DNA of 63,622 nucleotides, filler included, from Dirinaria sp. TL-2023a (Eukaryota): the NCBI GenBank assembly GCA_051941275.1. It is 26 parts of 26 records of this genome, joined end to end, with 100 filler letters (N's around TTAATTAATTAA, not from the genome) between each part and the next. Parts side by side here need not be neighbours in the genome. Positions count along the whole stretch, not along the records: positions 12,424 to 14,798 come from JAVEBF010002301.1; 25 more parts are not named here. One strand, written 5' to 3'. A program made the position numbers and the translations under genes. The notes beneath the pieces were generated by a model. That model made no database searches, was not told the origin of the DNA, and saw only the letters and a list, made by a program, of their open reading frames with translations. Shown here piece by piece: positions 1-63,622 of this stretch. The stretch's first letter is position 1. Each line of letters opens with the position of its first letter.

Positions 1-322
1 AGCTCCGGGTCCAGCATCTGCTTTTTCTTGCTCTCGTTGACGTTCGCGGAGCAAGCTGTAGATCTCGCTGTGCCTGAACATGGCGACTTGATCATCCGTC
101 AGGGTACGTTTGACGCCATCTGGATAGTAGCCGAGGCCGTCATCTTCGTCTTCCAGGTCTTGGGCAGAACTCTCTGGCACGGGCACATCATTGAAAATGC
201 GGGCTCGAAAGGCGAGGAGATCATTCTAACATTTCCTATCAATATTGGCTGCGAACGGTATTATTTAGATAGAGTCTACTGCGTACCGGCGTCACTGTTG
301 GAACTGACGAAATTGAAGCCAT
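1..322 (-). CDS. DUF3807-like conserved fungal protein, 3'-truncated (exons 322-287 and 225-1)
   Basis: Spliced translation MASISSVPTVTP|NDLLAFRARIF...EDEDDGLGYYPDGVKRTLTDDQVAMFRHSEIY. The GYYPDGVKRTLTD-FRHSE block is the one I recall for DUF3807. GT..AG intron at 286-226. Confidence 0.75.
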
Positions 323-989
323 TGCTGCAGGCATTGTCCCAGCCCATAGCTGAAGTAGACTTTTAAGTCATGCTGTTGAAGGGATTGTAAATATACAGGG
401 ACCCACAGAAGCGCAAGAAGTACCTGAGGTAAAGTAACTTTCGAGCCCGTTCCATGTTGACGCTCCAAGCGCGATTGACGCTTTCCGTAGCAACATTTTA
501 GGTTGAGGTAATGAGTATCTCAAGGTTAAGGGACCCATATGGTCAAGTGCAGGTCGCTCTAGGTGCCACCCAAGGATAAGTATGATCTAAGCTGTTGTCT
601 CGGGTTTACAGAGGTCGACGCCATAAAACTTAAGGTAGCTAGCGCTATGGATTCCAAGACGATGTTGTCTGGGCGACTACAGTTGCGCTATGCAAGCACA
701 GGTGAGACCCAGGTAGTAGTCTAGCTCGTTCAGGGGGAAATCTTGGGTGCTCTCCGGGGTGACCTCCAGTTAGTCGCAACTGGTGGGGTGATAAGGTAGC
801 TCTGTCAGTCGCGCGTGCCTGTAGCTCCTACCATGACGCAATACTCAATAACGCCTTCATCATCTTCTATCCCACCACCGCGCAATCCGACCTCGCGCTA
901 AGTCTCCAGGAGATTTTCCCATAAGGTTCTCTGGATTTATTTTCCCTCATCTAAGAGGCCATTGGAGCATATCAGACTGGACCACTAGC

Positions 990-1840
990 ATGGCTTTACC
1001 CCCAAAATTCGCTGGGCAGGCGTACTCATCCGATGTCCACCCAAAAGCAATCCACACGATTGAGCTCTGTGAGTTCCCCGCTATCTTCTGACGTGGATTA
1101 TCATCACTAACTTTCGCATGGACCTCGATTATGTCTGTCCTGTGTGTTTCCATCTGCCCCCTGTGGACTTTTTTGTCTGATCTATCTGACCTCCCCAGTT
1201 CTCGGCCAAGATGTTCAGCACTCTCTACTCTTCTATACTCCCAATCCTCCCTAAAAAGTACCCGGGTAAGGTGCAATTTCTTTTCCGCCAGCAGATCCAG
1301 CCTTGGCATCCCTCTTCAACCCTGGTGCACGAGGCTGGGGCCGCAGTCCTCCGCCTTGCCCCAGACAAATTTTGGGCTTTCAGCGCCAAGCTTTTCGAGC
1401 AGCAGAAACAGTACTTCGATGTTCATGTTGTCCGCGAGGTGAGGAATGACACATACAAACGCTTGGGGAAGCTGGCTGGAGAAGTGGGCGTCAGTGAGAA
1501 AGACGTATACGGACTACTAGAAGTGCCAGATAAAGAAGGAGATGACGGGAGTGCGAATGTTGGCAACAAGGTTACAGACGATGTTAAGCTGATGGTCAAG
1601 GTGAGTTCTCTTATAAAAGCCCCTATCTCGATTATGAGATATTACTAACCGTTGGTGCAGGCGAACCGATTAACAGGCGTCCATGTCACACCAACGGTTC
1701 TTTTCAACGTAAGTGCTGCAGAAGTAGTTCTACTAAAACATGTAGCTAATCGTTTGAATTAGGGTGTGGTTGAAAATAGCATCTCAAGTAGCTTCACTGC
1801 GCAGCAGTGGGAGGAGTGGCTGGATAAGAACGTGAAATAA
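990..1840 (+). CDS. Thioredoxin-fold (DsbA/Thioredoxin_4-like) protein; exons 990-1068, 1122-1141, 1199-1600, 1661-1708, 1763-1840
   Basis: MALPPKFAG...HTIELYLDYVCPFSAK (CxxS), QIQPWHPSSTLVHEA, GVHVTPTVLFNG. Introns 2-4 are GT..AG; intron 1 ends in GG (see findings). Confidence 0.85.
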
Positions 1841-2389
1841 GAAGCATGATGCACGGCAGCGTTTAAAATTAGATTTGAATTCTCTTCGAATTGCAGAAAG
1901 TGTGATTTCGATTTTTTGAACATTGGTCTACCATTTCGACACTCGCCCATGCAGAGGCAATGTTTGGAGTGGGCCGATCTCGTCTGCATATGTTTATGAT
2001 GTTCCCAATCGCCAACTCCTTCACGAAGTTAGTAGATCTTGAACCGCGCTATCTACGCATCAGTGCTCGTACCTCGGACAACGGTCTTTTCATACTAATC
2101 TTGGTTCTCCTCTGCTCTGAAATCGGTGGTGACCTCGTTGCCGCTTATCAGAACTGCCTTCGCCTTTGGGCACTGCTTCGACATACCATCACGTTGAAAG
2201 TTGAGTCTTTCAATTCAAAGATTTATCGTTAAGATTAGGTATAAACTAATTTATAGATTCGTGAAAGCGATGCAATAAAATGGTAGCTGCCTGTGGCTGC
2301 CTATATGATTAGAAAATGTGTGCCGAAGGACAGATGCAGAGCGGTAACAAGGCCTCAGAAGCGCGTATCCTTCCAATATTTCTCCACCG

Positions 2390-2489
2390 NNNNNNNNNNN
2401 NNNNNNNNNNNNNNNNNNNNNNNNNNNNNNNNNTTAATTAATTAANNNNNNNNNNNNNNNNNNNNNNNNNNNNNNNNNNNNNNNNNNNN
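2390..2489. other. Artificial contig linker N44-TTAATTAATTAA-N44 (first of 25, recurring about every 2.4-2.5 kb)
   Basis: Identical 100-nt spacer with stops in all six frames. Contig lengths fall from 2389 to 2312 bp without ever rising. Confidence 0.99.
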
Positions 2490-2505
2490 TTATCATATAT
2501 AGCGC

Positions 2506-3430
2506 CTAAAAGCAGACAAGCCAGCAAACAAATCCCTCAACTCCCTTCCCTTGGCTTTTAACCTCCTTATGCATCACCACGCTCAACACATGTTTCACGC
2601 TGTGCCGCGCCTGCATCGCCTCCATCCACCGTTTGAAGTGGAGATACCTCTCGACATCCCACGGCTGCTCCGTCGCGTCTTTCAGGACGTACCCGATCTG
2701 CAGGTTCCACATGACGAAGCCTCAGATCGGCGTAGGTGCATTTGTGGCCCACGAGACCAGGATCGGTGATACAGGACCGAGTCGAGCACCCGGACCAAGC
2801 GGTGGATCGCGTTGTTTGTCGCGGTCTTTGGCGGACTGGATTGGTTCTGGGTGGGAGGAGGCGAATTTGTCATTGGGGGGATTTCGGGTGGTCAGAAAGA
2901 TCGAGGTCTCTCTTTTGTGTTCATGTATGTGTATATGTGGGCTGGGGCACATTCTGCAGTCTGTCTTTGGCAAGGAGAGAGAGAGAGGGAACATAATAAG
3001 ACGGCGCACATATCACGCAGCTTGCTCAAAGTACGAACTCTGATCTGAGATCTGAAAAAAAGCTCACTGCTGAAGTTGAAAGATTTCGAGAGAAAGATGT
3101 AAATGAGAGCATGAGATTTTTCGTAGATCGTAATCAAATAAATCATAATAGCGCTGAATTCGAACAGCACGATATCGATGTTCAAGTAAATGAACGCCAT
3201 AAAAAACGTAAATTTGAGATCAGAGATTCATCATCATCATCAATATTGGGACTAGGATTCATGAAGCGTTTCTTTACCTGGAACTCTTCCATTTAGATTG
3301 ACGTTCGTGAAAGGTTCTCGCTTCAAGTCCTCTACCTCGACCCACGTTGATTCATATGGGAGACCAAGCTCTTCGAGGATTATGAGAACTTAAAACGAAT
3401 TTGAAACTTGGTCTGAAAAAGTTCTCGAGT
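2506..3430 (-). pseudogene. Glutathione S-transferase (Ure2p-like) pseudogene
   Basis: Pieces in order: VLIILEELGLPYES...NLNGRVP, NIDIVLFEFSAIMIYL, QQ*AFFQISDQSSYFEQAA* (from SGQGPYFGQAAW), HPEPIQSAKDR, LVGHKCTYADL, FVMWNLQ...HFKRWMEAMQARHSVK. At least 3 frameshifts plus in-frame stops. Confidence 0.85.
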
Positions 3431-4655
3431 CAGTGATCGCTGCTCGTCACATTTACTTTCGGGTTGTTTGATTCATACTCCTCCAGTAAAGTGTGACAGG
3501 CTTCATGACGGATTTGTTTTTTTTTCTCTCTTGGATATTGTTCAGAGTTTCCAGTCTGTGTTCAAGAAATGCGTGCACCAGTGCCGAATTCTAGGACAGC
3601 AGTGTAGAGTCGGCGGGAAAACCCGATCCATGATTATATTGGGGGGGGAGGGAAAAGGGGGCGGAACAATATCCACTCCGGAATCTTGGCTCAGCCCTAT
3701 CATAAGGCAGGTTTTCAACACAGCTTCAACCCGTGGTGACAGCAGCGAGGGAATTTGGTGTGTGTCCGGCGGGAAGAACTCGTCACACATCATCCGATTG
3801 GCATGCAGAGAAATGGCTGCCTCCATATATCGAGACCAATGCACAGGTGACCCATCATACCTATTCACGTAACTGATCACCCATGGAGCAAGCTAGGAAG
3901 ATGCCGCATATGGCTTTGGGAAAAGAGCTCCTTTGCCGCGCCGTGCGGCTGAGCAAGTCAGCTGTCTCAGGCTGCGGATGTATCTTGCAGTCAACGTAAG
4001 GTAAGGTAAGTACTGTTATATAAGGTAAGGTACCCAAAAAGGACCCTGTATCTTACCTATGTACTCGTACCTTACTTCGAGGCGAGCGGGAAGGGTTTGC
4101 CGCTCGCCGCCGCTAATCTGCCGCTTGCTGCCGTCAATGCTCAGCCAATCCTTATTCAAACCACCCTCGTAATACCTTACATGGGCATTCCATGTCACCA
4201 ATTGTTTTTCTTACAATTTGGGTAGATCGCATGCATCCCGATGCGTCCCAACATGAATTCCGGCTTGGACATGCTACCATTGCATCGCGTTCTAGTTTGC
4301 ATTTGAGGGCATGCACGCTACTCAAAAAGTGCGGTAGTACATACACGGTCCAGAACCGCGTGTCTTGGACAGGGTTGACTAGGCGCCTACAGCGTGAGAG
4401 GGTGTTATCGAGTGTGTCAAGGGGATTTGCAACGATCTTACTTGACTCTGCATGTGATCCCACTCCGCACTGGTGGCGCTGATCACGACAACCCAAGGGT
4501 TGGCTCGGATCCTTCCACGCCCGAGAGGACCCCTTCAGCAGTGGTAGCCTCGCCATGGTATTGTAAGATCGCCCGTCCTCCTGAGATTGGTGACCATGCC
4601 TCATATGCCCAGCATTGTGGCTGCAAAGTAAAGCCATCGCCACTCAACTGACTCC

Positions 4656-4878
4656 TCACCGCTGTGCCCGCCTGATCCTGGCATATGTTGCCTGCTTCTC
4701 CCAGAACCAGTAGATGTTCTGCTTTCCCCATTGAGGTGGATCCATTCCTGGAGCGCGCTCCAGATCAAAGCTCCACAGCAGCCTCGCCAGTATCAGTCGC
4801 ATCTCCAGGTAGGCAATCCCTCTCCCTGGGCAGTTATGGGCCCCAAGCGAGAAGGGCTGGAGCGCCTCTTTCCTGTCG
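4656..4878 (-). CDS. Cytochrome P450, C-terminal fragment (5'-truncated)
   Basis: Not in the ORF track. Translates DRKEALQPFSLGAHNCPGRGIAYLEMRLILARLLWSFDL...WEKQ, containing the heme-binding FxxGxxxCxG motif. Confidence 0.9.
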
Positions 4879-5559
4879 NNNNNNNNNNNNNNNNNNNNNN
4901 NNNNNNNNNNNNNNNNNNNNNNTTAATTAATTAANNNNNNNNNNNNNNNNNNNNNNNNNNNNNNNNNNNNNNNNNNNNTGACTGGACAGATCTTTGTCCA
5001 CAGGGCCTGAATAGTCCACCCTTTTCAAGCTTAGACGGCTAGGGCGCCGCCGGGGGGAGCTGGAATGCAATGGGATCTGTTTCAGCGCAAGTCTGTGATG
5101 GTGGTGGTGGTGGTGGTAGTGGTGGTGGCTGTATCAACTTCTTAAGTACTTTGCTAACCACCAAATCTGTGTCCATAGTGTCTATATTGTAATCTTACGT
5201 AGTTCTTCTCTTATCTTTTTTTCACTCGCTGCCTCAGCAAGTCCATTCGTTTCTTCCCGCCCTCTCGTGGCTATGGCTTTCGCTTTCTTGCTGGAGGTGC
5301 TACTATTCGTTTCCTGCGGGCTTGCTGTGTCTAGTGAGTAAAGTCGTTTCCGAAAAGAGGGCTGCACATTTGATTTATGTTCTTGCAATCCGGGCCTTTG
5401 GATGCCCTATACGAGGGCGCTTCTGCGAATATCATGTATCAAAAAAGAAATCACAGATGTGTTTTTGTTGAATTCTACTTAGCTAATGATCATTCTTTCT
5501 AGCAATTAACACTAGAACCATTGAAGTTGATGCTGAAAATGCACGAATATCGATTCCTT

Positions 5560-7367
5560 TACATCCAACATTTGCCAACTCGACAACTGTTGTGGCAACA
5601 GTAACGTCATGTCAAGAAGAAGCTGGTTCAACTTTGGGCTGTAAGCCCGTCCTGACCACACAAGTCCAATCGCCACCACTTCCCGGCATGAAATCCTGCC
5701 CACGCTGCCTTGTTGTAGTGAGCAGGGTTGAGCTACTTTATTTCCCTCCACCCGCGACTCTCTCAGGCGTGGCTGGCATAAGCAGTGGCCCGCCACAGTC
5801 CCTTGCTTCGATAGCAATTTCCGATGGTTATACCTTGTGAGTTACCGTCGTGAGCCTGTTTCAATCGCTCCTAATTAATTTCAAGCACTTCACCATCGGT
5901 CTACGCTGTCTATGAGTCAGTCAGTGCTCATCCTGGGTGTGATGACGACCACACCGTCGGTCATTTCCATAGTGCTATGTAAGATGCAGAACAGCGGCCT
6001 GCATATGAGAGATGCTAACGCGTATAACTTACAGAACTATGGCTTACAGTGAGTCGGCTTTTCTCAACTATCAATGCGGCCATCATGGCATATATGGCCG
6101 TGCTAAAAGCGCAGCGTTAATGACCAGAATTCTCAAACAGATCCAGAATCGGTCTCGATCAATTACTGCGACGTTGGTCATGATGGGACAGGCACAGAGC
6201 TAGCTTGGCGCCCACTTAATGTGACTGAGCTCGCTCATCCTTATCCTAACAACGAGCTGGCGTCGAGGTTCGGATGCTCTAACATCCCGCAGGCTCCTGC
6301 GAACAACCTTACCATTATGAATCAGGCTATCTATTCTCTACCACTAGGTCTTACGAGTGCGGATCCCTCGTGGAAGAGCTGCGACGTGGACGTGATGGCT
6401 AGTGATCCACCAAGAAGTTTGACAAGGGTAGCTGGAATGGTGCCACCTACGACACTTCCAGCTTCGCCATCACCCATTAAGCCAGCGGCTCGAATCAGCC
6501 CTCAGCCTACGCCTACGAGAAGGCCCGCTGCAAATCCAATACCAACTAATGATCCACCTGTGCAGAATCAGCCAGTCAATCCTAGTTCCAGGCCGAGTTC
6601 GACCTTGAACAATGCACCAGCCGTCCCGGGCGAGCCCCCAGCTTCAAAAGCTGGAGATCCTACTGCAAATTCAATACCATCTGGAGCAGATGCTTTGGAT
6701 CCTCTCAACATGCTGCCGTCATCCAAAGCTGACCCGGACCCAAGCACGAAAGCTTCAGTGCAGAAGGGTTCGAGTCAGGCTAAGACTGGACCTGGCGGTA
6801 GAGATCAGGGTTCAAACAGTCCTAATCCTCACACTGACCATCACGATCAGCCATCGACTACATCATCTAGCTCGGGCCAAAGCGGAGCAGATGAGGACCC
6901 AGACACTCCCCATTCCGATCCCAGTCCTCATGATCAGCAGCCTTCTCATTCCACTACCTCACGTCACAGACCAGGTGCTTCTGCCGATTCCGACTCACCC
7001 AACCAACCACCTCCTGGCTCAAACCAAGAAAATGGTGAACAGATTTCAACAAAGTCGTCAGGTTCAGATACAACGGATCCAACGGATCCGATTCTATCCA
7101 ATGAAGCGCATATACAAGGGACTCAATTGCCAAAGCAAAACGACCATCCTCAACCTACGACTCCTGTTGTCATTGGAGAGCAAACATTCTCCCCAGGCCC
7201 CATTCCTATCACCGTTGCTGGTGCAACCCATTCTATTGCCGCGCCTGCTGGAAACATACTTTTCAACGGCCAGACGTGGTCCCAGCCTGTCCAACTACAG
7301 CCACTACCTGTACGTCCTCCCTCCGTCCTCTCCATTGGCTCCCACCGCATTCCATGCAGTACAGATT
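5560..7367 (+). CDS. Multi-exon mucin-like/cell-surface protein (Cys-containing domain then Ser/Thr/Pro-rich stalk), partial; 5' boundary uncertain
   Basis: CPRCLVVVSRVELLYFPP...DGYT|FTSPSVYAVY, DPSWKSC...DPPRSL, then a long P/S/T/D-rich region and GEQTFSPGPIPITVAG. GT..AG intron at about 5837-5885. Confidence 0.55.
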
Positions 7368-7675
7368 NNNNNNNNNNNNNNNNNNNNNNNNNNNNNNNNN
7401 NNNNNNNNNNNTTAATTAATTAANNNNNNNNNNNNNNNNNNNNNNNNNNNNNNNNNNNNNNNNNNNNCAAGACTGGAGGGTTCTTTTTGGGGGTTTTTGA
7501 GTAAGCTCAGATTTGAAAGAGGAGGGTTGGTTTTTGATGTATATATGTATTTTTTTTTTTTTGAAATGTTAGATAGCTAGGAAGGGTGATGGAAAAGATG
7601 TGAACGGAAAACCCGTTTTTTTTTCAAAGTTTGAGTTTGAATTGCGGGATGAGAGTGAGTCTTTTTCCTTGGATT

Positions 7676-7676
<1 letters not shown>

Positions 7677-7720
<44 letters not shown>
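7677..7720. repeat. (GT)22 microsatellite
   Basis: Read directly from the sequence. Confidence 0.95.
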
Positions 7721-7723
<3 letters not shown>

Positions 7724-8658
7724 AAGATACCCTACCCTCGGTCCTCAAACCCCTCCCTCCCTTATCTACAGTAGGATAGGAATTTGGGGTCCGAATACCT
7801 TAGGATCATGTGTGGATGCAGATGAAATGATATGGAAGGATTTAAAGGGATTTTTTTAGCTTGAAGAGTCTGGAATCTGGGGGGTTTGTGGGAGGAGGAA
7901 TAAAACCCTATTCCAGCCCTGGATACCTTAGGTACATGTAACGCATGTACCGGATGGTTTTGGTGAGTACATGCGACGACATGTATGAGGGATCTGCAAT
8001 ATCCCGAAGATAACCCAGCTCCCAGACATGTAATTATTAATGAGGTAGATTGCACACATTTTTGGATTTAGTGTCCAATCTAAATCCTCGCCGAGGCCCC
8101 GGGGGGGGGCAGTGGTTAATGTGGGATGTACCTTGAGAAGGGAGCAATTCGATTTTTCGAGCTTTAAGGGAAGAAGAAGATTAGATTTGATTGAGTAATT
8201 CGCTCTAGAAATTTTTTTTTTGGGTTTTTTCTAGGCTAAGTAAGGCAAGTATATCTGACCTTCATACACACACACATACCAAGACAGGGAATAATAATGC
8301 CGCGATACTTCCTGGATCCATGAAAAAGCAAAAAAGAGAGCGCAATTGATCAATCCAAAACTGTTCCCAGTCCCTGTCCCTTGTAAACCCATCCAGCCAA
8401 GGAAATCTAACCGTCCCGTTTGTATTATGACCCCACCCAGCACTTGGAAAGGAGATGCACGCTGTTTAGAAAAGAATTTTCCCCTCTGGAACGCCGTTGC
8501 TGAAATGCCGCTTGAAGCCCAAAAAAAAAAAAAAAAGACGAAAAAAATTCCATTGGGTATGATCCGATTGTTCCCCCCTTGAGCTCTTCAATTGTTTTCA
8601 TTGGCTATGCCCGTGCATATCGAACGTGACTGGCGACTTTACGAAGCCAATGGACGTT

Positions 8659-8898
8659 TTATTGGTGGTACCGTGGGTCGTGGTATTTGCTCCGCACAGT
8701 AGGGTCTTTCGAGCGCGAGCTGTTATTGTGCACGTCCACACCCTGGGCCCGCGAGCTCGATGAGCCGGAGCTCGAGGAGCCGGAGCTCGAGTATTGATAT
8801 GTGGTCGAGGATTTCTTGGGCGGCGAGTAGGCGGAGGATGAGCGTGAGCTGGAGGAGGACAGCGAGGAGTAGCTATCGCGGTTGTTGTAGGATGACAT
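8659..8898 (-). CDS. Small Ser-rich hypothetical protein (79 aa)
   Basis: ATG start MSSYNNRDSYSS..., GC-rich coding-like composition, TATAAATA upstream on the minus strand near 9345. Confidence 0.4.
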   Translation of the reverse strand: MSSYNNRDSYSSLSSSSSRSSSAYSPPKKSSTTYQYSSSGSSSSGSSSSRAQGVDVHNNSSRSKDPTVRSKYHDPRYHQ

Positions 8899-9956
8899 CG
8901 TTGCGGCTTTCTTCGGCAAGGATGCGAAGTGGCGTTGAGGAGGGAGACGGGGCAGTTGGATGGCTAGGGTCTTTGCTCGGGATGGGAGGATGAATCGAGG
9001 CGGTGGCGGGAGATGCTGTCGAGGACGGGAGTGGAATGTGGCGAGGTTGGATATGTAGGTTGATGAACGATGAGGAGGCTTTGAAGGTTGATGGAGGGTA
9101 GTGGGATGATGGATACTGGACGCCAATTCCCGAGGACGAAGGGGGGCCCTTGGAGAACGAGGAAAGTCGATTGGCTATGCGCGAAGTGCGTGGAGCTCAA
9201 TCGGTCACGGTCAATTGCTTGGTGGTGACGACAGTGAGGTAGGAATGGAGGAAGAGGAGTGAGGATTTAAAAAAAAAAGTATTAATTGTTGGAAGGATGT
9301 CGATAATGTTTAGGATATTCTGTAGGATGGGACGCCTGGAGTATTTATACTCGGCTGGCAATTGGAAGCCTGAGGGCTGAGATAATTTCGAATTGGTTCT
9401 GCGCTGAAACGATTGAGGCTCAACGACTGGGGGCTATGCAGGTACACAGGAGAAAAAGAAAAAAAGAGAATAATAGAGAAAAGGAGACGTTTTAAGTAGC
9501 TCAGGCTCTGCGAGATAGACCTACAACAGTGACTCTTGTGCTGCCTGGGGCTAATTAGGTCCCAAGTCGCCGTGAGTCCTGAATCAACAGGCTACAACTC
9601 CCGATCAGGACTAGCGCAGGCAGAAACAGCTGCTAACAGGCAATAAACAACCAGGTGAAACGGGAGACAGGGAGAAAGCAGAAACAAGACGAATAGCGGG
9701 CGGCGGAGATGAAGAGTCATAAGTACGTGGAAGGCCTTCGAACCTTCGAGGGTCCACTTTTGGCCGTTTGGCTGGTCGAGTGGAAAACTGAGCCGCGGCG
9801 CAGGAAGGGCATCCCCACACAGACAAGGCAGATCAAGCGGTCGATGTNNNNNNNNNNNNNNNNNNNNNNNNNNNNNNNNNNNNNNNNNNNNTTAATTAAT
9901 TAANNNNNNNNNNNNNNNNNNNNNNNNNNNNNNNNNNNNNNNNNNNNCACCCTCCC

Positions 9957-10472
9957 TTACTCCACATCTTTAACAACCCTTCCCCACGACGCGGGAAACT
10001 TCTCACTAAACGGCGATCCACAGAGACTTCTCAGATCCTCCGAGGTCCGTTCCAGACTCAGTGAATCCTTTTTTGTAACAGCAACAACATCCGCATTATT
10101 CGTAGTTGAAGTCCGAGGACTAGCACCAGTCTGCTGCTCCGCCTGCGCAGCAGGATCCTTAGAACAATAACTCGGCGGCACACTGAACGTCCTCTCAGCT
10201 ACAAAACCATCTTGATCTTGATCGCGGAGCTCCTGTGTAGATAGGGACCGCAAAGCCTCGATATTGCGTTGGTTTGCCATCTCGATATCAGCCTGCAGCT
10301 GCGCCTGTTTGCGTCTGTCTTGCCGTTTTTCATGCAGGATCTGCAGGGCCACGGAACCGAGGATTAAGGCTGTGAAGAGCAGGATGGCGGTGATGAGGAT
10401 TGTGATGTCTTTTTTGCTGAAGCAGGATTGGCCGTCGCCGATGCCGTCGCAGACGGATGAGGGGGTGGACAT
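9957..10472 (-). CDS. Single-pass membrane hypothetical protein (171 aa)
   Basis: Hydrophobic segment ITILITAILLFTALILGSVALQIL followed by a basic stretch and a PPSY motif. A-rich context before the ATG. Confidence 0.6.
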   Translation of the reverse strand: MSTPSSVCDGIGDGQSCFSKKDITILITAILLFTALILGSVALQILHEKRQDRRKQAQLQADIEMANQRNIEALRSLSTQELRDQDQDGFVAERTFSVPPSYCSKDPAAQAEQQTGASPRTSTTNNADVVAVTKKDSLSLERTSEDLRSLCGSPFSEKFPASWGRVVKDVE

Positions 10473-10949
10473 TTTGCTTTTTTTTTTTTTTTTTTTGGGT
10501 GAGGGGTTTTGATGGGATGGGATTGATTGGAGAGGTGGGTTTGAGTGGTGCAGGATGCTGCGTGTCTACACGCGCTATTTGGATGTCTTTTTGATGGGAG
10601 GAGTATTGGTGGCTGCTGGCTTGGGGATATAAGGTGGATAAAAGGGCGTGTTGAGTCTTGGGACAAAGGGTTTTGACTTAGTGGATTGTAACAAAGGCCT
10701 TGTTTGAGAGAGAAAGAAGGGGGATTCAGTCCTAAGACGCAATATCCTTTGTTTGAAAATAGTATACACGATCCTAAAGAGAGGATGTTGACGCGAAGAT
10801 TGAAGGAGGATTTGCAGAGTCTAAAGACCATCCGTTTTCGTTTGAGCTCGAAAATCATGGCCTTTATGGCATAATACAGTGATCTTGTTACCTTTCGTAG
10901 AAGTGGTCGCAGGCTCTGAAAGGACGAGTGGTATATCTCATAACACGCT

Positions 10950-11539
10950 CTAATTATCAGCTGTCTGATTAGAAGCGCTACTCATATCGCCAATTGCGAT
11001 CTCGTAACGTTCCGTCGGTACGGAGATCCAGAACTGGAATTCGACTCCCCACTGAGACATCGTAGACAGCGCATCAAATTGCTCAAGCAACATTGTCCAA
11101 GTAAATTTGTCGCCGGGGAAAAGGTTCAACTCGACGTCGTCATGGCGCCAGGTCCACCTCCTTGAAGCACTGCCCATTGATTCGCCCCCCGCACCAATGT
11201 TGGTATGCTCTGTAGCAGCTAGCAGCATGGCCATGGCACAGTTCCAAGCATTGTCGTAGTCAATGTGGCCTCGATAACGGTAAAACACGGTGGTCGTAAC
11301 CTTTCCATTTTCGTGCCAAATGTAAGGGTCGGGCCACATGTGTCTGAGCATCGTTAGTGACTTCTGAAACGGTGCGAGATATACAAAACCAACAATCTCG
11401 ACGGTTTTGCGAGTGTTCTATTGGTGTGGATTGTGAGGTTGCGAATATCGTGGAATGACTGGATCGATGTCGGAAGGATGACTGCCGTTGCGAATGCCAA
11501 AGTGGCTACAATGATGGACATGCAACTGCGGAGAGACAT
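10950..11539 (-). CDS. Small secreted protein, two exons (11539-11395, 11344-10950)
   Basis: Signal peptide MSLRSCMSIIVATLAFATA; intron GTTGGT..CTAAC..CAG; mature part WPDPY...FTWTML...EFQF...IAIGDM. Confidence 0.7.
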
Positions 11540-12423
11540 TATTGCTAGTCATTTTATGACTCGGAGCTGAGGTTTGAATTCCAAAAACAAAGCTGCTCTT
11601 GCGTAAACAGATCGGACGTGGGGTTTGTCGCTCGATCTGCTCTTCCGCTATTATTTAAGCGTGGGCTGCTCCGGAGAAGGAATGTCGCGTAGTACCCCGT
11701 AGTCCATGAGATAGCCGCACAGCAATCTGGAAGAGAAATAAAGTCATTGACGTCGCTTATCGAAGATACAACGGACGCACATATAGCCGCGCCATAGCCC
11801 TAGGTAGATTGATCTGCCAAATAATGGAAACACGCACGTCTGAAACGCTCTTTTTCTGATTCCCTACAAACCTTTTGACCATGCAAAAAGTATTTTACTA
11901 CCACCGAGCGGGCCGTACATTCTTTGCGCAATCATGACTGTACTTGATCGACTCGCGGAATTCCCGAACTCGGACCTTGCAGAATCACATATCGTCTAAG
12001 GAAGGGCTGAGAAAATGTGAGAGTTGAGATTTAAGAAATGTCAACGCCTCCTAGAGCAGTCAACGAGCGCCTGCATTATGAAAAAATTATGTGTGATTTA
12101 TGAAAACCGGCTTTGAGACTTGACCTTACAATACTACCCTGACGGCACACCTCTATCATTGCTTCCTGGGGAGTCCTATACACCAGGTCCATACTTCATC
12201 CTGCGTCGCATCTTAAGCCCCAAGAAAGCCAGTAGTGCAACGGCTCCGACGACAAAAATGATGAATACGATAAGGGTATAGGTGATGCAGTGCTAAAGTA
12301 CGACAATGTCAGCACTTTTTCTCNNNNNNNNNNNNNNNNNNNNNNNNNNNNNNNNNNNNNNNNNNNNTTAATTAATTAANNNNNNNNNNNNNNNNNNNNN
12401 NNNNNNNNNNNNNNNNNNNNNNN

Positions 12424-12642
12424 TTCATGATCCAGCTCTTGGAGTTGTCTTTCGAGTTCGTGGAGCTCGCTCTGTTGGTACAGCAGATTACGTGCACTCA
12501 ATCGCTCGAACCTTCGGTATATAGCTGCGTCTCGGTCTCGAGCGATGAATTCCGCAAACGTGGGGTAGCCTCCTAGCTGTCGCGGAGAGCTAGACTGTTC
12601 TGCTAGCTCGATGTCTACATTTTGCGCTCGTCGTTGAAACAT
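12424..12642 (-). CDS. DUF6594-like protein, N-terminal part (3'-truncated)
   Basis: GYPTFAEFIARDRDAAIYRRFERLSARNLLYQQSELHELE matches the recalled GYP-x-FRRF-L-ARNLLYLQ-EL pattern. Confidence 0.8.
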
Positions 12643-13121
12643 CTATTGGTGTATCATGATTTCGGAACACGATAATGGCGTCATCCTTGATTCTTTGCTC
12701 TCGTCGCAGCATGATGAGGCTGCAGATATGCATGGGTAAAAGATCAGGTGACCTCTGACGTATCTCTGCTCACAAGGCTGGGCTTACCAGGCTGAAGTGT
12801 GCTGACGCCTACCCACCTCTTGTCCTTGCACCTTTCATCTACATCATCTTTCATGTATCGAGCCGTTCATCACCAGTGCCAATACATCGACAACAGGCTC
12901 TAGTTGTGAGCTGCGAGGTAAAAGAGATACCTACGGTATCATGGCACTTTTTGGAAGCTAATGCTCTCTAGTCCGGAAACGATAAAGCCTTGTTTTATCT
13001 TTCGCAGTGGGAAGAGCTGCGGAGAAATCTGTTTCCGCGGACTTTTTGAAGTTCAAAGCGGACAGGACTTGGAGTGATAAAACCTAGATACTCCAGAGTG
13101 CCTCATATACTCGTGCCTATC

Positions 13122-14798
13122 ATGGTTATCTTACTTGAAGATCGATTAGAAGTAAGTATTGGTTAATGAACTGTTGAACGCACTAATGATATATTTTAAG
13201 AGACGGGACAAGCATTTAGAAGTAGTAGGTATCGACTGATCTAATGAATTCACTGCTAATCGTATACTAATTCCTGACCTAAAGCTCTTTGGTCAGTCGG
13301 TAAGTAGTGATCACTGATCTAGCAAACGCATTATTAATATATCGAAAGATATGTATTCGGCTTCGGGCCTATGTAAGTAGTGATCACTGATCTAGCAAAC
13401 GCATTATTAATATATCGAAAGCAAATTGATCTGCTTCGGGCCTATGTAAGTAGTGATGTCTGATCTGGCAAACGCATTGTTAATATACAATAGGAAATTG
13501 TGTATGGAGGAATAGTAGGAGGGCAGCAGAGAGGAGAGCCCGGAAAGACTTCAATATCAAATCGCAGTCCACTGCGAACCGTTAGCGACAATCCCAAGGG
13601 CAAGATTTCAAAGTCCAAACGCGGTCTTGCCAGCTTCGTCAATGGCGCACGGCTCTCCGTAATTGCGGATACGGGTGCGACCAAGAATTTTATATCGAAA
13701 GAGTATGCAGAAGAGCGGCAAATGGTTATGGAAAAAACGCCCTACTCGTTCCAGCTGGGAAATTCCAGCGTCGTCAAATCAATGGGTACGGTCGTGGTTG
13801 ATTATGCATTCGCAGAGGAGCCGTCGAAGATATACAAGCTCGTTTGCCACGTTCTTCCGCAGTGTGCCTATGATCTGATTCTCGGCAACGCCTTTCTTGT
13901 TGACACAGAGACGCTATCTAAACATCGACGCCGCTTGACTGAATGTCTTTTTTCGGTCGTCAACATGTTTCACTTCAATTTTCTGGGCAATGATTGTCAC
14001 TTGCTCAAAGGGAGATTAGACGATCAGTACCCTGCCTATGCTCTCCCGGATACCGGCGCTGAAAGGAATGTTATGGACTTGACGTATGTATCCCATACGC
14101 ATAGGCCGTTCAATATTTGGAAAAGGTTGCTAATTAGTCTTGCATGATAGCTTTGCCCTGCAGCATGGCCTTAAAGTTCGTCAAGAGTCAAGGCATCGTG
14201 GCTGCCTACAGTTTGCGGATGGCACGATCCAGGAAACAGTCGGCAAGGTACACACCTACTGGACATTTGATTCAGGCGATAGAATTCCAATCACCTTCGA
14301 AATCCTGGAAAACTGCTGTCACGATGTCATACTTGGAGAGGATGTTCTCTGGAATCATGACGTCTTTAGTCTCCATACAGCTTCAATGATCATTGCCGCA
14401 CAAATGGATGTGCTTGACAGACTAGCGCCATTCAGATATGAGCGAAGGTTGGAAAAGTTTTTCGGTAAAGGAGAAGCCGAAGGTGGGCCCCCTGAACCAT
14501 ACTTTGCAGAGCATAGGCTGAACCCGACAGGCGAGAACGCTGATCCTCAGCCGACAGCTATGGAAGTCAGAGCAGCTGAGGAGGAGCGACGGCGACACTG
14601 GGATCACAAATACGGCTTCGATGGAGCCAAAGCCACTACAGTGGAGCGAGTCGCTGAAGAAGCTCGTCGAGCGCGTTACGAAGCAGATATAGGACGTTCC
14701 CGACATCCACTAGTTCCCAGTATTCCAACTGCAAGTACTATAGGGCCATATAACGAAGCGCATCGGCCGTTGAGTCAGAGCCCGCAAACAAGTCAGAA
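13122..14798 (+). CDS. Aspartic protease with two tandem retropepsin-like domains and an N-terminal micro-exon array (3'-truncated)
   Basis: Two D-T-G motifs (IADTGATKNFIS, LPDTGAERNVMD), each followed by a D-L/V-ILG loop. Exons 13122-13151, 13201-13224, 13285-13299, 13349-13372, 13422-13445, 13494-14083, 14151-end all join in frame. Confidence 0.8.
13300..13493 (+). repeat. 73-bp tandem repeat, about 2.7 copies (49-nt intron + 24-nt exon)
   Basis: GTAAGTAGTGATCACTGATCTAGCAAACGCATTATTAATATATCGAAAG at 13300 and 13373; diverged copy at 13446. Confidence 0.95.
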
Positions 14799-14898
14799 NN
14801 NNNNNNNNNNNNNNNNNNNNNNNNNNNNNNNNNNNNNNNNNNTTAATTAATTAANNNNNNNNNNNNNNNNNNNNNNNNNNNNNNNNNNNNNNNNNNNN

Positions 14899-17272
14899 TC
14901 TTCTTGCTAATATTGGGAATCCGGAGTTCATTGGAATATCGCCATTAGCTATCCACGAAGAAATAAACAGTCCGGGAAGACGGGTGACCAAGGTACCTGC
15001 TTCTTCTAGTCCACCAAAAGCGAAAGAAATCACTCTGCTCATGGTGTCCACACCATTGGCAACCGAACAAGTAGTCCAAGTGGGTATAATGGCCTCGACA
15101 AAACACTACTTTCAGACTAAATCGCGGCTGCTGATTGAAGGTGATCTCATACCTGTGACGTTTGACATCGAGGCCAGTAGAATGCTAGCTGGAAACTCTA
15201 CAGCCTCTGACGTGGATGCACAGGTGCCGGACCTACTTTCGTTGTCTTTGGAGGGCAGACAAAGGAGCGGCGGCTTGGGCCTTGCTTGGTTTCGTGTCGC
15301 AAAAGTCGTGGCTACCGATTCTCAGGACAATAACATTTCACCTGATATATGGGGAGGTGCCGTGTATATGGACCCCTCTGTTACGCGAACTATCCAGGCG
15401 GGTAATGAACGATGTAAATTACCATCCTCAGAAAGCGGCCTCGAGTATTACCTTGGGTTGAAGCCCGCTCCCAAGCCACTTCCATCCACAGATGTTGTTG
15501 GACGAGCTATCAAACGAGTTCCTAAAACCTACATTTCGCCGCTGCGGCGCCGTCTGCGAGAACTCATAGCTGCAGCAACTAGCCCTCGAGCGATCCACTT
15601 CCGTGTAGATCCAGTCGTCATACTCCTGCATTCTAGCCAAAGGAATGTGGGCAAGGCAACCATTGCCACTCAATCAGTATCTGACCTGGGTCTGCACGCC
15701 TTCAAAATCGACGCATATGACATTCTCACCGAAGGTAGCGCAGGCGGCGACGTGAAGACGGAAGGGATATTCCAAGCCCGCGTCGAGCGAGCTCTCACGT
15801 GCGGAGCGCAGTACACTGCTATCATTATCCGGCATATCGAAGCACTGACTGCCTCACGCATGATCAGCGCCCTCAAAGATGCCATATCCTCGTCTCGAGC
15901 TTTAATTGCTACCACCTCTGATATCGAAAACCTCCCTGAATCTCTTCGTAGTATCTTTACGCACGAGCTTGAACTGCCCGCTCCGGACGAAGGTGAGCGA
16001 GAAGGTCTCCTTCACAATATCATCCTTGACCGTGGCCTGCGTCTCTGCCCATCTGTCGATATTGCATCCGTAGCGCTCAAATCCGCCGCTCTGGTTGCCG
16101 GCGATCTAGTAGACGTAGTCGACCGTGCAGTCACCGCCCGCCAAATTCGCCTGGAAACGCTTCTGGCATCTAATGCTCCCTCTAACAGTCAGGTATTAAT
16201 CCGAGACATCCTCCTCACAGGGGATCAGTCCGTGCACAGCTTGACATCTTCCGACTTCGATTCCGCTCTGACCACTGCGCGCAAATCATTTGCTGCCAGC
16301 ATCGGCGCCCCCAAAATCCCTTCCGTTGCTTGGTCGGACGTTGGCGGCCTGGCTCACATCAAAGACTCGATCATCGAAACAATCCAACTCCCACTGACTC
16401 GTCCGGAGCTCTTTTCGCGCGGGATGAAAAAACGCTCGGGAATCCTCTTCTACGGACCCCCGGGCACGGGAAAGACGCTCCTCGCCAAAGCCATCGCAAC
16501 CGAATTCTCGCTCAATTTCTTCTCCGTCAAAGGACCGGAGCTGTTGAACATGTACATCGGCGAATCGGAAGCCAACGTACGCCGGGTATTCCAAAAGGCG
16601 CGCGACGCCCGACCGTGTGTGGTGTTCTTCGACGAACTCGACTCCGTGGCGCCGAAACGCGGCAACCAAGGTGACAGCGGCGGCGTCATGGACCGGATCG
16701 TCTCGCAGCTCCTCGCCGAGCTGGACGGGATGTCGGACAGCGAGGACGGCGCGCAGCAGCGGGGCGGCGTCTTCGTCATCGGAGCCACCAATCGCCCGGA
16801 CCTGCTCGATCAGGCCCTCCTCCGCTCAGGCCGCTTCGACAAAATGCTCTACCTCGGCATCCCGGACACGCACGAGAAACAACTCACCATCCTCCAAGCC
16901 CTGACCCGCAAATTCTCCCTCGCAGCCGATTGCAGCCTCGACAGAGTCGTCGCCTCGCTCCCTTTCACGTACACGGGCGCCGATCTCTACGCGCTTGCTT
17001 CGGACGCCATGATCAAAGCCATCACTCGCAAAGCGGACGCCGTGGATGCGAAGATCAAAGCCTTCCCCGGGGGAGAAGTCAGCAAAGCATATTTCTTCGA
17101 CCATCTAGCCACGGAAGACGATATCAGTGTCACGGTGACGGAAGCGGATTTCGAGATCGCGAGAAAGAGCCTCGTGGGCAGTGTCAGTGCCAAGGAATTG
17201 GAGCATTATCAGCGCGTTAGAAACGCGTTTGAGGGGAATGAGTTTGGAAGGAGGGAGGAGAGGAAAGGGAAC
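14899..17272 (+). CDS. PEX6: Peroxisomal AAA ATPase peroxin-6 (truncated at both ends)
   Basis: SIGAPKIPSVAWSDVGGL, GMKKRSGILFYGPPGTGKT, FFDELDSVAPKRGNQGDSGGVMDRIVSQLLAELDGM; degenerate D1 Walker A. Confidence 0.97.
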
Positions 17273-17372
17273 NNNNNNNNNNNNNNNNNNNNNNNNNNNN
17301 NNNNNNNNNNNNNNNNTTAATTAATTAANNNNNNNNNNNNNNNNNNNNNNNNNNNNNNNNNNNNNNNNNNNN

Positions 17373-19745
17373 ATCTAAACTCAAGTCTCTTATCTGCTAA
17401 CGATATTACAATATGTTTAGCGAAAATTCTTCAATAAATCTCTCACAGAACGTGTTAAATCGCTCTCGATCTCGAACATCGAAGAAAGATCACAAAAATC
17501 AACAGTCTCGATCATAGTTCGTGTCAATGTTTTCATCAAAAACATTAATGATCATCGATCAAAACTGAGACTCGAATAAAAAAAATCAACTCTTCACATT
17601 CATTTTCGTTCAACTCTCGATTCAACTCTTCGTCTTCAACTTTACTCAGTATTTCTCATACTTCATTGAATCGAAGAATAGCGACGAATTTATGCTGATC
17701 GAAAACTCTCATGAGTCGACACGAAAAATATTAACATCATCGATTCATTTCGCTGATGAGCTGTTAAATCGCATGAACAGTAATTCAATTACGTGATATC
17801 AAGTCATTCTGAGCGAAACAGCTCGAGTATTGATAGTTTACAATATTATCAACAATCACGAGAAAATTATTAAAAATCAAAAACGAGTCTACGCGTCATT
17901 GAATGACGAGAAAATCGTTCTTGAAACAAGTCTAAAGAATAAAAAACAAAATTTGAAGACAGCAAACGAAACAATAAATCGTTTTCGTCGTCGTCGAGAC
18001 GTTTTTCAAAACGAAATAAAAAAAGTGCGAGAAAATTGAGCAAAACTGAATCGTCAATATCTAAAACTTCAAAATCATTATAAAACGTTTCAGAACGATC
18101 GAGAGAAGAAAAAACAAAGATTATGCGTTATCTTTCGCTCAATCTTGATTACGACAGCAATGAAGAGAGTCAAAAAATTTCTCAATCCTGTCATTTTCGC
18201 ATTTCACAACTCATTTTTTCTAACTTTTTGTTAAACGATCACGCTCATTCAAATCAAACTTCACTGAGTATCGCGTATCAAACTCATCGTTCGAAACAAA
18301 ACATCGAAACGTCAGAACATTTTTCACATAACTCATGTTACTCAGACGTCGAGAAATTCAAAAAAGATCTCATCAAATGAAAAACATGACGACTAATTTT
18401 GATTATCAAATTCAAACGTAATTGAGTCGATTTCACGACAAAGATCTCAAAAATCAAATACGCTCGCGATCACTGCGACGACTCAGTTTACATCGTTATT
18501 GAACGTCGAGCAGACGTAAATGATCTCGAAAATTATCAAACTCTGAAAAAGTTTCTGCAGAATCTGAAAATGAGTTTTGATCTTCGAGACAGAAAAGTCA
18601 TAACTCTGAACGAAGTCTTCAACTCACGATTTCGTATGAGAATTTGAGTTTTTAATGAAATTTACGATGAGTTTATCACTCGACTTAACAACAATTTTTC
18701 GTTTTTGAGTTTCGATAACGACATGAAAAAACGAGTTCTCAAAAATACATTCACTAAATCCCTTTCTCAGAAAACGAATAAACTACTTAATACATTGTCA
18801 TATAATGAAATAATGACGCAACTGCGAACGATCGAGCGCGAATCTAAACGCATGAACGACATTCGTATCATTGAGAGATCGTTCGTCGCTAAAATTTTCG
18901 AGTCTCGTTAAGAACAGAAACAACTCACGTGAAAATCGTTTAAACTCAATATAAGATCGCTCAAAAAATCAACGTCACGACTCAAACGTTTTTAAGATTT
19001 TCTCAAAACTCTGAAAATTATTTTTGTGCAACAAACTCAATATTACGATTGCGAAGAGAAAAGTCATAAATTTAATCAGAACGACGCATCGTGCAAAAAT
19101 AAAGAATCACTGAACGCTGAACAAATGACTGTCAAACTCAATCGAGATGATGAAAAGATAAATTTGACAATGATGAATGTTGATTTTGAGTCAGACGAGT
19201 CTCTCTCGAAAAACGACGATGAGTTCGAAAATGACTTCGATTCGAAAAACGAGTAAACTCTGACGAAAATCGTTGTCAGAGACAAATACAGTTCTTAATA
19301 CGCGAACGAATCGATGAGCTGAAACGCGATCTACGCTTGAGCGATTTACAGCTAAAAGACTTCTTAAATGATCTCGAAAATTATCAAACTCTGAAAAAGT
19401 TTCTGCAGAATCTAAAAATGAGTTTTGATCTTCGAGACAGAAAAGTCATAGCTCTGAACGAAGTCTTCAACTCACGATTTCGTATGAGAATTTGAGTTTT
19501 TAATAAAATTTACGATGAGTTTATCACTCGACTCAACAACAATTTTTCGTTTTTGAGTTTCGATAACGACATGAAAAAACGAGTTCTCAAAAATACATTC
19601 ACTAAATCGCTTTGTCAGAAAACAAATAAACTACTTAATACATTGCCATATGATGAAATAATGACGCAACTGCGAACGATCGAGCGCGAATCTAAACGCA
19701 TGAACGACATTCGTATCATTGAGAGATCGTTCGTCGCTAAAATTT
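17373..19745 (+). mobile_element. Heavily mutated (RIP-like) AT-rich retrotransposon relic, gag-like region
   Basis: AT-rich and nearly free of CC/GG; stop-riddled coiled-coil ORF remnants; decayed zinc-knuckle-like YDCEEKSH near 19040-19070; internal duplication 18517-18897 / 19365-19745. Confidence 0.65.
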
Positions 19746-19999
19746 NNNNNNNNNNNNNNNNNNNNNNNNNNNNNNNNNNNNNNNNNNNNTTAATTAATTA
19801 ANNNNNNNNNNNNNNNNNNNNNNNNNNNNNNNNNNNNNNNNNNNNTAGAAGCGGGGGAGAAGGGGGATGGAGATGTGGGTGTCAGTTCGGTTTGAACCTA
19901 AGGTAGATATGGTAACGTCGCTATCTACCTAAGGTACTCCGTATCTGTAAGGTAAGGTACATGACCTTACCTTACACTCCATCTCTTATGACTTCTGCA

Positions 20000-21500
20000 G
20001 GCGCTAAGACTAGCTTTTCGCCTTGACAAACTACCCAAAGGACATTTACAACCCGACAGAGTATCTTGTGAAGCCCGAAACGGGTTAGCGAGTACCCTCT
20101 TTCCTTTTCTACGTACAATAAGAGACCCTCCCATTTTCATGACTTATTCGGCGCTAACAGCATTTGTGACTGCATTTTCCCTCGAACGTCTACCCGATAG
20201 ATGTTTACAACCCGACAGAGCACAGTGTGAAGCTCGAAAGCGGTTAGCTTTGCGCTATGTTTCTTCTATCGTTCTAAGATACATATTTTACCTTAGATAC
20301 GAAGATACTCTTCACTTTTATGAATTTAATAGACGCGAACAGCACTAAGACCCGGCATACTTTATCTTCTGATACTCTTTTCGAGCACGCTGCAGATGTT
20401 CATGCTCACTTTATCAGACGACAACTTTGCTCGATGTTATTCGTCCGAGCAGATTTGAGCACTTTGCATGAACCCGTAAGCTGCTCTTCACACCTACGAT
20501 TACGAGAAATCGTACTCGCTGCGTATCACATATCTTGTATCAGAGCTCAAAGTACTCAAGTTCTGCAATGAAGAGCTCCCTGAATATGACGCAAGTCGAC
20601 TTTGTAGCGACAGGGACAATGATTTCGATTCGAATTCGGATCCACGGTTCTCCCTACAGAGAAACACCTTTTGCGAACATTTGCGTGATGACCATGTTCT
20701 ACGCACAGCACCGCAGATCAGCGGCTCACATGCAGTCCTATGACACTTTTGACATGACGGTCCTGGCCACTCTGTGATGACAGAAATCATGGATTGAATT
20801 CGAGGATGATTCCTGATCTCTGATCTTTTGAAGGCAATCCAATGATTCTCACTACAGAGCCTGACCATGTTGCATGGGCAGCCACTATGGCATTTCGATC
20901 TACCATTTCGATGACAGCCTGGAACTACCTCACATATTCCGTTTTTCTGGCGCTTGGATTATTGCACACTATATTTGCAATCTCTTGAGACTCATCACGG
21001 GAATCTCAGATGTTTCTCATGACCCTCGGTGATCATAATCCGTCTTCTTCATGTAAAATGAATGTCTGGTCAATTTTTGATCAGATATGTGGTTTCATTC
21101 TTGACAAGAGCTGACTCTAATCACTGACCATCAATTGATGAAAGCTTTCGACTTCTTTAAAGATCTCAAATTTGGTGAAATTGATTTGCGCTCAAATGGC
21201 CGTACGAGAATAGGATTAATCAGAAAATTCTCACAAATCGTGTTATTTCTGAAGAAGCCAGATACCATGATCTTTGGCACTCAAATTTCGCAGCGGAAAT
21301 TGCAGCTCTCTGGTCTATGGCTATCAGAAAGCTTATCACGCTCAGTGATAGCGAGAATCAGCAGCCGAAGCTATTGTTCGAAGTGAACGAACGTAGCTCA
21401 ACTCCCTACAAGAGCGGCATCAGATTGGTACTAAATCCCACGTGGAGGTATTTCAGACTTAGCCGTACTAACGAACAGCCTATGAGAGTGTGCCTTCTCA
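20000..21500 (+). pseudogene. Degenerate coding-like region of unknown family
   Basis: Coding-like frames broken by TGA/TAA stops, e.g. ...FALKWPYENRINQKIL...LWSMAIRKLITLSDS. No recognisable domain. Confidence 0.25.
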
Positions 21501-23397
21501 GTCAAGCAACTGGCTGCTTGAATATCGGCACTTTTCGCACTTTGATCACGTTATTACAAGGTTTATTCTCGACTTCTATCTCTCCAAATTATACAGTTTC
21601 TCATAGGATGATCGTCCTTGCGAATGAACTGACACCTTCTCCAAAACAGAACTACGGCTCTGTCAAGTACGAGTACCTGCAATAGCCTGAACGACAACTC
21701 TGATCTACTGGCGGCCGGCGACCCACTTGGGCCGGTTGCGGACTTCGTGACTTGTTTTCCAAAGCGAGTCCTCTTTGAAAAGCCTTACATTCATTTACAC
21801 GTCCACATACTTAGAGTATTTGCTTTAGTTCTGGCTTTAACAGAACAAAGCATTACTGACTACAGCTCCCAAGTCACTCACCTCTTTACCTTTACCACGT
21901 CAAATGCTGCCCAAACCATGCTCAACAAAGGCTTCTAGGCATTGTAACCTGATTCGAGCCCTAAAGCCTCATTGAAAACCTTTGTCGAAAGCCACAGTGC
22001 TGGCGAAGTATTATTCAAGGAAAATACCCTCAAACCCAGCAGCCTGATGGTTATTTGCCACCATCCACAAACACAATCACCAAACCCATCAATTCGCACC
22101 ACACGAAACCCAGCAACTCAATTCATCAAACCCCTCTCACAAGTTAAAAAAATAAAAATAAAAAAAATCACTTCCCAACGAGCAAACACTCCCCCTCACC
22201 AAACCTATCATTCNNNNNNNNNNNNNNNNNNNNNNNNNNNNNNNNNNNNNNNNNNNNTTAATTAATTAANNNNNNNNNNNNNNNNNNNNNNNNNNNNNNN
22301 NNNNNNNNNNNNNACACATGAAAGAATGGAAGCTGAGAGAGAGAGACTGAGACATGCGCGCTGCCTCCATCATCCTGCGTCCCCAGCTCGTAAGTCGTAA
22401 CTCGTAATCCACCCTCCCCAATTTAGGCCCCATCTTGGGCTACGGCCAGCGGTACAGACGTGCTGGATCGTACTTCGTCTTGCTTGCAGCAGCAGCGAAC
22501 CCAACGCCGGCACTTGCCCCTCCCAAGTCCATGGATCAATCAGCGTGGGGGAGAGAGGAAAAAAGCCTGGGCGATAATGCGATCACTGGCGCACCCACGA
22601 GAATAATGCTAACAATAACGCACATGGCGAGAGAAGCGAGGGTCGAGTTCCGAGTCGGAGTTGTCGAGGCAAGTCTACGAGACTACGATCGCGCGCACAC
22701 AAAGAGCCCTACTTGGCCTACTGGGCCTACTGGGCCTACTGGCGCCATGTGGAGCGCTCGTCACTACTACCTTTTAGTTCCGTCAACGTTCCAAGCCAGC
22801 CGAGGGCCTTGTTTTATGCTCCTCTCCCATCCACTCGAGCCATTCTTTTGTTTCTCCCAGAGGCCAATTGTGCACCTTCTTCTGGCCAATGGCACGTGCG
22901 GCACACCCTCCACAGCCTTTGTTTCCCCCTTCCCTCATCCCCCCCTCAGCATAATCTGCCAATCCTTACAGATATGGCGCAAGTATATAGAGGCGCAAGC
23001 TCTCCCCCCCAGCCCTCTCCTTCCGCTCTCTCCATCATTCCTTCAGTGTTCCGCGAGGCTTTTGTGGCTCTCCTGTCCTTTTTGATCTTGGCGCAACTTG
23101 TTTGCCCAACGTTCCTTACTCGGCTCTTCCCTTCGACTCCGAACCAAGCCTATTCTCCCTCTGTGAGGCGTGTGAGGCGAGTGGAAAGTCGTATATATCC
23201 ACGTTCCCTGTCACAAAATCTTCTCACTCTCTGTCCCTCTCTCTCTCTCTCTTCACGAGCCCGCCAAAAGCCAAAAGGAGCAGTTCTTTATCGGTCCTCG
23301 GACCATCAATTGACCATCAGTGTTATACACCTGCTTACCTCAAGCACCCACAATCATTCGACGATTGAATACTATAAACTCACCGGATCTTTGCAAG

Positions 23398-24138
23398 ATG
23401 TATTTCTTTGAACCCCTTTCGGCATTAGCCACCCTTGTTTTCTTCGCCGCCCAAGTGGCAGGCCAAAGTGACCAGGGAGTCACCAACTTTGGAGATTCGG
23501 ATCCCCTGATCACCTTCACGAACAGCGGCGGCGCGGACCGGACCTATCTCGTCGAAGGCAATTCCGACAACCCCGGTACCGCCTACGGCGGCGGCCAATC
23601 TCCTCTTCCGACGCTGACTGTCCCCGCTGGCAGCACGGTCAACTTCCACCCCGGTGTCGGATTCATCGGCGCATTCTCTGGTCTCGACGGCCAGGGCACG
23701 CGCCACGAGATCAACTTCCGCGATCCATCAGTGACGTGGTACAACGCCGATATGCAATTCGGCATGTCCAACTCCACCTTCGGCACCACGGACGGCTCGA
23801 AGCGCATGGATGGTGGCGACCCTCTGGCCGGTGAGCAGGACTGCCTCGCGAAGGCCAACTCGGTTTGGGGCAGCGTCGATGAAGGCACTCAACAAAACCT
23901 CATCGACTCCGGTTTCCTGGAAGGAACCACTGGGCCCAACGGCCAGCTCACCTCCGTCGCAATGGGCACAAAAGCGCCGGCCGCTGTTGTCGACTTTTAC
24001 CAACTGACCGCCGAGTTCAACGGCTACATCGACGCTGGGTCCGTCCAAGGAAGCAGCACCGACGCTGCCGCGGCCGCAGCTGACAAGTTTTCGTACAGCG
24101 TTTCGACCAACAAACTCACCATCACCGCCTACGACTGA
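23398..24138 (+). CDS. Secreted acidic Gly/Thr-rich protein (246 aa), possibly distant thaumatin/Bys1-like beta fold
   Basis: Signal peptide MYFFEPLSALATLVFFAAQVAG; strong C-ending codon bias; ITFTN and TRHEINF...TWYNADMQFGMS. Confidence 0.75.
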   Translation: MYFFEPLSALATLVFFAAQVAGQSDQGVTNFGDSDPLITFTNSGGADRTYLVEGNSDNPGTAYGGGQSPLPTLTVPAGSTVNFHPGVGFIGAFSGLDGQGTRHEINFRDPSVTWYNADMQFGMSNSTFGTTDGSKRMDGGDPLAGEQDCLAKANSVWGSVDEGTQQNLIDSGFLEGTTGPNGQLTSVAMGTKAPAAVVDFYQLTAEFNGYIDAGSVQGSSTDAAAAAADKFSYSVSTNKLTITAYD

Positions 24139-24773
24139 TTCGATAGCGAGCGACCAGGCGCGCCTCCTGCGGAGGTGATGCTGTTTTGTGGGTTTATTCA
24201 CTGGTTTTTGGCCATCTTTGACGAAGTTCACGCAATTATACGATCAAATGTGCGGTGGCGGCGCTGGATGCCGGTCAACTTAGGCTTTCTTTTCCGCAAG
24301 AGCTAAACGGGAAGTCTGGGCAGCCCCAGCATACCTTAGGGTACGAGTACGCGGGTACGCTGGAGCGTATTTTTTCGGGGGACTTTGGGAAGATACCACC
24401 TTTTTTCTAGACTGGAAAGAACTTTTGGACAAATTATGAGATATGAAGTGGCTTTCGCAAGCACATAGATATGTTTTTTTGTTTTTTAACCTTTTTTTCT
24501 TTCTTTCGTTGTACATAGTTTTTCACACCCTTCTTTTTGGATCTTTCTATCACTTGATAGAATGACCAGCTGGAAAATACAAACACTCGTTCAAATTCCG
24601 ATTCGAAAGTCCCAAATTAAAAAAAATCGAGAGTTCACATACCTAGGTACCTCAATTGGACACCACCTTCTTCNNNNNNNNNNNNNNNNNNNNNNNNNNN
24701 NNNNNNNNNNNNNNNNNTTAATTAATTAANNNNNNNNNNNNNNNNNNNNNNNNNNNNNNNNNNNNNNNNNNNN

Positions 24774-24808
<35 letters not shown>

Positions 24809-25706
24809 TTTTAAAAACAAAAAAAGGAAAGAGAACCCGAAGAATGAAAAATGAAAAGGGGCTTGCAAGGTTGAGGTCTGTGCATCATCCTCTTGTTTAC
24901 AAAAACAAGCTGGAGATTTGTAAGGGCCGAAGCCGTCCGTGAATCCAAACGACGAAAGATCTTCAATCTCCCAAGGTGCGTCATGGCCATAGTAGTGGGA
25001 AATGCTAAAATTCTCGTTTACGAGATGGAAAAGTCTGCGACTGTAATTTCGCACGGACTTTGGAAGCCGAGGCGAGGGCGATGCCGAGCGGCGATGACCA
25101 AGTGTGGGGGAAAGAGGGAAAGGGGGGGGAAGTGCCTACCTGAAGAAGACGTCGGTGGAAAGTCAACCATGGTTTCGGGATCCTTCCGTACTGGTGGAGC
25201 TGAAGGTTTTTAGCTGTGGCTCTGCAGGAAAGTGGCGGGGATGATGACGGTGAGTACCTACTTTAGTCGCTGGCGTGGCGGAAATTAGACTCATTAGTTC
25301 GGCATGAAAGGGCATAAGTCAGGAACAGCAAAGCAAAGGTGCGGACTAAAAACAAGGAAGTGCGCCATGTTGAGTGATGTCGGTATCCGAGAAGGAAGAA
25401 AATGAGCTGCAGATTGCAGTAGTATGAGCCCCTTAAGGTAAAGGTAAAAGACTGGACAAATCGGCGATTACGATCCGATCCGAAAGCAACCGCGCATAAA
25501 CCCGAAGATGCTCCGAATTACTCCGTAAGGCACCTCCATCCCTACCCTAAGGTACAGTACATACAGTACAGCACATTACATTACCCAATCGTGCTTCTGA
25601 TGCTCGCTAACGCGTCCCAAGCGATCACTGCCCAGCCACGCAAGTCTACCCAACTCCCCATTCCCGTCCGGATCTTAAGACTCATTGAAGGTGACGTGAT
25701 GTTTAC

Positions 25707-26096
25707 CTAAGCATAGAATACCCTCGCTGTGATCGAGCGAGGAGTAGCTGTGGGAGCTATGTTCGTCGAGAGGGAAAGTTTGGGGAGACCGAAGCCGTTG
25801 ACACCGCTGCCGCTTGGGTGCGGGTGATTGTGATGTCCAGTTCCGGTGGGCCCAGTCCAGGTGCCGTTCCGATGACAGTGGGCCCCTGACGCCTGCGCGG
25901 TGCCGTCTGTCTGCGGGCCGTGAGGGCCGTGGCAAGGGTGATGATGGCCAGCCGAGGCGGTGGGGAAGTGTGAACGGTGATGTGTGGCCGTGCCCAAGGA
26001 AACCGGATTTGGCTCAATGGGGCGAACGGCGGCATTGGCGAATGCAGAGAGAGCAAGGAGGAGGACAGCGGTAGCCAGGGACTTGACAGATGCCAT
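25707..26096 (-). CDS. Small secreted His/Gly-rich protein (129 aa)
   Basis: Signal peptide MASVKSLATAVLLLALSAFANA; 14 His in the central region. Confidence 0.7.
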   Translation of the reverse strand: MASVKSLATAVLLLALSAFANAAVRPIEPNPVSLGTATHHRSHFPTASAGHHHPCHGPHGPQTDGTAQASGAHCHRNGTWTGPTGTGHHNHPHPSGSGVNGFGLPKLSLSTNIAPTATPRSITARVFYA

Positions 26097-27231
26097 GACG
26101 AAAGAGCTGGATTGCTGGAAAGAGTGACTTTGGTAAGTAGTTTGTCAAACACTTGTCGAGCGAGTGAATGTGATTCTGAATGATGGTGCTGATCGAGTGT
26201 AGAGTCAAGCTGTGGTCTTATATGGAGCATGTTAGTGCGGTCGGCAAATGAAACCATGGTTTGGCTGTGAAGGTGTCGATGAACACAGCCCTCTGTTTAG
26301 CCAGGTACCATGCGAGTCCGGACATCCAGGGAACCGACCGTGTTGGCCAGCGACTCGCATTATTGTGTCCTTCGATACCTGTGTGAGATTGACAGCTTCT
26401 TTGAGGCTGTGATAGCATGATAGGGCGAAATGAGGAACAGACAAAGCAGACCAGAATATATTCAGGTACTGCGGAGAAACCAAAACCAAGCACAAGGCCC
26501 GAAAAGAAACAAAGACGGCAGGAGACGAGGCCAGATTCATATCATCATGCATATATATATATCACCATACTTGAGAAGAAGACGCAATTACCGACATATT
26601 CAATGCAATGCAGTGTGAGCAATGGACATCTCGATAACGCGAGATTTAAGAAATCAATCGCAGTAACTGCAGCATGGTTTAGTACCAGCTGAGGCGACTT
26701 CTTCCTTAATATAAAAACAGCCGGCAAACACGAAGAGAAAATGATATGTCCGGAGTGGGCTTGCCAAAAAACCGCAGAGAACACATTTCAGCATGAAACT
26801 GGGAAAAGAGTTCGAGACGTCTTACGCAAGACCCATGAATGTTGAGCTGTGCAACACGCCATAACAGTCAATAGTCAGAAAGCCGATGATTGAGCGCGAT
26901 AATCTGAAGGAGAGTTCATGCAAATGCACGGGTCGAAGAGGGAAGAGCGACGAGGATAGAGGTGAATCTGACGCCTCAGATGATGATAGGAGGATAATAA
27001 TTCTTGATGGTGGGCTGCACAACAAGCGAACCGTCAACCGGCAATGCTAAGCATTCATGGTAGTGAGTCTTGTGGGGATGTTGGAGGTTGCGATACATTC
27101 GAAGTGCCAGCATAAAGTAAGGTAGGGTGAGNNNNNNNNNNNNNNNNNNNNNNNNNNNNNNNNNNNNNNNNNNNNTTAATTAATTAANNNNNNNNNNNNN
27201 NNNNNNNNNNNNNNNNNNNNNNNNNNNNNNN

Positions 27232-28901
27232 GTTTCGTCAGAGCTAGTAGATTCCTCGCTCTCTGTGGTTGTTCTTTCGGTGTGCTTTTTCTTGGGTGCA
27301 AATGGCTGTGACAACTCCACACCCTTGTCAAGGATTTCGATCAAATAGAGTGGCTTATCACCGCTGTCTTTAACTGGCACCGCAATCTCTATGAGCGTTT
27401 CTGGTAAGCTGAAAGTTTCCCCTTCACCCTCCTCTTCTTCCTCCTTCTGTTCGAGCTCTGCTTCGCTTTTCGCAGCTTCGAGCACAACCATCTTCGGAGC
27501 ATTTAGCTTCAGTGCCGCTAGTTTGCCTACATCCCTAGTCATTGTCGCACTGAGCAGGATCTTTCTCACCACTCTCTTCCGTACTGTTCGCATGAACCGG
27601 TGAATGCGTTCTTGCATTTCGTCTAGCGGTGGTAAGGCCTCTAACTCAGGGATCACGGTATCAACCCATTGTTGGAAACCACTATCCAAGAGACGGTCTG
27701 CTTCGTCAATAACGAGCCATTGAACATGCTGTAGGGTGAAGCCTGGCGTACTGTTGATGTGCTCTACCAGCCGGCCAGGGGTTGTGATCAGAATGTCGAC
27801 GTTAGATTTATACTCCATGACATAACCGGGCAGGATCGGTGATGTAGACGGATCGTCGAAGATATCGTAATCTAAGAGCAGCTCGTCACCTTCATTGGCC
27901 TTCTCGTTGTGCCGTGTGCGGGCATATGCATAGGGATCGTAACGCTCGACTTTTTGGATTAATAGCTCTTTCTCTTCCTTGAGAGACCTTGAGCCAACTG
28001 CCATCTCAATGTTAAGCGATGAACCATGAGTGCATAATAGGAAAGTCTCTCGTGCTTGAGCGACGAGTTCTCTAGTAGGCACAACCACTAAGCCCCGGAG
28101 TAAACAGCTAGGTTTGCCTTTCAAAGTCTCCACCATGGGCAAAGCATACGCCAATGTCTTCCCTGAACCAGTTGCTGCACTAATGCATATGTCGCCTAAA
28201 TACTGACTCGAGCCCGGGAGCAGAATGGGCAGTAAAGCTGCTTGTATAGGGAGGGCCAAGGAGTAGTTCTTGTTGCATAGAGCTTCGAGGGTCGACGGTG
28301 GGATTGGAAAGCCCGAAAATGATGCCCCGTCTTGTGGAGAGACTTTATCTGGGTTCTTTAGCCATTCGGGCAGAGCGGACGATACGGCAGGTCCCAAGCG
28401 TGGAGAGAGATGTTCTGGCTGAGGGATTGGGACTAAACCGTGAGTTCGAGAGTCTCTGGTCGGCTCGTCATTTCCTTGTGGCTGCGAAAGAGCAATTTCC
28501 TCTTGATCTATTTGGTTTGGATTTTCGACAGCTTTACGGTACTTGGATCGAAGTTTATCGTATTTCGTATCTGGTTCAGGATGGGAAGGGGGAGGGGAAG
28601 GGGCATGGGTAGGCGTGCGGGTTTTCGACTTTTCCCGCTTTTGATGTGTAGACTCGCCATTTTGCGTAGTCTTTGATATTCTATCTTGCTTACTTTTCGA
28701 ACCTACATTATCATTGGCGAGCTTCTCCTTGTCTGATTTGCTTCTGTTGGTATCTGGAATCATGGCTGGCAATAGGGAATGAGTGCTACTGGACTTGCTC
28801 TTCTTTCGCCTTTTTGGTGATCTTTCTGCTTGAACATCTTTTGTGGCGATGGACAAAGAGTCTGGTGGAGGTACATAGCGTTTGTAGAATGGATTCGCCA
28901 T
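27232..28901 (-). CDS. DBP6: ATP-dependent DEAD-box RNA helicase Dbp6 (3'-truncated)
   Basis: GDICISAATGSGKTLAY, VVVPTRELV, VDILITTPGRLVEH, IDEADRLL, LSATMTRD; N-terminal FYKRYVPP and LVPIPQP. Confidence 0.92.
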
Positions 28902-29398
28902 GAGCAATTCATTACAAGTTCATGAATATCTAAGCTACATTTTTATTTTTGATGCTTGAGAATAATTTACCGACATTTTACCGAACAGAGACGCGCCTCA
29001 GTGGGTAAATCACCATCAGGTAACCGGTAGGGCGTGCCTAGTTGAGCTAGCCTGCTCTTCGCCACGCTCTCCTTCGTCCACTTCCTCGTATTCTGCATCA
29101 ATAAAGTCGAAAGTGAATGTAAGTATTTATGTATCGAGCAAAAGAAGATCATGATTGCATCATTCAGGTATGCCACGTTATGTTTTACTTATTCTCTGAA
29201 GCTGAAAGAACCCGAATATCACGATGGACTCTATGCCCTACAGAACAATGCAGCCATGGCATCAAGCCCGTTAGACATAACGCAACATCAAGTAACCTAG
29301 CATGCATTGCGCAGATACAGTAACGAATCGATTCCCTCGGCCTCCAACGTGCTCTGAGACGTTCTGGGCCTGGGCAGTAAGGCAAGTCATGTCATCAA

Positions 29399-29586
29399 TG
29401 TTAGAACCGGTGCAGAGCTCTGGTCAATGCAGGTATGATTAACTAAGGATATTATCACTAAGGAAGGAAGAAGAAGGAAAACTAGATACAATAGGGGGTC
29501 CCAGGTATATATGCGTGTGTGCGGGTGTCGGGTAAACACCGCGATCGGGTTAGCGCATTACCCCTGAGAACCCTGGGAGGTGTTGC
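29399..29586. mobile_element. Possible LTR end, truncated by the contig end
   Basis: Begins TGTTAG; a purine-rich stretch and TATATA follow; composition changes at a contig break. No second copy is available to confirm. Confidence 0.3.
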
Positions 29587-29686
29587 NNNNNNNNNNNNNN
29601 NNNNNNNNNNNNNNNNNNNNNNNNNNNNNNTTAATTAATTAANNNNNNNNNNNNNNNNNNNNNNNNNNNNNNNNNNNNNNNNNNNN

Positions 29687-30036
29687 CTACCATCTTGTGG
29701 TAAATCCTGAGGAGGATATGGAGTGGTACGAGGGTTTTCTGTTCTGGTAGTCATGTCTTTTGGACTGTTGGCTTGTGGTGAGGGGGAGGGAGGTGTTTTG
29801 TTTTTAAATGGAGTGTTGTCGAAAGAAGGATAAGTTTCTGGAGTGGGAAGGGAAAAGCTTCTGGAGATTTCTGTAGAAGCGACTGGTCGACGCTTGAACT
29901 CTGGTGATTCCTGAGCTGTTGTGAAAGAGAAGTCTATGGAAAGATCTTCTTGTGGTGTTCCACTAGCTTGAGCAACTGTGGTGTCTTGTGTAGATGGTCT
30001 GGGTCTAAGGTTGTGTCGAGGTGTGGGAGTGGTCAT
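29687..30036 (-). mobile_element. Putative retrotransposon gag N-terminus (truncated)
   Basis: Intronless ORF MTTPTPRHNLRPRPS..., Pro/Thr/Ser-rich with A-ending codons unlike host genes. No diagnostic domain reached before the contig ends. Confidence 0.4.
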
Positions 30037-31173
30037 CCACTAGTGAAGTGGGTAATAGAGAGTGTTGGAATGGGAGAGTGTGTGGGAGTGTTTCTACTAG
30101 CCAGCGATCGTCGAGGGAGCTTCGCCTACAGCAGTTTACAGAAGATTGTATCTACTGAAAGGACTAAAGGAATGGACAGTTTAGAAGCTGACCAGTATCC
30201 GCCTACAAGTGCTCTTATAGAGACAACCCCTTCAGTGACCTGCTGCCTTCTTAAGGAAGGGGCTTCAGTCCTGGCGCTACCAAAGCTATCTAAGTGTCCG
30301 TGCCAAGTGGCTCTGTTGCTCGACCTCTAACGCTGTTTCTTGAGCTAGAGTTTGCGAAACCTGTAGAAGAGTTTTGTTGAACTGTTAGGGCACTCAAATC
30401 CTCAACCACTAAGGCGTCGGACCAGGTGGGCTAACTCAAGCTCAAACAAAGAGAGTAACTGAAAACAACCAGCTGCGTCTGCAAAGCAAGCACACTGGGA
30501 CTAGAACTTCCTGTAACCTTAGTAGTCTGCAGCGCAGTACAAGGATCTGAGGAGAATCCTAAGTTAGATTATGCCATACTAATAGAAATACAGCAACTTG
30601 CCTGAGGAGAATCCTAAGTCAACAAAACTAAGGAGACTCCCCTGGCTACACAGGGTTTATATACTCTACAGGATGTGCGCTGACTAACTCTATGAGTCAG
30701 GCTGAGTAAGCTACAAAGTGGTCTGATGTCTAATCAACCGATGAGAAAGCGACACAACTTGGCCTTAGTCAGTGCCATAGGAATGCATGGGAAAAACTAC
30801 ACTAAAGGAGAAACTATGGATCAACTGTGGAAGATCCTTCAATACAAACACTGTTCCGGCCCCACTGATGGGCTCAGTGTTACTCCGACAATGCTCCACC
30901 AACCCTGAACTGTAGGGCTGTGTGAGGCTGTCCTAACTACGGTAACAATCAGATTACGCCGGTGATGCTCCGGTCTGATGTTCTAAAGCGGCATCGTTTC
31001 CATGTAAGGACTGGTTGCCATCGGAGATATCAAGACTCCGTGATGGTAAAGGTATCATCTCTCCGAGGCTTATCCTGAGCCTGGAGTATAGGGTGCGAAG
31101 CATATATAAGAGCGTTGCCTTTGGCTCTGGTCTGGCAACAACTCAACCAACACAGTTAGCTGTTTATCTCTCA

Positions 31174-31856
31174 ATGCCTTCTTCTCAGTCTCCCTCTGCC
31201 AACGCTCGTGCTCAGCGTGCCAACGCTCGTAACAACGTACGCAGCCACACCGACATAACGGTTCGCCGTCTCCAGGACCAAGTGGGTCACCTGCACAGGA
31301 TGGTCCGGATGCTCCAGAGAGATCTGGATCATCATAGTGCTTCTATGCGCCGTGTTGTTCATAACAACACTAGTAACGTCGATCGAGTAAGTGTTCATCA
31401 ATGTTCAATGTTGAACTTGGGTTGAACATATCCTTTCTAGGTCAATGTCTTGAATGAGTCTGTCCTGGAACATGGACAAGATATCGAGACCCTCCAGGGT
31501 CTTATGGTCGACACCAGGAGTGTGATGCATGCTCTGGAAGCACGTGGTGTTCCGTCTCGTGATCAGGTATGTTTATGACTCATCAGGAATATGTCTTGAC
31601 ACTGATATTACTCTAGGTTGCTGACGTCGCTCGAGGCGTCTTCCAGACTATGATCCGTCATGATGTGGTTGTAGACGTCCATGCCAATGGAGTCGTTAAA
31701 CAAGTGACTGCCTATGCTAGTGGCAAGTCGACGGATCCTCGTGTTAGGATGAAAGGCTCTCGAGTCTTGAATGGTGAGCGCAGTGATCTGGATGTGGAGA
31801 TGCATGTTGTGAAGGAGGAGGAGGTTAAGGAGGAAGGTGAAGTCAAGTCCGAGTAG
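31174..31856 (+). CDS. Hypothetical coiled-coil protein, three exons (31174-31386, 31441-31566, 31617-31856)
   Basis: TATATAAG near 31103; canonical phase-0 introns GTAAGT..TAG and GTATGT..TAG join one open frame of about 192 aa. Confidence 0.75.
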
Positions 31857-32984
31857 TAGTACGATGAATAAATCGGATTTGCATAATGTTGTACAGAGTG
31901 ATAAGTGTGTGAAAACGCATAAAGCATAATTGTACACTTCGGAATGACTTGAGATAGCTGGTATATATGTCTCTCTTGACGATAAAAGGTGAAAATAAAA
32001 TGTGTCCCCTGACATTAGCCCCTCTCTACGGCGTAATGNNNNNNNNNNNNNNNNNNNNNNNNNNNNNNNNNNNNNNNNNNNNTTAATTAATTAANNNNNN
32101 NNNNNNNNNNNNNNNNNNNNNNNNNNNNNNNNNNNNNNTACTTAAGGTACCTTACAAATTATGCTAAGCACAAATACCTAGCTGCTAGTCACCTCATGCT
32201 TTTAGCGGACCTTTCGAGGAACAACTGTGTCGATCTTACTTTCATTTAATATATAATCAACGATAAGCCTTTGAAAGTAAGCTAGGAAGACGGACACTAA
32301 TGCTCAAGTGAAAGACAGTTAAAATGAGATGGTATCTGAAGGGTGGTGTACGAACAAAGTCGGAAGAGTGTACGCCTAGGTTACCACCGAATATCGACCC
32401 TCTCAAATGTTCTTCGCTTTACTGTGTAATCAATAATCCATCTGCCCGATGTATCGATCCAGTCTAAAGTATCATGATTGGAACATGACATAGCCTTTTC
32501 ACCAAGCGTGTATGAGGACTTTCACCTGTGTCAGGCTTCGTGTACGCAATACTCGCAACACGTGTAGCGGACGAGCAACGGTGTATTTCACGGGCAGATG
32601 TCAAATGAAATGTTTTGTCATTGAAGGAGGCTTCCGAACCTGCCATGAGCTACCTACTAGGTACCTATGACATACACTGAAAGCACGTTGGGTTTGGGCG
32701 AGCTGATGCAGAAAGCACAGGATGAGTAAGAACAATAATACAATTGCATGCTACAGTCTACCTGCTGGTACTGCACAGCCACAACCTTACAGGCCATTGC
32801 CGTCTATCAGACTTCGAGCCCATAGATCTAGTACCCACTATCCACACGAAATACATTGTTGTACATGAATGGAGTACGCCGTCCCCTGCCAACGTTTTCC
32901 TGGAGATTGTGTTAGATGGTGAAACCGGCAGGTGAGACTAATGCCGCCACTTACTGGCAATCTCATATTGTTGATGCCTCACAA

Positions 32985-33545
32985 TCAATGATCGGGAGGC
33001 TTTGGAAGCTGGTCCAAGAGTTGGAGCTCCTTGTGTCGCGGTTTCCCTTTTCGGCCAGGGCCTTGCTTGTACCAGTCGTCAGCTTCGCTGGCTTTGGCTA
33101 GCTCCTTCGCTTTTGCTTCTGCTTGTTTGTCTCTACTTTCTGCCATCAATTCCTCCCTCTCGCATTCAATACACCAACCACCAGGGGGATGAAAAGTATT
33201 GTGTTTGCTGCAGCCCAGGAGATGACCCAAGGTAATGCAGCTAACCTTTGCTGCCTTCTGACAAACGAAGCTCGACGGCCGTTAGTGACTTGATGTCTTA
33301 AACCAAGGGTCGCTTAGTTACCAATGGTGGGTACGCTTGGTGCAAGTCACCTGCTCGTTGCGTACCTGCTTTTGGGGCTCGTGATTGGTGTTGACGAATA
33401 ATGGCTGGCGCTTGTTGCGCTTGACATTGGCGCCTTCAGCGAGCTGGCGGTCGTCGACGTTGGGTAAACAGGCTAATGTTTTTGGCCTAGGAGCCCTGTC
33501 ACGGCGAGCCCCTGGTGTGTGAAAGACAGCATTGAACTTGGGCAT
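32985..33545 (-). CDS. Small Cys/His-rich putative zinc-binding protein (169 aa; exons 33545-33322, 33270-32985)
   Basis: Spliced CTKRTHHCFVCQKAAKVSCITLGHLLGCSKH...WCIECERE, then a coiled coil. Intron GTAACT..CTAAC..GAG. Confidence 0.6.
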
Positions 33546-35589
33546 CTGACGAAGCACACAAATTAGATCTGGCAAACATTCATGCATGGTCAAACATACT
33601 TTAGGAGATGGAAAGCCAAGGGATTAGGCTTTCAGCTTTGATTATGACTATCGAATGATGGGGAATACCAGGACGAAGAGCTGCAAAACGTCTTCCACTA
33701 AGTCCATGGAATCGCATTATATACATCGTGCTGGATGGTGTGTTGTCACTTCGTGAGGTGAGTAGATCGTGTTGCGAAGATATACATATAGTAGGGTTAA
33801 AAGTTGGTGTAATAGATTATTGGTGTAAAAGAGTAGAACCAGTCTTGTAAGAGCTCAACGTGTTGTGGATTCCGTGGTGTTTCTGAGTCTTATATCAGGG
33901 CGCTAGACAAACACATCACGGTTTGCCGTACTATTTAACCTCTGCAGCCTCTGTTTTTATCCATCCTGCTAGGCCTTAGCTGCGAGTATTGTGAAAGCAC
34001 TACAAAGTCCTTCTAAGTGCTTTCAATATTCTGTCAAGGAGAAGCAACAGTGACGTCCTCTGAAGCATATTCATATTGCTTCATCTAGGTATGAAATCCC
34101 TTGTAGATCGGTCTCCAGAGGTTTACTGAACATGATTTAGGAGCTCTGGCTGCTACATTTGAGTTATAATCCTCTAGCGACGTGCCACTAGCTCGCTTCG
34201 ACTCGCCCCTCCACCGTCTGTGCTTTTATTGCGGTATAACTTACCTTCGAACTCAGTGATATTTGGCAGCTGGCGTTACTATTGGACAATAGTGCTGCAT
34301 GTCGGTACCCGCTTAGGCTGCCTATTGTCATACGACTCAAGGCCGAACTCCCAGCTTTTTTTTACTTAAGAAGGTCCGAGTGAATATGCTCTTTCGTACA
34401 GATTATACTGCGAGGAGCCTCTTCAGTGGAGCTCTATCAAAAACTCTACGTACGGTCCCCATTCTTTCCAGTATTACGAGCAAAANNNNNNNNNNNNNNN
34501 NNNNNNNNNNNNNNNNNNNNNNNNNNNNNTTAATTAATTAANNNNNNNNNNNNNNNNNNNNNNNNNNNNNNNNNNNNNNNNNNNNCCCCTCGACTTCGAA
34601 GTTTCCCGCTGGTGCGACGTTTTCTTCAATTTTACTTTCCATCAAATATATAGTGTTTTAATCTTTATCTTTATCTTGTGTCTGTATATAATGATAGCCG
34701 GGAACGACATAGATCGAAGATACGACGTTCTTAGTGCTCCCAACCAAAAAAAATCGGAAAAGACAAAAAAAGGGGTTTGTATATACCCGCGAATGCAGCA
34801 CAGAGGGAAAAAAGCGCCAGGGTTAATTGATTGACAGGTAGCGAAAGGAGAGGAGAGTAGGGTTAAAACGCACGTACTTGTGCCCATTGGTTTGGGTAAG
34901 TTATGGGAGTTTGGATGGCTTCCTACCCCGGGCCCTATATAGAGTCTATTCCGGGATTGTGGGTGTACGTGTACGTGTCGGAAATGGGAATGGTTTTTGC
35001 AGAGTATGGGGGAAGAAAGAAAACGTTTGTCTGGATCTGGTGTGTGGACTGCTGCTGTGTCTGAGGGATGGGAATTGTATGTATTGAAAGAGATTCTAGT
35101 AGAGGGAAAATTATAACTGGGAAGACACAATAGAGAGAATTGGCTTTGTTTTGTTTTGGGCTTTGAAGGGACTTTTATTGCATGGAGATGGGTGCAGGCT
35201 TCGAGCGAAAACAGAAGAAGCGAGGTTTGATGGGATTTGGGAAGAGATTTCTTGGAGTCATGTGTTCTTGGAGGGAAGTGTTCGACGGCATGTTTGATAT
35301 GAAAAAAATATTCTATCTAACGAAAAAAGAGACGAGTTGTGTTAAACGATCGAAGTATGGTGTTAAAACCGAAATGTCCGCCTGAAATGTTATAGTTTTT
35401 AGAACTTGACGAAAGCGATACAAAAGCCGAAAGAGGGGTGAGCTAGCCACCAAAAGTCAGTCGCGACCTTCACAATCTCGAGACGTCACTCACAAATTTT
35501 TTCTTTTCACTGTTCTCGATGGATTACACCGCGCCCTTGGTCTTTGACTCGCGGTCCATTCTCCCATGGAAGCTTCTGCCGAAACTGGA

Positions 35590-36927
35590 TTATGCGACCA
35601 TGCTGCAGCTTTCGAGGACCGGGAGGACCGGTCGGTCTATCAACTTATCGTTAATCTCAAATTCCAGGAACTTTAGAGGTTTTTGGACTCTCTGTATGCC
35701 GGAAAAGTCTTCTAATGTTTCAAGGTGATCAACGTCTTCTGTAAGTGGTGTCAGTCAATGTTTCCGGAGAAAAAAGAGGTTAGAATTTACGTACCGATGC
35801 GACGAGCAGCTCGTTCTGCATTGGCGAGGACACAGCAACCAGGTGTGGCCAGCTGTTGGAATCGGGACGACTTAGATCGAAAACGCCGGAGTCGTATCTG
35901 AATTTTGGTAACTTTGCCCTCCTTAACAGGGCGCCAGCTAGGCTTGCGAATGCTTAAGCTTATTGGAACATGAAATCGGATTCGAGCTTGTGAAGTATAT
36001 CTTGGACTGCGAAGAGATGACGGAGAATCGTCTGACGTAGTAGAGAAAATTTCGTTCCCTTCGTTGAAAGTGTCACTTCGGCCGGCGATTGTACTTGAGG
36101 CCGGAAATGAATTTGGAGTTTTAATGGGAGCAGGGTCCAATTTCCAATTGGGTGCAGTGACAGCTGATACAGTTCCCCGTGGTTTGAGAAATTTGAATGG
36201 CCGTATTGGGGGGGTGGTTGGTCTCGCGCATAATGCATAGGCTTCAGTTGTTGTTGGTCCTGGGTCCAAGGGTCGAGGCGGAAGAGAAACTTCTGCTCCG
36301 CAATCCTGTTCAATATCCTTAAAGATGATGTCAATGGGCGTGAAGAGTACTTGGCCAGAGGTGTAGGAGTGGACTTGGCCCATAAGCATGTTGCCGTCCC
36401 GTTTTATCACCCAAGCTCCCGAATCTCCTTCGACGTGGGTGTATGGTAACTTCTGGCCATCCGAACTTATGATCGCCCAGTCAAGTGTCTGAACACCGTC
36501 CCTGCTAACAAAACTGGGCAGGTTCACCCTTCCACTCCTATACTTGCTTCCTTGACCAACATAATAAACCTCAGTTCCTGACTCAACAGCACATGTCTGG
36601 TTGCACAACTCCCCTGGTTGATATCTTGGCTCGCTTTCCGATTCCTCTGTGTAATTGTCTACTCTTGCGTCGCATTCCGATCGATATTTGTGCCGATTTT
36701 CGGCGATTTCAGATGCTTGGGCATTTAAACTGCACAGAGCCCAATCCATATGGTATTTGGCCCTCTGCTGGCCATTACCCAAGCCCAAAATGTCTGCTAA
36801 GGGCCTTGAGACAGCCGCCTCCCTGGGTTCTGAACTCCTTTTGAAGACTTGGCCAATAGCAAATTCAAAAGGCGACTTGGTGACTTCGCCAAGGAGGGTT
36901 TCCGTGCGGCGGATTGACCATGAAGTC
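35590..36927 (-). CDS. Protein with a trypsin-like serine-peptidase domain (S64/Ssy5-like signature), 5'-truncated
   Basis: HMDWALC and EGDSGAWVI...LMGQV...FTPI; last intron at about 35793-35739, then a terminal exon. Confidence 0.6.
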
Positions 36928-37999
36928 NNNNNNNNNNNNNNNNNNNNNNNNNNNNNNNNNNNNNNNNNNNNTTAATTAATTAANNNNNNNNNNNNNNNNN
37001 NNNNNNNNNNNNNNNNNNNNNNNNNNNACAACCCCTACCGCGAAGCTCGAAATATAAGAAATCCCTAAAATTTTAATCGATCAAAAGCATCGAAAACAAA
37101 ATCGAAGATCCACATGATCAAATTGAAAAAAAAAAAAAAAAGCTCTACTGTTCATAATCGTAATACTCAACCAACAAATGTACTAAATACTCGCATATCC
37201 AAACAAGACTTACGAAAAAACAAAGCAAAAAACCTCCGCGATTTACCCCTCCTCGCTCCTTCCTTCCTTCCTTGCAGCTGAAAGCCGACTGACTATATAT
37301 ACTCCACTCCACGAAATACAAACCTCTTTCCATTGCACCCCCTTAAATCCCCACCTCTCAAACAGCCTTTCTTGCCATCTCCTCATCAAAGTGATCATAA
37401 CAAGCATAAACTAAATCCCCGATTCTCACTATTTTCTGCATTTCGAGATTTCTACATGTTTCACAAAAACCCAACCCCCCCCCGGGATGATAGACAAGAT
37501 AGACAAGACAGGCTGGTATTATTAAGAAAGAGGGGCACACGAACGATATATTTAAATTTGAGCTCTGGCTCTGCTAAGAAGGCACGATAAAAAAATGCCT
37601 AAGGGAGGGAGGTTCAGAGAGAAGGATGCAAATTTCCCTGGAATTGGAATGATATTTACTAAGGTATGTTTCTTAGTATGATCGGTTTTCATTGGTAATG
37701 TGGTTTTTACACTTACATTGATTGAGTTATTGATCGTGAACTTAGGTTTTCCTTCAAAAAGCGATTCTATTTATCACTCATCGTGCGACTCTACGGGCTA
37801 ATTACTTTAAATTCTTTTTTATTTAGATCGCTACTAGTTTTTATCGTGGACAATATATATTTTAAACGGTGAAATTATTAAGTAAGAAAAACGATGTTCT
37901 AAACCGCACGCAGACCGCAGATCAGGGATGTACATACACTACGAGTGTAAACAATCCAGGATTCATGATGGCTCTCTCTACGCTTCTGACACTGCTTAG

Positions 38000-39368
38000 G
38001 TGCTTTATCGCTGTACGAGTACTGCTCTTCTATCGAGCCATGATCATGCGACTCGGCGACTATTGCTACATATTCGTCCCTCGGTACCTCAGCGTTACTT
38101 TCTGCGTCGTTGTTGAAGGAAATCTGGAATAGGTCCGTAGCTCGTTCTCGGTGGTAGAAGATAAGGTATTCTATTGGATGCGCGACTGCCTCCGGAAGAA
38201 AGATAAAGCTTACAGGAAAACGGCAGTCAATGCGATCAAGACGGGAACGCCAAGACCGATGCTTACATTCACGATGACTCTCTTACTAACACCTCCGACC
38301 TGGCTAATCGAAAGCCTTGGTAAAGGACGCCTTGGTGGAGAAAGTTGGGGGAAGCGGCACATTTGACTTTGGTGTGCCCGAAGAGGCTGGTAATGTAACA
38401 GCATCAGAACTAAAAGCAATGGTCGAAGCAACCGCTGTTGCGGTTACCGAAGGCCACACAGGCGTCTCGTCGGACTTGAACGATGCGGTGAGCGTCTTGA
38501 CCTCTGTGGATTGAGACGTGGTCTGGAGAGAGTTTGGACAATTGACCATACCCCTGCGACAAGCAGCTGACGCCTGTGTTACGTGATAGTTACCTCGGAC
38601 GTAGTGGTTTGTAGCGAGAGCTGACGCACCGCGAGAAGGTGTGGTTGTGTAGTTGTGGACGTTAACGCGGCTGTGGATTTGATTGCACAAAGCGTTCCAA
38701 GTTCCGTATACCAAATAGCGGTCGAGGTGGTGTAGACAGGGTCCCAGGTATGAGTATCGATAGCCACTGTGGCTCCAGCAGCTGCACCCAAAGCCAATTG
38801 GTATGATTGCACAACCTCGAGTTCGCATTCCTGTCCCTCCGGGGCAACTGTGACATTGGTGCTGAACTGGAATAGGAAGCTTAGCGGCGGTTATCTCAAT
38901 CGATGGGGGATACGTACCTCGGCCACATTGGCAGAAACGCTGACATCAACATCTCCGCTCATTGACGGGAGTTCGAGAGTGTCGTTCGAGAGCTCGTAGA
39001 TCAGGTTGTCAGGGGTTGCCAGGCTGAATCCAGCATGCATACTCGGGGCGAGCACATCAGATATGACCACGCCAGCGCTTTCTGCAGTGATCGGCAAGAA
39101 TTCGAAGCTACCACCAGTACTAATAACGTATTAGCAAATCAGATTACATAGTTTAGAAATAAGACTTACAAGGTGATATCCGAGACATCCTCGCTGAAAA
39201 GAGCGATGGTTAGTGTAACTCCATCCTCAAGAGCGATATGAAACCCGCTGCTGATGTCAATTTCGCCAGTCATATCCAGGATGAGGTCCACGGAGATAAC
39301 GACGCCAAGGGAAAGTTTATCTGAAATTTTAATTCCGATTTCTGTTTCGGACGAGAACAGATTCATTT
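38000..39368 (-). pseudogene. Fungal cell-surface protein with C-terminal TM helix, frameshifted (pseudogene or assembly errors), 5'-truncated
   Basis: FEFLPIT, YQLALGAAAGATVAIDTHTW, TGVSCLSQG/MVNCPNSLQ and VSIGLGVPVLIAL fall in different frames with no introns between the later pieces. Confidence 0.6.
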
Positions 39369-40280
39369 NNNNNNNNNNNNNNNNNNNNNNNNNNNNNNNN
39401 NNNNNNNNNNNNTTAATTAATTAANNNNNNNNNNNNNNNNNNNNNNNNNNNNNNNNNNNNNNNNNNNNGTTCCTGCAGTCATGATAACTCGATGAAGTCT
39501 GAAATGACTATCACGATCTTCGCCATTGATCTTGGTCAATTTGCAGATAGTGATATTATGTTTGCTTAAGTAGCTGGACAAAGTAATAAAAGATCCTTGG
39601 ATTCTGTGCATTCTGACTTTGGATCTGGTCGAAGTGCTTTGGGAACCCAGCGGATATAGGATGTACTACTGTACGAGTACTGTACCTTCACTGTACAAGC
39701 GGCTGCACCGCCCTAAGTTCCTAAGGTATCGGCTAGCGCGATTACTGCTACTAAGGTAAGGTAGTTTCCCCCGCTCGGACCTCAACCAAGGGAACCACCC
39801 AAGATCAACACCCGTGACGGACCGAGTTCTACCTAGAAGGCACCTGTGCCCGCTAAAGTGTACCTACCCGTACTTACTGACTCACCTACATGTAGACAAC
39901 ACAGTCTTGGCGCACACCAGAACTTATGGCGCGGACTCTCCATAAAGTACCTGACCTACCTATCTGCTTGTATTTTAACACCAATTTATCACCAGGAATG
40001 AAATTGTTATGGTGTGTATGGGACATAATATACACTGTTCCAATACACATCTCTTGCCTGAGGCAGTTGGTCACAGATTTGAGGCTTTATGTTCATCCTC
40101 AGCGGAGCATAGAGTAGAGCACTTCAATTAGTAACAGGTCTGCTGACGTAATCAATGCTTGATCCAATGAAACGCTTCAGTGCTTTTGATGGGTGAAGGT
40201 ACATGTAATCCATCGAGCTGTTGCGTGTAAGGTAGCTCATCATCAGACCTTTCACCGCACTTAGCTCTCATCAAGCTATC

Positions 40281-41630
40281 ATGTATGCTAGACATGCTTT
40301 CCGTGCGGTCCAGCCCTTGAAGACTGTAAGTCAGTTCTGATCGCAGTCATCTGATCGGGCATAAATACATACATTTATCTCACTCGTCCAATGGTGCTGA
40401 CTGCTTTTTATGTTCACAGAGCACACGTCACTATGCCACCGAAGGCAGCTCGAGCAGCCGGCGAAAATACCTGTACTACGCCGGTGGCGGTCTCTTACTA
40501 GGGCCAGCGGCACTCTACTATGCTCGGAGCAGTGCGGGTCTCGAGAACAAGAAGCTGCCATCACCGGGCGATCTCAAGGCCGATTCGGATGCTCAGAACA
40601 AGGGCAAAGCACCGAACGCGGCGTTCAAGGGCGGAGATCAAGGCTTCATTGACCTGAAGCTGGAAAGCGTGGAAGAAATCAACCACAACACCAAGAAATT
40701 CCGGTTCGCGCTACCGAATCCAGACGATGTGTCCGGGTTACATATCGCTTGTACGTGGTACTGAGTTCTGTCTGAGCTTCTTCCGAGGGATCAAATCGTG
40801 GCTTACACTGTGCCAGCTGCTGTTCTTACCAAATACAAGGGGCCTGAAATGGAAAAGGTAGTACATATCTTCAACGCGACTGAGTCCTCCGCTGAATTTC
40901 CAATAGCCGGTGCTGCGGCCTTACACACCTACTAGCGATGAAGGTAGCTCTGAATATCCTACTCTATTGGTGATCTTGCTGATTCCTGGCTAGATGCGCG
41001 AGGTCATATAGACTTTATAATCAAACGCTACCCCAACGGGCCCATGTCGGAGCACTTCCATTCCATGAACCCTGGACAGAGACTCGATATCAAGGGCCCA
41101 CTGCCCAAATACCCCTGGGAGGAAAACAAACACAAACACATCGCACTGCTGGCAGGTGGCACCGGCATAACGCCGTAAGTTCATTCTTCCCCCCTCCCTC
41201 CACCCTAACACCTCACCAATGTCTTTTGGTTTGCATGTACAGGATGTACCAACTCTGCCGCGCGATCTTCAAGAACCCGGACGACAAAACCAAAGTCACC
41301 CTCGTCTTCGGCAACATCAAAGAAGAAGACATCCTGCTCAAGCGGGAGTTCGAGGAGCTCGAGAACACCTACCCGCAACGCTTCCGCGCCTTCTACCTCC
41401 TCGACCAGCCCACCGAGAGCTGGGCCCAGGGAAAAGGCCACATCACGGAGGAGATTTTGAAAACGGTGCTACCCGAGCCGAAGGCGGACAATATCAAGAT
41501 CTTCGTCTGCGGCCCGCCGGGATTGTATCAGGCCATCAGCGGCATGAAGAAGAGTCCCGCCGACCAGGGCGAGCTGACGGGGTATCTGCAGAAACTGGGC
41601 TATTCGAAGGATCAGGTCTATAAATTCTAG
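40281..41630 (+). CDS. MCR1: Mitochondrial NADH-cytochrome b5 reductase 2, multi-exon
   Basis: Targeting peptide [71 protein letters not shown]...QVYKF*. Confidence 0.93.
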
Positions 41631-41903
41631 GGTGCGCGAGTGTTGGGGAGGTGTACAGGAACCAGCCAGCTTTGCCATTATGTTAGACATAGAAATAAAA
41701 AATCCGCCCGACTCTCCACCATCTTCCACTCCACTCCACTCGAATCACTTTTTTAATAAATTCCTCCACTCATACCTCATACAGAGCCCCAACCGATCAA
41801 TCTNNNNNNNNNNNNNNNNNNNNNNNNNNNNNNNNNNNNNNNNNNNNTTAATTAATTAANNNNNNNNNNNNNNNNNNNNNNNNNNNNNNNNNNNNNNNNN
41901 NNN

Positions 41904-42438
41904 CCGCTGAGGCGGACATGTTGACTAGGAAATCTGGGGTTTTGGGGAAGGATGGGGGTGTTAGCTTGATTGGTTTTTGTTTTCAACTTTTTCTTTTTTT
42001 CTTCTTCTTCCCTTCACTCACTCCTAAAGCCGACCAATTCTTCCACCAATTCGTTTTCATGGGAGCATTTAAACCCCTCGAAAGCTCATGAAAGAACCAA
42101 GAAAGGAAAAACTCACCCTGCACCGTCGACTTCGCCCCAGCGGCCGTAAGCAGGCCCATCGTGCCCACCATGAAATACTGAAATGTCTTGTTACTCGTCT
42201 CACTCCTTTTACTCATGTAATTGCTGAAACTCGGCACCCGCGTCGTCGGGTTCTGCTCCTTGTTCCGGAAGGGCGATTGGAAGGACGGGGTGGTGTCGTA
42301 TTCGCCGGATGTGCGCTCCACGGCGTCGGCTTTGTGCCGCCGTTGTTGAGGGGTCGCGAGGGCGCAGGAGACGGGGCGGAGGGAGCGGCGAGGGATGGTG
42401 CGCAGCAGGTTGCTGCTGCGGGGCGTTAGGGGTGCCAT
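41904..42438 (-). CDS. RIP1: Cytochrome bc1 Rieske iron-sulfur subunit, N-terminal part
   Basis: Presequence, then NKTFQYFMVGTMGLLTAAGAKSTVQ|DFLVNMSASA across a GTGAGT..CAG intron. Confidence 0.93.
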
Positions 42439-45400
42439 TGTGGTGGGGTTTTTTGAGGGGAGAGGGATGATGGTGGTGGTGAGGGCGAAGTTGGAGTTGT
42501 GGTTGATGGAGAACGGAGGTATGGCGCTAGTGGGTGATCTTCGGTCTTGGCGGGATGCTTTATTGGGCTGTCAATATCGGAAAGGGGACTTCTTTTTTGT
42601 GCAGGACCTAGAGAAGATCCTGATCCTCACTATCAGACTTAAATGATTGCACCTCGCTGATAAGATTTCAGAGTCCTCAATCAGGCTTCGAATCAGCCTT
42701 AGCATCTTGATCCATTGCCAGCATGATGTTTTGTGCTGTGACCAGTATTCCGAAACTGGAGCTTCTGCCTTTTTTTCCCCACTTGTTTGAGTGGTGCATA
42801 AATTATAATAATAAAGGTCATCGTCCTCGCTACCAGCAATATGCTTTGCCTCTCCACAATATCACCCAAAACACCGAATCAGGGTTCGTGTCAATTTCAG
42901 TTCCTTGGTCCGTCGTCGGCTTCATTCATACTGTGATCAGCCCTACAAAGAAAGGCAGACCACCCACACTCCCTAATTCAGTGCTTATATTTAGTAATGG
43001 TTGTTTGGATTTCGACTGTGAGAGGCAAAAAACCCCTATATCGTTTAGCTCCCAGAGCGGAGCCATGGTTGACCAGGACTCAGAAGATTCTGGCCTGGCT
43101 TCGTATTGCCACTGTAAGGTCCCTTCACCGGGTGGCAAAGCCTTGGCTTAAAAAGACCCTCTTGATGTTCAAGAGCTGGTATGTCTTTCCTTTGAGTCTA
43201 GCTCTAATGGCAGGCTCCTTATGACAGAATCCTCCAAGCGCTGGCAAAAAGTTCCGGGAGACCATGGATTGTTTCTGGGGAAGCAAGAAATGATACCAGC
43301 TCACCGGGATTGCAATCGAACCATGAAGGCTCGAAAACCCACTTCTAGGCTAGTATGAGATCCAGACCCGTTCATTAGACGTTCCGCAGGCGATCTGATC
43401 ATGAGCGCATGTTCAGAGAATATGTGAGTGCTCCTTCTAATACTATCTCATTTGTTTTATTCGCTCTATAGTGAGAAAGATTGAAGATAGTCCGAGCCCC
43501 CGATTTTTATCAAGGCAATGTCGTCAACTTTCAAGGTATGCGGATGTGCCCGGACTCTGAAGCACTACCGCTTCGATTCACCCTACCATTATCTCCCTCG
43601 AAAATTTTCAACAGTCACCCAGTGAAGCATTCGATGTTCAATGTCCATGGCTTCTGTCTTACAAGCAGAATCATACAGAATTACAGCCACAAGAATTCAA
43701 CTCCATGTGGGACAACTTAAATATCACTGACGGAAGCTGTGTCTAGTCTTTATCAGATAGCTCATTCGGCAAGGGCCGAAGGGGTTTCAGAGAGTGGGTC
43801 TTCTCTGCTTCTTCTAGTTTTGGACGTGCGGCCTGGCTATCGCTTGCTCCAAGCTTCTTCAGAGGATTGCGGGATTCTACGAGAGAAGAGTGTCAATGCT
43901 CCTACAAGGACATACTCCGTTGTTCTGCCATCAGTAGGCTTTTAATTTCTTTCGCTATCTATTATTCCGTCAATCCGTTTTGTTTTTGTTGCTTCAGGTC
44001 GTTATGCCCGACGCCGATTCGTTGTTCCGTCAATATAATAAATGTTGTCTAACAGTCTTCACAAATATTGATTAGCGGAGGACTTCTTCAGGAAAGGACG
44101 TCTCTATCGATCCAACGGTGTCAAAGCGGAGTTCATTGGACTTTCACTCTCTTAGATTTAACCTCAGCACCCCCACTCTGATCCACTCTCACGGGTCGCT
44201 GCTCGACAGTACTGTCATCAAAACCTCGATACGGTCCNNNNNNNNNNNNNNNNNNNNNNNNNNNNNNNNNNNNNNNNNNNNTTAATTAATTAANNNNNNN
44301 NNNNNNNNNNNNNNNNNNNNNNNNNNNNNNNNNNNNNAAAAAAAGAAGAAAAAAAGAAAACAGAATCTCGCCCCGCCGCCGCCGGAGGGGAGTCAACCCG
44401 CATGTGCGAGATACAGTATCAGGGACATAAAAGTCCCCGATTTTGGTTTCGTAGAGAGGAGTCTGTGTAAGGAGCACAGCAGAGAGGGGTAGAGCTAGAG
44501 CAGGGGTATATATATGAATTTTAAGGGATGGGGAATGTTCACTCAGCTCAGCTCAGCTCAGCCCAGAAAAGAAATAGATTGGACTCTGGTATAGATCTAT
44601 TTATGTGGTAGTAATAACAATATTAATTGAAACTCGACAGGTTCGGTTCTTTTTTTTAGGGAGGTTTTGATTTCAGGGAGTAAAAGATGGGAAATAGGTA
44701 GGTATCTATGTATGGGGCATGTTATGAGTGTCGATACTACATTATGTGCATAGGCGTACGAGTGGAGGGCTGGGGATTTGAGTCTGCTATCTGCGTTTTT
44801 GGATAGAGAGTGAGATTGGGATTGATTTCATATGGGGGTTGTTTTTGGGGGGGAAAGAAGGAAGAGTATGGGTGGTTGGTGGTTGGGAGTATATAAAGAG
44901 ATGGTGTATGGATGTTACTTTTGGAGCGTTCGGGTAGTGAGTGGTATTAGGTGGTCCCCGCCCAGCCGCCCCCGGCAACTTTTTAGTTGACCCCACCACT
45001 GGCATTGACCGCCCAGGACTCATGTATGGCGACCTTCTTGCGCCGCAGCAACTTGGAATAAGCGCGGCTGCTGCGGCGATGGCTAAACCAAAATGCAAGC
45101 CGAGTACAGTACGAACGCTGCTGGAAACTGTGGCGGGGCAATAGTAAGATCTTACCTACCTACGGTATGCAGCCTGCCGAACAGCCCTCCAGCATACAGT
45201 ACCTATGCAAGGCTCTCTAGGCAGACGTGAGTCACACAGCCACATTAAAGGAAACGGAGTCTATGGGATATGGAATAACATTTCGCATATTCGTTATGAT
45301 GGTTTTCAATGTGGCTGAGTAGTAATAGTATAAGGTATCATATGATTCGGTCTTTTTGTCCACTGTGGCTTGCAGAGAAACGATAGTCCGTAGTGATATA

Positions 45401-45515
45401 TCAGCTTTCTTCTTTGGAAATCTGGGAGCCCTGCTTGAACTCGAACTGATCCGCAGAACAGCCCGTTCGTACCAATTTATATAGACATATACAAAAAAAA
45501 GGGGTGCTAGCAAAA

Positions 45516-46670
45516 ATGGCAATGCCTATATCTGCCGGAGAGATTCTCAGCATCGCCAAGTTCGCATACAAGCTATGGGAATCATGCAAAGCAGCCCCCA
45601 GTGATTTCCAGCAGATCGGGAAGGAGGTTTTTGCCATGCGGACAGTGCTGGAGCTTGTGCAGATCGAATGCGAGGATCCGGACGCGACCATCAACTTGCT
45701 GGATAAGAAGAGGCCTGAGAGACTGCTTCGGAAGCGGCTGGGGATCTATATCCGGCATTGTGAGGAGGCTTTGAAATCTGTGGATGTATTGCTCAAAAGA
45801 TATGACAAGATGGGAAAAGGGACAGGGCAGTGTGGGCTCTTCGAGGCAAATCCGAGGTCACGCTGCTGGAGGCAAATTTATCCACCTTCGCATCGCAGTT
45901 GGATAGTTACATGGAAAAGATCACGTCTCAAGGCGTGGGCTTGGTCAATGCGAACATGATGTCAGGGATCGGCAGGCTGGAAGATCTGCTCGAGAATTAT
46001 CTCGGAAACGAGAAGGCTGCTGTGGCGGAAATGATGAGGCAGAGACAGAGGTCTGGGGTTTCGACAAAAGGGTTGAGGAGGTCCCGAAAAGTCTTCGAGG
46101 ATTACGCTCAGGAGATGTCCCAATTTTCCACTCATAGAGATGATGGGCCTGAAGGCACCATCCGACCCACGACCCCGGATCCGCCCCGTAACCATAAGTA
46201 TAGGAATGGGAATGGCCATCTTGGACCCCCTAGCCCGGAGAGGGGGCGACGCAAGTCCGTCGGTGCCGTGGAGAATGCTAAAAGACCTATGCATAACCGC
46301 CATCGTTCGAGCAATGGAAGGAAACCTAGGAAGCCAGACTACATTCTGGAGTGCTGGTTGATACAGATCAAGTCTGCTCAGGCGCTTTTCGTAACCTTTG
46401 AGATGTCAGAGAAGGAGAGCCAATGCCGGGGCCAATGGAAGCTGCGAGAGATGGCTAAGCAGTACAATGGCTGCTCTGAAAAAGATAAGCTTGCCGGCGA
46501 TCATGACCTCGTGAAGTGGGTGCTGAAAGACCGTAATAAGAAGGAAGAGGACGAGAGGTATAAGTGGGTACCTCACGCGGCAAAGATCGAGCGCAAGGGA
46601 AGCGCTCTAGCAGGCTTAGGCGTCAAAGAGCAGGCCATGGTCATCATCAAGAGGCACCTGAAGGCGAATG
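45516..46670 (+). CDS. Protein with a fungal STAND/NLR-type (SesA/HeLo-like) N-terminal helical domain; -1 frame break at about 45818; 3'-truncated
   Basis: ISAGEILSIAKFAYKLWESCKAAPSDFQQIGKEV...CEEALKSVDVLLKRY, continuing in the -1 frame as DRAVWALRGKSEVTLLEANL. Confidence 0.65.
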
Positions 46671-46770
46671 NNNNNNNNNNNNNNNNNNNNNNNNNNNNNN
46701 NNNNNNNNNNNNNNTTAATTAATTAANNNNNNNNNNNNNNNNNNNNNNNNNNNNNNNNNNNNNNNNNNNN

Positions 46771-46990
46771 GAGAGAGTCGTTTGTCGAAGTTTTGAGGAG
46801 GGGAAGGAGGAGGAGAAGGAGGAGGAGGAGAAGGAGGAGAGAGAAGAAATTTGGGAATAGCGATTAGATTCGAAGAAACAAAAGTTTTTGAGTGCATTCG
46901 AACAAAAACTATTTTCAACAGAAAAAATACGATTTCGAGAGCGGACAATAGCATTGTGCGACAATTTTGCTCGAACATTTTTCAATGACT
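46771..46990. mobile_element. Short RIP-like mutated repeat fragment
   Basis: Part of it shows the same CC/GG-poor, TCG/CGA-rich texture as 17373-19745; lies at a contig edge. Confidence 0.35.
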
Positions 46991-47516
46991 ATTAGTCGAG
47001 CCTGCCTTAGCCACGATATCTAAATGAGCCCTAAACCTAAAAACTGTTAGCGGGATGCCAAGACCAAGGTCCAAGGGCGCTGGCTTGCGGCGTTCTAAAA
47101 TCTCTCAGGTAATAATCAGTGATGAGTCAAAGGCTCCCTCCTTCTCCAAGTAGTAGTAAGTAGATGCTAGATGTGAAGCAAACCCCTGTCAGTTTCTTGA
47201 ACTAAGGAAGGCTACCGGCGGCTACTATACATGTTTTGAAACTAATGCTGAGGCCTTTCGAACATGATCAGCCTTATGCTTTGCAAGTTTGCAGTGCCTC
47301 ACTTCCCTTACATGTTTGCTCCCTATGTGACTCACCCACTGTGTTGTGATGCTAGGCACTAGTTGCTCCTTCTTGTTTAAGATCTCCTCTCCTCTTTTCT
47401 CCATATGCATCTATGTGGATGTCTTCGTGACTGTTACTCTCATCAGCTATTTCTCGCCAAATTTGTTTTCTGCGCTGAAACAGTCTATCTCTTGAAGCTT
47501 ACAGTATTTTAACAAT

Positions 47517-49099
47517 ATGGCGCTGCATCGACGCCTTCTTCAAGACATTGCAGAGCTTCAGAGCGACCCGTACCCGAACATCGTGCTTTGCATGCACGAC
47601 GACTTACAGAAAGCATGTCTCCTGTTAACTCCTAGCCGCAAAGCACCCCTTCATCTCACAGTCTCGTTCGGAAAAGACTATCCCCTGGTGGCACCTGAGG
47701 TAAAAATCCAATCATACATTGAGCACCCAAATGTCTTTGGCGACTACATCTGCACCTCTATCCTGAATACTACTGATGGTTATACGCCCGCATATACCCT
47801 GAGAAGCATCGCCATACAGCTCCTCAGTTTCTTCAGTAGCGAGCGGATCGAGCAAGAGGGAGGAGGATATTCGATTACGCTCGATGGTTATCGTAAGGGC
47901 TACCGACTGCCCGGATCGGGTCCAGAAAGTACATACATGTGCCATGACTGCGGATTTGGTGGAAGAAAAACAGAGGATGAAGACATCGTTAACGTAGGCG
48001 GCAAACGGATTCGGAACCCTTTTGCGAAGCACCGCTCGAATGTTCAATCTAATGGATCAGCCAATGCTCAGAACATTCTGGCTACCCGAATGCAAGGTAG
48101 TATAGACACAGATAGCCAAGAGCAGCCCAAGCAACAGCCGCGCCTGATCGACCGCATTCTGGCGCTGCCTGACGAGCTACTTCTACTCATATTTGGCGAG
48201 CTTGACACGAAAGACCTCCTCGCAGCCGCCAAAGTAGAAAGCAAAATTGGCGAGTTCATGAAATCGTACGATACAATCCGCATGCGCGAGCTACAATGTT
48301 TCTGCTTGAAGCAAAATTTCATGCAAACGAAACTAGGCGTCGGAGTCTTCATCTCCGGCAACGGCAAACAAGGCCATTTAGAATCGGAATTTGACCTCCT
48401 ATCTCAAGCCGCTTTTAAAGAACTCCGCGTGCGTCGATCTATCCAGGGTCTTCCCTTCCAGTACTGGCTACCCCTACCGCTATCCCACCGACACTGGAGA
48501 TCAGTGTCTGCAGACGTCCACACCTCCTTAGCAGAATTAGCTAATGCAGCCTACGTCCCGCGCAACTCCGATGGCAACATCGAGGTCATCTACAACTTCA
48601 TGAACACGATCGTTGTAAAGCTCAGCCGCGAAGCAGAGCATAGCTGGGGCTCCTCCATAAAAAGCACACTGACGCACGCCTCGGAAAAAGCCGTCGAATC
48701 CTTTTTCGCCATTTTCCACCTACTCCTCTGTCTCGCAACCTCACACCCCCAGATTGTCAGAGACGTGAGCCGCCGCCTCCAGAGTTTTCTATCGGGCAAA
48801 CGCTCCAAGGACGCCCATCCGAGTCTCGGGTACTTGCTCGTCGCGGTCCTTGTCAGCGATCGGGGCCTAACCGAGGATCTAGCACTGGCCATCATCAAAG
48901 AAGCCATCCTGCGCAACGTAGTCTGGATGCTCGATGGCAAAGGCGCCGGCCTCGCCGAACTCTCATACCTCGAGCCCGACTCTTACATCTCTGAATACCG
49001 CCTCCAAAGCACCTTCGACGCATCCCTGGTCTCCTACCGTTTACTCATGTTCCTCGCCCTCTTCTCCCGCACCGCTCGCCCCATCCCCTCCACCCCGCT
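47517..49099 (+). CDS. Ubiquitin-conjugating (E2) domain fused to an F-box-like motif and a helical C-terminal domain (3'-truncated)
   Basis: RRLLQDIAEL...DYPLVAP...HPNVFGDYICTSIL...YTPAYTLRSI; CHDC; LALPDELLLLIFGELDTKDLLAAAKV. Confidence 0.85.
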
Positions 49100-50263
49100 N
49101 NNNNNNNNNNNNNNNNNNNNNNNNNNNNNNNNNNNNNNNNNNNTTAATTAATTAANNNNNNNNNNNNNNNNNNNNNNNNNNNNNNNNNNNNNNNNNNNNT
49201 CCCCCACCCTTTCAAAATGCGGCGGCCGGTGCTGGGAGTCCAGGACCACCCAATATGCCTTTCCCGCCCCCGCCAGGCGGGTTTTTGCCTTTTGCGCCGC
49301 CGGCGGGCGGAGCTGGTGGCGCGGGGAGTCCGACACCTCCTGGTGGCGCTGGGTTTGGGGCGCCGCCTGCGGCTCCTCCGCAGCAGGCGGGTGGTGGGGA
49401 GAGAAGATGAGAGGGAGGAATCTCGAGGGATTGCCGGGGGCCGGGTTTCCATTTAAAGGGGCGTTTTGAGGAAAAGTAGTTGAAAATGAGGAAAGGAGTT
49501 TAGGGTGAAGATGGGATTTTGCGTCAGATATTGCATGGGGTGCTGCGGCGTTCGGTTGCATGAAGTAAGGTATCTCTCCTAGGCACTTCGCTCAGCCACG
49601 GCTGGAGTTTGAACCTCACTGGCAGTGCCGAAGCCCTATGGCATTGAGGTAGTATCCCATCAGAGGTAAATATCAATCCGCGCTCCTTGGTCAGTTCAGA
49701 ATTGAATCGCGTCATTCGTTTCTCCTTGTTCGTGATTGGCCCTTTCAGCGCTCTGATATGCTTCAACGGTCTGCTTAGTCAGAACGGATCTTTCGTTGGT
49801 CTACCAGTCTACCAGTATTTTGTTTATGCATTTTAGTATGACTACCTAGTAGTATTTGCTTGGTGGGCCTTCGAGATGGGCGCCTTGTGGATCCAATATC
49901 GCTGGCTCGTTGCACTCGTTGTTATTGGAGGCAAATCTTGGCAGAATAAGCGCAGTGGAGGATGGACAGTGGAATGTGGAATGCCCTTCCTCATTGCTAC
50001 CCCAACCGCCGCATGCAGCAAAACAAGGGCCGTATCCCACTAATACACTACTAAATATCTTACATTCCGTTTAATTGAGAAAATGCGCCGCTAATGCCCG
50101 AGGCTGGCAAAATCATCAGAACATAAAGATACCAGATGTTTGCTGTCAATTATTAGAACTTGGTTCGGCTTCCAAAGGTCCCAAGGTCAAAAGCTCTTCT
50201 GCACATCGCAAGGCTTGAGTCTACATCTATCCGCTGCAACACTGGACGAAAACGGATAGCAAA

Positions 50264-51527
50264 ATGCTTACCTTCAACCCACTCGACTTTCCCCACTGCC
50301 CGGAGGACAAAGACCTCGACTGCACCACAGCTATCGCCGAGGACCCTTTCGTTGACTTCTTTGATCAATGCATTGGCCCAGAGTCTTCATCGTCCAGCGA
50401 CAATGTTGCTGAGCCGATTGATTTTGGGGCCTTTGATTTCGGGCTTAAAGATGGTACCGCATCAAGCAGTAGTAACCTCGCAAGCCTGCCGATCCCAAGG
50501 TTTGCGCATTCTCGCGAGAGACTCCTCCAGCGCTCGTCGCATGTGTCTCCAGTCACTCGATCCACGGACTCCCTAGTGGCGCGAAGGCGTCATAAGTCTT
50601 CCCGCATTGAAAGACCCGCTGTGGCGATTTCGAGCATTGAGCTCCTCAATCTCGAGGGAAAGCTGCCCTATCAAGCAGGCGGCCATCATCACTCTTCGTC
50701 CCATTCCAACGTTTCAACCCTTCCACTTCGACGTAAACCGAAGTTTACATCAGAGACGTTGCAAGGCCAGAATCATCGTGTATCCAAGTCAGCCACCGCT
50801 GGTACCAGCGATCCCTACGCTACAATGCGCCCTTCTTATAATTGCCGTCATGAGACGCCATCGTACCAGGACTGGACTCAGCAATTTGAACAGATCAATC
50901 TCCAGACTGCGACAGAAAACCTCCCGCTCTCGCCTCCGCCTTCCGCATCCATCCCTGGTAGACCCTTCAGCTTAAGTCAGCGACCACAAGAACATCATCA
51001 ACGGCATGAGAGTTATCAGCCACAGCTCTCACCGCTTAAGCTCGCAAGGCTCCAACAAGCAGTCCCTAGTCCATTGGCATCTCCAATCGGTTTCGATCAG
51101 CACACTCAAGGGCCGCAATTCCCTCACCTTCGAACCTCGCCTGACGACCCCGAATCATCTTCCTGGCCATCCTCTACTTCGAAAGAGGAGGACTACAATT
51201 TCACAATCTGCCCGCAAGAAGTCCAGCACGACTGGTCTTCGCAGCACGTGCTTCAAACCTCGGGCTCGTTTTACGAACAAGGCAGCAGCGCAGTGCAGTC
51301 CGCGCCTTCGTTATCGCACGCCGAATCGAATGATTTCAGCACGCACGGCCTCTCAATCCCAGGGAATGCATTCGGCGAATTCATAACCGAAGATCCGTCG
51401 GTGGACTACGTCGCCACGTCAATGGATCCCTTCCAGCTCGCATCGACCGAGCTCTTCACATTTCCTCCCGCTGCGGAAAAAATCACCGAACAACGCTGCC
51501 GCACCCCTCCCTCGCGCACGTCATCCG
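50264..51527 (+). CDS. wetA: Probable developmental regulator WetA, N-terminal part
   Basis: DPFVDFFDQC, AISSIELLNLEGK, LPLRRK, WTQQF and LPLSPPPSA resemble WetA N-terminal blocks as I recall them. The diagnostic C-terminal ESC1/WetA domain lies beyond the contig end. Confidence 0.55.
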
Positions 51528-51627
51528 NNNNNNNNNNNNNNNNNNNNNNNNNNNNNNNNNNNNNNNNNNNNTTAATTAATTAANNNNNNNNNNNNNNNNN
51601 NNNNNNNNNNNNNNNNNNNNNNNNNNN

Positions 51628-53096
51628 ATTGGTGTCGTGTGAGAAATCAAAGTACAGTGTCTGATTAAGTGGAAATGTACGGGTATTGTTGTCCAGAGTG
51701 AGATTGGCTTGAGTGCCACCCGTATTGAGAACATGCTGTTGCAGACGAGCGAGCAGCTCTTGTACATAGGCAATGCCGACAGCGCGACCTGTTGGCGACT
51801 GGAAATAGTCATTCCCGGCGAAAGAAAGGTCAATTGAGTATTCGAAGCCAAGCCACTCTTGGTAGGTGAAGAGGTCGCAGAAGGCAGAGTACCCGAAAGC
51901 GACGGTTTCGTAAGGGCAGAGGGTTTGCGCACTGCGCCAGTGTCAGCATGGATCATTGACAGTGAATTTGCACTTACTTGTAAACATCGGATACATTCCA
52001 CGTAAAGCCGCCTGACAGAGCTTGAAAGCGCGCAGTGGCATTCTGTAAGTAGGTGTTCTCCCATATCTTGCTTGCGTTGGTGCCTCCCGCCGATACGCCC
52101 GCGTTGGAATTGTTGCAGTTGTCATACCCCGCAAGACTGTTGTTGAAGCCATTTCCTTCAATTATGACTTCGATCGTTGCATTGTTGGTCCAATCTAAAC
52201 CAAAAAATCCCGCCAGGAAATATTCCGCGCTCTTGAGCATGCGATCTTGTGTCGTCGTTCGCGCAATGATCTTGGTACTTGTATTGTAGAGGTGGCCGTA
52301 GTCATAGTAATGCAAGACGCCGGAATCGAACAGCCTATCAAAGATTAGCCAACGTTGCGCACATATGGAGAGCCCACTTACTCCTTCCGACCGACGGGGA
52401 CGAGTATCTCTGCACTTGATTGACATCAGACGAAGCTCAGGATACCTTCTTTGTACCATTGACCTACCCAAGCTTATACGTCCAAGTGTTCAGGAAGGAC
52501 AGAGCCCCCGTGAAATTGGCACCACCCGCCCGTGTGAGGTTTGCCAACGCTTTCCCAAAACCCACTGCTGAAGAATCGCTGGTCGGGTAGCGGCTTCCAT
52601 GGCGATGTAGGACATTGACGAGGCTGATATTCGCGCCGGCAGGCAGAGGATATTCGTTCACGCCAAAGCCACTTCAACAGTCAAACGGGTTCCTTGTAGA
52701 CCTAGGACAATGGTACCTAGGATTGGGGAAGTAGGGACTCAGCTGTCCCATGAGCTGGAAGATGCTCGCATTGGTCGTGTCGCCCACAATAGGCAAGGCC
52801 GTCTCTAAGGGGGTGTTGGGGACGAAGGATCTGGTGGTGCCGAACGGAGCTGGGTTGCTTTGAGCCAGGAACGGAGCGTCGCCGGTAGTCGTTGGGCCTA
52901 AGGTAGGTCTGTCAGTAATTCTATCTCCTCTTAGTTGTAACACATGACAGCTACCGGCATAGAGCTCTGGCGAAGTCTGGAAATACTGAGGGACTCCAGA
53001 GCTGCTAGAGGTGGTGGTGGTGGCCTGCCTGTTCTCGAGAAAAGCAGCATGGCCAAGAGCAATTAATGCCAGGGCAGGCAAGGTCGGAAGCAACAT
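51628..53096 (-). CDS. Secreted histidine acid phosphatase / 3-phytase, multi-exon (3'-truncated)
   Basis: Signal peptide, VPQYFQTSPELYAG, LHRHGSRYPT (RHGxRxP), LCPYETV, YFDFSHDTN (HD). Confidence 0.93.
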
Positions 53097-54284
53097 CCTG
53101 CAGCTCGATAGCGATCCTGGAATCGAAGATAATACGCCTGATAGCGAGCGGGGAAGCCCATGGCTCTTGTACTTGAAGGCCCCTCCCAGATCGCCGCCGG
53201 AGCAGCGATAGTGCTGAAGCTACTCCAACACATCCTGGACTGGGCTCGACTGGATGAGGAAGTTGTCGTCATCCTCGATCTGAGGGTGGGTACGTGGTGC
53301 AGGTACACTCACTACACTGTGATGCCTTCGCACTGGTTGTGTGTACTGAATCTGCGAGACACTTGGATGGGAGGAATAAGCAAGGGGGGAAAAAGACCCA
53401 ATGAAATTCCTCCGGTTGCCCACGCGGGTGCCACTAATCATTGTTAGGAAGGACAGGGGTCGCCCGTAGTCACTTCCCGCCTCGGCTCCAGACACTTTGG
53501 TACGTCAGAGCCACGGAACTGGTCAACTACACGTGGGCATCACCACCAAAGATATATGGTTCAACCTCTCCGCGGGACAAGCAAAAATCATAAGCACAAG
53601 TGTTTGCTCGATTCCACATCGGTCACAAAAGCGTACCTGACTCGTCATCGATGTGGATTGGGGGGAGGGCTTGGCAAAGCCGTCACTTGCCTGGTAGCAA
53701 TCTTCGAGGTGGTGTGATGAATAATATGTCGATTATCTGACAACAGGACTACCTATCCATCGAAGAGCGAGACCAGCTCATTAGATTGCTCACTCTTCGA
53801 TTTGCAAATAGGATAGTATCAGAAAATTCGAATCCAATAACATGCGACTTCCTCGCTTCAACAAGCAAGGCCACATTCAACCCCTTTTCTTTTGTGCATG
53901 CCACTCCGCCACCCACGCCTTCACAAACTCCATCTCCTTGAACTGCGTTTCCGCNNNNNNNNNNNNNNNNNNNNNNNNNNNNNNNNNNNNNNNNNNNNTT
54001 AATTAATTAANNNNNNNNNNNNNNNNNNNNNNNNNNNNNNNNNNNNNNNNNNNNCCCTTCCTATTTGTGTATACTCTGCTCATATGTGCCCGTTACCATG
54101 CCTTCCCATCCCCGCCGTTCGTTCCAATAGAGTAACAAAGAACTTTCACGGGGTCGGTTGCGTTCGAATCGATAATAAGCAAAGATATGCAGATATGCCT
54201 CCGAAATACATGCCGTTTTCGGCCTCGGAAAAAGATGGAGCAGAATTGAAAGAAGGGATCAAAAAAACAAATTTTTCGTAGGGC

Positions 54285-56012
54285 TCATAGGCTGTGGATG
54301 CTGCGTTTGCGATTCATGTTCAGCGTCGGGTCGCCGTGGTCGAGACTGTGCATGCCCCCGGGCAGCGAGCCGTCACGCAGTTTCAGTTTCTCCATCAGTT
54401 TGCCGATGAGGAAGTATTCCTGCGGGTCGACCGTGTTGACGGGTTGGTTCTGGAAGAAGGCCATCACCGTCTCCATGGCGCGCCTGGCTTCGTCCTGAGA
54501 CGGGGTTTGCAGCGGCGGAGCCATTGATGAGGGGCTCGATGACATGATCGGGGTCGTTTGGTGGGATGCTGGCTGGGATGATGGGTGCATGGTCGTATCA
54601 ATGCCCAGGGACGAGTCGTCCATCTCTTCCAGAGGAGACTCCAGAGTCGGAACCGCCATGGTGGATTGCGTATATCGAAGAGGCGGCGCCTCCGAACCGG
54701 GTTCGGGGACAAACGTACCGGCGCCAACGGCTGGAAATGTTTGGCGGCGAGGGCGGGAAGCTGCACTCGCAAGGCGTGGCAGACGACTGCTTTGTGAAGG
54801 TATCAGTGGGCTAGGCCCACAGCTTGAATCCGGTGAGAAGAATGGAGACGTTGGACTCCTCAGATCGGGCGAGAACGAGGTACTGACAGTCGTCTCTGAG
54901 TAACAGCTTATCAGGGAGGTGGCGCTTTCGGAGTGACTCGGCCGGTAAGTGGCTGAGAAATCCACGTATCCGTCGGCCTGTTCCGATTTAACAGCGGTAT
55001 CAGGAGAGGTCGGCGAGAGGGCATTCGGAGTCTCTGATCCAGAATTCGGATGGGTGTTGTGGATGCCAGGAATGTCTTCGCCCAAATCCATGTCGTTAAT
55101 ATCCGAAACGCCCGTTACAGGCTTGGCTCCAAGAAGAGAATTCTTCTGCTTGAATTTTTCCAGCCAAGCGGCACTTTTCACTTTGGCATGGCACTCGGAG
55201 CTGCCAACGGTGTGGGCGAAGAATCTGGCTTTGTCCCGAATCAGGTCATCGTCGAGTGGCAGACCTTGCTTTTGATGGTTCCTTGCCCAGATGGACAAGG
55301 CTCGCTCAATGTCTGGAAATTTACCTTTAGACCTTTTCAGGGACGATTGGCTTCCATCGTCTGCAGCTAGAAACTTTTCCTTCTGCCGCAGAACTTTGGA
55401 TACAGTGCTACGATTTTTCAGCATCAATTCATCGATCTAGAAATTGCAGTTAAATGTACCTTCGCTCCACACCGAAAATTGCTAAAGTCAAATCATTAGT
55501 AGGGAGCAAGGTGAAGACGAGTAGGCGGAAGGCTGAGACATACCACCGATTTCCGTCTGCTTGACATTGGGATACTCCTCGTGGTATTGACACATCTTTC
55601 TCCGGTCGTTGTCCGTCAGCGTCTTGCGAGCGTTTGAAGGGGCGGCATGTGGCGTTGGACCTGGCGCGGGTTCACTTGCGGTTGCGCTGGGGGGCTCCAT
55701 AGGGGAAACACTCGTCGCTGGCGCAAGCGGACGTGCCATTGGCATCGACGGCGGTGGAGGACCCTGAGACGGATTGGTGATCTGACTCGGCCATTGCGGT
55801 ACGAATTGCGGCCTCGGGGGTGAGTACGATGTGCCTTGCGGATGGTCATGCACCGAGTCGAGTGGAATATGCAACGGCGTGACGAAGCCAAAGCCGTTGT
55901 ATTCCTGGAGTGGGGAGTTATGCGTCGAGGTGCTTGAGACCTCGACCCAGTGATCCGACGCATAGTCGTCCAATTGCCTCAGCCCTGACGGTTGCTCAGT
56001 TTTCATGGCCAT
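54285..56012 (-). CDS. CENP-B/Tc5-type double-HTH DNA-binding protein without a DDE domain
   Basis: RKTLTDNDRRKMCQYHEEYPNVKQTEIG|..FGVER|STVSKVLRQKE; KGKFPDIERALSIW...WLEKFKQKN; two introns near 55410-55540. Confidence 0.88.
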
Positions 56013-56911
56013 TTTTGACAGTTGTCGGCGCAGGCGCGCTTGAGCGTGGAGAAGCTTGAAAGCGGGCCGTTGGCGCTTTCTATTGCAGGCACCGTGGTTC
56101 AGGCACGCACCCGAGCGCTGCGCAAGGAATACCGATGCCTTCCCCACGGCGACGGCAGCTCCTCGTTTCTGTCAGTGTCAATTATCCCGGTCGAATTGGA
56201 TGCGGGATTCTGCATGCACATATCTGAGCCTTGGTAAGCAGTGCTTGCAGGTAGCAGCGGAATTAGGCATGGTGGTACAAAGGGGACGCAGATCCCAAAA
56301 TTGGGGACCGGGGATCGCATACTTTTGTGTGGAGCAGAAGCGGTTTTTTGTTTAACGGGAATGACTGATTTGGGGGNNNNNNNNNNNNNNNNNNNNNNNN
56401 NNNNNNNNNNNNNNNNNNNNTTAATTAATTAANNNNNNNNNNNNNNNNNNNNNNNNNNNNNNNNNNNNNNNNNNNNGATGGAAATCTTCCGATGCTGACA
56501 TTTCCTTACCTAAGGTATTTGTCCTCGTAGCGAGATGATGAATATTGCCGGCAAGCAGTCGATATGATGGAAGCATTGCTAAGATTGTAGTCATCGCTGA
56601 TGTATCCCATTAATTGTGCTTCCCCTAGATCAAGGAACCTTCGAGACAATCTCTCCAGCTTTGTATAAAGCGACCGCTGTTCACGAATGAAGTATCTTCT
56701 CACATCTTTCCTCGCCTTTGTTGTAGCTCTCATACTCTACAACAACTATCCTAAGTTTACTCTGTTCAGCGCTTTCTTCCTTGAGCTTCCGCTCGGAAAC
56801 TATCTATCCATACAGTAGGCATCGGGTCTACTTCGCTTAAACCTCGAATTTAATTTTTTAGGCGTTCGCTCCATTACATCCAATCTATTGAATCCCCGCA
56901 AGTCAGCAAAT

Positions 56912-57927
56912 ATGACATCCATACGCGCAATTAAGCAAGTCTTTCTAGCCGTCGAGCAGTCCGAGGGTGCCGGTGCTCGAGTTCGCCGGTCCATTGGCAC
57001 CCCAAAGTTACGCAACTTCTCCCCTTTCCTGATGCTGGATCATTTCACCGTTTCTCCAGGAGCCGGATTCCCAGATCATCCACACCGTAAGTAGTCTTCC
57101 AGCGATGTTAGGTTGTGTTCTGACAAAATCCCGGAAGGCGGCCAAGAGACGATCACATACCTTCTCAAGGGCGCTGTGGACCATGAGGACTTTGCTGGGA
57201 ACGCCGGCACGATCGAAGCAGGGGATTTACAGTTCATGACGGCAGGGAGAGGTATTATGCACGCCGAAATGCCACGGCAGAATCTGGATGGCAGCCCCAA
57301 CGTGGGCATGCAATTGTGGGTTGACCTCCCTGAAAAGCTGAAAGCATGCGAGCCTCGATATCGGGACTTGAGAGCTAAGGAGATCCCTCAAATCGAAGTC
57401 GACGGCGGCAAGGCGAGTATCAAGATCATCTCAGGCCGAAGTCACGGCACAGACAGCGTGCAAGAACTGGCATACACGCCGGTCTGGATCTTTGACATTA
57501 CCGTCAAACCGGGTGGTAAGGTCACCCAGGAGTTGCCAATTGGGTGGAACGCTTTTGCATATACACTGGGTGGCGTTACACTCTTCGGTAGCAAAGGGAC
57601 TCAGCAGACGGTCGGGCCATACCATAATGTAGTGTTCGATCAGAAGGGAGACGCTGTATCCGCCGAAGTCGATCCAAGTGCGGAAGAAGATGGTAAATTC
57701 GGTGAGTCTTCCTTCGACTACCTCGAGTAAAAGAATTTGCTGACCGTTCGACATCAGTACTCGTTGCTGGTCTTCCACTGGATCAGAAGGTTTTCCAATA
57801 TGGCCCGTTCGTTCTCAACTCCCAAGAGCAAGTCTATCAAGCCATGCTCGATTATCAATCACATTCGAATGGCTTCGAACGTGCCGCTGGGTGGGAGAGT
57901 AAGATAGGCAAGAACATGGTGCATTAG
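56912..57927 (+). CDS. Pirin family protein (3 exons)
   Basis: EQSEGAGARVRRSIG, PFLMLDHF, GFPDHPHRGQET, MTAGRGIMHAEMP, QLWVDLP, QYGPFV. Confidence 0.95.
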
Positions 57928-58894
57928 AATTGATCAAGTAGTAGAAAAAGAGACAATGGTACAGCAATTGGAAAGCTGATGGCGTTCATGCATTAAATAG
58001 CGAGGTTCCTGGAAATAGTTGTGATTACTCGATTAGACTCTGCGAGACAGTTTCTCGCATCCTCTTTTCCCTATTTTTTGAATAAGGAATTGACTCTATT
58101 TCCGAAGATGCTCTATAGTCCCACAGCTCGAATTATGATGTTTGAGAGATTTGGTGGGTTGGAGTTCCTACGATCAGGTCCCATTCCTTGGCTAAGCTTG
58201 ATGATAAGGAGTACATTTTCATCTTCTTGAGAGATCTTGTGTGGGAGTCGATAGATCGCTAGCCAAGACTTTTTCTTTAGGTCTTGTAAATCTTGAGACG
58301 CGAGAGCTCGATGGAGGACATGTGCAGGCTTTGGCTAAATGTCAGAATGAATGTCAAAAAGGCAAAAAGACACAGAGCTTTCGATATCATGTTTGTTTTA
58401 GGAAAAATTTCAAGGTTTTATGCTCAACAGCTCTGAAAGGATTCAGCAGTGACGGCCATGTATGGTACCATACTTTGGCAGAGGGCTAACTTCACGCACG
58501 GCAGAAACTCATGGAAAAAGCGTACTAACAAAGCGATGATGAAATAGTCTACCATTGAAGCGCTATTATCGGATAGGGAAATCGTCAATGTTGCATCAGC
58601 ACAGGCGAAGGAGAAGCTATACAGGCACCACGAATAAGAAGACGGATCTAAAAAATGGACTTATGGCACAAGCAGACCTTCTTTCCAGCGCATGATATAA
58701 CATTTTGGGGTACTGCACTCTTAAAGATCGCATAACGATTGCCTAGAAAGTCTACAGTCTGCTGCCATCCAATCAGTTATCAGGCGAGTGGTGANNNNNN
58801 NNNNNNNNNNNNNNNNNNNNNNNNNNNNNNNNNNNNNNTTAATTAATTAANNNNNNNNNNNNNNNNNNNNNNNNNNNNNNNNNNNNNNNNNNNN

Positions 58895-59766
58895 CTCGTA
58901 CCCTTCATAACCCCGGATATGGACGCTATGTTGCAGACCGATGAAGTGAAGCCCGGAGTAAGATCTCTACCCTTTGCAAGTAGGGGCAAGAAAGCTGCGG
59001 TGATGAAGAACTGCGCAGTAAGGTTTGTCTGGAAAGTTTCCTGCCATTGCTCGGGCTGGCTCTGCATCAGGTGATCTGATATGCTCTGCGCAATAGAGAA
59101 ATCTGGTTTGCCAGCCTTCGAGAACCGCGTGTTGTCGTCTTTGGCGATTCCAGCTAACAATATTCAGCGCCGTTTCTCTAAGCATACCGAAAGTGGCTAC
59201 CATTGTTGACAAGGAGGTGGATTCCCTTTGATTCCTTGCTTGCAACTTCTTTGGCGAGGCGCTGGACGTCATCTTTGCTGCTAATGTCGCCGCTTTACAA
59301 AGCTTTTAGAGAGGACCCTATTGCATGTGGAGGTCACTTACGGGAGGCTGTGCTGATTAGCTAGTTGTCCGTTCTGAGGCACGCTCACTCACGCAACAAT
59401 GTTCCCTGGTCCAGTATTGTACAATTGGACGACATTGTCAAGTGCTTCGGCACGTCGTCCAGTGATGTAGACCTTCGCGCCGTTCGAGACCAGGGCCTGA
59501 GCTACAGGCCATCGCTTTCAGCTTGGGTTCTCCTCAGTATCACAATCGCATGGTGCTTCCATACTAATCATTAATCCTATGCCGGTACCTCCACCTGTAA
59601 CGACGCATGAGAATCCAGAGACATCAAAGAGCTTGGAGGTTTTGAGCTCCTCATTATCCTTTTTGCCGGTTGCCATTGTCCTAGTGGTGAGCCTTGACTG
59701 AGCTGTTAATGCGATTCGCAACGGATGAGATATTCGAACAGGCGTGCTCGTTAGCAGTCTGAACAT
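58895..59766 (-). CDS. Short-chain dehydrogenase/reductase with a possible mitochondrial presequence (3'-truncated)
   Basis: VVTGGGTGIGLM, NGAKVYITGRR, HLLVNN|AGIA, FQTNLTAQFF, NIASISG; several introns. Confidence 0.9.
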
Positions 59767-62122
59767 TGCAGACAGGATCGTTGATGGGCTGCGCAATATG
59801 TACATGTAAGGTACCTTAGTACTTAGTGTTGGTTTTGCCGCCAGTCAATGACGTTTGAGGACTATGACGTCGAAATTAGGGGCTACAAATTTTCGTTCGA
59901 AACAACATTATGATAATTTCCTTTCGAGCGAAGATGATTGAACAGATGTTGAAAACAGGATATACTTCGACATAATTCTGTTTGTAGCGTCCTCCATGGT
60001 GGTCTGGGAAATGAAAAAGTGGTTTCGTTCGCTGTCGTTGTCACGACTACGCCTAGTAAGTCCGTCAATCTGAGCTGAACTACTTTGACAAAGGAGTCAA
60101 GCACCTTTGATATTGGTTTTCCACATGGGCCAAATCGCACTACATTTGGATGAGAAGTTTGCGCAGCTCACGATCCCACTTCGAACGAATTATGGCCCTC
60201 ACGTATGCAAAATGCAGGATCCCATGCCATTAATGCTTTGAAAGATCTCTTTGATTGATGCACCCAAGACAGGCGGTGCTTGGCCTTAATGCATAGATCG
60301 TATGTCATACGGAACGCAAGCCCAGGTGAAAATCATTTCGTACTATTGAATTAGTCCCAATACGCAGTCCTACCACCTGGTAAGATTGAACAGCCATCTA
60401 CTTACCGTCTGGGGCCAGCTATACATGACCATTGTCCCGTTTGAATCCCAGGAAACAGCAATCGCCCTTCGCCTCCTACTTATGGATAGCGATTCACGAT
60501 TTGCGCATCAATCATGCTTCGACGAATCCCACTTCTTGATGGCAGCAATGGCATCCCCGTTCGTTCGTGCAATCATTTCGAAAGACCATCAAAAACCCTT
60601 TTTGGCTATTGAGAAGTAAGCGGTATGCTGCACCCCATCGAATAAGGGGTTTCCAGGTGCGAGGATTAATTGGGCATTAAGCTCGGCAGACTCCGGCGCC
60701 CAAGGGAGCCGCGGGAACCTATTAAACCGGCAATTTCTCCTTCTTAGTCTTTCAATGCAGCACTTCCAACGCGCACGGTTCAATATCCACTCCAGTAGCA
60801 GCGTTCGAAGAGCGATTACGAACATGAATCAGTACGCCGGTAGGCCACTCAAAGAGATTTTAACGACCACTCTTGCCAGGGCATGGGATGAGGCAGGCAC
60901 AGCTCAGAATTACTCAAATTTTAGGGAGAATTGGGGTCTGAGCATCCTACGCAAATTGCCCCGAACCATGTTCATAAAGTTCGCCTGAGCAAATGGAGAG
61001 CTCTGTCGGAGAACAGCACTAAAACACCAAAACACAGTTGACCGATTTTTATTTCAATGCAATAAATATCGACCTTCAAAACAGATTAATCGTGGCAATA
61101 TTGCGCGACTATACGGGTCTCGTGTACATCTCTGACTCCCAGTAAATAAGTAAGCTGTCACCTCAGACATTACAGAGCCCAGCCCGTGACATAACGCTGC
61201 AGCAGCCTCCNNNNNNNNNNNNNNNNNNNNNNNNNNNNNNNNNNNNNNNNNNNNTTAATTAATTAANNNNNNNNNNNNNNNNNNNNNNNNNNNNNNNNNN
61301 NNNNNNNNNNCTAGAATAATGTACTTATGACAAGTGACGGCAGTTTGGCCGCAGATGAGATAAAGAACGGTGGCCTCCCCATGATGGCACTACGCTACAT
61401 CTAGTTAGCGCTAAGTACTTCCGTGGACCTTGCTTTACGAAGGACGATTTCACGAGATGACGATGAACTGATTCACCACGAAACGTGCCATCGTCAAATC
61501 GACAAACCGTTAAAATAGATTGAAGATGTTAGGGAAAAAATTTTTGAGGGCAGCAAAAGTGAAAGTAGTGATTTGCCAAAATCTCTTTCAGTACAACTCA
61601 GCTTTCTCTCAACTTCTACTTTCAACCAGGATTGAAATACACAGAACGATTTAGAAGCAGATCGGATTGATTAATTTGACAATGAACTTGATTTTCTTTT
61701 TTTCTTCTGTAAAGGCTGCGTTTGTTGAGATAGTTGGTGAGTGTCTGTTTTGCTCATCAACCTCGGGCACCCGGTGTCGGTTGGTTGAATGCGCCATATC
61801 CATTGTTTCTTGCGATGTGTGTCATAATCACACGCCTTCGAACTGCGTTTATAAAAGAGTTGTTCTTTTTTTTTCTCTCTCTTTCTTTTTTCGTTGTTCA
61901 TCGATCTAATATATATCCAGACTCACCAGCTTTATTGGTTCAACTGTTCATTAGGCTGATATATATCTAATCTCATCAAATTTGTCACTCTCATCAAGTT
62001 TCACTAATAATAACTCTATAGTCATTTCAATTTCATTAGACCTCTGACATACACACCACATTTTTCAACCATTTTAAATCTTTATTCTATATAATTAGAT
62101 TTAGAGGTATCACTTCGTCACC

Positions 62123-63031
62123 ATGGCTACACCTAAGCCTAACAAACCAAAAGCCGGATCAAACTCTGACAAGATTGACGCCGTGTACGATGCTGCGATA
62201 GCTGCAAACCGTCGTAGGATCGAGTATCCTTCACTCAACGAGAATTTAACAGCGGCCTACCAAAGAATGAGCCCCGATAGGCCAACGCCCGCCGATCCTG
62301 TCATCAGAGAGGAATGTCGGCAACTGATCGAAACCGAAGCGACGAAATGCGACGGAGACCGTCCTCTTGGAGATGACTTCATGATATTCGAAGAACTGAT
62401 CGGCCATGATCCCGATCACGGCGAAATGCTGAAAGCATTATACTGGCGGGGCCGCATCCAGACCGCCGTTCTCGACGTCTTCACCGTCTTGTGCAATCGC
62501 GGTTTCCTCGATCCAAACTGCTTGAGATTGCCGGTGACCTATTACAAAGTGTGCACACCTGTTGCAACGCTCACCTGGCTCTTGGACTGCTACGAAGGGC
62601 CACAGAAAGAGCACTTTCTCCACGAACCGAAGCCGTTCAGATACCATGATCAGGAGTTTTCAGGTCCTTTTGTCTGGCTGGCGACGATGATCCTGCGATG
62701 CTGCGCTGATATTGATAAAGTCCTCGAGACGATCACCGCCTGCGGATCCCTGGGCGAGCTGGATACAGAAGCGTTCGAAACCTGGAAGAAGTATACCACC
62801 ATGAAGCATTTCGAAGTCAACCCTCGCGAAATGGCGGGCGGGAATAGAATCGAGCCTGCAGAATTCGGGTTTTGGCTCCCTCATGGACTACTACCCTTGG
62901 GCGATATTGACGACGATGACGACGACGAGAAGTATGCATCGCTCGTGCGCGATCATATTCATATTTTCAATAATCGCATCGAGAGAGTTTTTCGAGATTA
63001 CTTCAATGTCTCACATGACGAGATGGTATAG
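62123..63031 (+). CDS. Hypothetical protein (302 aa, intronless)
   Basis: Complete ORF with CACCATGG start context; GC-rich against AT-rich flanks; TATAAAAG near 61850. No family recognised. Confidence 0.75.
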   Translation: MATPKPNKPKAGSNSDKIDAVYDAAIAANRRRIEYPSLNENLTAAYQRMSPDRPTPADPVIREECRQLIETEATKCDGDRPLGDDFMIFEELIGHDPDHGEMLKALYWRGRIQTAVLDVFTVLCNRGFLDPNCLRLPVTYYKVCTPVATLTWLLDCYEGPQKEHFLHEPKPFRYHDQEFSGPFVWLATMILRCCADIDKVLETITACGSLGELDTEAFETWKKYTTMKHFEVNPREMAGGNRIEPAEFGFWLPHGLLPLGDIDDDDDDEKYASLVRDHIHIFNNRIERVFRDYFNVSHDEMV

Positions 63032-63622
63032 CCTCGAGAGCAACGAAACAACAACAAAGCCGCCCTTTTTCTTCTTCTTCGATCGAGCAAAAAAACCCAA
63101 AAGCTGTCCGGCTGAAAGAAAGAGCGGCGAACTGAACTGAACTGGATCTGTGAAGTATACAACCCTCGCCCGATTTCTTTCACAAGAACGCCGCCCACCC
63201 TGATCCGAATACATCGCTAAAAACCTCACTAATTAACCATCATCAATCAGTTCCATCTCTACTTTATCGAGAGCGCTCATCCACATACACACCCTCGAAG
63301 AAAAAGAGGAAGAAGAAGTAAATCCTGAAAGAGCTATCTATCTAAAGTCCTCCCAGCTTTTTGAATAGCGAAATCAATTCGAATCGATGTGAATATTTCA
63401 TTTAGTCACCCAACACGGCCTATAAAATACACGTATGGCATGTAAGATAGAGTCCCACACTCCCCCCTTTATTCAACTTCTCTACTCCCTACTCCCCAAA
63501 AGCCCATCCATATACCAAAACCCACCCATCATCATTTCATCAAATCATCAATCCATCAGTTCATCAAACCGCTTTTCATCCCCTTCAAAATCCCCTTTCC
63601 CCCAACTATCCTATCCAAACCC

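What the first reader, a model, noticed from the sequence alone, without database searches (positions are those of the whole stretch)
13122..13499. Five phase-0 micro-exons, expanded by tandem duplication of an intron+exon unit
Seen: ATG at 13122 opens exons of 30, 24, 15, 24 and 24 nt (MVILLEDRLE|RRDKHLEV|LFGQS|ICIRLRAY|QIDLLRAY|EIVYGG...). They are separated by 48-60 nt GT..AG introns, all phase 0, and lead in frame into the protease ORF. Introns 13300-13348 and 13373-13421 are identical, the next is a diverged copy, and two exons share the tail GCTTCGGGCCTAT. Inference: recent intron/exon gain by tandem duplication. Any exon can be skipped in frame, giving a combinatorial N-terminus on a protease. 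The ORF track misses this entirely.
Basis: partly seen in the sequence, partly recalled or inferred. Interest (0 to 1): 0.75.

Follow-up and report, generated by a model that had tools for sequence, protein, structure and literature searches.

The report
Hypervariable micro-exon leader on fungal protease
A lichen fungus builds the front end of an uncharacterised protease from tiny exons whose amino acids change much faster than the near-identical introns between them, the pattern expected of a part that recognises something foreign.

Summary
RNA contigs from a ~90% identical relative show a spliced leader from the same ATG, and the 49-nt intron spliced in one contig and retained in another. 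Exon skipping was not seen. Window versus second copy: 18 amino-acid-changing to 1 silent difference in three exons (protease domain 12 to 13). Across four 24-nt units all 8 third codon positions are fixed and all 16 first/second positions vary. Unit number also differs (five versus four). So the exons are under diversifying selection, and the identical introns probably let 8-residue cassettes be added or swapped by recombination. The gene is a single-chain double retropepsin lying head-to-head with a DUF6594 membrane-protein gene, a pair that recurs in other fungi; the scan noted that pair before on other DNA, never this leader. Best reading: a variable sensor or bait on a protease-effector non-self module (function inferred, untested). 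Ten paper searches found no description.

The parts
12424..12642 (-). 5' part of a DUF6594 (PF20237) membrane-protein gene, head-to-head with the protease; cut by the contig end
   Evidence: Pfam E 1.5e-15; full-length 294-aa relative P0164, 97% identical over 73 aa; RNA contigs cover it
12748..12797 (+). 50-nt GT..AG intron upstream of the ATG (probably 5' UTR)
   Evidence: joint in one low-depth RNA contig of the relative
12918..12987 (+). 70-nt GT..AG 5' UTR intron
   Evidence: joint in RNA contigs of X2 and X3
13122..13151 (+). micro-exon 1 (30 nt, start codon); 6 of 10 codons differ from L002, all amino-acid changing
   Evidence: RNA contigs match up to 13124 and P0002 starts here
13152..13200 (+). 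intron 1 (49 nt), diverged member of the repeated intron family
   Evidence: 34 of 49 identical to intron 3, 0 of 2000 shuffles
13201..13224 (+). micro-exon 2 (24 nt); least variable against L002 (1 silent, 1 replacement)
13225..13284 (+). intron 2 (60 nt); 59 of 60 identical in L002; kinship to the other introns weak
13285..13299 (+). micro-exon 3 (15 nt; 24 nt and barely alignable in L002)
13300..13348 (+). intron 3 (49 nt), identical to intron 4 and to L002 intron 3
13349..13372 (+). micro-exon 4 (24 nt); 7 of 8 codons differ from the L002 unit, 10 differences, none at third positions
13373..13421 (+). intron 4 (49 nt); its counterpart in the RNA relative is 48 of 49 identical, has a GC donor, and is spliced in one contig and retained in another
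13422..13445 (+). micro-exon 5 (24 nt); 7 differences from exon 4, all at codon positions 1-2; counterpart seen in RNA, joined directly to the big exon
13446..13493 (+). intron 5 (48 nt)
   Evidence: absent at exactly this junction in both RNA contigs of the relative
13494..14083 (+). big exon: about 10 hypervariable codons, basic linker, first retropepsin lobe and the second catalytic D-T-G
   Evidence: Pfam PF13650 E 1.2e-9; model and fold search
14084..14150 (+). intron 6 (67 nt, phase 2)
   Evidence: RNA joint skips 109 with 42 letters between = 67; sequence
14151..14798 (+). rest of second lobe and conserved helical tail; holds an in-frame 48-nt intron (14483-14530); cut by the contig end
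   Evidence: RNA joint; P0002 lacks these 16 residues; tail helices pLDDT about 90

Best explanation
The leader is a real, spliced, probably disordered N-terminal module of a cytoplasmic single-chain aspartic protease. Its exons are under diversifying selection; its introns are nearly fixed. Because every intron is phase 0 and several are near-identical, unequal crossing-over or gene conversion through the introns can add, drop or swap 8-residue cassettes without breaking the frame, so variety is made mainly between alleles or copies. The leader most likely sets what the protease senses (a binding specificity, or bait sites for a foreign enzyme) in a two-gene protease/DUF6594 membrane-effector module of non-self defence that works like the fungal gasdermin/protease pairs. 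Shown: structure, splicing in a relative, copy-number difference, excess amino-acid change, gene pairing, fold. Inferred: recombination through introns, sensing role, any action of the protease on DUF6594.
For: Window vs L002: exons 1, 2, 4 differ at 19 of 78 nt against 11 of 206 in four introns (Fisher p 1.4e-5) and 21 of 466 in the 5' flank. 18 non-silent to 1 silent (pN 0.30, pS 0.06) against 12 to 13 in the protease (pN 0.03, pS 0.12; p 0.001); pN above pS p 0.028; 5.2 times the pooled neutral rate. Three genomic 24-nt units: 6/9/0 changes at codon positions 1/2/3 (p 0.002). RNA relative: 15 differences in 18 comparable codons, none at third positions (12 by eye, 3). Leader residues 1-61 mostly pLDDT under 50; protease folds like tethered HIV protease dimers, both catalytic aspartates kept in 70 and 75 of 75 rows. 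Pair: same divergent layout in L003 and in L004-L006, L008, adjacent locus tags in Bacidia, and 4 of 14 DUF6594-bearing contigs of this genome have a divergent retropepsin-like neighbour. N-termini of 32 homologues fall into 19 unrelated groups. Het systems are often two linked polymorphic genes (PMC10197012, passages).
Against: Only three copies are compared, few codons, no likelihood model; the pairs share branches. L002 looks broken (frameshift at the start of the big exon, stop before the second catalytic motif), so some of its changes may post-date loss of function. Exon 2 is barely variable. Four near-identical genomes of another fungus (L004-L006, L008) show 0-1 changes in their long protease N-terminus, and no micro-exon chain was found in the distant loci or in the other paired proteases of this genome, so the leader is lineage-specific. 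DUF6594 is not recognisably a gasdermin or any pore former by Pfam. The three other in-genome protease neighbours score below Pfam cut-offs. No function has been tested.
Confidence: 0.55

Rival explanations
1. One reading: the array exists to be alternatively spliced, so one gene yields many N-termini by exon skipping. Compatible with selection on the exons.
For: All four internal exons are multiples of three and stop-free. Tuber nank genes diversify by splicing codon-sized exons (PMC4986451, passages). A 10-nt palindrome in introns 3 and 4 lets them pair and loop out exon 4 in a fold prediction.
Against: No skip in the two RNA contigs; the only variant is intron retention. The palindrome is reached by 200 of 3000 shuffles. 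That skipping is rare in ascomycetes is recalled, not tested.
Confidence: 0.18
2. The selection is real but comes from another conflict: a toxin-antidote or meiotic-drive pair, or partner choice in the lichen symbiosis, not defence or allorecognition.
For: Same signatures are expected: tight two-gene linkage, a broken copy (L002), fast change. Protease region diverges more than the DUF6594 gene in the RNA relative (56 of 570 against 11 of 255 nt).
Against: The pair occurs in many fungi with unrelated N-termini and in several paralogues per genome, and DUF6594 also neighbours a PNP_UDP gene, an NLR-type domain (recalled).
Confidence: 0.13
3. A dispensable leader drifting neutrally, with repeat slippage multiplying an intron-containing unit (Cryptococcus CNN00420 type).
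For: Leader is predicted disordered; N-termini are free to be replaced across the family; one copy is broken; the mechanism is published (PMC2395259, passages).
Against: Drift predicts exons no more diverged than introns and a third of changes at third positions; seen: 24% against 5%, and 0 of 15 or 0 of 21 with the RNA unit (by eye).
Confidence: 0.09
4. The fifth unit is an assembly chimera of two haplotypes joined through the identical 49-nt intron.
For: Fragmented metagenome-assembled genome with two copies of the locus; exon 4 resembles the L002 unit and exon 5 the RNA relative's unit. No reads of this strain were laid across the leader.
Against: Longest exact repeat is 49 nt, while contigs overlap by 141 nt, which suggests a word size that resolves it (inference). 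Exon 4 differs from the L002 unit at 10 of 24 nt, so it is not copied from it. The selection signal does not depend on the fifth unit.
Confidence: 0.05

Closest known systems
Intron gain by expansion of an intron-containing repeat, Cryptococcus CNN00420 (PMC2395259; passages read)
   Same: Tandem unit of exon ends plus a whole intron; identical introns; copy number differs between copies.
   Different: Here the exons are 15-30 nt and are being rewritten at codon positions 1-2 while introns stay fixed; the passages read report no such selection.
Tuber melanosporum nank (NACHT-ANK) genes with codon-sized mini-exons (Iotti 2012, seen only as cited in PMC4986451, PMC9815663, PMC10197012; passages)
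   Same: Fungal gene of likely non-self function diversified through tiny in-frame exons.
   Different: NLR, 3-nt exons, diversity by alternative splicing; here a protease, 5-10-codon exons, diversity seen between DNA copies.
Schistosoma micro-exon genes, MEG, and the composite VAL-6 (PMC4350168; passages)
   Same: Small symmetric exons with raised dN/dS; VAL-6 carries a MEG-like part on an ordinary domain.
   Different: MEGs are secreted, almost wholly micro-exonic and shown to skip exons; here 39 codons of a roughly 450-residue protein.
Fungal gasdermin / HET-Q2-like protease clusters (PMC8851545; passages)
   Same: Adjacent two-gene unit of a protease with variable extra domains and a candidate membrane effector.
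   Different: Those proteases are S8 or CHAT; this one is a double retropepsin; the partner is DUF6594, not a recognised gasdermin; cleavage is untested.
Retropepsins (clan AA; HIV protease, Ddi1)
   Same: Fold and two D-T/S-G motifs.
   Different: Two lobes in one chain, intron-bearing host gene; the genome's Ddi1 orthologue is a different gene (L037).

Membership tests
Intron-containing repeat expansion (CNN00420 type) | Tandem near-identical whole introns with adjoining exon ends | tested here: met
Intron-containing repeat expansion (CNN00420 type) | Unit number differs between copies | tested here: met
   5 against 4 micro-exons, window vs L002; allele or paralogue unresolved
Intron-containing repeat expansion (CNN00420 type) | Confirmed by resequencing strains | not testable with these tools
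   no reads of this strain cover the leader
Introner-like elements | Many copies in unrelated genes | tested here: not met
   5 of 5 matches of the intron-3 5' motif lie in the two copies of this locus; intron-1 motif gives 16 matches against 12 for the control, only these two exact
Introner-like elements | Long, stably folded introns (from the abstract start of PMC3609843) | tested here: not met
   48-60 nt; intron 3 folds at -3.0 kcal/mol
Schistosoma MEG | Small symmetric exons | tested here: met
Schistosoma MEG | Most of the coding region is micro-exons | tested here: not met
   39 codons of about 450
Schistosoma MEG | Exon-skipping isoforms | tested here: inconclusive
   none in two RNA contigs of one sample
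Schistosoma MEG | Raised dN/dS | tested here: met
Schistosoma MEG | Secreted product | not tested
   no signal-peptide predictor run
Tuber nank mini-exon NLRs | NACHT and ankyrin domains; 3-nt exons | tested here: not met
   Pfam of P0002 gives only aspartic protease families; exons 15-30 nt
Gasdermin / HET-Q2-like clusters | Adjacent protease and effector genes | tested here: met
Gasdermin / HET-Q2-like clusters | Protease of S8 or CHAT family | tested here: not met
   retropepsin
Gasdermin / HET-Q2-like clusters | Partner has a gasdermin fold | tested here: inconclusive
   DUF6594 model is all-helical but weak (pLDDT 65.7, pTM 0.37); fold searches give only generic helices
Gasdermin / HET-Q2-like clusters | Cleavage of the partner triggers death | not testable with these tools
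   needs bench work
Retropepsin (clan AA) | Two catalytic D-T/S-G motifs and retropepsin fold | tested here: met
Retropepsin (clan AA) | Proteolytic activity | not testable with these tools
   none

The most novel reading that the evidence does not exclude
The leader is a cassette-built tripwire: each 24-nt exon encodes one 8-residue stretch, about the footprint of a protease cleft (recalled), offered as bait to foreign or non-self enzymes; cutting or binding it unleashes the retropepsin on the DUF6594 membrane protein. Identical spliceosomal introns serve as recombination handles that reshuffle the cassettes between alleles, with weak donors and possible skipping adding a second layer: an undescribed fungal immune pathway with its own diversity generator.
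Probability: 0.2. Interest if true: 0.9.

Novelty: new variant of a known kind. Interest (0 to 1): 0.72.

Why it matters
Fungi carry many protease-plus-membrane-protein pairs of unknown purpose, and what fungal non-self systems sense is largely open. This locus marks, within 40-50 codons, exactly which residues are under pressure to change, so it gives a direct handle: swap leaders and ask what activates the protease. It is also the first evidence I found that the retropepsin/DUF6594 pair is in an evolutionary conflict, and a clean case of introns more conserved than the exons they flank. Gene callers miss the leader, so similar cases may be hidden in annotated genomes.

Tried and rejected
Introner or mobile intron: rejected. 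Retrotransposon protease: rejected; intron-bearing gene, no pol on the contig, while true pol hits lie elsewhere (L038, L039). Targeted mutator or RIP: changes follow codon position and include all base types. Complex prediction of protease (60-400) with DUF6594: no verdict, alignments were not used; no weight given. DUF6594 fold: no PDB match at E 0.001, best Z 7.7 to generic helices, no Atlas hit outside its family. Atlas for P0002: only generic retropepsin clusters. More genomes with this leader: the metagenome scan gave 9 loci, none close; four of them hold too little upstream DNA; two protein searches and the representative search gave no further close leader besides P0002/P0210. Run X1 covers only 14538-14793, no use. 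Allele or paralogue for L002: 1 of 8 neighbouring contigs has a long twin (40 of 79 candidates scored) and only one matching DUF6594 3' end exists; unresolved. One search used L002 exon coordinates one base off; its exon and intron figures were discarded, only the flank figure is used. In one search my intron-6 boundaries were off; corrected. Paper searches with no describing hit: DUF6594: 0 papers; 0; the library lacks most subscription papers, Iotti 2012 was not read, no supplements were opened.

Full report
Setting. The window is 26 unrelated contigs of about 2.3-2.4 kb joined by linkers; the finding lies on 12424-14798, which is G000:C2301. A protein search lists the window's own protein under an NCBI name, a metagenome-assembled Dirinaria lichen fungus, as a 5'-partial model that begins at the big exon.

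Observation. All five exons and five introns are at the stated coordinates, phase 0, in frame with the protease. A splice-signal chain of five is found only here: at most two on the other 51 contig strands and in 2000 shuffles (pattern written after seeing the introns). Intron 1 is also a family member (34 of 49 identical to intron 3, 0 of 2000 shuffles), so the array is older than the last duplication; intron 2 is doubtful. Every intron carries an in-frame stop if retained. The intron motif occurs nowhere else in the assembly but in the second copy.

RNA. Two RNA runs of one lichen sample hold a relative about 90% identical in the protease. In X3 a contig runs from the same ATG to the big exon with 104 letters between; in X2 the same stretch has 153, that is 49 more, and those letters match window 13375-13434 with one difference. 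The proteins called on these contigs (P0002, P0210) show that the extra block is intron 3/4 read in the +1 frame and that it starts GC, not GT (and reading by eye). So this intron is spliced in one contig and retained in the other, and it is 48 of 49 identical to the window's although the protease exon differs at 56 of 570 nt. In both contigs the exon-5 counterpart joins the big exon at the predicted junction. The relative's leader is 30 residues against 39. Its first three junctions cannot be placed without its DNA. No skipped form was seen; contigs hide rare forms. This is a relative, not the window's strain. The same contigs add two upstream introns, intron 6 and an in-frame 48-nt intron that the public model retains.

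Second copy. G000:C2663 (L002) holds the same locus with four micro-exons. Its 5' flank differs at 21 of 466 nt, its four introns at 11 of 206, but exons 1, 2 and 4 at 19 of 78, and exon 3 has another length. Of the exon differences 18 are non-silent and 1 silent (pN 0.30, pS 0.06); in the first protease lobe 12 and 13 (pN 0.03, pS 0.12; Fisher p 0.001). pN exceeds pS with p 0.028, and is 5.2 times the pooled rate at introns, flank and silent sites. Among the three genomic 24-nt units the minimum changes at codon positions 1/2/3 are 6/9/0 (p 0.002). Adding the RNA unit by eye, all 8 third positions are invariant and all 16 first and second positions vary. Window against RNA relative: 15 differences in 18 comparable codons of exon 1, exon 5 and the start of the big exon, none at a third position. 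This three-base rhythm, in the predicted frame, is independent evidence that the exons are coding, and it is what selection for amino-acid change gives; drift or a mutator would not respect codon position. Limits: three copies, shared branches, simple counting, exon 2 nearly constant, and L002 appears broken (frame shifted at the start of the big exon, a stop before the second catalytic motif). Whether L002 is an allele from a second genotype or a paralogue is open.

How the array changes (inference). Exon 4 resembles the L002 unit in its first codons and exon 5 resembles the RNA unit, while the two share their last 13 nt and the intron before them. That fits unequal exchange between differing copies through near-identical introns at least as well as one tandem duplication followed by seven replacements in four codons. 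Phase 0 makes any such gain, loss or swap frame-safe.

The gene. The product has two retropepsin lobes in one chain; the model is confident over the lobes and a helical tail and unstructured over residues 1-61; best fold matches are tethered HIV protease dimers; the two aspartates are kept in 70 and 75 of 75 aligned rows. Across 32 homologues (gene models of mixed quality) the N-termini form 19 unrelated groups, one of them 13 strong, in which some members carry PF10373. Upstream and divergent lies a DUF6594 gene. The same layout holds in distant loci L003 and L004-L006, L008, whose DUF6594 and protease regions are 81% identical to each other while the N-terminal region barely aligns; in Bacidia the two genes have adjacent locus tags. 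In this genome 4 of 14 DUF6594-bearing contigs have a divergent retropepsin-like ORF, one more has one 5 kb away; several contigs are too short to tell, and the three extra neighbours score under Pfam's cut-off. No micro-exon chain was found at any of these other loci, and four near-identical genomes of the L004 type show 0-1 changes in their N-terminus: the leader is special to this lineage.

Mechanism. Shown: spliced leader, fixed introns, exons driven to change, variable unit number, conserved gene pair, intact protease fold. Inferred: the leader is the sensing part of a protease-controlled membrane effector, by analogy with gasdermin/protease clusters, in which about 80% of het-Q1 homologues have a protease neighbour (PMC8851545, passages), and with linked polymorphic het pairs (PMC10197012, passages). 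I put this at 0.55; skipping as the main purpose 0.18; another conflict such as drive or symbiosis 0.13; drift 0.09; chimera 0.05. The bait idea (8-residue units matching a protease cleft) rests on recalled knowledge only.

Known and new. Intron multiplication by repeat expansion is published (PMC2395259, passages), micro-exon diversification is known from Tuber nank genes (seen only as cited) and schistosome MEGs (PMC4350168, passages), and a Trichoderma paper calls fungal microexon work limited (PMC11121469, passages). The locus fails membership of introners, MEGs, nank and gasdermin clusters on at least one tested feature each. Ten searches found no account of DUF6594, of this protease pair or of a positively selected micro-exon leader in lichens; PMC12881547 and PMC9815663 (term searches in the text) do not mention aspartic or retropepsin effectors. 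The library lacks most subscription papers. Earlier notes of this scan had the gene pair on other DNA and cloned-intron arrays before HET genes; they are unchecked leads. One said nothing points to a recognition role; the selection signal here does. Verdict: real, a new variant of a known kind, interest 0.72.

Noticed in passing
L002 (G000:C2663) 778-810 and about 1308-1310: Second copy has a one-base net shift at the start of the big exon and a stop before the second catalytic motif; probably a null allele or pseudogene.
   Followed up: partly
RNA relative, counterpart of window 13373-13421: The GT-to-GC donor change also removes the stop in the +1 frame, so the retained form has an open frame from a second ATG in exon 1 through the intron into the protease (P0210, 471 aa): a possible second N-terminus by retention.
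   Followed up: partly
window 13306-13315 and 13379-13388; L002 introns 3 and 4: A 10-nt palindrome sits in exactly two introns of each copy, flanking one exon; predicted to pair across it. Not significant alone (200 of 3000 shuffles).
   Followed up: partly
L040 606-2491, L041 3167-5600, L045 (G000:C189 3351-6251): Three more divergent pairs of DUF6594 and a single-lobe retropepsin-like ORF in this genome; the L041 protease has a helical N-terminal exon.
   Followed up: partly
L043 3-926; L051 2054-3154; L049 1256-2428: Other DUF6594 genes neighbour an ORF with a caspase-like motif (by eye, no Pfam hit) or PNP_UDP-type ORFs (Pfam hit for L051 only).
   Followed up: partly
window 14483-14530: In-frame, stop-free 48-nt intron, spliced in the relative's RNA but kept in the public protein model.
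   Followed up: yes
window 12635-12917: A low-depth spliced RNA contig with a plus-strand intron reaches to the DUF6594 start codon, so the two transcripts may touch or overlap.
   Followed up: no
window about 29399-29586: A roughly 190-nt repeat with many copies elsewhere in the genome (30 of 44 rows, 82-96% identical).
   Followed up: no
window about 25863-27131: 1.27-kb stretch with a 92% twin on G000:C794.
   Followed up: no
window 14899-17272 and 17373-19745: An AAA-ATPase gene (looks PEX6-like, recalled) and an AT-rich contig (GC 0.34) with short broken frames, perhaps a decayed transposon.
   Followed up: no
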